Source: Octopus vulgaris (taxonomy: Eukaryota). From it: a DNA stretch of 64,000 nucleotides. The stretch lies in NCBI GenBank assembly GCA_951406725.2, contig OX597817.1, positions 54,684,001 through 54,748,000 on the forward strand, written 5' to 3'. Made by a program: the position numbers and the translations under genes. The notes under the pieces were generated by a model. The model was not told where the DNA came from. It saw nothing but the letters and a program-made list of their open reading frames with translations, and made no database searches. Of this stretch, positions 1 to 64,000 are shown one piece after another; position 1 is the stretch's first letter; each line of letters starts with the position of its first letter.

Positions 1-485
<485 letters not shown>

Positions 486-725
486 GAAAGTGAAAAGCAA
501 AGAATGACATCGATATTAGGTAAATAAATGAATGGTTATATATATATATATATAATTTAGGACAATTCAATAAGTTGTCATTATGATACTGGGAGCTTCG
601 AATGTCAGAGCGAAGAGCTACGATGCTTTCTCGTCGTTCCTGTCGAATTTGATCCCTAATTTTGTGGTCATAGAACCTAGCTGTTCTTTCTAGCGTGTTG
701 AATCCCATGAGTGGATTCCTTATGT

Positions 726-811
<86 letters not shown>

Positions 812-814
812 GTA

Positions 815-870
<56 letters not shown>

Positions 871-1604
871 AATGCAACAATAAAAAAAATGCTGACAAGG
901 ATTGGTGGAGCAAAATGGGTAAGTGCGTAAAAGTGCGTAATTTCTAATATTTCGTTATTTTATCCCTATCAGAATCCACAACATTGCAATATTGTATCTT
1001 TATTTCCCACTGTTGCATCATACTCGCGGGTATAAATTGCCCAGCGTAGTTGCTTCTGTTGAAGCTGAGAGAGTTTGAAACATAATCAGGTGACAATTAC
1101 ATAGTTTTTCAATAAATTGTTCCCCAGCATTGGCCTAATTATAATTGAATGTTACTATTAAAAACCCTTATCAGTATTCGGTGTTTAAGAATCAAATTTA
1201 TTTTCTCTAATGAATTTTAATCACTTTTTCCCCGCATTAATATCTATTTTGACCATTTTTAATTTTCAAAAAAAGATGTCTAAAGCGGGGCAAAATCAGT
1301 AATAACAAATTTCAATAATTCCTTTTTCTTTAGCTGCATTGTACAAAATATATCAGGAAGCGAGTCACTCCAGCAGATCGTGAAGAAGCTATGGACATAT
1401 TTTATGTTGAGGTTTTAGATTTAGTCGGGTTTCGTTAATTTTATATCATGTACCGTTTTATCCTCGTCCTCTTTCAGTTGATAGAGATATCATAAGTTTT
1501 AGTTATATTTCTGATCTTTCTGATGTCTAAGGACGGATATTGATGTGTTTGAGTCTGTTTTCAAATGTAATGCTAGAGAACTGAAGAGGGTCGTGAGTAC
1601 CACT

Positions 1605-1773
1605 GGCGATTTTCTTCCCTCTCTCTTCCCTTCTCGGGATCTTTCCCTCTCCTATGTTTCCGACGAAGAGCTCCGCTCGAAACGTTAAACCCTCCTTCTT
1701 TCCTGAGCGTCCAATAATACTTTATTTGTTCCACGTCCTTGCGTTGTTGTGTTGTTTTGTTTTCTTGTTTGGA

Positions 1774-1778
<5 letters not shown>
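1605..1778 (+). mobile_element. Penelope-like terminal repeat fragment (HHR family 2)
   Basis: Homologous to 46341-46520 (-); contains a hammerhead motif; ends in (TA)n. Confidence 0.7.
1656..1690 (+). ncRNA. minimal hammerhead motif, core mutated (CCGACGA)
   Basis: GTTT-CCGACGA-A-GAGC tcc GCTC-GAAAC-GTT-AAAC; helices I and II pair, U4 replaced by C. Confidence 0.6.
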
Positions 1779-1836
<58 letters not shown>

Positions 1837-1837
<1 letters not shown>

Positions 1838-2237
1838 TAGCAGTATCGCCCGGCGTTGCTCGGGTTTGTAAGGGAAAGAACTATATAAGCATTTTTAGAG
1901 AGTTATAGCCAAAAAATAGCAAAAAATGCATTAAAAATGGAAAAAAAATTATGGTAAATTGTTTTTTTAATCGTTGACTCATCGTAGACATTTTTAGAGA
2001 GTTACTTCCCTTATATAATAGCGAAAAAATGCATTAAAATGGAAAAAAATTATGGTAAATTATTTTTAAAATCGCAGACTCATTGTAGACGCACACTAAT
2101 ACCCAGAAGGGCTCGATATGAATCACGACTATAAGATACCCGGTTTTGGTTAAACTGCACCGCAAAATGTGGGAGTAGTTAGGAATCTAAATCGTAGGAG
2201 ACAGACACTCACACAACTTCACTTTTATATATAAAGA
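1837..2237 (-). mobile_element. non-autonomous Helitron
   Basis: Minus strand starts A|TCTTTATATATAAAAG and ends with hairpin CCCGAGCAACGCCGGG then CTAG|T; internal ~100 bp tandem duplication. Confidence 0.85.
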
Positions 2238-2338
2238 TATAAAAGTTCAGCAAAATTTAGATTCAAATGAATATGGTACTTAAGTCAGATGCACCAGAAT
2301 TTTTTACGGTATTATCCATATAATTCCATGGGGTGATT

Positions 2339-2580
2339 ATAATCCAAGTAAGCAACAATATCTTCGGTAATTTGGTACGATCGTTTCACGCTACATCATT
2401 TTATTAAACATTGTAAGTATTATAATAAGTATATGTATTGATGGAAAACCTCTATGAATGGCTGATGATTACTCAACATTTTAAAACTGATGTAATACTT
2501 GCAATGTTTAATAAAATGATGTAGCGTGAAACGATCGTACCAAATTATCGAAGATATTCTTGTTGCTTACTTGGATTGTA
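2339..2580. repeat. inverted repeat (~85 bp arms), PLE-type terminal repeat pair
   Basis: 2339-2423 is the near-perfect reverse complement of 2494-2580. Confidence 0.85.
2459..2542 (+). ncRNA. hammerhead motif with extended stem II
   Basis: TGG-CTGATGA-(~59 nt imperfect hairpin)-GAAAC-GATC-GTA-CCA; palindromic helix III ACGATCGT. Confidence 0.55.
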
Positions 2581-2782
2581 TATATATATATATTTATATA
2601 TATTGTATGGTCAAAGAGAACGGAGATAATTATCTAAAACAGTGTTCTGAATATGTATGTAATAATGTTTTTGATGCATTTAGAGAAGGCACTTCGCTCA
2701 GGTGATAGAGTTTTGTAAAATAACATTTCTAAAAAGAATATGTTTTCCTCATTGTTCCACCCCACCTTATTTCATGCTGCAG

Positions 2783-2975
2783 TAAGGCAGCTAGCAAGTA
2801 GAATCGTCTGCGTTTCGTTCGTCTTTATGTCGGGAGTTCCAATCCCGCTGAGGTTAACTTTGGCTTTTCTCCTTTCGGGTTCGATGGAATAAGTAATAGT
2901 TAATCACTGGAGTAGATGTAATTAAACTAAATCCTCTGACCCCAAATATCAGCATTCGTGCTTTTAGTAGAAAGG
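2783..2975 (+). mobile_element. tRNA-derived SINE family B (degenerate)
   Basis: Matches family B body ...gaggtcgactttgcctttcatcctttcggggtcgat... Confidence 0.6.
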
Positions 2976-3451
2976 ATATTTTATCTTGAAGCGTTGATGT
3001 CTTGTAGGATTGTAGGACTGTAAAACAAAATGCTATATTGGATAACAATATTTTGAATATAACCAGGAATTGGAATCTAACAAATAGATTTTAAAGCAAA
3101 AGAATTAGCATTTTGGACCCAGCTCTGACAGAGTTCCCATGAATTTGTTACTAGAGAAGCCATAAGTAAAAAATACAGCTATCTGCAATTTCAGTACATA
3201 AACGGTGTCACATGTTAAAAAATACAACAATACTATTGATGGTGTATATGTGAACAGACTCATATACATACAGACCAGACCATAGTACAAAAAAGGGTCA
3301 AAACAAACCACAATCGAGGATCACCCTACACCACACACTGCGGTCACCCAGTGGTCATCCCACACCTCATCCGATGGTTACCTTACACTTCACCCGACGG
3401 TCACTCACAAACCACACTAGACGGTCAGCACACGGACACAAACTAGACAAA

Positions 3452-3512
<61 letters not shown>

Positions 3513-4304
3513 TACACACTCACACGCACATATATATATATATATATGTTTATATACATATATAAATATATTTATGCACATACACACAAACAAAATTGTA
3601 TATATATAATATATATATATATATCTATACATATATATATACTTATATATATATTATATATATATATGGATATATATATATATGTATATATACGTACGTG
3701 TATATACCTATGTGTATATAGGTATATGTATATACGTATGTGTATATACGTACGTGTATATATGCATATGTATATATATATATATATATATAATTTTAAT
3801 ATTTGTCTCTGTGTATATGTGTGTCCATGCGTATGTGTATATAACCCATTAATTGCTGGAAATGTCGAATCAGCAAACCAGTTCTGCACAATTGTCCTTC
3901 CATTAATTTCAACAATTCCACCCCACTTCACAAATAATAGTAATAATAATAATAATAATTAAAAAAAAAGAAAAAAACCCATTCACCTACAATCTCAAAG
4001 ACAAAACCAAAAACACAAAAAGAAAACATACAACAGAATGAAAAAAGAAACAAACAGAAAATTGTAGCGACGTGTTTTTGTTATTTTTTCTTAACTTTTT
4101 AAAATTTTTTTTGGAGGAACTGGAGCTAATGAATCGGTAAATTCCAAAATATCTAGAAATTTCTCCCATTATTCTCCTCGTGTTTCTCTCACATTTTCTT
4201 TAACTAGCTGTCTCTATCACTAACGGCTAATCACTCTCTTGCAAGCGGTTCTCTTCAATCTATTTCTTCGTATTTGCTTGTCTATTTAATCTAGAATGAT
4301 GCAA

Positions 4305-4358
<54 letters not shown>

Positions 4359-4359
4359 A

Positions 4360-4399
<40 letters not shown>

Positions 4400-4504
4400 G
4401 GTTGAAGTGGCAATGATCTCTTCGTTAGTGACGAGGACAGCGTGAACATAACAACAAAATAAACAATTGAGAAAAACACCAGCCCCACCTGTGCCACCAC
4501 CACC

Positions 4505-4536
<32 letters not shown>

Positions 4537-4551
4537 CGATAATGATGATTT

Positions 4552-4752
4552 CAAATTTTGGCGAAAGGCCAGCGATTTCAGGGTAGGGTGAAATCGACTA
4601 CATCGACCCCAGTGTTCAAGTGGAACTTACTTCATCGACCCTAAAGGGCCTAAAGGCAAAGTCGACGGAATTTGAACTCAGAACGGAAAGACGGTTGAAG
4701 TGCCGCTAAGTGTTTTTGCCTGGCGCAGAAACGAGTCCACCAGCTCACCGCC
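4552..4752 (-). mobile_element. SINE family B
   Basis: Reverse complement of family B head and body (ggcaaagtcgac..gaatttgaactcagaacg). Confidence 0.7.
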
Positions 4753-4753
4753 T

Positions 4754-4858
<105 letters not shown>

Positions 4859-4989
4859 TAACAATAATAAAGATATATATTTAGGTGTGTGGATACAAAT
4901 ATATATATAAATGTATATACATGTATGTACAGACAGGGTGACATAGTTGCGTGTATTTACACACACACACACACACGGATTTGTATGTG

Positions 4990-5038
<49 letters not shown>

Positions 5039-5230
5039 ATTAATATATTAATATATTCTCATATAAATATATTTATATACATATAACTATGCGCGCATGT
5101 GTGTGTGTGTATACATACATACATGCATATATATATATATGTGTGTGTGTGTGTGTATATATATGCGCGAGCGTGTGTGTGTATATATATACATACATAC
5201 ATATGTATATATATATATATATATATACAT

Positions 5231-5340
<110 letters not shown>

Positions 5341-5739
5341 CAGCACACAATTTTGGGACGACTAAAGAATTCACTGACAGAAACTCAGTAAAGATGGTTA
5401 ATAAAACTATTATTAATCGTATTAATATGACTGATGGGAATAATAACGGTACTCATATAGTGGAACATAATCCGAATGACTCTAGCGGGATAATAAACAC
5501 CCGTTTAGCTAACAATAGGAGTGAAACGCTATAGAGCCTTCGGAAGATAGTGTAAGGGAGATAACTGATCCAAAACCAAACTCATTTGAATTAAATGAAC
5601 CGAGTAGAGAATATAATAATACACCCAATTTAACCTATAAGGAAACTAATAATACCCATAGGTTAATACTTAATAATATAGACATAAACTTAATAATTCT
5701 GCCAGTAGCAAGCGTAGTGTTAATGTTAATAAGCATCTT

Positions 5740-6115
5740 TGAAACTGTACGAATAAATTACGTCTGCTTGAGATGTTTCAGAAAGAACATAGTTTAAAGA
5801 AGTCTAGTGACGGCTGATGGAATTTCTAGTTATTACATAGGATTGTGTTCTGCGGACTTTAAGCGGAGATTGTGTTACCACCTTTATTCGTTCAAAGATA
5901 GGGAAACATGATAAATTGTCCGAGGTTTAGTGGGGTCATCTGGTCTTTGAATGATAAGAAGAATAAATATCATATTAAAATGGGGAACAATTAGTAGAGC
6001 TTCACCATATACAATTTTGAACGTGAGTGTAGTTTATGCTTGGAAGAAATATTCCATATCTTTACCACTGATTATAGGTTATTAAACCACCGAAACGAGT
6101 TAGCTCTGAAATGCT
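5740..6115 (+). pseudogene. decayed Penelope-like GIY-YIG endonuclease
   Basis: Manual translation across stops and frameshifts: RCFRKNIV*RSLVTADGISSYYIGLCSADFKRRLCYHLYSFKD...SGVIWSLNDK...ECSLCLEEIFHI...LLNHRNELALKC. Confidence 0.8.
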
Positions 6116-7285
6116 CGACTTTTTTTTGCTAAGTATTTAAGTCCTTTCCAAATAAAGATTTTTAGGAGGATATCACGTAAGTAGAAGTGCTCATAGTTTA
6201 ATTTCGCTTTCTTTTGATTCCTCTCTATCTAGCTATTTATCTTATAGGTATCATCCTATCGTCATTATGAGTGGTGAATGAGGTAAATACATCCTGATCT
6301 AGTTAAGATTTCTTCTGCTATTAAGAATATAATATAATCTGTTCCTTAGATTGTAAAAGACCATTCTAAGTTTAAATGATACCATCAGCCAGTATATATT
6401 TCAAAGCAATGCCTACGATCATGTACAATAAGACTTTATGATTCCCTCATCTAGAATATACCTTAAGAACTCAGCTGAAATCCTCAGCTGCACGAAGACG
6501 TAGAATTTAATTAAATTAGAACATATGGACACATTAGTATAATTATACTTAAAATCTCCAAGAAGTTAAGGAGATAGACAAAGGACATGCTGCCTTCACT
6601 CCAAGATAGAAGTTACTAAGGTATCAAGAAGATATATACATTGTTACAGACTCTGCCTGTCACTGATTTTTTGTTTTTATGGCGTTAGTTTTAATTTATA
6701 GACTAGTTTATCAAATCTTTGTATATCTAAGGCTGAGAGAACAAAAGAGCAGTATCTGTTAGGGATAGGGCCGAGAGGGCAGACAGGAATCATATTTGGT
6801 ATAGTCATATAAATCAAGATTTATTAGAAGCAATATCATGAGGTTCGGTAAAGGAAATTCAAAGCAAGATGTTAGCTGACAATTAAGAAGGTCGCCCATT
6901 AGCAGCCCATTGACAATAAAATGGGAGTTTTATAGTTAAAATATTTTAAGCAACGTTGCAATATTGTAGACAGTTAAAGTTTAGGGTTATTCAGAGGATT
7001 ATTAAGAAGCATATTATTACAAAATTTAGAAATTTTTGACTACTTTTGAGTATATACCAAACTTTTACCACAATAGAGGGAGGAAAAGAAATTATCCAAA
7101 AATAGTTTAATATTTATACATATTGTACACTTAAATACTAACTCATCAAATGGTATCTGTGAATATTGATTAATTGGTATATTCTGGTATTAATAAAGGA
7201 GTATTGAGGTAAAAGAACATGCTAATTATATATTAATAATTATATAGCTAATTATATATAATAATGATATGCTAATTATATATTA

Positions 7286-7450
7286 GGCACAGGAGTGGCT
7301 GTGTGGTAAGTAGCTTGCTTACCAACCACATGGTTCCGGGTTCAGTCACACTGCGTGGCACTTTGGGCAACTGTCTTCTACTATTGCCTCGGGCCGACCA
7401 AAGCCTTGTGAGTGGATTTGGTAGACGGAAACTGAAAGAAGCCTGTCGTG

Positions 7451-7513
<63 letters not shown>

Positions 7514-7722
7514 CTGTGTTTGTCCTCCCAACATTGCTTGACAACCGATGCTGGTGTGTTCATGTCCCCGTAACTTAGCGGTTCGGCAAAAGAGACCGAT
7601 AGAATAAGTACTAGGTTTACAAAGAATAAGTCCTGGGGTCGATTTGATCGACTAAAGGCGGTGCTCCAGCATGTCCGCAGTCAAATGAATGAAACAAGTA
7701 AAAGAGTAAAAGAGTAAAGAGT
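7286..7722 (+). mobile_element. tRNA-derived CORE-like SINE family A, full length
   Basis: A/B boxes (TGGCTGTGTGG, GGTTCAGTC), CORE-like ttgggcaa.tgtcttcta, internal (TA)n, tail (AAAGAGTA)n. Confidence 0.85.
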
Positions 7723-9589
7723 AATAAAATTATTATCTAAGCAGTTTTAAAAAAATAAATTGTGTATATACCAGTATAGATTTATATAAGCTAAGTATGA
7801 ATTTATAGAGGTACAAAAATTAGATTAATCTTATAAATAAATAAAGGCTAATTATAAAAAATAAAGAAATAAAATAGGGCAGAACACGGTAGAAAAGGAA
7901 TAAAATAGCTTAATTACTAAAACCATGATAAAGTATATGTAACTTTATAGAAAATATAATAATTCAAAATATATTAGACTAAAAATTATATATTTACTTA
8001 TTTAGCTAATATCAATAAAAGACTGGTACCTGGTATCACCTAAAGGAATATTTAAGTCATAGGACATTCATATTTTACACTAATCTTTTTTTAAAACTAA
8101 GGGTTATATTATAGGTTTAAGAAATTATTATTATTACTCCCTACATAATATTTATAGTTTCTTAGGGGTACTTGTTTAGAAGGGTTATTTATATAAAGGC
8201 CCTTATAAATATTAAGATCAGGAGGGTAGAACCATTTATGAAAGTGATAAATCAAGTAATTTCTAAAGATCATTTCAAACAATATTGTCTTATTGTATTA
8301 AATTAAAATTTAGGATTATCAAGAAGATTATTAAGAATGATATTATAACAAAAGGATAAAATTTTATCACAATAGAGGGAGGAAAAGAAAACTGCAAAGA
8401 AATATTTTAATATTTTTTTACTTATTATTTATTTAAATATTAACTTATTATTAGATGGTTTCTATGGAGATTGATTAATTGGATTTAACTGGTATTTAAT
8501 AAGGGAGCGGCGAGGTTAAAGAACATGTTCTTTGTCTATCTCCTTAACTTTAGGTACTGAATATGTGGATGAAATTTGAATTTAACAGATTCGGTCGAAA
8601 TTCGAACACGAAACATAAATTTCATAGGTAAACTAACGCTGCAATGTTTTACTGATTCTTTCACTCCAATACACTGAGAGAGAAAAAATACTTTAAAAAT
8701 TACAAGAAATGGGGAATTGGAAAGAACTCAAGAAAGAAACGAATGAATGCCAAAACGAACAGGAAAAAAGTTGAAGAAAATGAAAACCGAAACAAAGAAG
8801 GAAATTAAAAAGAAAGGATAAGAAGAAAACTTGAAAGAAATATATGATAAATTATGGATAGAAAGATATATAGATAGGTAGGTTAGAAATGAAGTAAAGA
8901 GAAATGGGAGAAAAACAGGATTAAAGAAACGAATTAGAGTACAGAAAAAGATAAGCCAGAACTATATGATATCTATTGAAAAAAAAAATCTAAAACAGAA
9001 ATTCTGTTTATGAAAACACATTTTAATTTTACTGTAATGGAATTCTGAAATGTGTAATCATTGTTTTGCTTGAGGGTGTCAGCTACATTTATCATTTATT
9101 TACTGTTAAATGCATTTGTGTTTAGAAGTTTTTCTTTTGATCTTGATTATAAGAACTGCGAGTAGTTTTGTTTGTGCTAGGAAGTGTGCGAGGTACATGT
9201 GACATGAGCTAGATATCACCTGACGTAACACTTTAAAGATTTAAATTTGCAATCTTACCATTACTTACCATTGATTCTCTCCGTGCATTTTGTATCTTTA
9301 CCCGTCAAAAGAGCGCATCTATTAATGTTACTCTTTCTTGCGTTTCAGAATCACGCCAGCTGTAGAAAGTCTGTTGATATTTTCTTCATACCTCAAAAAT
9401 ATTTTTTTCCATACGTACCATGACTTTTGCCCCAACGCCTAGTTTTCATACATGTTCCTCTACTCCTCTCATCTGATCATTTCAAGGTGGCGAGCTGTCA
9501 GAATCCTTATTACACCAGGCAAAAAGCTCAGCGGTACGGTATTTCACCCGTTGCTACGATCTGAGTTCAAATTCCGCCGAGGACATTTC

Positions 9590-9862
9590 TCTATGTTTGT
9601 ATGTATGTATTTGTGAACATTTCTATGTTTTGCTTTATGTCTGTATTCTCATGCATATAGTTGCATATCTAGACATGCTCATATATATTTAAATGATAAA
9701 CTCCTGGAAAGTTTTACAGAGTTTTACAGTTCCAGTGACGGATTGGATCTGTAGTCTTCGAATTAGCTTTCTCCTTTCTGGATTTGAGAAGTCTAATTTC
9801 TCAAGATTGGTATTTAGGCAGTGTGTTACATATCCCAATATGTTACAGGTATAAACCTGAAC
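9590..9862 (-). mobile_element. 3' end of RLE-type (R4/HERO-like) LINE
   Basis: C-terminus ILGYVTHCLNTNLEKLDFS...RRLQIQSVTGTVKLCKTFQEFII*; next to (TACA)n/(GACA)n. Confidence 0.55.
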
Positions 9863-9886
9863 ATGTAATCTGTCTGTCTGTCTGTA

Positions 9887-9921
<35 letters not shown>

Positions 9922-11079
9922 ATGTATGTATGTATGTATGTATGTATGTATGTATGTATGTAGTGCTTAGGGTCTCGAGCTCACGGTTGTGGGGTTGAGG
10001 CATCGAATATTGAGGCCGATATTTACTGCAAGAAAGCTGCTTTATGCACAACCAATGTCTAGACAACAACCGGTGATCGATATTTAAACATCGAAAAAAT
10101 ATTAAATTTTCAATTTTCCGAAGCACATTACGGAAAAATCGTAGAAAAAATCGATATAAGTCGTTATAAATAACCATGGAAATGAATTAATCGAACGTTA
10201 GCTAATATTTTACATGTTCATTGGTTTCCATAAACATATGTAAAATAAAATTTTATTGTTATTTTCAATATTGTCCAGACGACGTTTGCTTCATTTTTAA
10301 AAATTTTCTTCTTTTCGAAGTCTTACTCTACAGAATCGGGTTGTAGTTTTATCTTCATTTCTGACTTGTATTACTTTTTCTTCATTACAATATACCCCAC
10401 CATTTTAATGTTCGTACTTATTTCAAGTTTTCTTAAACCAACATCGATTTCTGCCGAGTTCTGTCATTGAAAATATTCTCGTTTGTTTCTTTAATTCCTC
10501 TGACCTGTCTTGTCCATCAGTGTCACCATAATTACATCACTGCTCTACATTTTGAAGGTATTCGTCATCATGTATTCTTAAGACATCGTAAGCCTTGTTC
10601 TCAATCCTGATCAGAATGATTCAAGCGTGTGGTCAGACCGTATCTTTTGATTTGTAACCAGTAGGAATCAAATGAGATCTTTCAGTTGGCGTTTTCTCAG
10701 TCTCGATGCGAAGAGACAGAAAATGACATCTGAGTAAGATGCCTAGAAGTGGGATCGTACCCGAGTCTTCATCGTTGCCGAGCGAATTTCTGAACCACAT
10801 GGCTATGTAGTGCCAGCCGAGAGATACACACACATGCATAAAAATAAGAAGCAATTATGAGAAACTGAATGAGTATATGTCTTTGTGTGTGTGTTTGTGT
10901 ACATGTACACACACACACAAACACACACACACAGACACACACACGCCACACACACACATACACACACACCACACACACATACACACGCAAATACACATCA
11001 ACAGGAAACTGGACATTTTTTAGATTGCTTATTCACCATTACACAGCTTGGAATTTTAGCCTATGTATAATATATATAC

Positions 11080-11450
11080 AGGCGCAGGAGTGGCTGTGTG
11101 GTAAGTAGCTTGCTTAACAACCACACGGTTCCGGGTTCAGACCCACTGCATGACACCTTGGGCAAGTGTCTTCTACAATAGCCTCGGGCCGACCAAAGCC
11201 TTGTGAGTGGATTTCGTAGATGGAAACTGAAAGAAGCCCGTCGTATATCTATATGAGTTTGTGTGTTTCTCCCTCCAGCATCATTTGACAATCGATGCTG
11301 GTGTATTTACGTCAGCGCATTATAGCGGCTCGACAAAAGAAACGGATAGAAAAACTATTAAACTTACAAAGAATAAGCCCTGGGGTCGATTTGTTCGACT
11401 AAAGGCGGTGCTCCAGCATAGCCGCAGTGAAATGGCTGAAACAAATAAAA

Positions 11451-11452
<2 letters not shown>
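11080..11452 (+). mobile_element. SINE family A
   Basis: Colinear with 7286-7722. Confidence 0.85.
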
Positions 11453-11492
<40 letters not shown>

Positions 11493-11591
11493 TTCGTTTT
11501 TGGATTTGGTTTGCAAGTGGAAATTTTACCGGTGTGTGTTACATTATAAGGCACGAAAAAAAATAACTCTCCCCAGACACAACAGTATATA

Positions 11592-11687
<96 letters not shown>

Positions 11688-12234
11688 CAGAGAAACCTAG
11701 AGAGAGAAAGAAAGAAAGAACGAAAGAAAGAGGGCAGGAGGAAGGGAATGGGAGGAAGAAATAAAGGTCAAAGTTTGCGACTGGTAGAGACGTCATTTTG
11801 GAAAGTGTCTGAATAATGACCTTTAGAGGAGATCTATACATTTTAAATGAATTTAATCCGAAATATACGCTTTCTAGAAATAAACTTTTATGAAGTTATG
11901 TTTCCATACGAACGCACAGAGAGACACGCATTCGCATATTCAGACTTTAGCACAAATACAAGACTTGGAATCAACAGTCATACAGTTATATACCTACACA
12001 TACTGTCATACATGTAAGCATATATACATATACCTTCATACATATACATGCAAAGAAACATGTAAACAATATATATTTATATGTATCTGTGTATGTATAT
12101 ATATATATATAAATACATATATACATATATATACATACATACATATATATATATTTTTTCATCCAAGGAAATACTGATTCAATACCTACAATTTGGGGAG
12201 AATTAATTCCCTTAAAATAATAGGTATATATATC

Positions 12235-12350
12235 ACGTGATCACGTGACCGACCAGACCATCAGATGTTGTTACACATCGCTGGTCACAATGCGTTCGCA
12301 TTGTTTTAGCCTTCGAATGACGCCACCCCGCTGGCTAAGCGAGCAGGCCA
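12235..12350. mobile_element. short retroposed insertion with AGGTATATATAT target duplication
   Basis: GC-richer ~115 bp block flanked by direct aggtatatatat repeats. Confidence 0.5.
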
Positions 12351-12865
12351 AGGTATATATATATAAAAACATATAATTTATATTCATATAAATGAAGAAA
12401 AAATAGATGGAGTTTGGAAAATTAATAACTCTTTATTATTTAACATCTCTTACCCCTGTTTCAATTAATACTCAATAAATATTAAATATTAAATTTATAT
12501 GACCTGATCATAATACCTTCAGAGGGAAAAAATTCACCCTTGGATATTTTATATGTGTTTATGGCTTCATTCAGTCTGCTATAATGAATCCATAAACACA
12601 TATAATACATCTTGCACCACATCATAATGATTATAGGATTTGGTCTTTGATAGCCAAATATAGCGCTATTCTATCCTCCCTATTTGAAAGCGTCAGCACG
12701 GCATATCTTGTGATAAATGAATTAAGTCCTGAGAAAATGTATGTGTCTATGTATAACGGGTGTATGTAGAGCTTACGGATCCAATAGAGGTAGACCAAAA
12801 TAAGGAAGTACTCCATTTAATGAGGGATAAATACCAATTTAATTACACAGACGAAAGAGCTACCA

Positions 12866-13345
12866 GTAGTTTCATAGTTTATGATACTTAAACAGGTATA
12901 TTTATAAAATACGCCATATATCTCAAAGCAATCGTTCAGGCTCTGTTTATGCGTTTATATTTAAAAAACAGGGACGCTGGGCAGTGAGAAAATAAGAAAG
13001 AACGGGGGAAAAACGCGAAGAAGTTTAGTGCCAAATTTAGGAGCAAAGAAAAGGAAATGAAATGCAGAAAAGTAAGATCATTCTGCTTTCAGATTGCAAG
13101 GAGCTCATTAACTACGACTAGTACAGAACGAAATAACAGATAATATGTTAAAGTCTGTGAAACATCGGCTCAATCCAGAGTAGGTGGTAAACTTCCCCGT
13201 TCTTTCTTATTTTCCCACTGTCCCGCGTTATTGTTTTTAAAATATAGATAACGCACAAACAGAGCCTGAAAGATTACTTTGAGATATATAGCGTATTTTA
13301 TAAATATGCATGATTGTCACGTATCATAAAGGCTTGAAACTATTA
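12866..13345. repeat. imperfect inverted repeat (~150 bp arms)
   Basis: 12866-13009 is the reverse complement of 13193-13345 (atctcaaagcaatcgttcaggctctgttt / aaacagagcctgaaagattactttgagat). Confidence 0.75.
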
Positions 13346-13415
13346 GGAACTATTTCAGCCCCAGCATGGCTGCACTCAAGTGACTGAAACAAGCAAAAGT
13401 AACACACACACACAA

Positions 13416-13486
<71 letters not shown>

Positions 13487-13739
13487 ATATTAGGATATAT
13501 ATACATAGATGCACACGCATATATGGGTGCAGGATGTTACCAACAGTAAATAACATGAAATACGAAAGCAAATGAGATCAGTACGCAAACAGCGAGAGAA
13601 GCAAATAGAAAACAGGACAAGTAACATAAAGAACGACCCTTCATCAGTTGTCGGCTGTCTATCTACTCCTCATTTCGACCATGTATATGTATCTGTGCGT
13701 ATTTATATATATATATATATTTACTTATATCTATATATG

Positions 13740-13776
<37 letters not shown>

Positions 13777-13811
13777 GCATTTATATGTATGTATGAATGT
13801 ATGTATGTATG

Positions 13812-13902
<91 letters not shown>

Positions 13903-14258
13903 GGAGAGACAGAGAATAAAAAATGACAAGAAAAATATATACAAATGAAGTCTGCCAGGCATTAAAACCTAAACATACGTCTGTGAAAGTAGACGTTGTA
14001 CGAGATTCAGACAGCTGAACATTGGAGGGGGGCGGGAAGAGAAATATATTAAACTAAACTGAACGAAATAGAAAAAACATAGTAACAAGTAATGATGAAG
14101 GAATGAAATGTGATGGAGGAAATGTTTTGTTTTTAATCCTCGTTTTATATATTTCGGTGGAAAGGTCAATATTAGTTCAATGTTGGAAAATAGAAAATTG
14201 AAATATAGTAAACATATTAGGCACGGTTGACTACCATCTCCAAGACATCTCCTACAAT

Positions 14259-14259
<1 letters not shown>

Positions 14260-14328
<69 letters not shown>

Positions 14329-14347
14329 GCTGCTGCTACTGCAACTG

Positions 14348-14418
<71 letters not shown>

Positions 14419-14572
14419 ACTACTACTACTACTACTTCCAGAACTTCTATCACCACCACTTCTATCACCATCAGCGCCACTAACACTATCACCATCACCA
14501 CATCTCTGCTCCCCTAACCCGCCAACACCATTACTACAGCTGCTGCCGCTACTACTACTACTACTACTACCA

Positions 14573-14614
<42 letters not shown>

Positions 14615-14665
14615 ATACTACTACTACTACTGCTACTACTACTGCTACTACCACCACCACCACCA

Positions 14666-14717
<52 letters not shown>

Positions 14718-14910
14718 CACAACTACCATCAATATCTCTACCGCGACAACTACTACCAGCACCACAACCACCTGTAGCACTACAACCACACCATCATTAC
14801 TACTACTATCATTACTACCACCACTACAATTACCACTAACACTACTACCATCTCCATCACCTCTACTACTACTACTACTCCTAGTACTACTAATACTGCT
14901 ACTGCTGCTA
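14260..14910. repeat. compound (ACT/ACC/GCT)n low-complexity tract
   Basis: Direct trinucleotide runs. Confidence 0.9.
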
Positions 14911-16005
14911 CCGTCTTCATTACCACTAATGCATCTCCCACCCCTACCCCTACACCCACAGCTAACAACAACAAAGAAAAATCTGTTTATAATTTAAGTA
15001 CAAAGGCTAGCAATTTAGGGAGTGGATGTTAACCGATGAAATTGACGTAAGTACACGTCGGGTACTTCATCGATTTTGAAGGTATAAAGTACAAACTTGA
15101 CAGAACGTAAAGACGGACGACATGCCGCTAAGCATTTTGTCCGGCGTGCTAATGTTTCTGCCAGTTCACCGCCTTAATAATTTTTCATTATTAATATTAT
15201 TAATAAATTTTATTTATTATTATTAATGATAGTAATAATAATTTATCACTGCCTTAATGAGAGTAATAATTATTATCTTTATTATTCATGCTGTTGAAGC
15301 ATATCATTATTCTTAGGATAACAGGAGAGAATTCGAAGTTGATCACACTTAGGAGAATGAGTACTCCATCATTCTTCTGACCACAAAGTGATCAAACGAT
15401 ATATCACGATATATCACTTTATAAATCAGACACAAACCAGAACTTAACTGTCATGGTAAGACGGATTTACATACCGGACGTTCAACTCTCACTTGATAAT
15501 ATAAACTGATAAATATTTGTTCAGAGCACAGCAAATATGAGAAACTTAAAATAGCTGAAGATTACGTAAATTAGCGTTTTTTAATATCATGAACATGAAT
15601 ATTAAAGCCGATGCGAATACCTCTTACCATTGTTTTAGAACACAATAAAAGGAAGGAGATTACCCAGTCACATTAAATAAACTTTTCAAGCTAATCCTTC
15701 GTTTGAGATTATGGTGACATCAAACGTTCTGCAGTTTGCAAAGATATGTGCAATAAATGAATAATCCATTAAATATAATCACATGTCCGTTTGTGCATGG
15801 GTTGCTCTGGAACTGTGTGTGTGTTTGTTTGAATTCCTAAATATACCCGTTATACACGCACACACACACACACACACGCACACACGTACTTGTATGTATA
15901 TGGTCGTGGCTGTGTGGTAAGTAGGTTGTTTCCAAATCACATGGTTCCGGGTTCAGTCATACTGCAGGGCACCTTCGGCAAGTGTTTCCTAATATGGCCA
16001 CGAAT

Positions 16006-16222
16006 AAGGCAGCGAGATGGCAGAAACGTTACCGCACCGGACGAAATGCTTAGCGGTAATTCGCCCGTCGCTACTTTCTGAGTTCAAATTCCGTTGTGGT
16101 CGACATTGGCTTTCATCCTTTCGGGGTCGATAAATTAATTACCAGCTACGCACTGGGTCGATGTAATCGACTAGGCCCCTCCCCCACCCAAATTTCAGGC
16201 TTTGTGCCTATGGTAGAAAGGA
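16006..16222 (+). mobile_element. SINE family B
   Basis: Head ggcagcgagatggcagaaacgtt, B box gagttcaaattcc, body and purine-rich tail. Confidence 0.8.
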
Positions 16223-16408
16223 TTATAACCGCAAGTTGATCAACATCTTATTTGCATATTTGATAGACAACGGCTATGACAGGACAAAATCAAAATATGT
16301 GTGTGGGTATGAATGTGTATGAGTGTGTATGAGTGTGTGTGTATCTGTGTGTGTGTGTGTTTCATAAACTTCATACTCTCTGAGATATTTTCAAACAAAC
16401 CCACATAT

Positions 16409-16600
16409 ATTATTTACATTATTTACATTATTTACATTTGACGGATATTTGTCCTCATCTTGTTTGTTGTTAACACAACGTTTCGGCTGATATACCCTCC
16501 AGCCTACATGATGTGTCTTGGGCAAATTTCGAACCTGGGTTCTCATTCTAAAGATATATTTCGATATAATTATTATTATTATTATTGTTATTATTATTAT

Positions 16601-16645
<45 letters not shown>

Positions 16646-16736
16646 GTCGTATGTAAACAAACAAGTGTGTTTTCGAAGCGTTGAAATATACTGTAGAACA
16701 AGTAGAAAGATTTTATCAAGGAGTAGATACTGAACA

Positions 16737-16770
<34 letters not shown>

Positions 16771-16862
16771 GATAAAATCCATTTGTTTTCTTTTTAAAGC
16801 AGAAACATATGCCGACAAATTTTCCTGTTTTTTTTTAAAAAAGGATTTTATCCTTCATCTAT

Positions 16863-16912
<50 letters not shown>

Positions 16913-17047
16913 TGTTCAGTAACTACACGTTGATTAAAATTCATCTATCTACTTGTTGTATATTATTATTATTATTACTCAGGTCACTGACTGGAATCGA
17001 ACACGGAATCTTGGGGTTAGTAGCCCGCGCTCTTAACCACTACGCCA
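16409..17047 (-). mobile_element. tRNA-headed HHR element, copy 1 (interrupted, HHR core mutated)
   Basis: tRNA-like head at 16979-17047; HHR region at 16472-16517 reads ATCATGT instead of CTGATGA; (ATGTAAATA)n tail; hairpin insertion in the (AAT)n linker. Confidence 0.75.
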
Positions 17048-17063
17048 CAGGCCCGTGGACCTA

Positions 17064-17335
17064 TGGCGTAATGGCTTCTAACACCAAGATTTTCAGTTCC
17101 ATTCAAGGCAGTAATCTGAATGATAATAATGATAATAAGAACATCGAAACATACCTTAGGAATGAGAACCCAGGTTCGAAATTTCCCCAAGACACCTGAT
17201 GAAAGCTAGAGGGTATATCAGCTGAAACGTTGTGTTAACAACAAACAAGATTAGGACAAATATCCGTCAAATGTAAATAATGTAAATAATGTAAATAATG
17301 TACATAATTCCTCAACTCTTAAATATAGAACTGTA
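17064..17335 (+). mobile_element. tRNA-headed HHR element, copy 2
   Basis: Degenerate tRNA head, (AAT) linker, intact HHR core, (ATGTAAATA)n, terminal ttaaatatagaactgta. Confidence 0.8.
17191..17236 (+). ncRNA. minimal hammerhead ribozyme (family 1), intact core
   Basis: GACAC-CTGATGA-A-AGCT(12 nt loop)AGCT-GAAAC-GTT-GTGTT; helix III reduced to the palindrome ACGT. Confidence 0.75.
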
Positions 17336-17370
17336 AAACCCACACATGCATAAAATTTATAATCAGATAA

Positions 17371-17583
17371 ACGGTGTGTGTGCTGAAAAGTTCCTACCCT
17401 CGGCTGAAAGAAAATGATGTTAACTATTATTTTATTCAACATATTCCACTATAAGACGCATACATTTATTGCAGCGGTCTTCCAGTTTTTCTATGCTTTG
17501 TAAAAGAATTCGGAATGTTGGGCCTCCAGCCAAGCCTTTCGCTATACCCTTAAAGCCAAGAAATTTTCAACGCTCTCCTCGTA
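17371..17583. mobile_element. mariner-derived MITE
   Basis: Imperfect TIRs gtgctgaaaagttcct / aagaaattttcaacgc..cctcgTA. Confidence 0.5.
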
Positions 17584-17645
17584 TATTCTTTAACTCAATA
17601 ATCTCTACGTATTATCGTACACACCTCTGACTAGAAATGCAAAAT

Positions 17646-17685
<40 letters not shown>

Positions 17686-18091
17686 GCACAAACCCACTTA
17701 TTTACCCATGTGTATATATCTATGCATGCATGTGTGTGTGTGTGTGTGTGCCTATTAATGTTTATTTATATATTTGTATATATCTATATCTATATCTACA
17801 CTTTGATAATAAATAATCCGAATGCAAATATAACAACGCAAACAAACGCGTGTTCGACTATTAAATTCCATTCCGTACCACACCGCCACCAACAGCATAG
17901 ATTCCCACCACATCCACAACCGTTTAACCAACATTTTTTTCTACAACAGTATGCACACCCCCGACGCAATTTCTATTATTATCCCTAGATATCCTCACTC
18001 ATCATTCTCTCACAGAAAATGTCTGCCTTCCGGCTAAATTAGCTCCAAAGTGTGAAAGACACAGCAGTTGTCCCCACTTATTTTTCTTAGG

Positions 18092-18094
<3 letters not shown>

Positions 18095-18151
<57 letters not shown>

Positions 18152-18240
18152 CACATATATAACAATATATACATATATATATATATATACATACATACAT
18201 ATATATATGTATATATATATATATACACATATATATATAC

Positions 18241-18271
<31 letters not shown>

Positions 18272-18479
18272 CATATATGTATATATAAATATATGTATAT
18301 ATATATGCATTATATATACATATATATATACATATATATATGTATATATGTGTATATATAAATATATGTATATATATATATATATGCATATATATATATA
18401 TATACATACGTATATATACATATATATATATGCATACATATATATATGCACACATATATATACGCACATAGATACATAC

Positions 18480-18511
<32 letters not shown>

Positions 18512-18537
18512 ATGTATATACATAGATAAATACATAT

Positions 18538-18588
<51 letters not shown>

Positions 18589-18965
18589 CATGCATTTATC
18601 TATCTCTGTCTGTATATATATATGTTCATGGATATATACGTAGGCTGGCGTGTACGTGTTCCTGTGAGTGTTTGTGTATGGTTATAAATATATATATGAT
18701 TCCCCCCGCACACACACACACTTTCCTTAGCTTAATAATCGGGCTTAGAAGCTCATCCATCACGTAAGACATTGATATCACACCACATAACTGGTTAATA
18801 TTCAGGAGGAGACTTCTAGCCTCGTTCCCATCTCATAACACACGGCTCACTCAATCAAAAACTAACATTACCGCCTCTACCTCACTTCCAAATCCCCCCC
18901 CCCCTCGCACATGCACGCACACACACACATATCTATATGTATACATCTAATCATACATATAAGAA

Positions 18966-18997
<32 letters not shown>

Positions 18998-19066
18998 TAT
19001 GTATGTCTTTTTGTATATTTACATATATATATATATATATTTATATATATATGTATATATATATAA

Positions 19067-19112
<46 letters not shown>

Positions 19113-19315
19113 ATATATGTATATATGTATATATATATATATATCTACATATATATATCTGTATATGCATATATACGTATATACATATACGTATATATAC
19201 ACACACAAAGACATATATATATATGTGTGTGTGTGTATATACATACACATATACATACATACATAATACATATATATAATATATATATGTATAAATATAT
19301 ATATGTATGTGTATA

Positions 19316-19382
<67 letters not shown>

Positions 19383-19607
19383 GCGTACTTGCACGTACAT
19401 GAACACACACATACGGATACATATATGATGCGCGTATATATGGTCATATATTGAAGCACCGATTTCTCTCTATGACAATTAATCAGAATTAATACCGTTT
19501 ATATATCTCTGTACTAAATGATACCAATGAATATGCGGCCATACCAACATATATGTAACTATTATATAGGCAGGTGTATACCTATATATATATACATGCA
19601 TAAATAC

Positions 19608-19639
<32 letters not shown>

Positions 19640-19796
19640 GTACATATACATGTACTTACACACATACATACATATACATATTCATATATACATATATATA
19701 TACATACATACACACACACATATACACGCTCATATACTATCCTTCTTCGTATATATGATTATATCTGCGTATACGCACTTACACGCAATCACACAC

Positions 19797-19853
<57 letters not shown>

Positions 19854-19911
19854 TACACACACACTCACAAACATACATATATGCATACAGACGCAAATAT
19901 ATATATAATAT

Positions 19912-19955
<44 letters not shown>
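18095..19955. repeat. compound (TA)/(CA)/(TACA) microsatellite field
   Basis: Direct inspection. Confidence 0.9.
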
Positions 19956-20459
19956 GACAGACAGACAAATATATGTGTGTGTTTATGTTCTAGTCGATGG
20001 TTTTTGATTACGTAACCGATAGCTGTCCAATATCTATCTATCTATCTATATATATATATAAAAACGAGCGGAACTAAAACCATATTTTAATACTAATTTT
20101 TCCTTTAATGAGAAACAAGTACATTTATTCTATTTGAACGGTAGACTTCTAATATAAAATCGCATGCAATTACATAAGAATTCCGTGTCTTTCCTGATAT
20201 AAAAGCAATATAATGTCTAGGAGAAATCATTACCTTACTGGAATGTTACCAAATGAAGCATAATACCCTGTCTGCAATGGCAGTTTTAAATTTTATCACA
20301 AGGCCAGTAATTTCACGGGTCGGGGTAAGTCGACTACAGCGTTTAGCTGGTGATTATTTTATCGATCTTCAATGGATGAAAGGTAAAATCGGCCTCGGCG
20401 GAATTTGAACTCAGAACGTCGAAACCGATTGAATGCTGCTTAGCATTTTACCCTCTATT

Positions 20460-20690
20460 TCTCTTATTCTTTTACATGTTTCTGTTATTTGACTGCGGCC
20501 ATGCTGGAGCATCACATTAAAGAAACTGAACCCAGTACTTATTTCTTGTAAGCGTGGTACTTATTCTATCGGTATCTTTTGCCGAACTGCTAAATTACGG
20601 GGTACATCAACAAACAAACTTCGATTGTCAAGCGATGGTGAGGCGACAAACACAGGCACATAGACATACACACACACTCTCACACACATA
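20460..20690 (-). mobile_element. SINE family A, 3' half
   Basis: gactgcggccatgctggagc...acttattctatcggt. Confidence 0.7.
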
Positions 20691-20783
20691 TTGTTGTTAT
20701 TATGCAAAAGTGTCGTAAGTCCAAAAGGCTTCAGCTTAACAATAACACTTTGTTGGGTGTTGTAACTCCATGCATGTATGACA

Positions 20784-21297
20784 CTAGGCTAGCGAAAAAG
20801 CTCGTGCGCCGTGTTAAAATAATGACTTTTTATGCAAGAATTTATTCAAAAACAACAAACAACTATTCTTCAAATTAAAGACCATCATTTCCCATGACTT
20901 TCTGCAAGCGATCTGCAAGCTTTCGGATTTGGTCAAAGTACCAATCCTTCGGCTTTGAATCAAAAAATTCTTGACAGGTTTCTTCAACTTCATCGCATAA
21001 CTCAAATCGGCGACCTTTCATAAAGTGCTGCTTTGATCGGAAGGGATTGTAGTCAGGTGGAACAACGTCTGGACCAAATGCTGGATGTGGTAGAATTTCC
21101 ACACCGTCCAATTCTTCAATTTTGTTGCTGGTCTTTCTGGCTGTATGCGGCTTTGCATTGTCTTGTTAAAATAAAGTGCGTTATCGACGAATAATCTTGG
21201 GTACATTTCAAGCAGCGCATCGTAGACTCGTTCAAGTTGCATTCATATAAAAAAAGCATTATTTTAACATGGCGCACGAACTTTTTCATCAACATAA
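20784..21297 (-). mobile_element. internally deleted mariner
   Basis: ~50 bp TIRs (gaaaaag.tcgtgcgcc.tgttaaaataatg); transposase relic HPAFGPDVVPPDYNPFRS, a decayed HPPYSPDLAPSDY motif. Confidence 0.85.
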
Positions 21298-21494
21298 TAT
21301 TTTCATTCAGAAAAATTTTTGTAAACCTGTCGTATGTGGGACTTACTACACTTTTGAAAAATGCTAAACCTCTCTTAAACATTTTGACAATTTTTCACAT
21401 CTTGGTATCTGAAGCAGCTGGAGATAAAATAGTTTGACCAAAAGGACCGGTTATTGCAAGCAAAAAAAAAAAAAAAAAATATATATATTTACAT

Positions 21495-21889
21495 GGGCGC
21501 AGGAGTGGGTGTGTGGTAAGTACTTACCAGCCACATGGTTCCGGGTTTAATGCCACTGCGTGGCACCTTGGGCAGGTGTCTTCTACTATAGGCAAGGGCC
21601 GACCAAAGCCTTGTGAGTGGATTTAGTCGACGGAAACTGAAAGAAGCCCATCGTATACATGCATCTATATGTGTGTATATATGTTTGTGTGTGTGCTTAC
21701 CACACTTCGCTTGACAACTGATGTTGGTGCGTTTACGTCCCCCTAACTTAGCGGTTCGGCTAAGCGACCGATAGAATAAGTACTAGGCTAACAAAGAATA
21801 AGTTCTGGGGTCGATTTATGCGACTAAAGGCAGTGATCCAGCATGGCCGCAGCCAAGATGACTGAAACAGATAAAAGAAAACAATAAAA

Positions 21890-21893
<4 letters not shown>
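21495..21893 (+). mobile_element. SINE family A
   Basis: Colinear with 7286-7722. Confidence 0.85.
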
Positions 21894-21945
<52 letters not shown>

Positions 21946-21947
<2 letters not shown>

Positions 21948-22105
21948 CGGGCTTCTTTAGGTTTCCGTCAATCAAATCCAGGCACACGAATTTGGTCCAG
22001 CCCGAGACTATCGTAGAAGATACTTTCCCAAGGTGCTAGACAGTGGAACTGAACCCGGAACCATGTGGTTGGGAGGCAAACTTCTTACCACACATCAACG
22101 CCTGC
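21946..22105 (-). mobile_element. SINE family A, 5' half
   Basis: Reverse complement of the family A head. Confidence 0.75.
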
Positions 22106-22794
22106 TCCTAACGATTCTGTCGACTTATTAATTTCAAATTTTGTCAGAAGGTCAGCAGGTTCGGGGGAGGGGTCAATTGATTGCAACGAGACCCAATGGC
22201 CAATTGATATTTGTTTTATCGATCCTGGATCAAACAGTGATTGCAATGATTTGTCTTCGACAACTAAAAATTCCTGTTAACACAATCCACAACTACTTCG
22301 CTCGCTTACTCTGTATGAGTACTGGTACTTTAAACGTGGAGGTTCTTTGATTAAATTTGTGGAAATATATCTTTTATCTTTCATATTTTATCTTTCGTCT
22401 TTTATCTTTAATCTTTCATCTCTTAATTGTTTAGAATATTTCAAGCATGCTCTTTCATTTTTATTTTTTTCCCAGATTAAAATTTGCTCCGTTTTTTCAT
22501 AGTTTCCGTTCAGGCGTGGTTGTGTGGTAAAGAGTTAGCTTCCGAACCACATAGTGCCAGGTTCATTCTGAAAGTTTCGTATATGTGCGTGTGTGCGTGG
22601 CTTTGTGTCTGTGTTTGCTTTCCACCGCCGTTTGACAAACGGTGTTGGCACATTTACGTCTCCGCAAATTAGCGGTTCGGCAAAACAAGACCGATAGAAC
22701 AAGTGCCAGACTTGTACAAAACTAAATACCGGGGTAGACTGAATCGACTAAAAATTCCTTAAGGCCGCACCCCAGCACGGATGCAGTCTAATAA

Positions 22795-23016
22795 CCCTTT
22801 CATTACTGTATTTATTTTGAGTCACTTTGTGTTTCTTTCAATTAATTTTAAATATAACAAAGAATTTAGTAAAATAGCTTAATTATCATTAAGCTAGTTT
22901 TAGGAACATTAATTGTGACTAAGATTTGATGGAAGATTTTAATTCAAACCTTATGAAAACAAGACATTTGTACTACAGAGCACGAGGCGGTTTCAGCCAG
23001 GCTGGTAACGAAAGGG
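22795..23016. mobile_element. piggyBac-like MITE
   Basis: ATAA|CCCTTTCATTAC ... GTAACGAAAGGG|TTAA. Confidence 0.7.
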
Positions 23017-23958
23017 TTAAAACAAGCGAAAGATAATAAATGTATTTTGTTATTGTTTTATCGATTGATTGATTTCATAATTTGGTATCACAATCTAAGA
23101 ACCAATACGGCTCTTGACTACACATCTTCAACAGACTTATAACTGGTTCTCTTCTCTATCTACATTCGCCGTTTCTTCTCTTATAACCATTCTAAGTCGT
23201 TTTAACTTTGGTTATTGCAGAGCATAAGTGTCCGAACTCCGCTTATAGATTACAAATCGATCGATATATATATATATATATTTCTCAAGTTATGCGAGAC
23301 TAATACAATTTATATAACCTTGGCACATAAGTAACATATATCAGAGTTAGCTTTAAGCTTCTAGTCTACACACAATTCCAATCCAATCTATATCCCTGAC
23401 AAACGCAGGTGTACCTCCGAGGTAAAAGAAAAAACAAAAATGAAAGCCAATTCATTTCGAAATCAGTTTAATGTGCTGAACTAGGAAGCGTTTTCAAAGT
23501 TATTCCATAACTAATTGTGCTGAAGTGACAAAATGTAGATTTGCTAAAGGTAATGTAAACTTGGAATGAAGAGAAGATATCGCTCGCATGTGGCGCATTG
23601 AATAAACTATGTTTGGCGATGGTGTCTTCTTCATTTGGCAGACTTTCATCCTATACAGATAGAGATGTGTTGCCAAGTTATTGGTCGCTTGACATGACGT
23701 GCGGCGGCGAAGTGTATGTATGTATATGTCTGTGTGTGTGGATGTATGTGTGTATGGTTACCTACTTGGCCCTCGTTTCTTCTTCCTCTTCTTCATTGCC
23801 TTCAGTTATTTTATATTTTGCAGGAATGTGCGATGGAATCTTTGTAAATACACACATATTAATGAATAAACGCCCACACAAATACATACATGAACACACA
23901 TAAGTACAGACAAATGTAGTATAGACAGTTGCACACACACTAAGCACACACGTAATCT

Positions 23959-24560
23959 CTCTATATATAAAACTGAGAATGTGTGTGTGTCTATCTGTCT
24001 GTGTGTTTCCCTAAAACTTGAGAACTACACAACCAATTTCATTCAAATTTTACACATGCCATGTAGTTTTATGGGCAAAAAATGTTCAACTTTTTGCCTA
24101 GAGCGAGCCCATAGCAATATCATATCTTCTCCACTATTTCAGTATTACGTGTTAAAAGTGAAACAAAAACATTTCTCTATTTTATGTCAGATGCTTTCAC
24201 TTTAACAATAAAAGTAATAATAACAATTGAATTATATGTAGTAAGTAATAATTAAAATCAAGCTAAAGTATAATATAATCGTAACATAACAAAAGTAAAA
24301 ATAGCAATTGGTATAAAATTGCATCAATGACTTGAACAAGTGGTTTCACATGAATGGGAATAAATTAAGAATAAAATTAGCGTGCAGAAATGGAAAAGTC
24401 CAGATGGATAATAAAAAATTAAATTAAAGAAAAGACTATTGTCTATATATATATAACTGAGAATGTGTGTGTGTGTGTCTGTCTGTCTGTGTGTTTCCCT
24501 AAAACTTGAGAACTACACAACCAACTTCGTTCAAATTTTACACATGCCTTACTTAGGGTC
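23959..24560 (+). mobile_element. two tandem Helitron-like 5' ends
   Basis: TCTATATATA..AACTGAGAATGTGTG...ccctaaaacttgagaactacacaacc at about 23959 and 24442. Confidence 0.55.
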
Positions 24561-25397
24561 CAAGGAGTGTCATGGGCTCGCTCTGGGCGCCATTGGGGCG
24601 ACTGTACACCGCCACCGGCCCACAGACGACGCTCTGGCATTGGTGTCATCATTACAAAGGGCTTGGCTTGGCTTGGCTTGGCTTCTGAAGGAGAGGAAAG
24701 AAAGAATTTTAATTATATATAGAGAACCATAGCGCGAAGGCAGCATAAAAAAACAGCCCTCCCTCAGTTGTTGGCAGTTTTACCTACTCCGCATTGCAAC
24801 AAGTTGTGTCTTCGTCAAAGCTATTGCTCCCCCAAAGCAAATTAGGTAAAATTTGAGATACGTGGAACCTCAAAGCTGCTAACAAAAACAGGACAGTGAA
24901 AACATTCGGTAAGGGCTGTTTAACCCTAACGAGGGGAAGTGGTGAACGCTGGAGAAAGAAAGCTTTGTCAAGAGACAGACAAGATTGCATGAACGAGAAG
25001 AAAAAGAATTACATTTAGAAATAGATCTATAATTATTGAGGACAGATTTTCTGTTAGAAATAGAGAACTATAAATATTGAATTATGCATAAAGTGCTGAC
25101 TTACATTCGGGGCTTCCAATTTCTCTGTAAAATATAAGATAATCGCAAAATCATCGCACATGTCACCATCGATTACAAAGACCGGTGGAAGATAAAAGTT
25201 CCAGAGGACATTCTTGTTCTTTCGCTGTACAAGGATCGTATTATGTTTCGGCTTAAAATTAATTATAGATACAAATATGATGTATAGAAATATATAAAAA
25301 CCAGAATAGAAAATAAGCGTCTTAAGCATATGAGATAACATGAGATATCAAGGTGTTATAAACTTGAAACCTGCTAGAATATCATAGATTATGTATA

Positions 25398-27969
25398 TCA
25401 AGTCATCCAGTCAGTTCTGTCCAATTTTGCCTTTTTTTTAGATTTGAATGAAATTTAATAGTATTTGCAAATGTCTAATTCAATTAAAAATTATTTTTAT
25501 GCTTTTGTGTACGTTTAAACTAATAAAATATTGTTTTACAAAATAATAGACGGTGTCCACAAAGTCTGCGTACATGGGGATTAACACATACTTTTAAAAC
25601 AAAACAATTTTATTTAATTATAATGTTAATAAATAATATTTTCAAAGTGATTTCCATCATTTTCAATTCATAACTTGATGCACCTTGCAATATTCAGGTG
25701 AACTTGATTAAATAAGTCTACATTGCCATCAATTTCAGCACACTGACTGGTAATGCGTTCTCTCATGTGTTTTAAATCTGTAATCTTTATTGAGTAAACT
25801 TTCTCTTTTAACATACCCCAGAAAAAGAAATCAAGGGGAGAAAGGTCTGGTGAACGAGGGGACCATTCCATATGACCCCTTCTTTTCAATCTAGTGAGGA
25901 AAAGTGTCATTAAGCCAATCTCTAACAGTTGTGGCAAAATGGGTAGGGGACCCATTCTGCTGAAACCAATTCGGAAGGCCCTCGCCTAGGCGCTCAATTT
26001 GAGATATTAATTTGTCTCTCAATATATTTGCATAAGTCTCATCCGTTACATGTTAAATGAAGAAGGGTCCTAGAACATGAGCTTTCCAAACACCACACCA
26101 AACCATCACCTTTTTGCTGCCTTGCTGTTTGGATTGATCCATCCAATGTGGATTACCTCGAGACCAGTATAGAAGATTCTGTCTGTTGACCTCACCATTT
26201 ACATAAAACGTAGCTTTTTCACTGAACTACACAAAGTTTTTCCTAAAATTGATATTTTCATCCAATTTATCTGAAAACCATTCGCACGTCTACATTCGTC
26301 TATCAGGATCGGCTTCATTTAAGTGATGCAATATCTGTAGGTTGTATCGATGAAACTTTTCCTCAACCAGCATTTTGTGGATGGTTGGTTTTGGAACACC
26401 TAACACCGTGGCTGTCCGACGAAGTGATTTCTTTGGGCTAGCAGAGACTTTAGCCTCGACAGCCTCTTTAGTTTCATCTGAAGACTTTGGTCGCCCGGAA
26501 CGGGGTTTATCCAAAACACTGCCTGTTTCTTTAAATTTCTTGATCAATTTCCTAACGGCAGTAAAATAAATAGGTTGCCTACAAGGGTGTCGAAGATTAA
26601 TTTCTTCCGCAATTTTGGGATAAGACCATCCCTCTCGTCCACTTAATAATACTAACTCGATTCTTTCTTCTTTAGACATATTCATCATTCGATCTGAGAT
26701 TCTTTCTCCTTTAGACAGAGCCATCATTCGATCATCTGTAGAAAAAAGAACAAATAAATTTAGAAAAGTAAAGTATTTTTAAAAATTTAATTTAAACAAA
26801 AGTAAAAAATTATTATTTCTTATATTTATTTGTTTATGTTATGAGTTTATTCCATAAACCCAGACTTCGTGGACAAACTAAAATTGCTTTGATTAAAACC
26901 CTTTCAACATGGAAGTATCCAAGGAGCATTTAAAGCATATATAATTCTTTATGAGTACAATAAAGGTAACTCTGCAGCCGAAGTGACTCGAAACATACAC
27001 TCAGGAAAGTGCTCGAATGAAAGAACTTGCAGGAGATCGTTTGCAAAATTGAAGATGAATATCGAACAGGACGTCCAGTTGAGTTTGATGATAAGCTCCT
27101 TGAGGCATTACTTGAAGAAAATCCGTCATTATCAGTTGAAGAATTGAGAATAAAGCTTAGTCCAAACCATACAACAGTTCATCGTCATCTTCAACAACGT
27201 GGTAAGATTCCTAAACTTGGAAAATAGGTGCCTTATGTATTGTCCGAAAGCAACCGCAAACCCCGAGTTGGCATCTCCTCTTCTCTCCATTCTCGCAAAC
27301 TCATTTCACCCTTTTTCGATAGACTTGTGATGAAAAATAGATTTTCTATCGAAATGTTAAACGTCGTAAACAGTGGCTTGGTAAAAGGGAAAATGCTCAA
27401 CCACAACCGAGAAGGGAACTTCATGGGGAAAAGGTTCTTCTCTCTATCTGGTGCGATTGCAAAGGTGTAATTCACTTTATATTGTTACTACCTAATGCAA
27501 CAATCAATGCTTAAGTCTTCTGTCAGCAATTAGAGCGTTTGAACCAAGGTTTGAAGGAAAAAAGAGCCGCTTTAGTGAGTCGAAAACGAGTGATGTTTCA
27601 TCAGGACAATGCGCAACCCCACACTGCAAAGATCACATCACAGAAGATCGAAGAGGTCGATTGGGAAAAATTTCTTCATCCACCTTATTCTCCCGACCTT
27701 GCTCCTTCAGACTACCATTTGTTTCATAGTTTACAGAATTATTAAGGGGACACAACTTTCGCAAGCCAGGAGGAGGTCGAACCTGACATTTCAGAGTTCT
27801 TCGCTTTGAAACCAAAAGAGCTTTACATTGATGGGATTGAAAAGCTTGTAAATAGATTGAAGTAAGTCATAGATAATCAGGGAAAGATGATTAACTTTCA
27901 ATTAAATACAACATTTGATCACTTGTATTCTTTATCCAAAATTCAGACAGAACTTATGGGATGACCCGA
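25398..27969 (+). mobile_element. mariner (DD34D-type) transposon, decayed, split by a nested element
   Basis: TIRs tcaagtcatccagtcagttctgtc / gacagaacttatgggatgacccga; transposase relic MEVSKEHL...GRPVEFDD...FHQDNAQPH...HPPYSPDLAPSDYHLF at 26909-27860. Confidence 0.85.
25549..26880 (-). mobile_element. Tc1/mariner DD37D (maT-like) transposon, decayed
   Basis: TIRs gtgtccacaaagtctg / cagacttcgtggaca; relic KFKETGSVLDKPRSGRP...WSPRSPDLSPLDFFFWGMLKEKVY. Confidence 0.8.
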
Positions 27970-27977
27970 GATATATA

Positions 27978-28507
27978 CACTGGCGAAAATATATTTAAGA
28001 CAGACGATAAAAGTTCTATTTCTTACAAAATATTTTGTTACTAACACCATACAAATTATTTTTATCTTTTACACCTTATGCACAATTTATTTCTCTTTCG
28101 AATGATGCAGACAATAAATATTTTTATGCAACTTGAAGAATTCTAATTAATATAAACTTTTCAAATTTACCGGGAAAATTAGTTTAAGACCATGTAATAT
28201 GTATGCATTTTGTTGGCCAAAATGGGTGGTCACACAACGAGCCTAAATGCACCATACAAAGTTATAATTTAATGTTATTATACAATTTATTAATAATGGG
28301 AAAACAACGTAGCCTTAGTCCAGTCACGAGAGCAAAAGTCGTATATTACAGCAAAAAGTTTCCTTTTCGAACATCAGCAAGCAACTAAACTGCAGTAAAC
28401 CGGCTTGCATGCATGCGTGGAAGTTATACTCGGAGACTGGTCAATATAAAGATCGGCAAAGGACTAGTAACAGAATATCATCGGTCTTAAATTTATTTTC
28501 GCCGGTG
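27978..28507 (+). mobile_element. internally deleted Tc1-like element
   Basis: TIRs cactggcgaaaatatatttaagac / gtcttaaatttattttcgccggtg; N-terminal relic MGKQRSLSPVTRAKV. Confidence 0.75.
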
Positions 28508-28536
28508 TGTATATTATATATATATATATATGTAAT

Positions 28537-29162
28537 GGGATCTTTTCCTTTTGAACGGCAGATGTCAACACAATTTCTAGTTAACTAAACACTTTTAAAC
28601 TTCGTATACTGGTAGAATGAGTTTATAAAACATCATTTTCTCTTGGTTTTATTGAGAAAATTCTATAGTCTGTAAGATATTTCGTCTGAAAATCCGAGCA
28701 TTACGGCAATTTTAACCAATTGATTACCTCCATTCAACTAAAATCATTTGCTGCGTCTAAAACTGAGACAACATCATGTAACCAACCCTAAACCTCCCCC
28801 TAACCCTAACCCTAAATTTTTTTTCTTAATTGTTAAATTAATTTAATTCCATTGCTTTAGTTTTTTTACACGCGTAACAATTAAATTAATTTAACAATTA
28901 AGAAAAAAAAATAGGGTTAGGGTTAGGGTTAGAGGGAGGTTTAGGTTAGTTACAGGATGTTGTCTCAGTTTTAGACGCAGCAAAGGATTTTAGCTCAAAA
29001 GAGAGCATAGGATTGGTTAAAATTCGAAAAATTAAACTACGTTAAACAAACAAATTACAATTTTCTCAAGAAAGCCAAGAGAAAAAATGTTTTATTTTGA
29101 CACATTCTACCAGTATACGAAGTTTTAAAGTTAACTAGAAATTGTCTGCCGTTCAAGATCCA
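28537..29162. mobile_element. foldback/MITE palindrome with internal telomere-type repeats
   Basis: ~300 bp inverted arms; (TAACCC)n at about 28800 and (GGGTTA)n at about 28914. Confidence 0.8.
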
Positions 29163-29390
29163 TATAATGTATATAACACGGGAATTTTAATGGAGATAAC
29201 CTGCAGTATATAGTACGACATTTTTGTCTCCGTATATGAGCTAAGTATTAATAAAATGTGGTATACGATAAAAATTTCGGATATTTGTCTTAAAACATTC
29301 AGACTAGAAAATTCAGATGTAGCACATGAGGTATTACTCCATACGAATATCCACATATTTATATTAATAGTTTCATGATAAAAATATAGA

Positions 29391-29956
29391 ATGGGTTGTC
29401 CGGAAAGTTCATGCCCATTTATAGTAGCTTATCTTTCGACTTACTTTAGAACATGTTTGAGTCCATAAAATAGGATTTGACTACACCTCCATTTAGAGCA
29501 CAGTTTAAGCTATCTTTTCTTGGAAGAAGATTTATGTTCCTATAACCTGTGTTAATTCTGTAACCCTTTGAATTAAAAGATGAGAAAGTTCATTTTCGGC
29601 ACTTGATGCTTTGGGAACTAGACAAAAATTGCTGCAGCTCGGCTGGGATGTGTTACCCCCACCCTCCATATTCACCAGATATTTCTCCTTTGGATTTCCA
29701 CTTATTTAGGTCTCTGCAAAATAGTCTTAATGGTGAAAATTTCAATTCCTTAGATGACGTAAAAAGATACCTTGATGAATTATTTGCCTTAAAACCACCC
29801 CAATTCTGGGAAGAGGGTATTTTCAAGGTAAAGGAAAGATGGAGACGTATTGTGCAACAAAATGGTTCAGATTTGGTTCATTAAAAATGTGATGGCAAGT
29901 ATTTAGTGACCTTTACTTTCCTTTAAAAATCGGAACGAACTTTCCGGACAACCCAA
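29391..29956 (+). mobile_element. internally deleted mariner
   Basis: TIRs tgggttgtccggaaagttc / gaactttccggacaaccca|TA; HPPYSPDISPLDFHLFRSLQN...W..GI..RW. Confidence 0.9.
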
Positions 29957-30197
29957 TATAAACATAACAATGAAATACGAATATAAACATGAAAAATAAA
30001 AACCTAAATTGAAAGAGGCGATTAAAATTTTTTTCCTAACCTGCAGCCGTTTCAGAAAAGTGATTGTACGAAGTATTCGAAATTCAGCCCTCCTTCCTCA
30101 GGGTTGCTTTCTTGAGGTAAAATCCAACAAAAAGCATTAAGGCACTACATGGTGAGTATTCAGTTGGTGAAAGTTCAGTTTTTGAGTATCGATGACT

Positions 30198-30765
30198 GTT
30201 TCTTTATTGCCCACAAGGGGCCAACATAGAGGGGAAAAGCACAACATGATTGGGGTCATGTTAAAACAATGATGAACAACATAAAAATGCAAGTGAAAAT
30301 ACAATAAAAATTTACAAAAAATCGAAAAATCGAATGTTACACTTTTTACACAACAAACAACAAAAGACGCATGAAGCGGGAAAAAAACAGGATCGCCGAC
30401 CCCACGAGCCCTGTTTTTCCCACTGAAACATGGTAACTGACTTATGGCGTGTTCATGAAGTAACTTTTACTCTCAGCAATCGTGCAACACGCTTCCATCT
30501 TTTTTGGAACTCGCGTACTGACAGACACCTTTTCTCTAGCTCTACCTTTCTTTTTAGGTGGAACTTAAAAAAGTTCACCAAGGCGACGCCAGAGATCATA
30601 GTGTCTGTCTTTATACCTTTCGTTCTGGTCTTCCATATAATCTCTTTCGCTTCTGCTACTATGACGAGAAAGCAATGCTTACCTTCGTTTGTCAAAAAAC
30701 TAGGCGAGTCAATTTTTAGAATTGTCTCAGCCGATAGTTCAAATTCCGACAACATAAACTTCACA
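30198..30765 (-). mobile_element. 3' end of Tx1/L1-type LINE
   Basis: C-terminus AKEIIWKTR...FFKFHLKRKVELEK...FQKRWKRVARL; T-rich 3'UTR ending ggccccttgtgggcaataaagaaa. Confidence 0.6.
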
Positions 30766-31228
30766 TTTCCTCCTTTCGGGGTCGATAAAATAAGTATCAG
30801 TTAAGTACTGGAGTCGATTGCTGATCGTTTGCCAAAATTCGAAACAAATGTTGAGATTAGTTCCAATCCGAAGTCATTAATTCTGATCGTATTTCTTGTG
30901 TCTCTTCTAATATGTCTTCAAACCAATTTTCTGGAACAAAGTCATTCTTTTATCACTCTCATTGTCTTTAAGATTATTATAGTATTTTTTTTACCTCCTA
31001 CAACTATTGTTCGTGTGTTTCACTTTAAACAACCTTAACTATGAAAAGAAATCTTCACTTATAAGTAAAAGCTTTAAAATAAGGGTACAACTAGCAGTGT
31101 TACCCTGCAATAATTATTTAACACTAAACTATGGAAAGAGATCAAAGACAGAACCGTAAATTTTGACATAATGAAACAAGTTTGATGGTTGCACTATGCA
31201 CAACTTTAAGGGACATTACTTTCCCCAC

Positions 31229-31283
<55 letters not shown>

Positions 31284-31324
31284 TACATATGTGTACCATT
31301 ACTTGTGATTGTGACAACATTTAC

Positions 31325-31389
31325 CTGAGTTGGGTTGAGCCTGCTCCGGTTAACGAGTTCACCACGTCCCTCACAAATGCTGACCACAT
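31325..31389 (-). other. candidate host exon (MWSAFVRDVVNSLTGAGSTQL..|GT)
   Basis: Non-repetitive, GC-richer island with an ATG-started frame ending at a strong donor CAG|GTAAAT; no homology recognised. Confidence 0.2.
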
Positions 31390-31799
31390 CCGACAGTCGG
31401 CCCTAATATTTCAGCAGGCTGAGTAATGCTTCTGCCTACACCCCAAAAATACAACTTCGAAATTTGACAAATACCCTACTGGGCGAGCAAATACATCGAA
31501 TAGCTCGGACGCCGTGGTCGTAGTCATTGATCGTTGTTGAGGAGTAGAGGTCATGTCGGGAACACGAACCTTGTATATGTGTGTTATGTTTCTATTTAAA
31601 ATATCTACCTTACCCTCCCCAACTATCTCTCTCTCATACACACACACAAACATTCTATCAGTTTATCTGCGTGGATGTGTGTTTGCTGACAGTGCCAAAA
31701 AACTTTGTCGCTAAACAAGCTGAATGTATCCAGTCAATCGGGCTAGTCGTTAACGTCAAAACAGCTGCGCCGTATCGTCCCTTCTGTCTTTAATTATGG

Positions 31800-32010
31800 A
31801 GAGCTGGCAGAAACGTTAGCACGCCGGGCGAAATCCTTAGCCGTATTTCGTCTGTCTTTACGTTCTGATTTCAAATTCCGCCGAGGTCGACTTTGCCTTT
31901 CATCCTCTCGGGGTCGATAAATTAAGTACGAGTTGTGCACTGGGGTCGATCTAATCCACTGGCCCCCCTCCCCTAAAATTTCAGGCCTTGTGGCTAGAGT
32001 AGAAAAGAAT
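31800..32010 (+). mobile_element. SINE family B monomer (purine-tail subtype)
   Basis: Full head and body; tail ccttgtggctagagtagaaaagaat. Confidence 0.85.
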
Positions 32011-32126
32011 TATGGAACGTATTCGAAAATCCAATAATAATTTTAAACATTGAGAGAAGTCTCAGAGTTGCTTATTAAAGAACTTAAACGATGAATTCGG
32101 AAACATGATTGAAACTTTAATATAAT

Positions 32127-32534
32127 GGCGCAGGAGTGGCTGTGTGGTAAGTAGCTTGCTAGTCAACTACATGGTTCCGGGTTCAGTCCCACTGCGTGGC
32201 ATCTTGGGCAAGTGTCTTCTGCTATAGCCCCAGGCCGACCAATGCCTTGTGAGTGGATTTGGTAGACGGAAACTGAAAGAAGCCTGTCGTATATATGTGT
32301 ATATATGTATGTGTGTGTGTATGTTTGTGTGTCTGTGTTTGTCCCCCTAGCATTGCTTGACAACCGATGCTGGTGTGTTTACATCCCCGTAACTTAGCGG
32401 CTCGGCAAAAGAGACCGATAGAATAAGTACTGGGCTTACAAAGAATAAGTCCCGGGGTCGATTTGCTCGACTAAAGGTGGTGCTCCAGCATGGCCGCAGT
32501 CAAATGACTGAAATAAGTAAAAGAGTAAAAGAGT
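32127..32534 (+). mobile_element. SINE family A, full length
   Basis: Close to family consensus; (AAAAGAGT)n tail. Confidence 0.9.
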
Positions 32535-32545
32535 ATAATATAAAA

Positions 32546-32760
32546 AGCGGCAAGCTGGCAGAAACGTTAGCTCGCAGGCCGAAATGCTTTGTGGTATTTC
32601 GTCCGCCGTTACGTTCTGAGTTAAAATTCCATCGACGTTGATTTTCTCCTTCATCCATCGGGGGGTCGATAAAATAAGCACTAGTTGAGTACTAGGGTCG
32701 ATGTAATCAATTTACCCACTTCTCTCGTAATTGCTGGTCATGTGCCACAATCCGAAACCA
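32546..32760 (+). mobile_element. SINE family B
   Basis: Head and body match family B. Confidence 0.75.
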
Positions 32761-34254
32761 ATAAAATGAGAAAATGTTAAGAATTTCTACAAATTATTCC
32801 ATCAAAACGGGAAGCACTGGAATTTCTACTTTTCCACAGCACTTTGGTATCACGGAAGCAAGCTTGCCATTCAGTTTCGATTTTCTGCGAAATTCATTTA
32901 ATTTAAGTTATAACAAATTATTAGTTTCTCTTCAGTTTTGTTACCATTGTTATCGAAACAATTCATTAAATCTTCACAAGAATATTTAATTAAATAAATA
33001 AATAAGAGTCTCTACACGAGACTCACGGTTAAATGCATTTAATTAAAATGTCTTGCCGTTAATAATAAATCACAACAGACTTTTCTTCATTTATATTTTG
33101 TTTGCAAAATAATATTTATCCAAACAAACAACGGCAATCACTGTAGTCGTGTGAGGAAGAGCTTCCTATGCCTCACTTTCTGGATTTTAGTCGGTACATC
33201 ATCAGATTCTTAAACTATTTAACGCTCTTGTGATAGTTTGTAATCTTTCTCGCGACATACCAACCTCCACACAGTGTCCCAGATTTCCTGACATTCTAAC
33301 CCTCCCATACAAGCACACACACACACACACACACACACCACCTCATATCATTATCATCGACGCCAGCTTCACCATCACAGCCAAGTTTTAGCACCACCAC
33401 CGCTGCCGCCACCAGCATTAGCACAAGTAACATCACCACCAGCTGCAGCACACCACGACCACCGCCACCCATCACTACTGCACCGTCAATACCCCCAACA
33501 ACCACTATCACCTTTCCCACCAGCAGAAGCACCACACTGCGCAACCACCACCACCACCACCACCAACACCATCGTCGCCAAATTTGAAGTTCTTTCTGGC
33601 AATAAACAAATTAATTTTGTCTTCGAGATGCAATTCTTTAAAAAAATAGATTTACTGATTTATTGATTTCAAATTTTGGATTAAGGCCAGCAAATTCGGG
33701 GGCAGGAATTAAAACGATTTCATCGACCCACATTGTTCGACTGGTACTTATTTTATCGACCACGAAAGGATGAAAAGCGAATTCAACCACTGCAGAATTC
33801 GACTTCAGAACATAAAGACGGACGAAACGCCGATTCGCATTTCTACCGACTTGCTAGTGATTTTACCAGCTTACCGTCTTCAAATCCTGGCTCAAGGTCA
33901 GTCATTTCAGGGCATTTTAAGGTCCAGTTTTCAGTTGGACCTTATTTTATCGACCAATCTCGGTGGAGTTCATCTCAGAAGATAAAAGTGGACAAATTGA
34001 TCTCAAAGCGTAAAAATGGACAAATTCCGATGAGGTAGACATTGCATTTCATCCTTTCGGGATCGATAAAATAAGTACCAGTTGCACACTGGGGTAATTT
34101 AATTGACATACCTTACCCCACCAAATTGCTGAATTTTTGCCCAAATTTCAAATAAATGTTGAAAGTAGTTCCAATGCCGCTAAGCATTTTGCCCGGCGTG
34201 GTAACAACGATTCTGCCAGTTCACCGATTTATTCTTCCTACTCTAGATTCTTAT

Positions 34255-34489
34255 ACCTATTTCTTTAGTACCCACAAGGGGCTAAACACAGAGGGGACGA
34301 ACAAGGATAGACAAACGGATTAAGTCGATTATATCGACACCAGTGCGTAACTGGTACGTATTTAATCTACCCCGAAAGGATGAAAGGCAAAGTCGACCTC
34401 GGCAGAATTTGAACTCAGAACATAACGGCAAACGAAATACGGTTACGCATTTCGACCGGCGTGCTAACGTTTCTGCCAGCTTGCCGCCT
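34255..34489 (-). mobile_element. SINE family B, Tx1-tail subtype
   Basis: Tail ...gccccttgtgggtactaaagaaataggta. Confidence 0.85.
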
Positions 34490-35118
34490 TTATTCTCATA
34501 TTAATAGCTTGCCGCCTAGATTCTTATACCGTAGCAGTGTTTCATGCAATACTTTACAAGCGAACAGCATCACAATACGCAATACACCACAAAATGCGAC
34601 GCCGTGTTGCGGTTATAAACAAACACACTGTAAAAAATCTTGTCTACTATATGACTTATCAAAAAATACCATAGTTTAAGAAGAGTGTTAGAAAAGAAAA
34701 AAAAAATTTATCACAAATACACGTTTCGAAACCGAATTTAGAAGATATTGCACTTTACTGATGAGAATAATATCTTAGAGAAAATTGAATTACCAAGGTG
34801 ACAAAATGACATTTCCTCTCACTTAAAATATAGAAATGTTCGGCTAATTAAAGAAGAAAAAACGTAAGCATACTTCGTTTCCTAGTTTTAAAGCAGGCAC
34901 TTAAGCTGAAGTACACTGTCTACTCGCAGACTACCTAAATGGACTTGTTAAATTTATTATGGTGTACACGTTATAAAGCTGTTTATTTCCATGAAATACA
35001 AATTTACCCACACAACTAAACGTTGAAAGGTACACGCAGACAGACAAATACACACATTTTCACACACACAGACACATACACGCATGCACAAATACACAAG
35101 CACACACAGTTGCACATT

Positions 35119-35152
<34 letters not shown>

Positions 35153-35338
35153 TGTAAATATACTTATAAAAGTATATATATATCCTGTGATTAACAGCTT
35201 TTACAGAATTGGGAGTTTTGAATCAAAATCTTTTATATACAAGTGATTTGAACTTCGATATATATATATATATATACATATACACACATACATATATATA
35301 TACATAGGTATATTTGTATATATATGTATATATAAATA

Positions 35339-35376
<38 letters not shown>

Positions 35377-35507
35377 TATATACATATATATATGTGTGTG
35401 TGTATGTGTGAGTGCATCTGGTGTGCATACATTCATGTATGTAATATATGTATATATGTATATTTGTGTGTGCGTTCGTGTATTAGTGCGTGTCTGTGTA
35501 TGAAATA

Positions 35508-35547
<40 letters not shown>

Positions 35548-35597
35548 TACATATGTATATACATACATACATACATCACATACACACACACACACAT

Positions 35598-35636
<39 letters not shown>

Positions 35637-36057
35637 CATACATATATATATACATATATAGCGCATTGTTGTAAATATACTACGAAATTGCGGTCCATTT
35701 GTGCTTTGGACGTATTTAAACAACCTGTGTAAGTGTAGCGCTACTAAAACGCAATTACAAACCAAACGGAATGCACTTAAGTCAAGATCCTTCTCATGTC
35801 CTGAAAGCAACGTCATCTTAACAAGACAAACACCATTTTGTCACGAGGTCACTTGAATTTTGTCTATGTCCGTCTCACATCCTACAGCCGTCAACATCGC
35901 TTGAGATTATTTTGAAAAATTATCAGTCATATTGTCACTTTATTGCAGGAATGTAGGAGTGGTGAATGGTAAATTGAGTTATGCCATTTCCTCATGTAGC
36001 TTTCTCTGAGCAGACTCTGCAAGATTTCTTCACATTTACTGTCAATATATATATAGA

Positions 36058-36317
36058 CACAGTGTTCAAAAAGTCTCTCTGCAATGTCTTTTTTCATCTT
36101 GACTTTCGAAGAGTCAGACGCTCCTAGATGTGTTTCAAAACATGTGTAGAAGAGTCAACTTACGTATTGAAAACGAAAGTCGACACCTTCAACATCTTTT
36201 GTTAAGATTTTTAAAGTATTGTAAAGTCTAACATATTCTTTTGTAGTCTTATACCATCTTATAAAAATTTATTTTGCAATAAAATACTTACTGCGGAGGG
36301 ACTTTTTGAACACCCTC
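36058..36317. mobile_element. Tc1/mariner-derived MITE
   Basis: TIRs gtgttcaaaaagtctctctgca / tgcggagggactttttgaacac. Confidence 0.7.
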
Positions 36318-36328
36318 CATTTGCGTGT

Positions 36329-36374
<46 letters not shown>

Positions 36375-36400
36375 ATATACCTACATATATATATGTATCT

Positions 36401-36433
<33 letters not shown>

Positions 36434-36471
36434 CATACATACCTACATACATACATACATACATACATACA

Positions 36472-36505
<34 letters not shown>

Positions 36506-36928
36506 CATTCAATACCTTTTTTTTTGCTGTATTGTGCATCCGTTTCATTTTGCATCTGTCATTTAGTATTGATCTTCTGTGGAAATGAAGCTGTGTCCTT
36601 TAATTTGTTGCTTTTCTATACACAAAATGAGAAGATACCTCGTAGAACAGTACTTATTTTAATGAGACATCACCTGAAGAGACACATCTAAACCAACAGA
36701 TGCTCCTAAACTAGTTGTTAAGTATCTGACCCATGAACGATCAATGGTAGATGGGTTGAAGCAACTGTAGTGATTAATAAACAATCTTATTTATATAAGA
36801 TTAATGCCTCTCTCATTAATCAAATATTTATATATAGAGAGAAAGAAAGAACAAAGTGAACGTACGCCGCTGGATATATATAATATATATATTATATATA
36901 TTTTTTATATATATTATATATAATATAT

Positions 36929-36959
<31 letters not shown>

Positions 36960-36982
36960 TTATATATTTTTTATATATATAT

Positions 36983-37013
<31 letters not shown>

Positions 37014-37238
37014 TTATATATTTTTTATATATATATTATATATATTTATATGGTTTTCATTTAACTACAAATTGTTATATACACCTGTTTTTCTTTTAAT
37101 ATCCTCAAACAACCAAATAATCAAAAACTCACACCCTTAAGAGAGAACATTTATATATATATACACTTCTTTAACTCCCAAGAAAGAATATATATATTTT
37201 CAAAAATCAAAAGGAAAACAAACAAAAGAAAAACAAAC

Positions 37239-38471
37239 ATGACTAACTTGCAGGCCTGCAACAGACGAAATTGGTCTGATAACGAAATTGATGTTTTAAT
37301 AAATACATGGTTCTCTCTTTCCCAAACAGAAAATCTAAATGTCTTGTGTTTGAATGAGATTGCCGAAAAAACATCACAAGTGGTCAACACACGATCCGTC
37401 AAACAGATTCGTAGCAAGCTGAAACATATCGAAGTATCTTTCAAACTGATAAAAGGCCATTATGAAAAGCTTCTTCATATTTTCACAGTTCAAGAACAAC
37501 AACAGCTAGAAAATCAGCAGCCACAACAACAACAACAACAGAATGAGCCACTCCTGGTTCCCAGCACAATGGCTGACCCTAACATCGGTCAAGCACAACA
37601 ACAACAACAACAACAGCCACAGCAACAAGAACAACAACAGCCACTCCTCAACTCTAGCTTACTAGATGATTCACTAAATGCCAGTATCTTTTCACCGCTC
37701 TCACAGCAACCACCACAATTATCATCATCATCATCACCACCGCTGCCACCATCGTCTTCTATCACCAAAAATACCAACAGAAAACCAAATAAGAAACCAC
37801 TGCCCTCTTCCCCCACATCACCACCTCAATACTACTGCAGTAACAAAAACTTAAAGAAACATAGGAAGCAGAATGCCCCCCCCACAGCACAAACAAGAAA
37901 TCCCCAAATATGCCGCTATTCACTGCGCCAGAGACTCTGCACAAATAGTGACTGCATCTTCACGCATCTACCCGGCACTAGACGCACTACCGGCCAAGGC
38001 CAAAGCACGCATCCCACAATAATATCAACACCACCAAATAGTAAATCGAAATTCAAAACACACACAACTCGGAGTCCCAAAATCTGCCGGTATTCCCAAC
38101 GTGAGAGAACATGTCTACTGAGTGACTGTCCCTTCACCCATCTTCCAGGGACCCGACGCACAAACAGAAACGGGGCTTCAAGCCAACACACAAACCTGAA
38201 TAACAATAAAAATAGAAACACACCATGCTTCAGTAATGCTGGTCCAGTCTTTTCAGGAAGACACAAAAACAACAACAACAAAAGTGGAAACTACAACCCT
38301 ATCCAACAGTGCAACCACACCTCCAGCCAAAAACTGCTCCCTAAGCAGGAAAATTCTTTTTTAGCCATGTTGAACATGGCAAAAGAGATACACAAAAACA
38401 TTCTAGCCATCACTCAACACCATCCTATGCTATTACCCCAGTGCACCAATTCCCCACATTGCTGCCACTAA
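37239..38471 (+). CDS. LINE ORF1: Myb/SANT-like N-terminus, Q/S/P-rich linker, two CCCH zinc fingers
   Basis: 410 aa open frame; WSDNEIDVLINTW...RSVKQIRSKLKHI; two C-x8-C-x4-C-x3-H repeats at 37911-37967 and 38085-38141. Confidence 0.85.
   Translation: MTNLQACNRRNWSDNEIDVLINTWFSLSQTENLNVLCLNEIAEKTSQVVNTRSVKQIRSKLKHIEVSFKLIKGHYEKLLHIFTVQEQQQLENQQPQQQQQQNEPLLVPSTMADPNIGQAQQQQQQQPQQQEQQQPLLNSSLLDDSLNASIFSPLSQQPPQLSSSSSPPLPPSSSITKNTNRKPNKKPLPSSPTSPPQYYCSNKNLKKHRKQNAPPTAQTRNPQICRYSLRQRLCTNSDCIFTHLPGTRRTTGQGQSTHPTIISTPPNSKSKFKTHTTRSPKICRYSQRERTCLLSDCPFTHLPGTRRTNRNGASSQHTNLNNNKNRNTPCFSNAGPVFSGRHKNNNNKSGNYNPIQQCNHTSSQKLLPKQENSFLAMLNMAKEIHKNILAITQHHPMLLPQCTNSPHCCH
38357..38380 (+). promoter_or_regulatory. 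candidate -1 ribosomal frameshift signal
   Basis: T_TTT_TTA in ORF1 phase followed by hairpin GCCATGT-TGA-ACATGGC; the -1 frame is open from 38345 into ORF2. Confidence 0.6.
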
Positions 38472-41400
38472 CACACACAAAAAATCCAAGCCCCTTGCAA
38501 CAGTCAAAACCAGCCACTACACTAACCTCCACATTCCTACTCAATGCACAAGGTGTCAGCCCTTCCATCAATGCACAAAAATGGAAGGTCCAATTCATTG
38601 AAGACTGGGTTGGTAACCATTCACACCACATCCCTTTCTTCATTCTCACTGAGACCCACCTTGACAACTCCCACTTGGAAGCCGAAGTGAGAGTGAAGAA
38701 TTTCACAACCATCCGCGCGGATCGTATCGGCAGGAGGAAGGGTGGAACTGCCATTTTACTGCATGATTCATTTACGGCAGATGGAAATAGTATATTCTCC
38801 AACGGCTACTGTGAATCAGTCACCGTGCACAACAAAGCCAATGACCTGACAGTAATTGGGTTCTATAGGCCGCCCCAAACACCCATACTGTGCTTTCAAG
38901 AATGCCTCAACAGCATTAAGTGCTTTATTCAACAGTGCCATTCTAGCAACATACTCATGATGGGAGACTTCAATCTACCCTGTGTTGACTGGACTACAAA
39001 CTGTTTGAAACCAAGCACTCCCGCCTCAACCGCTGACAAAGAAGCAGCAGAGTCACTTTTCGACTTTACGAATGAGTTTTTCTTGTCCCAACTTGTCCTT
39101 GCACCAACAAGACATCAGAACATTTTGGACCTAGTGTTTAGTAACCACACTAACACTATACATAACGTTACAGTGGAAAAAACCCTTCTTTCAGACCATG
39201 ACATGGTTCTCTGTAACATGAAATTCCACCAGCCGAAAGCTAATCCTAGTGACCTTCCTCCAGCCCACCCATTTGACAACATGGATCTCCATAAAGCCAA
39301 CTGGGATGCAATCAGGAACGAGCTATCAAATGTTGACTGGTCCTTTACACATACACACATCTCCACCAACCATAAAACATCTTGGCAGATCTTTGTAGAC
39401 ACCGTCACAGTCATATGTGCAAAACACCCCCCACCAAGACCTGTGAACAAAAAGTGCAGAATCCCCCAAAACAGAAAAACCATTATCAGAAAAATAAAAA
39501 GAACAAACAAAAAAATTAACAAACTAAAGTACTGCCAACAGCAACACACACATTCGACGGCTATCGCACTGCTTGAATCCAAAAAATATAACCTCCAACA
39601 ATGCATGAAGACCCTCATCAATAACCAAAGATCAGCTGAGGAGAAGTGGGCCATTGAAAAAATCAAACTCAACCCCAAAGTGTTCTTTTCATTTGCGAGG
39701 AAACGCAGGGTCACTGTCTCCACTGTAGGCCCTCTAATTGACGAAACTGGCACTCTCCAAGATAATGCCAAATCCATGGCCGAGATACTGCAGAAACAAT
39801 ACTGCTCTGTTTTCAGCAATCCTGATATGGCCGATCTGGGCTGTATCAGTGATGTCAACCCCCAACACACTATATCGGACATAACGTTTAGTGCCCCTGA
39901 TGTCTTAGCGGCGATAAACGAAATAAAACACAATCCAGCAGTAGGCCCCGATAGGTTCCCTGCTTGTGTCCTGAAGGTGTGTCGACACCAACTTGCATCT
40001 CCCCTTGCTAATCTGTGGAGAAACTCACTGGATGCTGGCTATATTCCAAAAAACCTTCTGTCCCAGTCTGTTGTCCCAGTTTTCAAAAAGGGAAACAAGT
40101 CCCTTGCAGTGAATTACCGTCCGATCTCACTCACCTCTCATATCATCAAGGTATTTGAGAGGGTGGTGAGATCTCGAATAACCCAATTTCTGGAAAGCAA
40201 CAGACGGCTGATCTCCAACCAACATGGGTTCCGTAATGGAAGGGACTGCCTAACGCAGCTCCTGCATCACTTTGAGGACATTTTGAGAGCTTTGGGAGAG
40301 GGCTCCAACACCGATGTCATCTACCTTGATTTCAGTAAGGCCTTCGACAGGGTCGATCACAAGATCCTATTGAAAAAACTATACAACATTGGTGTCTCTG
40401 GAAAGTTACTGAAATGGATCAAGTGTTTCCTGACAGACAGATCTCAACATGTTGTAGTTGAAGGGGTAAAATCAAGCCCAGCCAAAGTCAGTAGTGGCGT
40501 TCCGCAAGGCACTGTGCTGGGCCCACTTCTTTTCATCATTTACATTAATGACATTAATGACATCATCAAGCACAGCAACATAAAAATCTTTGCAGATGAC
40601 TCCAAGCTACAGAAGGTCATAAATGAGGCGAGTGACCGGACATGCCTTCAGTCAGATCTACTGGCTGTTATCCAATGGGCAGAAAAAAACAATATGCTGC
40701 TGAACGAGGATAAATTTGAGCTAATCCACTTTGGAAAAGAGGATGCCCTGAAACTCCCATACTCCCTTCCTTCAGGTGAAACTCTCGCGGCGTCCAACAA
40801 CATCAGAGACTTGGGAGTAATTGTGGACAACAACATAAGCTGGGCCACTCATATAAACACCAAAGTTGACATGGCCCGCAGAATGTGTTCCTGGATTCTC
40901 AGAACTTTCCAGTCGAGAGATATCCACACCATTATCCTTCTCTTCTCCACTTTTGCCCGACCCCACCTTGAATACTGTTGTCCACTGTGGTCTCCCCACA
41001 CAATACAAGGTATCATAAAAGTTGAAGCACTTCAAAGGGCAATCACAAAAAAGATAGATGGCATGACAGGCCTCGACTATTGGGGTCGACTAGAAAAGCT
41101 AAAACTCTATTCTCTCCAACGTCGTCGTGAGCGCTACATCATCTGCATGATGTGGAAAATATTCCATCAGCATTGCCCAAATGATGTTGGCATCACCTTT
41201 AAGGTACATCCAAGGCTTGGGCCCCGTGCCATCCGCCCAAAACAAAAATCGCACTCTCATCTCATAACAACAATACGGCACAATTATTTCACCTCAATTG
41301 GCCCCGCTCTCTTTAACATTACACCAAAACACATTAAAACAGAAACTGACCCTATAGGGTTCAAGAAGTCTTTGGACAGATTCCTTCAAGAAATCCCGGA

Positions 41401-41476
41401 TAAACCCCCTACACCCGGATATGTCTCTGTAAACAATAACTCTCTACTTGAGTGGGCCATAGTGCCCAAATTCTGA
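38441..41476 (+). CDS. LINE ORF2: AP endonuclease plus reverse transcriptase (CR1 group)
   Basis: APE motifs NAQG, TETH, YRPP, GDFN, SDHD; RT motifs YRPISL, QHGFR, YLDFSKAFD, GVPQGTVLGPLLF, FADD; CR1-type tail RPHLEYCCPLWSPH, LQRRRER. The annotated start is GTG, not ATG. Confidence 0.95.
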   Translation: MHQFPTLLPLTHTKNPSPLQQSKPATTLTSTFLLNAQGVSPSINAQKWKVQFIEDWVGNHSHHIPFFILTETHLDNSHLEAEVRVKNFTTIRADRIGRRKGGTAILLHDSFTADGNSIFSNGYCESVTVHNKANDLTVIGFYRPPQTPILCFQECLNSIKCFIQQCHSSNILMMGDFNLPCVDWTTNCLKPSTPASTADKEAAESLFDFTNEFFLSQLVLAPTRHQNILDLVFSNHTNTIHNVTVEKTLLSDHDMVLCNMKFHQPKANPSDLPPAHPFDNMDLHKANWDAIRNELSNVDWSFTHTHISTNHKTSWQIFVDTVTVICAKHPPPRPVNKKCRIPQNRKTIIRKIKRTNKKINKLKYCQQQHTHSTAIALLESKKYNLQQCMKTLINNQRSAEEKWAIEKIKLNPKVFFSFARKRRVTVSTVGPLIDETGTLQDNAKSMAEILQKQYCSVFSNPDMADLGCISDVNPQHTISDITFSAPDVLAAINEIKHNPAVGPDRFPACVLKVCRHQLASPLANLWRNSLDAGYIPKNLLSQSVVPVFKKGNKSLAVNYRPISLTSHIIKVFERVVRSRITQFLESNRRLISNQHGFRNGRDCLTQLLHHFEDILRALGEGSNTDVIYLDFSKAFDRVDHKILLKKLYNIGVSGKLLKWIKCFLTDRSQHVVVEGVKSSPAKVSSGVPQGTVLGPLLFIIYINDINDIIKHSNIKIFADDSKLQKVINEASDRTCLQSDLLAVIQWAEKNNMLLNEDKFELIHFGKEDALKLPYSLPSGETLAASNNIRDLGVIVDNNISWATHINTKVDMARRMCSWILRTFQSRDIHTIILLFSTFARPHLEYCCPLWSPHTIQGIIKVEALQRAITKKIDGMTGLDYWGRLEKLKLYSLQRRRERYIICMMWKIFHQHCPNDVGITFKVHPRLGPRAIRPKQKSHSHLITTIRHNYFTSIGPALFNITPKHIKTETDPIGFKKSLDRFLQEIPDKPPTPGYVSVNNNSLLEWAIVPKF

Positions 41477-41565
41477 CTTGAAAGACTTCACCAGGTGGTG
41501 CTATTAAGTTAGACATGGCCTGGGCCAATAATGGCCGAAACCTATCAAAGTATCAAAGTATCAAA

Positions 41566-41650
<85 letters not shown>

Positions 41651-41719
41651 CAATATTTGAGGGAATAAAATCCAAAACTTACAAGGAAAATTTAGAAATA
41701 CTAAATCACAATATAATAT

Positions 41720-42010
41720 ATATATATAAAAATTAGAAAAAAACCCTACCTTTTATCAATTCAAAATGAATAATTAAATTACACCATCTAGAAAATTACA
41801 TATAATAGAAATATTAACATTAAAATAACAATAAAATGTCAAAGATTAAGTAAATTGTAAAAAAAATAATGATAATAATAACGTATATAAATTGTAGAAT
41901 AACGACACGTGTTTCGTGGCTATATTTAAGAAATGATTATAGTGTTAGAGAAATCACTTCGATATAAATATAAATATAGTGACTATATCATACTTCATAT
42001 ATTTATCTAT
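41720..42010 (-). mobile_element. PLE terminal repeat fragment with degenerate HHR
   Basis: Minus-strand GAAAC-ACGT-GTC at 41904-41915 closing a long AT stem; CTGA core not intact. Confidence 0.45.
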
Positions 42011-42164
42011 TGATACAATATCATTTATATTATGGACGTGTATCTTCTGTGATTATTTGATGTAACTTTTCCTGTTTTTACTTTATAATAGCAGAGATAC
42101 CCGGCCTTGCTCGGAATTAAGCTAGCATAGTTTTTGTATTGTTTTACTTGGTAAAGACATGTAA

Positions 42165-42465
42165 ACTATGGCCATGCTGGAGCACCGTCTTTGGTCGAAA
42201 AAATTCGAACACAGGACTTATTCATTGTAAGCCCAGTACTTAAGCTGTTTGTCTTTTGCCGAACGGTTAAGTTATGAGATGGTGCATGAGGGGGAACAAA
42301 CACAGACACAAATACATACACACAGAATATACATATATATAGGATATACTGCACTCAATACCCTGATATGGCTTTGGTCAGCCCAAGTAGAAGACCCTTG
42401 CCCAGGGACTGAACCCGGAAACATGTGGTTAGCAAGCAAGCTTCTTAGCACACAGCCACGCCCGA
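42165..42465 (-). mobile_element. SINE family A (deleted)
   Basis: Head and tail segments recognisable. Confidence 0.7.
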
Positions 42466-42478
42466 ACCTATATATATT

Positions 42479-42562
<84 letters not shown>

Positions 42563-42564
<2 letters not shown>

Positions 42565-42760
42565 TAGGGAAAGTTTACGAAAAAAAACAAAAGACGAAGA
42601 CAGGTGGTGTACAAAACAAACAGATGTATCAGTATAACGCTAAGGAATAGAAAACAGTCTTTTACGTTTCGAGCCTACGCTCTTCTACAGAAAGGTACAC
42701 AGAAAAAACAAGGAGAGAAACAAGGAGAGAAAAAAAATGTGTGTAGTGGCTAACGATCTA
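42563..42760 (-). mobile_element. PLE terminal repeat fragment with HHR variant at 42659-42694
   Basis: CTTT-CTGTAGA-A-GAGC gtag GCTC-GAAAC-GTA-AAAG; lies between (TA)n tracts. Confidence 0.65.
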
Positions 42761-43012
42761 TCATGACGTATGGAATATATATATATACACAAACACACAC
42801 ATATATATATACATATATATACCTATATACATATATATATTATATATATATATATGCATATATATGTATATACACAAATATACATACACATATATATGTA
42901 TGGATATATACATATATATACATATATATACATACATATATATATTCATACATATACATATATGTATATGCATATATTTACACATGCATAAATATTTCAG
43001 TCCATTATAACG

Positions 43013-43044
<32 letters not shown>

Positions 43045-43195
43045 AGCGTGCAAATACTAGCTCAACAATAATAATACCATCAAACAATAATACATATATA
43101 CATGCATACATACATACACACACACACGTGTAGATATGTATGCCTGTATGTATGTATATATGTATGTATACATGCATGTATGTATGTGTGCATGC

Positions 43196-43267
<72 letters not shown>

Positions 43268-43489
43268 ATATATACCAACATACATATATATATCACTGAT
43301 TGTTTAAAATATTATTGAATATCAACTTCCGATAAATCAGACCGTCTACTACGTGTTTCAAAATGATAAACAAAATGATCGAGCTTAAGATTCCTAATGT
43401 CCTATATTTAGAGAATTCTGGGTGTGATTGGGGGAGGGTAGGTTGTTAGGGGCAAGTACAAGATTCCTCTTTGTGTATGTATTGATTCT

Positions 43490-45450
43490 CTGTATTTTGA
43501 GATCAGATCCCGCCGAGGTCAACATTATTTATCTTTCCGGGTCAATAAATTCTGACATTTTAGGAAGCTGTATTATTAGGACTGTAAAGAAGTCGGACCG
43601 GCTGCCTTGCGGTGTCTATCTCAGCCCATTGTCATTTGAGTTCAAACATCACCATGATCTACGTGGATGTTAATCCTTAATCAACGAGTTCCAATTTCGC
43701 CGAGGTCAACTTTGAATTTCATCCTTTCGGAAACGTTGAAATAAGTACCCGTTACGCACTGGTGGGAGGTGTTAATGAAATCGATTTTCCTGCTCCTCCA
43801 AATTCCAGGCCTTGTGCCTAGAGTAGAAAAGAATCGTTGGCACGCCGAGCAAAATACTTAGCGGAACGTCTTTCGTCCTTACGTTCAAATTCCACCGACG
43901 TCGACTTTGCCTTTCATCATATCGAGATCGATAAAATAGATACAAGTTGAACAGTGGGGTCGAGATAATCGACTTTCTCTCTACTACAGAATTGCTGGCC
44001 TTGTACCAAAACGTGAAATCAATATTCATTATTTGATTTTGTTGTTTACAATTTGGCTTTCAAATAATCATTACTACATAGACCCCAGTAGCCAACTGGT
44101 AATCAACTTATCGACCTCGAAAAGATGAAAGCAAAGTCGGCCTCGGCGTAATTTGAACTCAGAACTCAAAATAATGCCACCTTGTAGTTTTACATTCGCC
44201 TCCAATCATTAGCGTAATACCTTTCTAATTTCTATTTCCTAACAACCAAAGTTTTCCTTAGTCGATGTAATAAACAATTAAGGCGGTGAATTTGGCAGAA
44301 ACGTTAACGCGCCGGGCAAAATGCTTCGTGGTATTGCGTCTGCCGCTACGTTCTGAGTTCAAATTCCGCCGAGGTCGACTTTGCCTTTCATCCTTTCGGG
44401 GTCGATTAAATAAGTACCAGTTGCGCACTGGGGCCGATGTAATCGACTTAATCCCTTTTGTCTGTCCTTGTTTGTCCCTTCTGTGTTTAGCCCCTTATGG
44501 GTAGTAAAAGAAATAGGTATTTCGTCTCTCTTTTTGCTCTGAGATCGACTTTGCCTTTCATTCTTCCGGGGTCGACAAATTAAGTACCAATTGTGTACTG
44601 GGGTCGATCTAATCGACTGAAACCCCCACCCCAAAAATTTCGGAAAAATTATACTTGATGCCTTGAATATAAATCAATAATGACATTTGACCATGCAGTG
44701 GACATCAAAACACCAAATGCTCAGTCTAAATAATGATTTCAAATTGTGGCAGACGGCCAACAACTTCAGGGGAGGGGATAAATCGATCAGATCGATCTCA
44801 GTGTTCAAGATGCATTTATTTTATTCGACCCTGAAAGGATAAAAGATAAATTCAATCTCAGCGGAATTTGAACTCAAAACAATGTTTCTATGCGATTTGA
44901 CCGGCGTGCTATCCGATACGATGAAAAGCAAAGTCAACCCCGGACTGAGAAGCTAAGAACGGACAAAATGATTTTATGAATTTGGACCGGCGTCCTAACG
45001 ACTCTGCCATCACGCCGCCTTGATCAGCTTAAATAATATTAAGAGATTCTTTTCTACTCTAGGCACAAGACCGAAATTTTGGGGGAGAGGGCCAGTCGAT
45101 TAGACCGAACCAGTACGTAACTGGTACTTAATTTATCGAATCCCGAGAGGATGGAAGGCAAAGTCGACCTCGGCGGAACTTGAAATCAAAGCGTAAAGAC
45201 AGACGAAATATCTATTTCTATTTCTTTACTACCCACAAGAAGCTAAACACAGAGAGGACAAACGAGTACAGACAAACGGAATAAGTCGATTATATCGACC
45301 CCAGTGCGTAACTGGTACTTATTTAATCGACTCCGAAAGGATGAAAGGCAAAGTCGACCTCGGCGGAATTTGAACTCACAACGTAACGGCAGACAAAATA
45401 CGGCTACGCATTTCGCCCGCCGTGCTAACGTTTCTGCCATCTCGCCGCCT
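43490..45450. mobile_element. cluster of at least seven SINE family B copies in both orientations
   Basis: Repeated gtcgactttgcctttcatcc bodies; dimer-like units at 44281-44645 (+) and 45045-45450 (-). Confidence 0.85.
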
Positions 45451-46113
45451 AAGAGATATCGTTTTTATAGATTTCTTTTTGATGCTTGATATTCTATGCG
45501 TTTCGTTTTTGCTTCAGTTAAAGGTAGGAAACGGATGGCAAAATACTCATGAACGCTTCATAGCCTATTAGAACCTGTTTATTCCGGATAATTGTCTTTA
45601 ATACTACTTTATCAATATCCACTTGCTTTTATGAGACAGTCGGGTGTAATTTCAATGAGATTTGGTTGATATTTCTTGTAGAAAGCCCTCAAGTAACGTG
45701 TTAATGTTGGTCTTGTCGATCGGTGCAATTATAATAATGACAGCTTCAACCCAACAGAAGAAGGATTAAAATGAATCCATTTCTGAGCCGCTGATCTTTC
45801 CCCCTGAAGCATTATCTAAAACAATATATCAAACCAAAATATCCAATGTTTTCTCTTTTGATGGAGATTTCACTAATAACTCAAACAAACAGAGCAACAA
45901 CAAAGCTGCCATAATGTTATGGCTGGTGTCCTTATTTCGCCCCAGACTGAAAAGCTTTCTTATTCATGCTGCTTTTTATTGTTGTCCTTGCTTAGCGTCA
46001 GACTACGCGGTTGCAACATAGTTGTTGTTGAGATTATTGTTCACCTTCTTTAGTTTCAAAACATGATTGAAATGTCTTGTAATTAAAAGCTGTGAAATCA
46101 CGAAAAGTATTAA

Positions 46114-46274
46114 GCGCAGGCGTGGCTCTGTGGTAAGTGGCTTGCTTAGCAAACACATGGTATCGAGTCCAGTCCCACTGCGTGGCATCTTGGGCAAGTG
46201 TCTTCTACTGTAGTCTCGGGCCAACCAAAGCTTTGTGAGGGTATTTGGTAGACGGAAACTGGAAGAAGACCGTC

Positions 46275-46341
<67 letters not shown>

Positions 46342-46660
46342 GTTAATCCAAACATGAACAAAGAGAAAACACAACAACGCGAGGACGTGGAACAAGTATA
46401 GTGTTATTGGACGCTCAGGAAAGGAAAGAAGGAGGATTTAACGTTTCGAGCAGAGCTCTTCGTCAGAAACATAGAAAAAGGAAAGGTCCAAGGAAGGGAA
46501 GACGGAGAAAGAAAATCGCCTACGATACGAACGCTGTCATCGTCAAAAGAGACCGATAGAACAGGTACTAGGCTTACAAAGAATAATTCTTGGGGTCGAT
46601 TTGTTCGACTTAAGGCAGTGTTTCAGCATGGCTGCAGTCAAATGACCGAAACAAATAATA
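46114..46660 (+). mobile_element. SINE family A interrupted by an antisense PLE repeat
   Basis: Head 46114-46277, tail 46543-46660, PLE fragment 46341-46520. Confidence 0.8.
46436..46470 (-). ncRNA. minimal hammerhead ribozyme (family 2), intact core
   Basis: GTTT-CTGACGA-A-GAGC tct GCTC-GAAAC-GTT-AAAT. Confidence 0.75.
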
Positions 46661-46683
46661 AAAACATACTTTATCCTCTAGGG

Positions 46684-47361
46684 CAGAGGTTCTCAATCGG
46701 GGCCTACGGTCCATACGATCCTTGGATTTCCATTTGACCAACGGATGTCTACATAGCACCTAGGAGTCCATAAAAATATTTCGTTGTTAAAGATTATCTT
46801 TTATCTTTTACTTGTTTCAGGCATTAGACTGCGGCCATGCTGCCGTAGCGCCTTGAAGCTTCAGTCGAATGTATCGGTCTCTGTTGCCGAACCGCTAAAT
46901 TACGGGGATATAATCACACTAGCACCTGTCGTCAAGCAGTAGTGGAGGGGGGGGGGGTAAACACACACACATACACAAACACACACTCGAATATATATAT
47001 ATATATACGGCGGGCTTCCTTCATTTTCCGTCTACCAAATCCATTCACAAGGCTTTGGTCAGCCAGAGGCTATAGTAGAAGACATTTGCCCAAAGAGCCA
47101 CACAGTGGAACCGAACCAGGAATCATGTGGTTGGGAAGCAAGATTCTTACCACACAAGTAGCCCTGCACCTATGCGCAATAGATTCTTTATACTTCTACA
47201 GTACACAGCATATTTTAACAACTTTTAAATATAATTTCTTATATTATTTAATCATAGAAATACAATAGGATTTTAAATCATGAAATGGCTATGAGGGTCC
47301 ATCTGTGGAAAATAGAAATCACAGTGGTCTGTCGGTTAAAAAAAATGGTTGAAAACCACTG
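46684..47361. mobile_element. hAT/Charlie-like MITE with nested SINE A (46800-47170, -)
   Basis: TIRs CAGAGGTTCTCAATC / GGTTGAAAACCACTG; 8 bp flanks ctctaggg / ttatagaa resemble NTCTAGAN. Confidence 0.65.
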
Positions 47362-48107
47362 TTATAGAACGTTATTTTCAAGAGAAATTTGATGTCTATT
47401 TCTAGCATAAGTAACAACCTCAAACAGGCTTCTCCATTAGCCTAGTATTACTCGCCTTGTCAATGGTATTACTACTTGCTTCATGAGGTTTTCTGTGTGT
47501 TGCAATATATGAGCTGTTTGGTAAACAATTCCATAAAATTTTCCCCTTTCCAGCAGTTCACCATAAATGCTTCGATGGCAAACATATTTCAAATTTTACT
47601 CCATTAAACTTAACCTCCATGTCGTATATTAGAAATAATATGCTAGAAAATTCTCCCATTAAATATACAATATTTTATTTAGATAAATAACGTAATGAAA
47701 AGATGAGATATGTAATGGCGTTTAAAAATCTAGAAATGTTACACAAATATTTGATGTATATATATATATATATGTGTGTGCATGTGTGCATCTATGTGCA
47801 TATTTGTAATCGATATTATATATTTATTCGTCTACATACATACATACATGCATACATATATATATACATACATATATATATATATGTGTGTATATATAGA
47901 TATGATATATAACTGTATATATGCATACACACGTACATACATTTATAAATGCATGTATATCGTATATGCACACACATGAATATCAATGAATACATACGCT
48001 TACCCCTATACGCTTAATCACGTACATGCATATGTGTGTGTGTGTTTGTGTGTATGTGTGTACACCTAAGTTCATATGTGTATACATATATGTATATCAG
48101 TTTGTCT

Positions 48108-48153
<46 letters not shown>

Positions 48154-48237
48154 ACTTGTATACATACATAAAGGCACATATATTTATGTATATATATACA
48201 TACATACTTATATATTTATGTGTATATACATGCATAC

Positions 48238-48290
<53 letters not shown>

Positions 48291-49421
48291 TATTCTTATA
48301 CTTACATATATATATATACACACACACCGAATATTTATATAGTTTTTCATAACTTCAAATCTAGATGATGCGGGCGAAAATTAATAGAAGTTTTGACACA
48401 GAATATGAAGAATTACAAAAAAATTCTAATCAAGCGCAAAGCCACAAAAACATTTAATTCAATAAAACTTCTTCCTTGATGCCGACCACTGTTGTTTATT
48501 AGGTATTTGATTATTTCTGCAATTCCATTTAGAGATACGAGGACGTTGAACATTTCAATTTTGCTTCACCTTAAATTATAAGACTTCTTGTCTCGAGAGG
48601 AAATCATTAATATCTGTTGGGTGAAGGCGATGGAGAAATGGAAGAAGTAGAAGGGAAGTGAAGTAGCTACCTGAAACTCATTAGTTACGTCAAACAGAGA
48701 TGTTTCGACCTGGTCGCTCGACCCGCTAGAAATAGCTGTTAGATATTAGGGAAGTGGACGAAAACGGCAGTTAATAATAAATAAAGCTCAAAATACACAT
48801 GACTCATGGACACACAAAGATATATAGATTATACTTATATACGTACGCACTCATAAACACGCAAATACAGGCACACCCACATTTGAATACGTCCATAAAT
48901 GTTTATCTTTAAGTCGAGTTATAATAATAACTTTTAATATTAAAGTGGAGCTTTACTCAATATTCTTTGTAGAGTGATTTCGAAGTCACCGTCACCAAAT
49001 TTCTTGCAGAAGTATAATATACATACATACATATATACACACACGCACACATATATATATATATATGTATGTATGTGTAAGTGTGAATGTGTGCGTATGT
49101 GCATGTGAGTTTGTGTGTGTGTATGTGTTTGTGTGCGTGTGTGAGTGTATACGCGTGTGTGAGCGTGTACATATATATATCTTTATATAGAGAGAGTTGG
49201 TCAAATGTCAACCGACAGTAAATCAAAACTATTTAATACCAAGATTTATTTATGTTTAACAACTGAATGAATTCAATAAAAACATCTAAATATGCAACAT
49301 CGTGAAAATTGTTCAAACTGAAGTCCTTCTTGAGCGACACATTTTTCCATTCGAGTCAATACAGAATTACAAATAGTATTTATGGAAGTTTGCTTTACTC
49401 TCGAGTGACTTTTGGGCAACC

Positions 49422-49469
<48 letters not shown>

Positions 49470-49561
49470 CATAATATAAATAATATAGATAATATGTTTA
49501 TATATATATATATATATATATATATGCATATATACATACGTATATGTACATACATCTATAC

Positions 49562-49608
<47 letters not shown>

Positions 49609-49720
49609 TATGTATGCACATGACGTCATGAAACGTGTACATCTAAAAATGCGAAGTACGAGTACATGGAATATGAACTATGTGCATACATATGTGTATA
49701 TCTATCTATCTATTTCTTTA

Positions 49721-49753
<33 letters not shown>

Positions 49754-49767
49754 TGATATAATATAAA

Positions 49768-49997
49768 GAAATGATTGAATATTAAATGTCCATTCTGATT
49801 GAACTTATATTTTCATGCATTAAACTATGCAATCCTCGGGTTCATTTGGTAGTGGTAACAGTTATGTTTTACAAGTTACAACTGTGGCGAGATGCAAATC
49901 ATATCTGTTACCACTACAACATGACCCTGAAGATTGCATAGTTTAATGCATGAAAGTACTAGTTCAATCATAATGGACATCTAATATTCTATCATTT
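49768..49997. repeat. inverted repeat (~95 bp arms), PLE-type terminal repeat pair
   Basis: 49768-49861 is the reverse complement of 49904-49997. Confidence 0.85.
49922..49966 (+). ncRNA. minimal hammerhead ribozyme (family 4)
   Basis: TGACC-CTGAAGA-T-TGCAT agttta ATGCA-T-GAAA-GTAC-TA-GTTCA; palindromic helix III AGTACT. Confidence 0.7.
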
Positions 49998-50131
49998 CAT
50001 TATATTACATTATATTATATTATATCATATTATTATAAGATTGTAAAAATAACGTGAAAATCAAAATTGGAATTTGCTTGAATAATATATTCTTCTATAC
50101 ACAATCATACATACCCGTGTGTATACACACA

Positions 50132-50216
<85 letters not shown>

Positions 50217-50739
50217 GAGACTGTTTGTATACCAGTTTCCATTAAGGGCAAGTGATAGAGTTAAACCGGGGAAAAGGATTTAGGCTCCACAATAGACATA
50301 ATGATTGTGATCTGTATGGCGGTGAGCTGGAGGGAATCTTAACACGAAAGGCAAAATGCCTAGCGAGATTCCGTCCGCTTTTACGTTCTGAGTTTATATT
50401 CTACCTAGGTAGACTTTATCTTTCATTTCGGAGACGATAAAATAAATACCAGCTGAGTATTGGGGTCGATGAAATCGATTTAACTCTCCACGAAATTGTT
50501 GGTCTTATGCAAAAGATTATAAATCATTACGATAGTGACCCACACAGTTTTGGATCATTACATTTCTTAGACAAGTCTGATCTTATGAGAGCAGTTTGAT
50601 GTTTGGATCATAAAATTTCATAGATAAATCTGATGTTTTGAGAAAACATCTTAACAAGCTTCCGGCGTAATTGCGCAACGAATTCTTCAACCAAACACCC
50701 AAACCTGGAACCATTTTCTCGTGTTCATTTACTAAATAC

Positions 50740-50791
<52 letters not shown>

Positions 50792-52031
50792 CACACACAC
50801 AAAACACACATACACACCTACTCACGCATTCACAGAGGCATGAATTCAAATCTTGCTGAAATAAATTTTGTCTTTCATCGATAATACAAGTCCCGTTTGA
50901 ATATTGAAATCGACTCCACCACATTTCGCCACCGCCACTACCACGACCACCACCACCACGACCAGCACCACCACGCATCTGTGACATTGTGTCGATGTTA
51001 GTAATCATTATTTGTTCCATTAGAATTCCATGAGAACTATGCCAGGCAAAGTTATATATCAGAATATAGCGTTGAAATACCGTTTAGAGAATCGAGATGG
51101 AAAACGCAAAGGGGAAAAAAAAAATCGTAAAAAGGTTATATTCCAGTAAAGGTGTGTTGCGTGCAGAGAATAATTCTGAAATGCTATTTTGCAACTACAA
51201 CGAAATGAAAAAAAAAAATAATAAACAGATAAATGGAACTAAAATATAACAAAATACAACAGCATCTAAATTACAATGCATGACTCAAGCTTGTCTAATA
51301 GGATTGATAAGATCAAAAGTAGCAATAAGAAAGAAGGATTTGTTTTTCGTTTTCTTTAAATAACTAACATTTTGGGTAATTTTCCAAATGTATATGCATG
51401 TGTGTGTGTGTGTATGTGTGTCTGTATGTGTAGGTGTAAGTGTGTGAGTGTGTATTTGTGCGTGAACGGTTGGTCGGTGGTGAGGTATGTAAAGGTATAG
51501 GAGCGAAATATTTTTAACTGGAATGGCGACTTTGACAGCTATTTTCTATTTGCATGTGCTCTGTTAGTGTCATCTGTTTTTGCGGCATGTTTTGGAGGTA
51601 AACGAGACATGCGAGATACATTACAGCCAAAGAGAAACATTTAGAAACGAGCAAAGGCAAGACTTTATCGTTCTAATAGAAGTCTGAAAGAAAACATGGC
51701 GTCCGAAAATGTTTTAAATGGAGGTAAAAAAACGGAAAGCGAGAGATGGAGTCTGTATGTAATGTTGTTGTAATTTCATCTAATGTGATCCTGTACTGGG
51801 TTTCTCTTCAATTATGAGATCACAGGAAACAAATAACGTAGGAATACTCAAAATAGTCCTGTAAAATTACGCTCATATACTTGTATAACATACGTATACA
51901 TACACATACACATACATAAGCACAAATTTATACATACATGCATGTATATATACGTATAGCTGTATGTACGTGTATTTGTACATATGAATATGTATGTATA
52001 AATATATATACATATATATGTACATACACAC

Positions 52032-52067
<36 letters not shown>

Positions 52068-52237
52068 TTACATACATATATATATACATTCTTACATATA
52101 TATATATATATATATTCATACGCACATGCATGCATATATAAATACATACATATATATTTATATATGTATGTATACACATACACACGCACAAACACACACA
52201 TATATATACATGCATATATATACATATATACATATAT

Positions 52238-52320
<83 letters not shown>

Positions 52321-52341
52321 CATATATATATATATGTATAT

Positions 52342-52405
<64 letters not shown>

Positions 52406-53078
52406 GTACATATGTATTCACACACTGATATATATATATATATATATAATTACATACTCACACATGTAAGTATGTATATATATGAAACAAGCGAAGGAAG
52501 GAGTTGCTGGAATCACGTTTATTCGAAACATTATAGCCATTTCAACACCATATTGGTAATAAATCATTTAACAAGTTGGTAAACAAGGGCGAGGGAATTG
52601 ATTATGCAGCATCGATTATATAATATTGATTCTATATTGCAGAACCATAGTCTTGTTGACAGAATCTTGGTGAATAAATAAATACGAGCTCAATTTGGAT
52701 GTATTCACCTCAGTATAGAAATGCAGACGAAAAGGTGAGAAGATATCACAGAAATTGGGTGTTTACGTCGAAAGTGCAAATGAAAGGATTGTTAAAGATA
52801 ACGGTTTTAGAATATCACGTGGCAAGATTATTTTAAAATTTTTATTCTTTAATTAGTCTATATATGGATGTTTGTCCTTCTTATGGAAGAAATCGGATTT
52901 GGAGAGATCTGAAGAGACATGGGTTCCGCCGGGTCTAAATAAACAACTAAAGTTACGTTTTAGGTCAGAAGACAAATCGTATGAACTGCAAATCCTCCAA
53001 GCTAATGCAAGGTATACATACATACATAAATACATACATACATACATACATACATACATACATACATACATACATACA

Positions 53079-53114
<36 letters not shown>

Positions 53115-53125
53115 TATACACACAA

Positions 53126-53192
<67 letters not shown>

Positions 53193-53204
53193 CATAAAAT
53201 AATA

Positions 53205-53392
53205 AATAAATGCGCTGTTTTAAAACCTAGCCAGGCTCAATGGCCCAATTTCCCGGTTTCAATGGCGTATGTATTCCCCAACTGGACGGGACGCCAGTCC
53301 ATCGCAGCGTTACTGCGAAATGAATTGTTTTGCTCAAGATCACAACGCAACGCCCGGTCCAGGAATCGAAACCACAATTTTACGATTGTGGT
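53205..53392 (-). mobile_element. tRNA-derived SINE family C (truncated)
   Basis: B-box-like ggtttcgattcc, CORE-like gatcttgagcaa, body gcgatggactggcgtcccgtccag. Confidence 0.55.
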
Positions 53393-53670
53393 TTCTATCT
53401 GTTTCGACTAAAGACGGTGCTCAAACATGGCCGCAGTCAAATGACTGAAACAAGAAAAACAAAAATAAAATGACTTGATCTTCGGACACTTAAACTCTAA
53501 GTAAAACTTTACAGCTGAGGAAACTTGAGCAAAGTGAAAGGAAGTGACTTGCTTAAGAATACAACGCGCAACGCAATCTCGAAACTGAATTTACAATCTT
53601 ATATTCATGAAAGGAAAACCTTGACAATTTGAAAATATGTCTCCATAACTATTCTACGAGAATATATTTA

Positions 53671-54211
53671 CAGTAATCCCTCGACTATTGCGGGTGTTAC
53701 GTTGCAACCCCCACCCCACGATAGGTGAAAATCCACGAAGTAGAAACAGTAGTGTACTGTATATTTTAAAAAATTAGTTTTATAACATGTATGTATTTAC
53801 ATTATTTACATTTGTCAGATGGCGTAGTGGTTAAGAGCGCAGGATACTAACCCCAAGATTTCGAGTTCGATTCCAGGCGGTGACCTGAATAATAATAATA
53901 ATAACAACATTGAAAAATACCTTAGAAATGAGAACCCAGGTTCGAAATTTCCCCAAGGCACCTGATGAAAGCTGGAGTGTGTATCAGCCGAAACGTGGTG
54001 TTAACAACAAACAAGATGAGGACAAATATCCGTCAAATGTAAATAATGAAAATAATGTACATAATTTCTCAGCTCTTAAACATAGAACTGTATGTATATA
54101 TATATTTCATTATAAATGCAAAACACCACGGCGGAATCGACGTAAGCTTAAAAAATAAACCGTGATAGGTGAACCGCGATAGGTGAACCGCGATATGGCG
54201 AGGAAATACTT
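53671..54211. mobile_element. Tigger/pogo-like MITE hosting a tRNA-HHR element
   Basis: TA|CAGTAATCCCTCG ... CGAGGAAATACTT|TA; subterminal cgataggtgaa repeats. Confidence 0.7.
53820..54092 (+). mobile_element. tRNA-headed HHR element, copy 3
   Basis: A box TGGCGTAGTGG, B box GAGTTCGATTCC, (AAT)n, HHR at 53957-54002 (cleavage triplet GTG), tail as in copy 2. Confidence 0.85.
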
Positions 54212-54802
54212 TATAACAATAAGCACTTCGTCTCTCTTGTTAGCTGAGTCCTCAACTAAATCACCTTTGAAAAAAATATTCTGTGAGAATATAAGCCAAA
54301 AACTAATCCAGCTGCTTTAATTGTTATCACTAAGTGGTAAACTTCTTTATTTTAGATGGCCGAACAGAATTAAAAATTAAATTGGAGAATGAGTAATTAT
54401 CTTTTATTCCTCAGCAGTTAATTAGTTGTAGTTAAGTTAGTGTTAACATGTTTAACCTTCACAACGACTAAGTTATCGATATGCATTTAAATTTTATTGA
54501 TTTCATTTTTTTTCAGCTTAAATAAGGGCAGGGAATATCTTTGATGTAGAATATTCCATTTTTCATTCACGCTCAGAGTCACACATTCACATCCTCGCAT
54601 ACACGCACACATATCTGTATATATAATAATATTCCAATGTCGATAATTCGGCAACAAATGTCAGATGCTGTAATTGCTCTCATGCCATAAAGTTGGTCAA
54701 ACAGATAGAATCCTTTAGAATTCGATAAAACTTTACATTTTGGCCATTTTGCTCCCATTTGAGTGAGCAATCGGGGAAAGAGTAAAGGAGAGACGGAGAG
54801 AG

Positions 54803-54833
<31 letters not shown>

Positions 54834-55674
54834 GACAGAGAAATAAAGAGATATGCATACACTCACACATTCACACACAAACGCAAAAGAAGGGAGTCAA
54901 AGTATTATTTGAAGCTCAAATTATGCACAATAAGCATTATGGAGTTAATGCTGTCGTAATTAATAAGCTAATTGGTTATAAACACACTTTGAGCAAAATA
55001 CAATGTTACTGGTCAGTCGTTAATATTTTATGAAACATTCCGGTAGCTACAACATCTGACATGTTTCAGCCTTATCGGAATTCTTCAGTTAAGCTTATCT
55101 TTCAATCCGCTTGCTAACGTAGGTGTGTGTTGTGAAAAGCTGATTAAATATTCTTTTATTCTTTTACATGCTTCACTGATTGCAACGTGCCAATGCTACG
55201 TTGCAGCTTGGTGGGGTTTCGTCGATCTAATCGACACCTGTACTTATCGCGTTCGTTCTTGGTAATTACTATATCGGAGCCTTTTGTCCGACCGCTAATT
55301 TAAAGGGTCGAACGCAAACCGTCACTTGGTGTAAGGTAGTGTAGGGACAAACATAAAGACAATGCCACACTTAAGAATGCTTACATACATACACCACACA
55401 TACTCACACACATACACACATGCACATAGCTTTCCTCGTAGCTTGTTTCAGTTATTAGATTGTGGCTACGCTGGGGGTACCACTTTGCAGACTTTTTAGC
55501 CGAACGAATTGGCCTGAGAGCTATCTATTTTAGACGTAGTACTTATTCTATCGGTCTCTTGTACCAAACAGCTAATTTACGGGAAATAAGCATACCAACA
55601 TCGGTTGTCAAGCAGTGTTGGGGGACAAACACAGACACACAGACACACATAGATATAGATATAAATACATAAAT

Positions 55675-55736
<62 letters not shown>

Positions 55737-55918
55737 CTGTGTGTGTGTAAGTATATGTATATATGTATATATATATATATATATATATCTGTATGTTAAA
55801 ATTTTTATATGTATACAGATATATATATATATATATATATATATCTGTATACATATAAAAATTTTAACATACACAGAGTACAATTTTCTATATCATTTGT
55901 ACTCTGTGTAAGTTGGAC

Positions 55919-55960
<42 letters not shown>

Positions 55961-56946
55961 TTTGTATTTCATGCATTTAATACACTTTATATCTTGATCT
56001 ATCTAACTCGCTTATTCCCACATTTGCTTCTATACCAGCTCAAGTTTGAATATTTTGAGCACTACTAAGTGCATTTTATACGGTGTCTGGATCTCATCTC
56101 ATCTCTCTCCCTCTGTCTATCTCCCTCTCCCTCTCCCTCTCTCTTTATATATATTTATATATATACACTTACCCTAGGTGCCACGCAGTGAGACTGCATC
56201 CGGAACCATGTGATTGGGAAGCAAACCTCTTACCACAAAGCAACGCGTTGAGCCTAAACAACTGGCTTCTACAGTTTCTGTCTACCAAATTCATTCGTAT
56301 GGTGTCTGTCAGCCCAGTGCATTATTACATGACACTAGCTCAAGGCGCTGCACAATGATACAGAACCCCAAGTCACGTTGTTGTGAAGCGAACTTTCTTG
56401 CCTGACAGACATTTGTGCAAATTGGTATATTTTAGAAGATAAATTCTTTAGAAATATATCTGTATATAGATATCCTTTTCCATCTAAGAAGTTCGTCTGG
56501 TAAATATGTCACTTCGGGCTCAGCTTCAGATTTTTTGAGTCTTCAGTCAATGCCGAGGAACAGCCTTGACTTGATATAAAGCTAGCGTTGAAGGATATTC
56601 TGTCGTGTTGATCATACAAAATCTTGGAGATTATAATTAATCTGTCTTCTGGCTTAACATTTCCAAAATGTCTCTGGGTGCATTTAAGGAAGTTAGAACC
56701 ATAGCAATCTAGCAGAGCAGGCCGAAAATCACAGCCATCGACGTATCAAGGCGTGTTATCTCCCTTATACACCAGTCTTTAACCCTTAAACATTTAGACC
56801 GGCCACATCTGATTGGAATACTCTACGTGTTTTATGTTGAAACTGACTAGATCAGGCCTCTTACACCTGCCTTACATTGTCATTCTAAGAGTAAAAAACA
56901 ATCATACAACCGAAATCTCAAAGCTACGAGACAATTCACGATTAAT

Positions 56947-57291
56947 TTTACTTGTCTCAGTCATTTGACTGCGGCCATACTGGGGCACCGCCTTGAAGGG
57001 TTTTATTCGAACAAATCGATCCTAGGACTTATTTTTAAAGCATAGTACTTATTCTATCAGTTTTCTTTCGTCGAACTGCTAAGTTAAGTAGATGTAAACA
57101 CACGGATGGGGACAAACGCAGACACAAAGACACACACACGTAAATCTATAAATATATACGACGGGATTCTTTCAGTTTTCATCTATCAGATCCACTCATA
57201 AGATTGCGGTCGGCCCGAGGCTATGGTGGAAGACTCTTGGCCATGGTTCTACGCAGTGGGACTGAACCCGGAACCATGTGGTTGGGAGGCA
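56947..57291 (-). mobile_element. SINE family A
   Basis: Reverse complement of family A. Confidence 0.8.
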
Positions 57292-57692
57292 AAGAGTAAT
57301 CTGGATGACAAAAGATGAAAAGTGTCAAAACCGTCGTGCAGGTTGCCCTTCAAAGCCAGAACTAACGCAAAACTAAAAATTGCTAAACACAATGTTATGG
57401 TGTCTTATCTATAGTTCTCTGTATATTATTTCTGATCGAAAGATATCTGCATAGAATGTGATAGAATTCTAATAATATACAGTGAATCTAGAGAGGATGT
57501 AGAGATTACAAAACAGATGTATTCTAATATATTCCGAACAAAACAAAAACGGAATTAAATTTCATGGCAGGGTAACTCTGCTGAAGATATCGAACGACCA
57601 GGTGGCGTTATTCAACCCCTTCAGTTGTATTAAATATACCATGTGAAAACAGGTATGAAACATCACTCTCTCTTCAATACAGGTGTATAATG

Positions 57693-57794
<102 letters not shown>

Positions 57795-58704
57795 TTAATA
57801 ATAATAGTAATAATGAATATTTTTATTATTGTTATTATTATTTTTGTTGTTTTTGCTGTTGGTATTGTAGTTGTTATAACAATAATGCATTTTAATAAAG
57901 TTTACGAAATTTAAAATTCGGTTTATTTTCTTTTATATTTCCAACAAGGGGTTGATGTAATAAAACAAGAACATCAAAAATAAATAAATCATAACAGTGC
58001 ATGTATGTAATGTACGGGGTATATATATATATATATATATATATATGACTCTAACCAAAATAAGTTTATATAATTACATTTACAAAACTATGAATCTATG
58101 TGCAGACATGGAAAAAGAAAATAGAATGACAAAAAGAAAAAAAAAAGTGGAAAACGAATTTGCATAGTTTATTATGAAAAAGATAGCAGGGCAAAAGAAT
58201 AGTATGGAAATTGAATTGACTTAGTTGAAAGGAAAGTTTGTAACAAAAAAAAAAAGCTTTGTTGCAACCTCCAGGATAGTGATTCTGCTCTCTGCACAAG
58301 TCTTCCTCAACCGCCATTTTTATATATTACATATGGTTGTATATTAGGCACGCTAATGTATTGTTTAAGTATATATATATATATATATATCTATAGGAGC
58401 GTTTATAACTGTGTATAAATTATGCGATGTGTATGTGTGGGTATGTAAGTTTCATTCTATGTGTGCGTGCATATGTGTATACACATAAGTATATATACAT
58501 ATATATATACATATACATACAAACATATATATATATATATATATAAATAAATATATATATATGTATGTATGCGTAAACATACAATATATTCATGTATATA
58601 TACGCATGCGTGTGTGAATGTGGGTAATATATATATATACATATATACATATATATATATACATACATACATATTTATATATATACACACGCATATATAT
58701 ATAT

Positions 58705-58795
<91 letters not shown>

Positions 58796-58806
58796 TATAT
58801 ATATAT

Positions 58807-58863
<57 letters not shown>

Positions 58864-59490
58864 TACATACACGGGTGTTTATGACATATATTAACAAACA
58901 CATATACATATAGGGAGAGAGAGGGATGTAGATCATATATTTATATATGTATATATTGAAATATAAACAAGCATGTATATAATTATATGTATGAATTATA
59001 CATATACGTAATTATTAAGACATATATGTGGCGACACATACATTCTTATACATAAATAGCTCGACATACGTAAGTACACACACAGACATACACACATATA
59101 CAGACACACACATATATGATATGAATGTGAAATTGTGAATAGTTATGAAGTTCAATAGGTGCGGTAGTTTTCAAAATAAATGTCAAAAAAATATTTTAGA
59201 TTTCTGGTTTAGAAATTGATTTGTTGAATAACAAATTTTCTGGAGGATTGCGGATATAACACTGAAAATACGCGCACACGCATATACACACCCTAGACAT
59301 ATGCAAAACACCTGCTCACGAATATACATGCGTGCACACAGACACCGCGTTGACAAACATACATATACAACATATCAACAAACAAACACATTCAGTACAC
59401 ACACACGCTCATATACATCTGCATATACATGCTTGATATATTAAAATATATAAACTACCCCCCCCACACACATATATATAAACTACATAT

Positions 59491-59532
<42 letters not shown>

Positions 59533-59753
59533 CATATATATGTATGTATATATATATATATATGCATTTATATGAATACATATACATACATGTGTATATA
59601 TATATATGTATTTATACACACACATGCATATATATATGTGAATTGATTTACATATGTGTCTGTGTGTATATATATATACATAAATATATATGTATATATG
59701 TATATATGTAAATATATATGCATACATATACATGTACATATGTATATATGTAA

Positions 59754-59823
<70 letters not shown>

Positions 59824-59837
59824 TAACAAACGCAAAC

Positions 59838-59883
<46 letters not shown>

Positions 59884-60278
59884 CTACACGCGCAGAACCA
59901 CATATGTGAATAAATATTTGTAATCAATGCGAACACAAGATAACCAGAAAATATATCAACCGGTGAATATACAGCAGCGAATATGAAAATTGACTGGTGA
60001 AGATTTCTTTTAACATAATAAAGGAATAAATAACATTTTTTGAGCTTCTTTTACTTCTAGTGTTTACCGTTTGAAAGTAGAGTTAAAAAGTAAAAATAGA
60101 AAAACATATAAAATTGTTGCTTTTTCTCTTTTTTTTCTCTAAAAATCTATTTATGTTCCATTTTCGGGTTACCTTTTGACATTTGAGTTTGGATAATGAA
60201 ATAAAATGAATGATAACAAAATAAATAAACATTCTATATATATACATACATACATACATACATATATATACACACACA

Positions 60279-60325
<47 letters not shown>

Positions 60326-60456
60326 TCATATATATATACATATATATATTGTAAATTCTCATTATATATATATGTACGTGTATGAATATGTATGTATGAA
60401 TATGTATGTATGAATATATATTCGTGTTTATAAAGATTCATACACGCACCAACTCT

Positions 60457-60491
<35 letters not shown>

Positions 60492-60601
60492 GCACGCACA
60501 CACACAAACGCACATACACACATATTAATACATGCGTAGCGTATGTTGTATTTTTTCACGAAATATATATACATACATAGATACATACATGAATATACAC
60601 T

Positions 60602-60672
<71 letters not shown>

Positions 60673-60737
60673 GAATATATATATTTATATATGTATATAT
60701 GTATATATATATATGTTTATATATATATATATATGTA

Positions 60738-60794
<57 letters not shown>

Positions 60795-61088
60795 CTGTGT
60801 GTGTATGTTCTGTTCATATATATATATATATGAACAGAACAGAAAAGAATCTCAGGCAAAAAGGGAAAGAAGGTAATATGATGTATTAAAAAATGCAATC
60901 CAAATGAAGCAGCAAATATTTAAGTAGAAATATATACACGACACTGGATCGTTCATGAGAAATTGACGATTCAATCCTGATGTTTCGTGATGCAATATTA
61001 TGTGAAATAGAGAAGGAGAGAGAATATAGTCGTCGCTGTTAATGATCATGATGTTTTGAATGTTGCTGGTGACGAGCTGAACGCAAGC

Positions 61089-61193
<105 letters not shown>

Positions 61194-61721
61194 TTTGTGT
61201 TATCATATATATTGTTTAAGTGTTATCATGTACATTGTTTTGTCTTGGTATAAAAGATGGTCTACAGCAAATATTCTGCTCAATACCACAGATTTGCTTG
61301 TCAGATGTTTGACCTTAACCAGTTGAGCATGTCCCTTAGTGGCTGACGATGTGTGCATCTCTGATCACGAGCAGAAGTAGTAGGGGAGCATCATAGCCGT
61401 GTGTTGAGAGGAATTCTTGATGGTTTGAATAATTCATCTTTGGAAACATGGGTGGTTTGTTCAACACCCTTAAACAAACCACCTTTTGAGGGACCTTTTG
61501 AGCGGGATGGGTTACTCGATCAGAAGAAAATTCTAACTGGACCCCCACCTGCAAGATCATGTGCTGTTTATCTTGCTGTGAGATCACCATGTCGCGCACA
61601 TATGGTTGTAATGCATGTGCCAAGTGTACCCTTATCAGACGGGTAGTCATGATGATTATATTGGGCTTCGTATATTTTACCCCAGTGTCACTTTGATGGC
61701 GTGCATTGCTCTCTCACTCAG
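61194..61721 (+). mobile_element. ~530 bp non-coding element inserted in (AAT)n
   Basis: GC-richer block with long (AAT)n on both sides; no convincing ORF. Confidence 0.5.
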
Positions 61722-61741
61722 TAATAATAATAATAATAATG

Positions 61742-61793
<52 letters not shown>

Positions 61794-61844
61794 TGATCGT
61801 TTCTACGATATAATAACCATAATAATCTGTTCTACAATAGAGTG

Positions 61845-62146
61845 GAGAGGGATAGTCGAATGTTTTATAGACCCCGAAAAGATGGTATAGTCGAGTTTGA
61901 ATTCAGGACACACGAAATACCTATTTCTTTACTACCCACAAGGGGCCAAACACAGAGACGACAAACAAGGACAGACAAACGGATTAAGTCGGTTATATCG
62001 ACCCCAGTGCGTAACTGATACTTATTTTATCGACCCCGAAAGGATGAAAGGCAAAGTGGACCTCGGCGGAACTTGAACTCAGAACGTAGCGGCAGACGAA
62101 ATAATGCTAAGCATTTTGCGCCGCATGCTAACGATTCTGCCAGCTC
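61845..62146 (-). mobile_element. SINE family B, Tx1-tail subtype, dimer-like
   Basis: Tail aaagaaataggtatttcg followed by a degenerate second body. Confidence 0.75.
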
Positions 62147-62614
62147 ATATTCTGGACAGGAGTTTTTATATATTTACAAAATTTTATTCTTGCCAAAGGT
62201 GTTGATGTTTACTCAATTTAGATTTCATTTAAAGTATTTCAACGGATAGGCATACACACACATACACACAGACACGCACATACTCACGCAGACATACTCA
62301 TATCCACGCATGCACAAAACGAAACACGCACCCACATCACACACACACACATACACATTCACATGCACAAACACACATGCATATATGATAATATATATTC
62401 CTATTAATATATATAACACAAACACCATCCGAGTAAAGAACTCAATATCTGATCGTATAATTAAATATTTATTTTCTCCCACTTTCTTCGAAAGGTGTCA
62501 TTGACTCACAAATTATGCCCAGTCACCCTTTTTCAAACATTTTGAAAGGACAAATTTGACAAAGTATTATATTAGATGCCATCTATAGTAATCTTACATG
62601 TGTGCAACAATTGA

Positions 62615-63291
62615 CATGACAGAGTCGACCAGTATCAAGAAATGACAGAGTCGGCCAGTATTTACATTGGACAATATGTCGGCATTATAAAATGAAAACC
62701 GCTGACAAATGGTAAAAACATCATCCTGAAGCTGTGACTGAGGGAGAAAATGTGTCGATTCTATGGGACTTCCCCGTGCAGACCGACAGGACTATAAAAG
62801 CTAATAAACCGGATATTATTATAAAAGATCAGACAAAAAGGATGTGTTTATTAATTGCCATGAGTATTCCCTGTGATCACAATATAGCGGCGAAAGAATT
62901 TGACAAGATTAGTAAATATAAAGACCTGCTAATAGAAATTGAAAAAATGTGGCATCTCAAGGCGACTACAGTACCAGTGATTGTAGGATCTCTAGGAATG
63001 ATAAAAAAAAGGTACTGAAACCTATTTGAAAATGATTCCAGACTTACCACCCCTACAGGAAGTGAAAAAATCGTGTTAACTGGAACGGCTCATGTACTGA
63101 GAAGAGGACTATCGCTGTGAAAATAACATCCATCCATGAATTTATTTATTTATTAATATTTAAATAATATTTTATCTGTGAATTTGCGCGTGTAATCTGG
63201 GAATGCATACAATGCCTTTCTCTGCCCTAGATGTATGGATAACACTCGGCGAGAAACGGAAGAAAATTTGAAGAAAGAAGAAAAAAACATC

Positions 63292-63329
<38 letters not shown>
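62615..63329 (+). mobile_element. 5'-truncated R4/Dong-like LINE with restriction-like endonuclease
   Basis: DRVGQYLHW...ILWDFPVQTDRTIKANKPDIII...KEFDKISKY...PVIVGSLG...HVLRRGLSL*; (TAA)n tail. Confidence 0.85.
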
Positions 63330-63332
<3 letters not shown>

Positions 63333-64000
63333 GACACCGAGGACGTTTAACATGTGAGAGCGATAAAACACTGCTCCGAAATCTATCCACAAACATCGGA
63401 AATTAAGACATTGCATGGAACTAAAAAATAGCTGACAAAGTGTTGGACTATATCTGAGTAAGTAATACTCATTGAAATTTGTTACTATTTCCCAAATTAA
63501 ATGATGTATTTTAACTGGGTATCATATCCACTGCTCGCACAGCACATGTAAACATGCTTGATACATTAGGCTTACAAAGAATAAATTCCGGGGGTCTATG
63601 TGTTCCACTAAAGACGATGCTACAGCATGGGTGCAGTCAAATTACTGAAACAAATAAAAGAGAGTAAAAGAATGATATTAGTGTTTTAAAAGATGATTTT
63701 CACGAAAGACACGAAGCCATCCATTTATGGAGAAGGGACAACCGGTGGAATCGGCCTGTTACATATTTTATCGAGGCTGGGTGGGATGAAAGACAAAGAC
63801 AACCAGTGTGAGATTCGAACTCAGATCGAAATGTCAGGTCACTCAATATCGCAAAATATCTTGTCTGAGTCACTTAACACATCTGCCATTCATTATTGTT
63901 GTAAGTGTTAAATAATAAACAATCTCCTACCACCCCCTCACACCGCTATCACTACCCCAGACCAACATTATAATACAAAACAATATTTAAAAAAATAGGA

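Follow-up and report, generated by a model that had tools for sequence, protein, structure and literature searches.

Introduction

How the ORF2 protein (ORF2p) is produced from bicistronic LINE RNAs is an old question that has been answered mainly for L1 and SART1. Frameshifting was once proposed, in the older literature, for some LINEs with overlapping ORFs. A LINE located within the window analyzed here, a stretch of 64,000 nucleotides from Octopus vulgaris, raises this question anew, as its ORF2 overlaps ORF1 in a different frame and has no ATG upstream of the endonuclease. A first-pass annotation of the same DNA had proposed that a retrovirus-style −1 frameshift joins the two ORFs at a heptamer of the HIV-1 gag-pol type. 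Here, we ask whether copies of the element, related families and more distant relatives are consistent with such a route, and how other explanations for ORF2 expression compare.

Results

An intact member of a young LINE family

The element (Table 1) lies in an AT-rich genome of 2.8 Gb and has the characteristics of an APE-type non-LTR retrotransposon, namely APE followed by RT in ORF2, 5′-truncated copies, and a simple-repeat tail. ORF2 matched PF14529 (E 3e-14), PF03372 (E 2e-07), and PF00078 (E 2e-30), and its best solved relative was L1 ORF2p (E 7e-23). The CR1 group, in the sense of Repbase, has an ORF2 without an RNase H domain. In the Pfam scan of ORF2 only APE and RT families were recovered and RNase H was absent; the label CR1-like is nevertheless a likely clade assignment only, as our tree contained no named CR1-group references.

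Position 37053 is a 5′ start shared by many family copies. A 501-nt probe returned 871 first-look candidate matches in the genome, and full-length copies differ from each other by ∼7–9 substitutions per kb in most cases, indicating a young family. Three copies (L252, L255, and L278) share at least 40 nt of extra 5′ sequence upstream of window position 37053, while their 3′ flanks differ where visible; the likely explanation is either a 5′ transduction or descent from an older subfamily whose 5′ end was longer. The CATGGCC-type motif near the 3′ end is common to six related families (e.g., L053, L059, L151, L157, and L159), among which the short tandem tails differ, with units of 8, 9, 5, and 7 nt among them. 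In these families, most copies are bordered by (TA)n-type microsatellites at one end or both, suggestive of a target preference.

Regarding ORF1, matches of its fingers to CCCH clusters in the Atlas scored below 0.8 and are treated as a lead only. A search for ORF1 homologues among proteins of 225–718 aa gave no match at E 0.001, and no relative was found in the viral contigs searched.

Table 1. Features of the element in the window, with predicted features included.
Feature	Position	Strand	Remarks
Full-length non-LTR retrotransposon (APE-RT LINE, likely CR1 group)	37053..41567	+	Young family; intact, 4.5 kb
ORF1, 410 aa	37239..38471	+	ATG 37239, TAA 38469–38471; Myb/SANT-like N-terminus, Q/P/S-rich linker, two CCCH-type fingers, short C-terminal helix-like segment
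Myb/SANT-like domain, ORF1 aa 9–74	37263..37460	+	PF13837, E 2e-05, 25.3 bits; under curated cut-off of 27
Two C-x8-C-x4-C-x3-H fingers, from aa 225 and aa 283	37911..38141	+	Sequence pattern; weak PF14608 match, E 0.09
TAA closing the −1 (ORF2) frame upstream of the slip site	38342..38344	+	Sequence
ORF2, 1043 codons	38345..41476	+	∼60-aa low-complexity linker, APE endonuclease, reverse transcriptase; first ATG 38957
Predicted 15-bp hairpin including U-run and 7-bp stem	38355..38388	+	−16.0 kcal/mol, z −5.9; 0/200 shuffles as stable
Slippery heptamer T_TTT_TTA	38357..38363	+	ORF1 phase, codons F374–L375; kept in relatives
ORF1 C-terminal hydrophobic helix-like segment (FL..M..)	38358..38423	+	Putative helix; would be missing from a shifted product
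Alternative stem-loop, candidate stimulator	38368..38419	+	4 nt past heptamer; −10.7 kcal/mol, z −3.2
Near-cognate TTG and CTG, ORF2 frame	38459..38464	+	10 and 7 nt before ORF1 stop
3′ UTR, CATGGCC-type motif and (TATCAAAG)3 tail	41477..41567	+	Motif common to related families of the same genome

The ORF1/ORF2 junction

ORF2 lies −1 relative to ORF1, which it overlaps by 127 nt, and its frame stays open between 38345 and 41476; the opening just after the TAA at 38342–38344, as given in the first-pass annotation, was confirmed. That annotation had also placed the first ORF2 ATG at the motif ILMMGDFN, past the APE motifs, and T_TTT_TTA exactly in ORF1 phase. We found the same: the ATG corresponds to residue 205 (nt 38957), after the endonuclease residues N67 (38543) and E103 (38651), and the heptamer, an HIV-1-type U6A motif, is in phase 0. 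There is no AUG at or near the ORF1 stop as in SART1-type coupling, the family having no ATG before residue 205. When the overlap of this element was resampled synonymously, a strict in-phase heptamer appeared in 0.7% of 1000 draws.

The frame offset cannot be ascribed to damage in this copy, given that an exact 29-mer across the slip site is present in 207 genomic copies and that contigs of 8/8 public runs (contigs drop variants) agree, carrying the same run without an indel. The ORF1/ORF2 layout belongs to the family itself. ORF2 could also acquire another start from a spliced or internally started RNA, a minor form of which would be dropped from contig data. Yet contigs from runs that we guessed to be RNA cover 37649–39200 or 38200–38560 unbroken, with no supported joint over the overlap, and such an RNA would leave the conservation pattern described below unexplained; we give this explanation hardly any credence.

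In-phase heptamers in related elements

Protein searches recovered five further families in the same genome (E, A, D, C, and B), all with a −1 overlap and with ORF2 identities to the window element of 78, 38, 37, 38, and 38%, respectively. The in-phase site is T_TTT_TTA in families E, A, and D, T_TTT_TTG in C, and A_AAT_TTT in B, and an ATG precedes the endonuclease in E, C, and D and is lacking in A and B. A Myb/SANT-like ORF1 N-terminus is found in the window family and, by eye, in families B, C, D, and E, while in family A a PHD-like finger and three CCCH fingers take its place. This suggests that ORF1 modules may have been swapped in front of a fixed slip site.

The wider comparison started from 162 loci, of which six represent the families, 80 come from metagenomes, and 76 from prokaryote assemblies. 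The last group (L171–L246) codes for animal-type LINE proteins and is probably eukaryotic contamination or host DNA binned into these genomes. In total, 102 of the 162 loci were dropped, 92 of them falling short of the N-terminal half of the endonuclease, eight having less than 60 nt upstream, and two having a broken frame; after removal of one misaligned and one duplicate row, 58 usable elements were retained. Many of the relatives have an ORF1 that, by eye, we take to be of the L1-like RRM/CTD type.

In 36 of these 58 elements, ORF2 lies −1 to an upstream ORF and is open from the shift site onward; five were binned as +1, five had a long in-frame N-terminus, and 12 had no upstream ORF. The bias toward −1 (36 versus 5) has a P of 8e-7. 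These counts were left uncorrected for L158, a −1 element with T_TTT_TTA that fell into the +1 bin owing to a broken ORF1; each of the four true +1 elements has an ATG. The first-pass annotation considered an ORF1–ORF2 fusion atypical for LINEs. This was too strong, as a −1 overlap containing a slip site is the two-ORF layout found most often among the CR1-like elements sampled, and a −1 shift is described for TRE5-A and TRE3-A of Dictyostelium in a review (PMC5911963).

Within the interval from the opening of the −1 frame to the ORF1 stop or the endonuclease start, a strict X_XXY_YYZ site in ORF1 phase was found in 28/36 elements, and the other two phases had 2 and 8. By comparison, 10.5 in-phase sites are expected if codons are resampled synonymously while the −1 frame is kept open, and 8.0 if the background rate applies. 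For 28/36, the nominal P is ∼6e-14, an overstatement given that kin share ancestry and are not independent. Allowing GGA as XXX as well as T_TTT_TTG raised the number of elements with a site to 33/36; eight of the 36 had no strict site, three of which (L140, L178, and L182) lacked even a relaxed one. The strict heptamers were T_TTT_TTA (10), A_AAA_AAC (9), C_CCT_TTA, G_GGA_AAC, and T_TTA_AAC (2 each), and three others found once each.

In a FastTree phylogeny of 51 loci and 16 proteins, which left out rows under 500 aa and contained relatives without named references, heptamer types varied between branches and were scattered over the tree. Given that the letters differ between branches, it is the motif class that was kept rather than the peptide. 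T_TTT_TTA occurs in 9/13 elements of the subclade of the window element (support 100) plus L072, whereas codon usage with Phe-Leu fixed would yield it with a probability of 0.004–0.021 per element (0.4–2.1%). In many A_AAA_AAC and C_CCT_TTA elements, a site would arise with 40–90% probability from the amino acid sequence alone. The 36 relatives with a −1 overlap span 27–100% ORF2 identity, and conservation of the heptamer and its phase, which the first-pass annotation had named as a check on its reading, extends to in-phase heptamers down to 27% ORF2 identity. Overall, the putative slip signal is conserved well beyond chance and beyond protein need.

Overlap geometry and start codons

The first strict site lies at a median of 18 nt past the upstream −1 stop, compared with the 19.6 nt expected if the upstream frame were free, and the overlap has a median length of 172 nt, while elsewhere in ORF1 the −1 frame has a stop at 10% of codons. 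From the position of the site and the long open overlap, we infer that the −1 frame is constrained from the heptamer on. An ATG precedes the endonuclease in 18/36 elements, compared with 22.7 by chance, and a strict site is present in 14/18 ATG-bearing and 14/18 ATG-less elements.

These numbers bear on termination–reinitiation near the ORF1 stop, which would give a separate ORF2 protein starting at CTG 38462 or TTG 38459 in the window element and at the ATG at −7 in its sister family, leaving the heptamer as a relic or a minor second route. This possibility is consistent with ORF1-dependent, AUG-independent initiation in L1 and with coupling in SART1, both reported in sections of PMC2881922 and PMC5009743. 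It is also consistent with sister family E (78% ORF2 identity), in which an ATG stands 7 nt ahead of the ORF1 stop, at the position of a CTG in the window element that, as a start, would leave the endonuclease whole, and with the clustering of ORF1 stops by the endonuclease start (−56 to +28 nt in 29/36). However, the conserved Leu-Asn codons of the endonuclease may themselves create an ORF1-frame stop there, and in 13/36 elements the ORF1 stop lies at or past the estimated endonuclease start. Moreover, upstream ATGs are scattered (offsets of −337 to +236 nt around the ORF1 stop) and no more frequent than chance, and reinitiation leaves unexplained the −1 frame bias, the long overlaps open from the heptamer, and the in-phase turnover of heptamers. 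We therefore consider reinitiation unlikely as the route to ORF2 in the window family, although in family E, because of its well-placed ATG, it may act as a second route.

The first-pass annotation had held that relatives with an ATG or with a single ORF would speak against frameshifting. Such relatives do exist, but the ATG occurs at chance rate and the heptamer is kept equally with and without it. Single-ORF relatives include P0019, P0042, and the five loci with a long in-frame N-terminus. In P0019, which is represented by protein only, CCCH fingers are fused in frame to APE-RT; this would fit an enzyme that tolerates fusion, and a copy with an indel could be an alternative origin.

Length variation of the T-run

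The six-T run of the heptamer (38357–38362) had five T in 100/313 copies and seven T in 6/313, and the five-T form creates a TAG in the ORF1 frame at the slip site. Other 6–8-base runs varied in a few percent of 54 normal or short copies, and in at most 7/53. In family C, the run was shortened in 16 of the best 100 of 123 matches and the adjacent A-run in 2/100, while shortened runs were found in 5/94 matches of family E and 0/26 of family A; by eye, this order tracks the strength of the hairpin containing the run. Short-run copies (among L247–L306) do not form a subfamily of their own, as they share haplotypes with normal copies. Given that they are found on all haplotypes, run shortening is recurrent; haplotype differences between the short and six-T samples arose because the six-T sample avoided the top BLAST hits. 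Two copies (L250 and L280) share the same 5′ flank and five private changes and differ in run length, pointing either to an assembly error or to a change that occurred later at the DNA level. More generally, T-run shortening reflects real copying slippage or assembly error. At this motif, HIV reverse transcriptase is prone to slippage in vitro (passages of PMC5737442), and template structure modulates slippage of this kind, according to excerpts of PMC5737552.

The same instability raises the possibility that the U-run is a polymerase slippage site, at which RNA polymerase II or the RT of the element adds a base and joins the ORF1 and ORF2 frames in some mRNAs or copies. The errors that HIV reverse transcriptase makes at this U6A motif in vitro include both −1 and +1 indels (passages of PMC5737442), and single copies with fused frames exist (L159). 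However, the usual change removes a base and leaves the frames unjoined, and the joining change accounts for only the six long runs; many relatives have sites that are not long homopolymers (G_GGA_AAC, C_CCT_TTA, T_TTA_AAC, and A_AAT_TTT); and sites are locked to the ORF1 phase, which a polymerase does not need. Short runs turn up on every haplotype, and there is no fused subfamily that has been amplified. A frame-joining polymerase thus appears very improbable to us, and the rarity of the joining length variant also rules out a fused single-ORF master family.

Predicted RNA structure around the heptamer

The first-pass annotation described a 7-bp hairpin directly after the heptamer, with the caveat that it lacks a 5–9-nt spacer and may not be the real stimulator. 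The hairpin is indeed predicted (GCCATGT/ACATGGC, 38364–38380, no spacer), but it is the top of the longer 15-bp hairpin of Table 1, and the caveat was well placed, as no stimulator structure was conserved among relatives in pseudoknot-free folds. This speaks against frameshifting, as does the strong hairpin of the window element, which has no spacer and buries the slip site. Folds resembling the 15-bp hairpin occur in families E and C and in L074 and are absent from most relatives. The alternative stem at 38368–38419 has one strand in common with the 15-bp hairpin, and its counterpart in the sister family is weak (z −0.9).

Across relatives, the downstream fold reached z < −2 at only 4/34 sites (mean z −0.62, P 0.006 versus flanking windows). 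Conservation of a hairpin across the subclade was weak at most, with z < −1.65 in 2/13 elements and a combined P of 0.017 versus synonymous draws that was driven by two elements. Two loci that are 80% identical (L081 and L176) share a 9-bp GC-rich hairpin ∼11 nt past T_TTT_TTA, with pair-preserving changes. We also considered whether the 3′ UTR pairs over a long range with sequence behind the slip site. The best duplex in the window involves the tail (−19.7 kcal/mol) and is the best of many tail windows, and in the sister family the tail is kept while the 5′ strand has changed without compensation (−8.8). Because of this uncompensated change and the choice of the best among many windows, such pairing is not supported.

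Discussion

Our comparisons make it probable that ORF2 is produced by programmed −1 ribosomal frameshifting into a predicted ORF1–ORF2 fusion of 1412 aa, because no ATG precedes the enzyme and an in-frame heptamer is kept in most distant relatives. A minor fraction of ribosomes would slip back one base at U_UUU_UUA in the ORF1/ORF2 overlap. By the rules of tandem slippage, the tRNAs on UUU and UUA would shift their pairing back by one base, which predicts the junction ENSF(L/F)SHVEHGK. The majority of ribosomes would continue to the ORF1 stop and yield abundant free ORF1p carrying the C-terminal helix-like segment. A hydrophobic pattern resembling this segment is found 3′ of the slip site in 11 of the 13 subclade members listed. 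The fusion would keep the Myb/SANT and CCCH modules, lose the C-terminal segment, and connect to the endonuclease through a ∼55-aa linker. As for the stimulator, the stem at 38368–38419 is a weak candidate that might form once the ribosome opens the hairpin hiding the U-run.

A broader scenario, which we advance only tentatively and consider doubtful as a whole, is that −1 frameshifting would be the normal route to ORF2p in a large, old branch of animal LINEs, whose enzyme would carry the DNA- and RNA-binding modules of ORF1 (Myb/SANT or PHD, CCCH) in cis, and that the hairpin-folded U-run would also be a hotspot of copying slippage, killing the ORF2 route in about one third of new insertions and limiting the spread of the family. 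The sequence comparison by itself suggests that a slip-site route may be used in many invertebrate lineages of CR1-like LINEs. In that case, the working enzyme would be an ORF1–ORF2 fusion, ORF1:ORF2 ratios would be set as in retroviruses, and ORF2 annotations starting at an internal Met would be wrong. The many distinct heptamers would also represent a new natural set of eukaryotic frameshift signals, which may use weak or unusual stimulators. A 130-nt cassette turns this rival answer to the question of ORF2p production into a directly testable one.

Among known systems, HIV-1 gag-pol offers the same arrangement of a U6A motif at the end of the first ORF and −1 entry into an overlapping enzyme ORF (passages of PMC5737442). 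In contrast to HIV-1, the element described here is non-LTR and has neither GGG past the site nor a conserved spaced stem-loop, and a protease domain was not found in ORF2 by the Pfam scan, so that the predicted fusion would not cleave itself. In the Dictyostelium elements TRE5-A and TRE3-A, which share the two-ORF structure with APE and RT, ORF2 depends on a −1 frameshift according to a review legend (PMC5911963); excerpts of PMC5006619 contain nothing further on this frameshift. A C-terminal zinc finger, a poly(A) tail, and tRNA-gene targets characterize the TREs (parts of PMC5911963 and PMC5006619), whereas in our element the tail is a short tandem repeat and ORF1 is of the Myb/CCCH kind.

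Human L1 and silkworm SART1 resemble the octopus element in having a bicistronic LINE RNA and an ORF2 that depends on ORF1 translation (sections of PMC2881922 and PMC5009743). However, L1 has non-overlapping ORFs and separate proteins and SART1 an overlapping stop–start, while the window element has a 127-nt ATG-less overlap from the heptamer. Drosophila HeT-A shifts frame within gag and has no RT (part of PMC5009743), unlike the ORF1-to-ORF2 shift proposed here, and for Paramecium non-LTR elements a +1 shift, reinitiation, or readthrough is only suggested in passages of PMC5405496.

In the literature search, from whose scope older subscription literature was largely excluded, we found no description of a conserved slippery site in CR1-like LINEs. 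Excerpts of PMC1965478, PMC7175516, PMC11835228, and PMC8535693 held nothing informative on LINE frameshifting, and those of PMC10294476 did not settle the clade. The words "frameshift", "overlap", and "CCCH" are absent from the main text of PMC13343379 and PMC4120745, as is "Myb" from that of PMC4120745. With the CR1-group LINEs (CR1, L2, Daphne, Crack, Kiri, and Rex1), the octopus element shares an ORF2 with APE and RT and a variable, modular ORF1 (sections of PMC13343379 and PMC4120745). Judged by its sequence and by these comparisons, it most likely represents a known mechanism, −1 frameshifting, in a class of elements where this mechanism is little documented.

Follow-up and report, generated by a model that had tools for sequence, protein, structure and literature searches.

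A repeat of Octopus vulgaris with a tRNA-like head and a hammerhead motif, probably mobilised by a Penelope-like protein

A 64,000-nt stretch of the Octopus vulgaris genome (contig OX597817.1; hereafter the window) contains a MITE interrupted by a short composite element of very high copy number, whose insertion has a defined anatomy, a 9-bp flanking duplication and a two-armed build. We consider it probable that this element, which is non-autonomous and carries a predicted Pol III-type head, is mobilised by a Penelope-like protein. A first-pass annotation of the locus had suggested that the head and the ribozyme moved as a unit and that the insertion is of Penelope type. Both readings are supported, and more strongly than by the evidence of that annotation itself, whose account of the element did not include a second locus at 16397-17344.

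The insert consists, from left to right, of a 9-bp word, an inverted segment, the head, an (AAT)n linker, the hammerhead, three 9-nt repeats, the tail and the 9-bp word again. The interrupted MITE and the insert have the following features:

53671..53787, forward strand: left arm of the MITE, flanked by TA, with a depth thousands-fold above single copy
53788..53796, forward strand: left copy of the target-site duplication, 9 bp, the last 3 nt of which also fit the inverted arm
53794..53820, reverse strand: inverted, 5'-truncated arm corresponding to 54028-54054 of the element, with its 3' end outward and without the 38-nt tail
53819..53887, forward strand: tRNA-like head lacking its first ~6 nt, with an A box at 53820-53830 and a B box at 53864-53874
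53888..53907, forward strand: (AAT)n linker from the head to the 3' module
53957..54002, forward strand: minimal type I hammerhead motif
54036..54062, forward strand: three 9-nt repeats; short 3' ends of family members lie within or close to them
54055..54092, forward strand: terminal extension (tail) of 38 nt, present on the forward arm only
54089..54097, forward strand: right copy of the target-site duplication, 9 bp, the first 4 nt of which are the last 4 of the element
54098..54211, forward strand: right arm of the MITE, with TA at 54212-54213

Removal of 53797-54097 (301 bp) from 53671-54211 leaves a MITE of 240 bp. Its terminal inverted repeats start at 53671 and end at 54211, the ends being identical at 18 of 32 positions in an ungapped comparison, and the TA flanks lie at 53669-53670 and 54212-54213; from the terminal motif, we take the MITE to be Tigger/pogo-like. 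Four of 24 listed public runs, from organisms A, B, C and E, supplied the contigs that were aligned to 53560-54340 at 80% likeness. Loose contig ends occurred at the MITE border at 53669 (149-203 contigs per run), and other copies of the MITE skipped the insert: at least five joints, among the 15 listed of 401, jumped from 53707-53772 to 54093-54098, each represented by 1-7 contigs in the 2-3 runs showing it. In two skipping copies from run X11, the intervening sequences (24 and 30 letters) were A/T-rich, like 53768-53787, and neither contained the inverted 9-mer. That the MITE itself carries the inverted segment, a result that the first-pass annotation had named as fatal to its reading, is therefore unsupported, and the interruption of the MITE is borne out by the terminal repeats with their TA flanks, the 240 bp remaining and the copies without the insert. 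Depth over 53776-53802 fell to about 1% of that of the MITE arm, which we set aside as proof because the variable middle of the MITE also drops out there. At the right end of the MITE (54174-54340), contigs from all four runs connected to one and the same unique flank; this insertion of the MITE is thus common to organisms A, B, C and E.

The 9-bp word on either side of the insert calls for caution, as 71 of 15,396 control positions also had a 9-mer in common with this flank. Since four of the nine bases belong to the element's own end and the word is microsatellite-like, the duplication at the MITE locus may be 5 bp long rather than 9. The inverted arm is more distinctive. Against the element's own tail region it matched at 24 of 27 positions, and against those of two further copies at 25 of 27, whereas none of the 40-mers of the window used as controls (n = 6,262) reached 23 of 27 against the element and three reached 22. 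The arm, 24-27 nt long, is joined to the head via a common AT; 53815-53820 can be assigned to either arm, and 53794-53796 are also common to the target duplication. The inverted tail fragment described in the first-pass annotation as lying directly 5' of the element is therefore real, and its interpretation there as a Penelope-like 5' inversion holds in part. The fragment is of Penelope type, being 5'-truncated, with the 3' end outward and without the tail. Rather than an inversion of the 5' part of the element, it is more plausibly one of the two arms of a single insertion, the forward copy being the other.

The element might also have moved as a unit and acquired the 27-nt inversion later, through a local DNA-repair duplication or as a chance A/T repeat. 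Such an origin would suit the doubled 9-mer that makes up 18 of the 27 bases of the arm, in an A/T-rich microsatellite zone, and it also draws on the facts that no contig spans the MITE locus and that the exact empty site was not seen in the four runs. It is nevertheless very unlikely in view of the control windows, of the placement of the arm, bounded exactly by the duplication on one side and the head on the other, of the second insertion in the window, which is built alike, and of opposite-strand joints at the head, which recur in all four runs. There, a 9-bp duplication surrounds two head-to-head copies of the element:

16397..16405, forward strand: left copy of the 9-bp duplication
16409..17054, reverse strand: inverted near-full-length copy, with its head at 16963-17054 and its body at 16409-16586, without the tail
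17057..17335, forward strand: forward copy, comprising a head, a hammerhead (GUU) and a 36-nt tail
17336..17344, forward strand: right copy of the 9-bp duplication

Here, 17 of 15,397 control positions had a 9-mer in common with the flank. The two copies meet head to head through a 2-nt linker at 17055-17056, and the inverted copy ends after the 9-mer repeats, with its AAT tract split by about 375 nt. Both loci of the window thus have back-to-back arms with unequal 3' ends, and at both the tail is found on the forward arm only (38 nt at the MITE locus and 36 nt at the second). Inverted repeats and tracts of (TA)n and (TAC)n lie within the insert that splits the AAT linker of the inverted copy (16587-16962), and an AAT-rich word of 16-17 nt is repeated at its edges. 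A short near-palindrome with a 2-nt centre (17048-17063) surrounds the true 5' end of the element.

Among the run contigs, at least five joints, again among the 15 listed, connected 53819 to the opposite strand, with partners at 53862, 53927, 53939, 53971 and 54016. Each of these joints was present in two to four of the four runs, with 1-4 contigs per run and sides of 18-49 nt; the table of joints leaves unstated which way the inverted arm points, and values of likeness below 95 call for caution. In each run, 174-302 contigs had loose ends before 53819, and these agreed on a near-palindrome with a 2-nt centre, the same type of junction as at 17055-17056. Whether as a constant hairpin leading the element or as what is left of inverted arms, this 5' near-palindrome could be the annealing site of two cDNAs.

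The head and the hammerhead were part of one insertion at the MITE locus, as the first-pass annotation had proposed, and the same join of head and body recurred at the second locus and in contigs spanning the head to the hammerhead. That annotation had used the locus to argue for a ribozyme-SINE; what the locus contributes is the mobility of the unit, and neither ribozyme function nor Pol III transcription follows from it. A different account treats the two modules as separate repeats, a tRNA-(AAT)n SINE and Penelope end-pieces targeting AAT, which fused anew at many loci. The modules do meet at a microsatellite, a type of site favoured by Penelope-like elements (PMC8557442), loose ends were seen behind 53904 (50-117 contigs in three of the four runs), and the depth of the body was about twice that of the head. 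Repeated fusion is highly improbable all the same: at both loci the head and the body lie within one duplication, their order and junction are identical in three arms across the two loci, and contigs run uninterrupted from one module into the other.

The head is predicted to be a tRNA-like, Pol III-type promoter from the anatomy of its boxes, which lie 33 nt apart, and no T4 run occurs inside the element. It presumably resembles tRNA-Arg. No RNA data set was listed as containing the element, which speaks neither for nor against its transcription. ARAGORN called no tRNA genes and Rfam gave no tRNA match in the window or at either locus. The boxes were compared with the Pol III consensus in PMC8969392, and SINEBase defines a SINE as shorter than 700 bp with an internal Pol III promoter and A and B boxes 30-35 nt apart (PMC3531059). 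A degenerate second word resembling a B box lies just upstream of the hammerhead, at 53938-53948.

The hammerhead motif at the MITE locus has a stem I of 5 bp, the core CUGAUGA (53962-53968) followed by an extra A (53969), stem II (53970-53975 paired with 53984-53989), GAAA, a C-G palindrome at 15.2-16.2, the triplet at 53995-53997 and no loop on stem III. As the first-pass annotation had noted, the triplet of this copy is GTG (GUG). Across the family, T makes up 96.0-99.0% of depth at position 53997; GUU is accordingly the usual triplet, and GUG a minority form. A second departure concerns stem II, where A 53970 faces C 53989 and leaves a 10.1-11.1 mismatch; position 53970 is G in 73.5-87.1% of depth in the family, which gives a conserved G10.1-C11.1 pair. 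Hammerheads with a G at position 17 are not known to cleave, although no statement of this rule was found in the text searched of PMC6765202, PMC6155905 and PMC1636495. The GUG triplet and the broken first pair of stem II suggest that the hammerhead of the MITE locus is likely inactive, in line with the earlier suggestion that this copy cannot cleave.

According to PMC4209133, the minimal hammerheads of Penelope-like elements have the core CUGANGA with GAAA, an extra base between positions 9 and 10.1, a palindromic 15.2-16.2 and a stem I of 4-5 bp, and they cleave weakly and as dimers only. The family motif shows all four of these features. They are present at 53957-54002 and at 17191-17236, and the core is decayed at 16472-16517. 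Both the hammerhead and the tRNA-like calls are made on motif anatomy. At gathering score, Rfam matched nothing in the window, and the two loci by themselves gave matches at chance level only; the hammerhead regions folded no better than shuffled sequences (z = -0.32 and 0.11), and in plain cofolding of two copies the active dimer fold was not the minimum-energy structure. Elsewhere in the window, an unrelated minimal hammerhead-like motif on the reverse strand (46430-46472) has C at position 7, an extra A, a 4-bp stem II and GUU, and probably belongs to another Penelope-type family.

The family is abundant. In run X1, 38,543 of 40.6 million contigs aligned to the 781-bp stretch around the MITE. 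Relative to one single-copy flank contig, summed depth reached 43,000-65,000 for the head, 81,000-118,000 for the body, 110,000-247,000 near the tail and 5,000-10,000 for the MITE arms, values that give an order of magnitude and a 5'-to-3' gradient and are not copy numbers. The rise from the head to the tail region is roughly what 5' truncation would give. At about 270-280 bp, non-coding and dispersed, the element falls within the size and copy-number bounds set for SINEs in PMC3531059. Loose contig ends behind 54048 and 54059 lie within the zone of 9-nt repeats. Head-to-tail partial tandems of the pseudo-LTR type were absent at both loci of the window, and the contig joints listed included one that goes back 46 (54043 to 53998; 1-2 contigs in three of the four runs). 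The family can be assigned to octopuses, as translated copies of the 3' module bear the source names Octopus bimaculoides and Octopus sinensis, and exact-pattern scans of viral, prokaryote-genome and metagenome collections returned no matches.

An ATG-initiated frame of 55 codons is open across the 3' module (53928-54092), as it also was in 83 of 5,000 shuffled sequences. In protein searches with this frame, neither a reverse transcriptase (RT) nor a GIY-YIG domain was found among the 120 matches listed of 709, or in the 17 scanned of the 18 matches of a further protein search, and another search likewise yielded no such protein. The matches were short gene calls on copies of the repeat together with tandem repeats. 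These tandem relatives of the 3' module are 129-nt head-to-tail repeats, 37 of 45 motif spacings in the translated matches being 43 residues, and their combination of hammerhead and tail looks, as far as the translated matches show, like that of retrozymes. The 129-nt repeats occur in P0003, P0022, P0059 and P0065, on long contigs of ENA and NCBI. A predicted cysteine-rich protein of Octopus sinensis (P0072, 368 aa) starts with a copy of the 53928-54092 module, possibly through exonisation or as an artefact of the gene model.

The window also contains a near-intact LINE (37065-41566), in which ORF1 has a weak Myb/SANT match, ORF2 encodes 1043 aa with an endonuclease and a reverse transcriptase, and the tail is an 8-nt tandem repeat. 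We considered this LINE (37065-41560) as the partner of the element and rejected it, as its tail repeat is different and it has no significant similarity to the element. On the reverse strand at 26290-26778, a helix-turn-helix fragment (Pfam HTH_32) is likely the remnant of a Tc1/mariner-type transposase.

The element could still be an ordinary LINE-dependent SINE that captured a Penelope fragment, with the inversion produced by twin priming or template switching of the LINE RT. Short-ended copies of CR1/L2-type SINEs end in tandem repeats, and the octopus element is CR1/L2-like in having tandem 9-mers near its 3' end and short-ended copies that stop there; no Penelope partner, moreover, emerged from the proteins searched. 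Other features are difficult to reconcile with a LINE. The inverted arm duplicates 3' sequence that is also present in the forward arm, an outcome that, to our knowledge, L1-type twin priming never yields; the one-sided tail of 36-38 nt occurs at both loci of the window, and the LINE of the window ends in another, dissimilar repeat. Although the head and the size are those of a classic SINE as defined in PMC3531059, we therefore consider dependence on a LINE unlikely.

Mobilisation by a Penelope-like protein, the reading we favour, draws on several published traits of these elements. In PMC8557442, Penelope-like elements are described as carrying an inverted 5'-truncated copy beside their 5' end and a tail of 30-40 bp, often at one end only, and as favouring microsatellites; the one-sided 30-40-bp tail is also reported in PMC11167929. 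The two tails of the window, 38 and 36 nt long, lie within this range. A Penelope-like protein of the anole, which has a preference for A/T-rich DNA, both cuts and extends the two strands, and the tail is delimited by two neighbouring sites at which it begins reverse transcription (PMC11167929). For the one Penelope-like element tested in vitro in that study, hammerhead cleavage was dispensable for insertion.

From these traits and the anatomy of the two loci, the following course of insertion can be envisaged. In A/T-rich DNA, a Penelope protein would make one nick per strand, with about 9 nt between them, and each nick would prime one cDNA. The long cDNA, started from 54092, would copy nearly the whole RNA, while the second would start 38 nt further in, inside the 9-mer repeats, and end after 24-27 nt. 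Joining of the two cDNAs by a 2-nt microhomology (AT) would then account for the loss of the first bases of the head. The 5' palindrome may be a built-in annealing site that pairs opposing cDNAs head to head. The hammerhead would have been carried along as a passenger within the Penelope recognition module, with cleavage possible only as a dimer, and at the MITE locus it would have decayed since insertion, as its GUG triplet and broken first stem-II pair suggest.

We tentatively raise the further possibility that this abundant octopus repeat represents an undescribed class of SINE, in which a Pol III tRNA head is combined with a Penelope-like hammerhead-and-tail recognition module and which relied on the machinery of Penelope, not of LINEs, to reach 10^4-10^5 copies. 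If so, SINE partnership would extend beyond LINEs to another order of retroelements, and a major octopus repeat would be reclassified. With short, uniform insertions in the tens of thousands, the family would form a large natural data set on the inverted arms, one-sided tails and duplications of Penelope-like elements, and would bear on whether the hammerhead matters to them; the MITE locus is one decayed instance only. The separate parts of the element all have precedents, and their combination was not found in the literature searched. No description of a tRNA-headed, Penelope-mobilised octopus SINE appeared in the full-text literature searched, which covers few subscription journals and neither Repbase/Dfam nor supplements. 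The family may already have a name in the octopus SINE paper of 1994, the octopus genome paper of 2015, the paper of 2017 on hammerhead dimers or Repbase/Dfam.

Known systems close to the element include the tRNA-derived SINEs OK, OR1 and OR2 of octopuses, reportedly described by Ohshima and Okada in 1994. Compared by description alone, OK, OR1 and OR2 resemble the element in their tRNA-like head, size and abundance, and OR2 is classed as a CORE-SINE (PMC4758252); no link of these three to a hammerhead or to Penelope was found in the literature searched. Schistosome Sm-alpha and Sj-alpha are likewise short non-autonomous elements, with a Pol III-type promoter ahead of a type I hammerhead (PMC6765202; PMC6155905). 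Their hammerhead is of the canonical type, with tertiary contacts, a 6-bp stem I and a looped stem III, and they often occur in tandem, whereas the octopus element is single or head to head, with a 5-bp stem I and no loop on stem III.

The non-LTR retrozymes of animals are also short, non-coding repeats with type I hammerheads (PMC7229834; bioRxiv 10.64898/2026.07.22.740005), and have been proposed to be non-autonomous derivatives or parasites of Penelope elements (PMC7229834; PMC8969392; bioRxiv 10.64898/2026.07.22.740005). They differ in forming head-to-tail arrays with at least two hammerheads, where the octopus element has one hammerhead per unit and an internal Pol III head; the tandem form typical of retrozymes is seen only in the 129-nt relatives of the octopus 3' module.

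Penelope-like elements themselves differ from the octopus element: it has no RT/endonuclease ORF, its promoter is a tRNA-like Pol III head instead of being supplied by tandem copies, and no head-to-tail pseudo-LTR is seen at the two loci of the window. Non-autonomous derivatives of Chlamys do exist, such as MRC1 (PMC8557442; PMC11167929). Towards its 3' end the octopus element has a minimal hammerhead, as do the endonuclease-bearing groups (Penelope/Poseidon, Neptune, Nematis, Naiad and Chlamys), and the family may be among the hammerheads aligned in the supplement of PMC4209133. In the way they insert, Penelope-like elements are also alike, with an inverted 5'-truncated neighbour, a tail of 30-40 nt on one arm, an A/T-rich target and 5' truncation (PMC8557442; PMC11167929).
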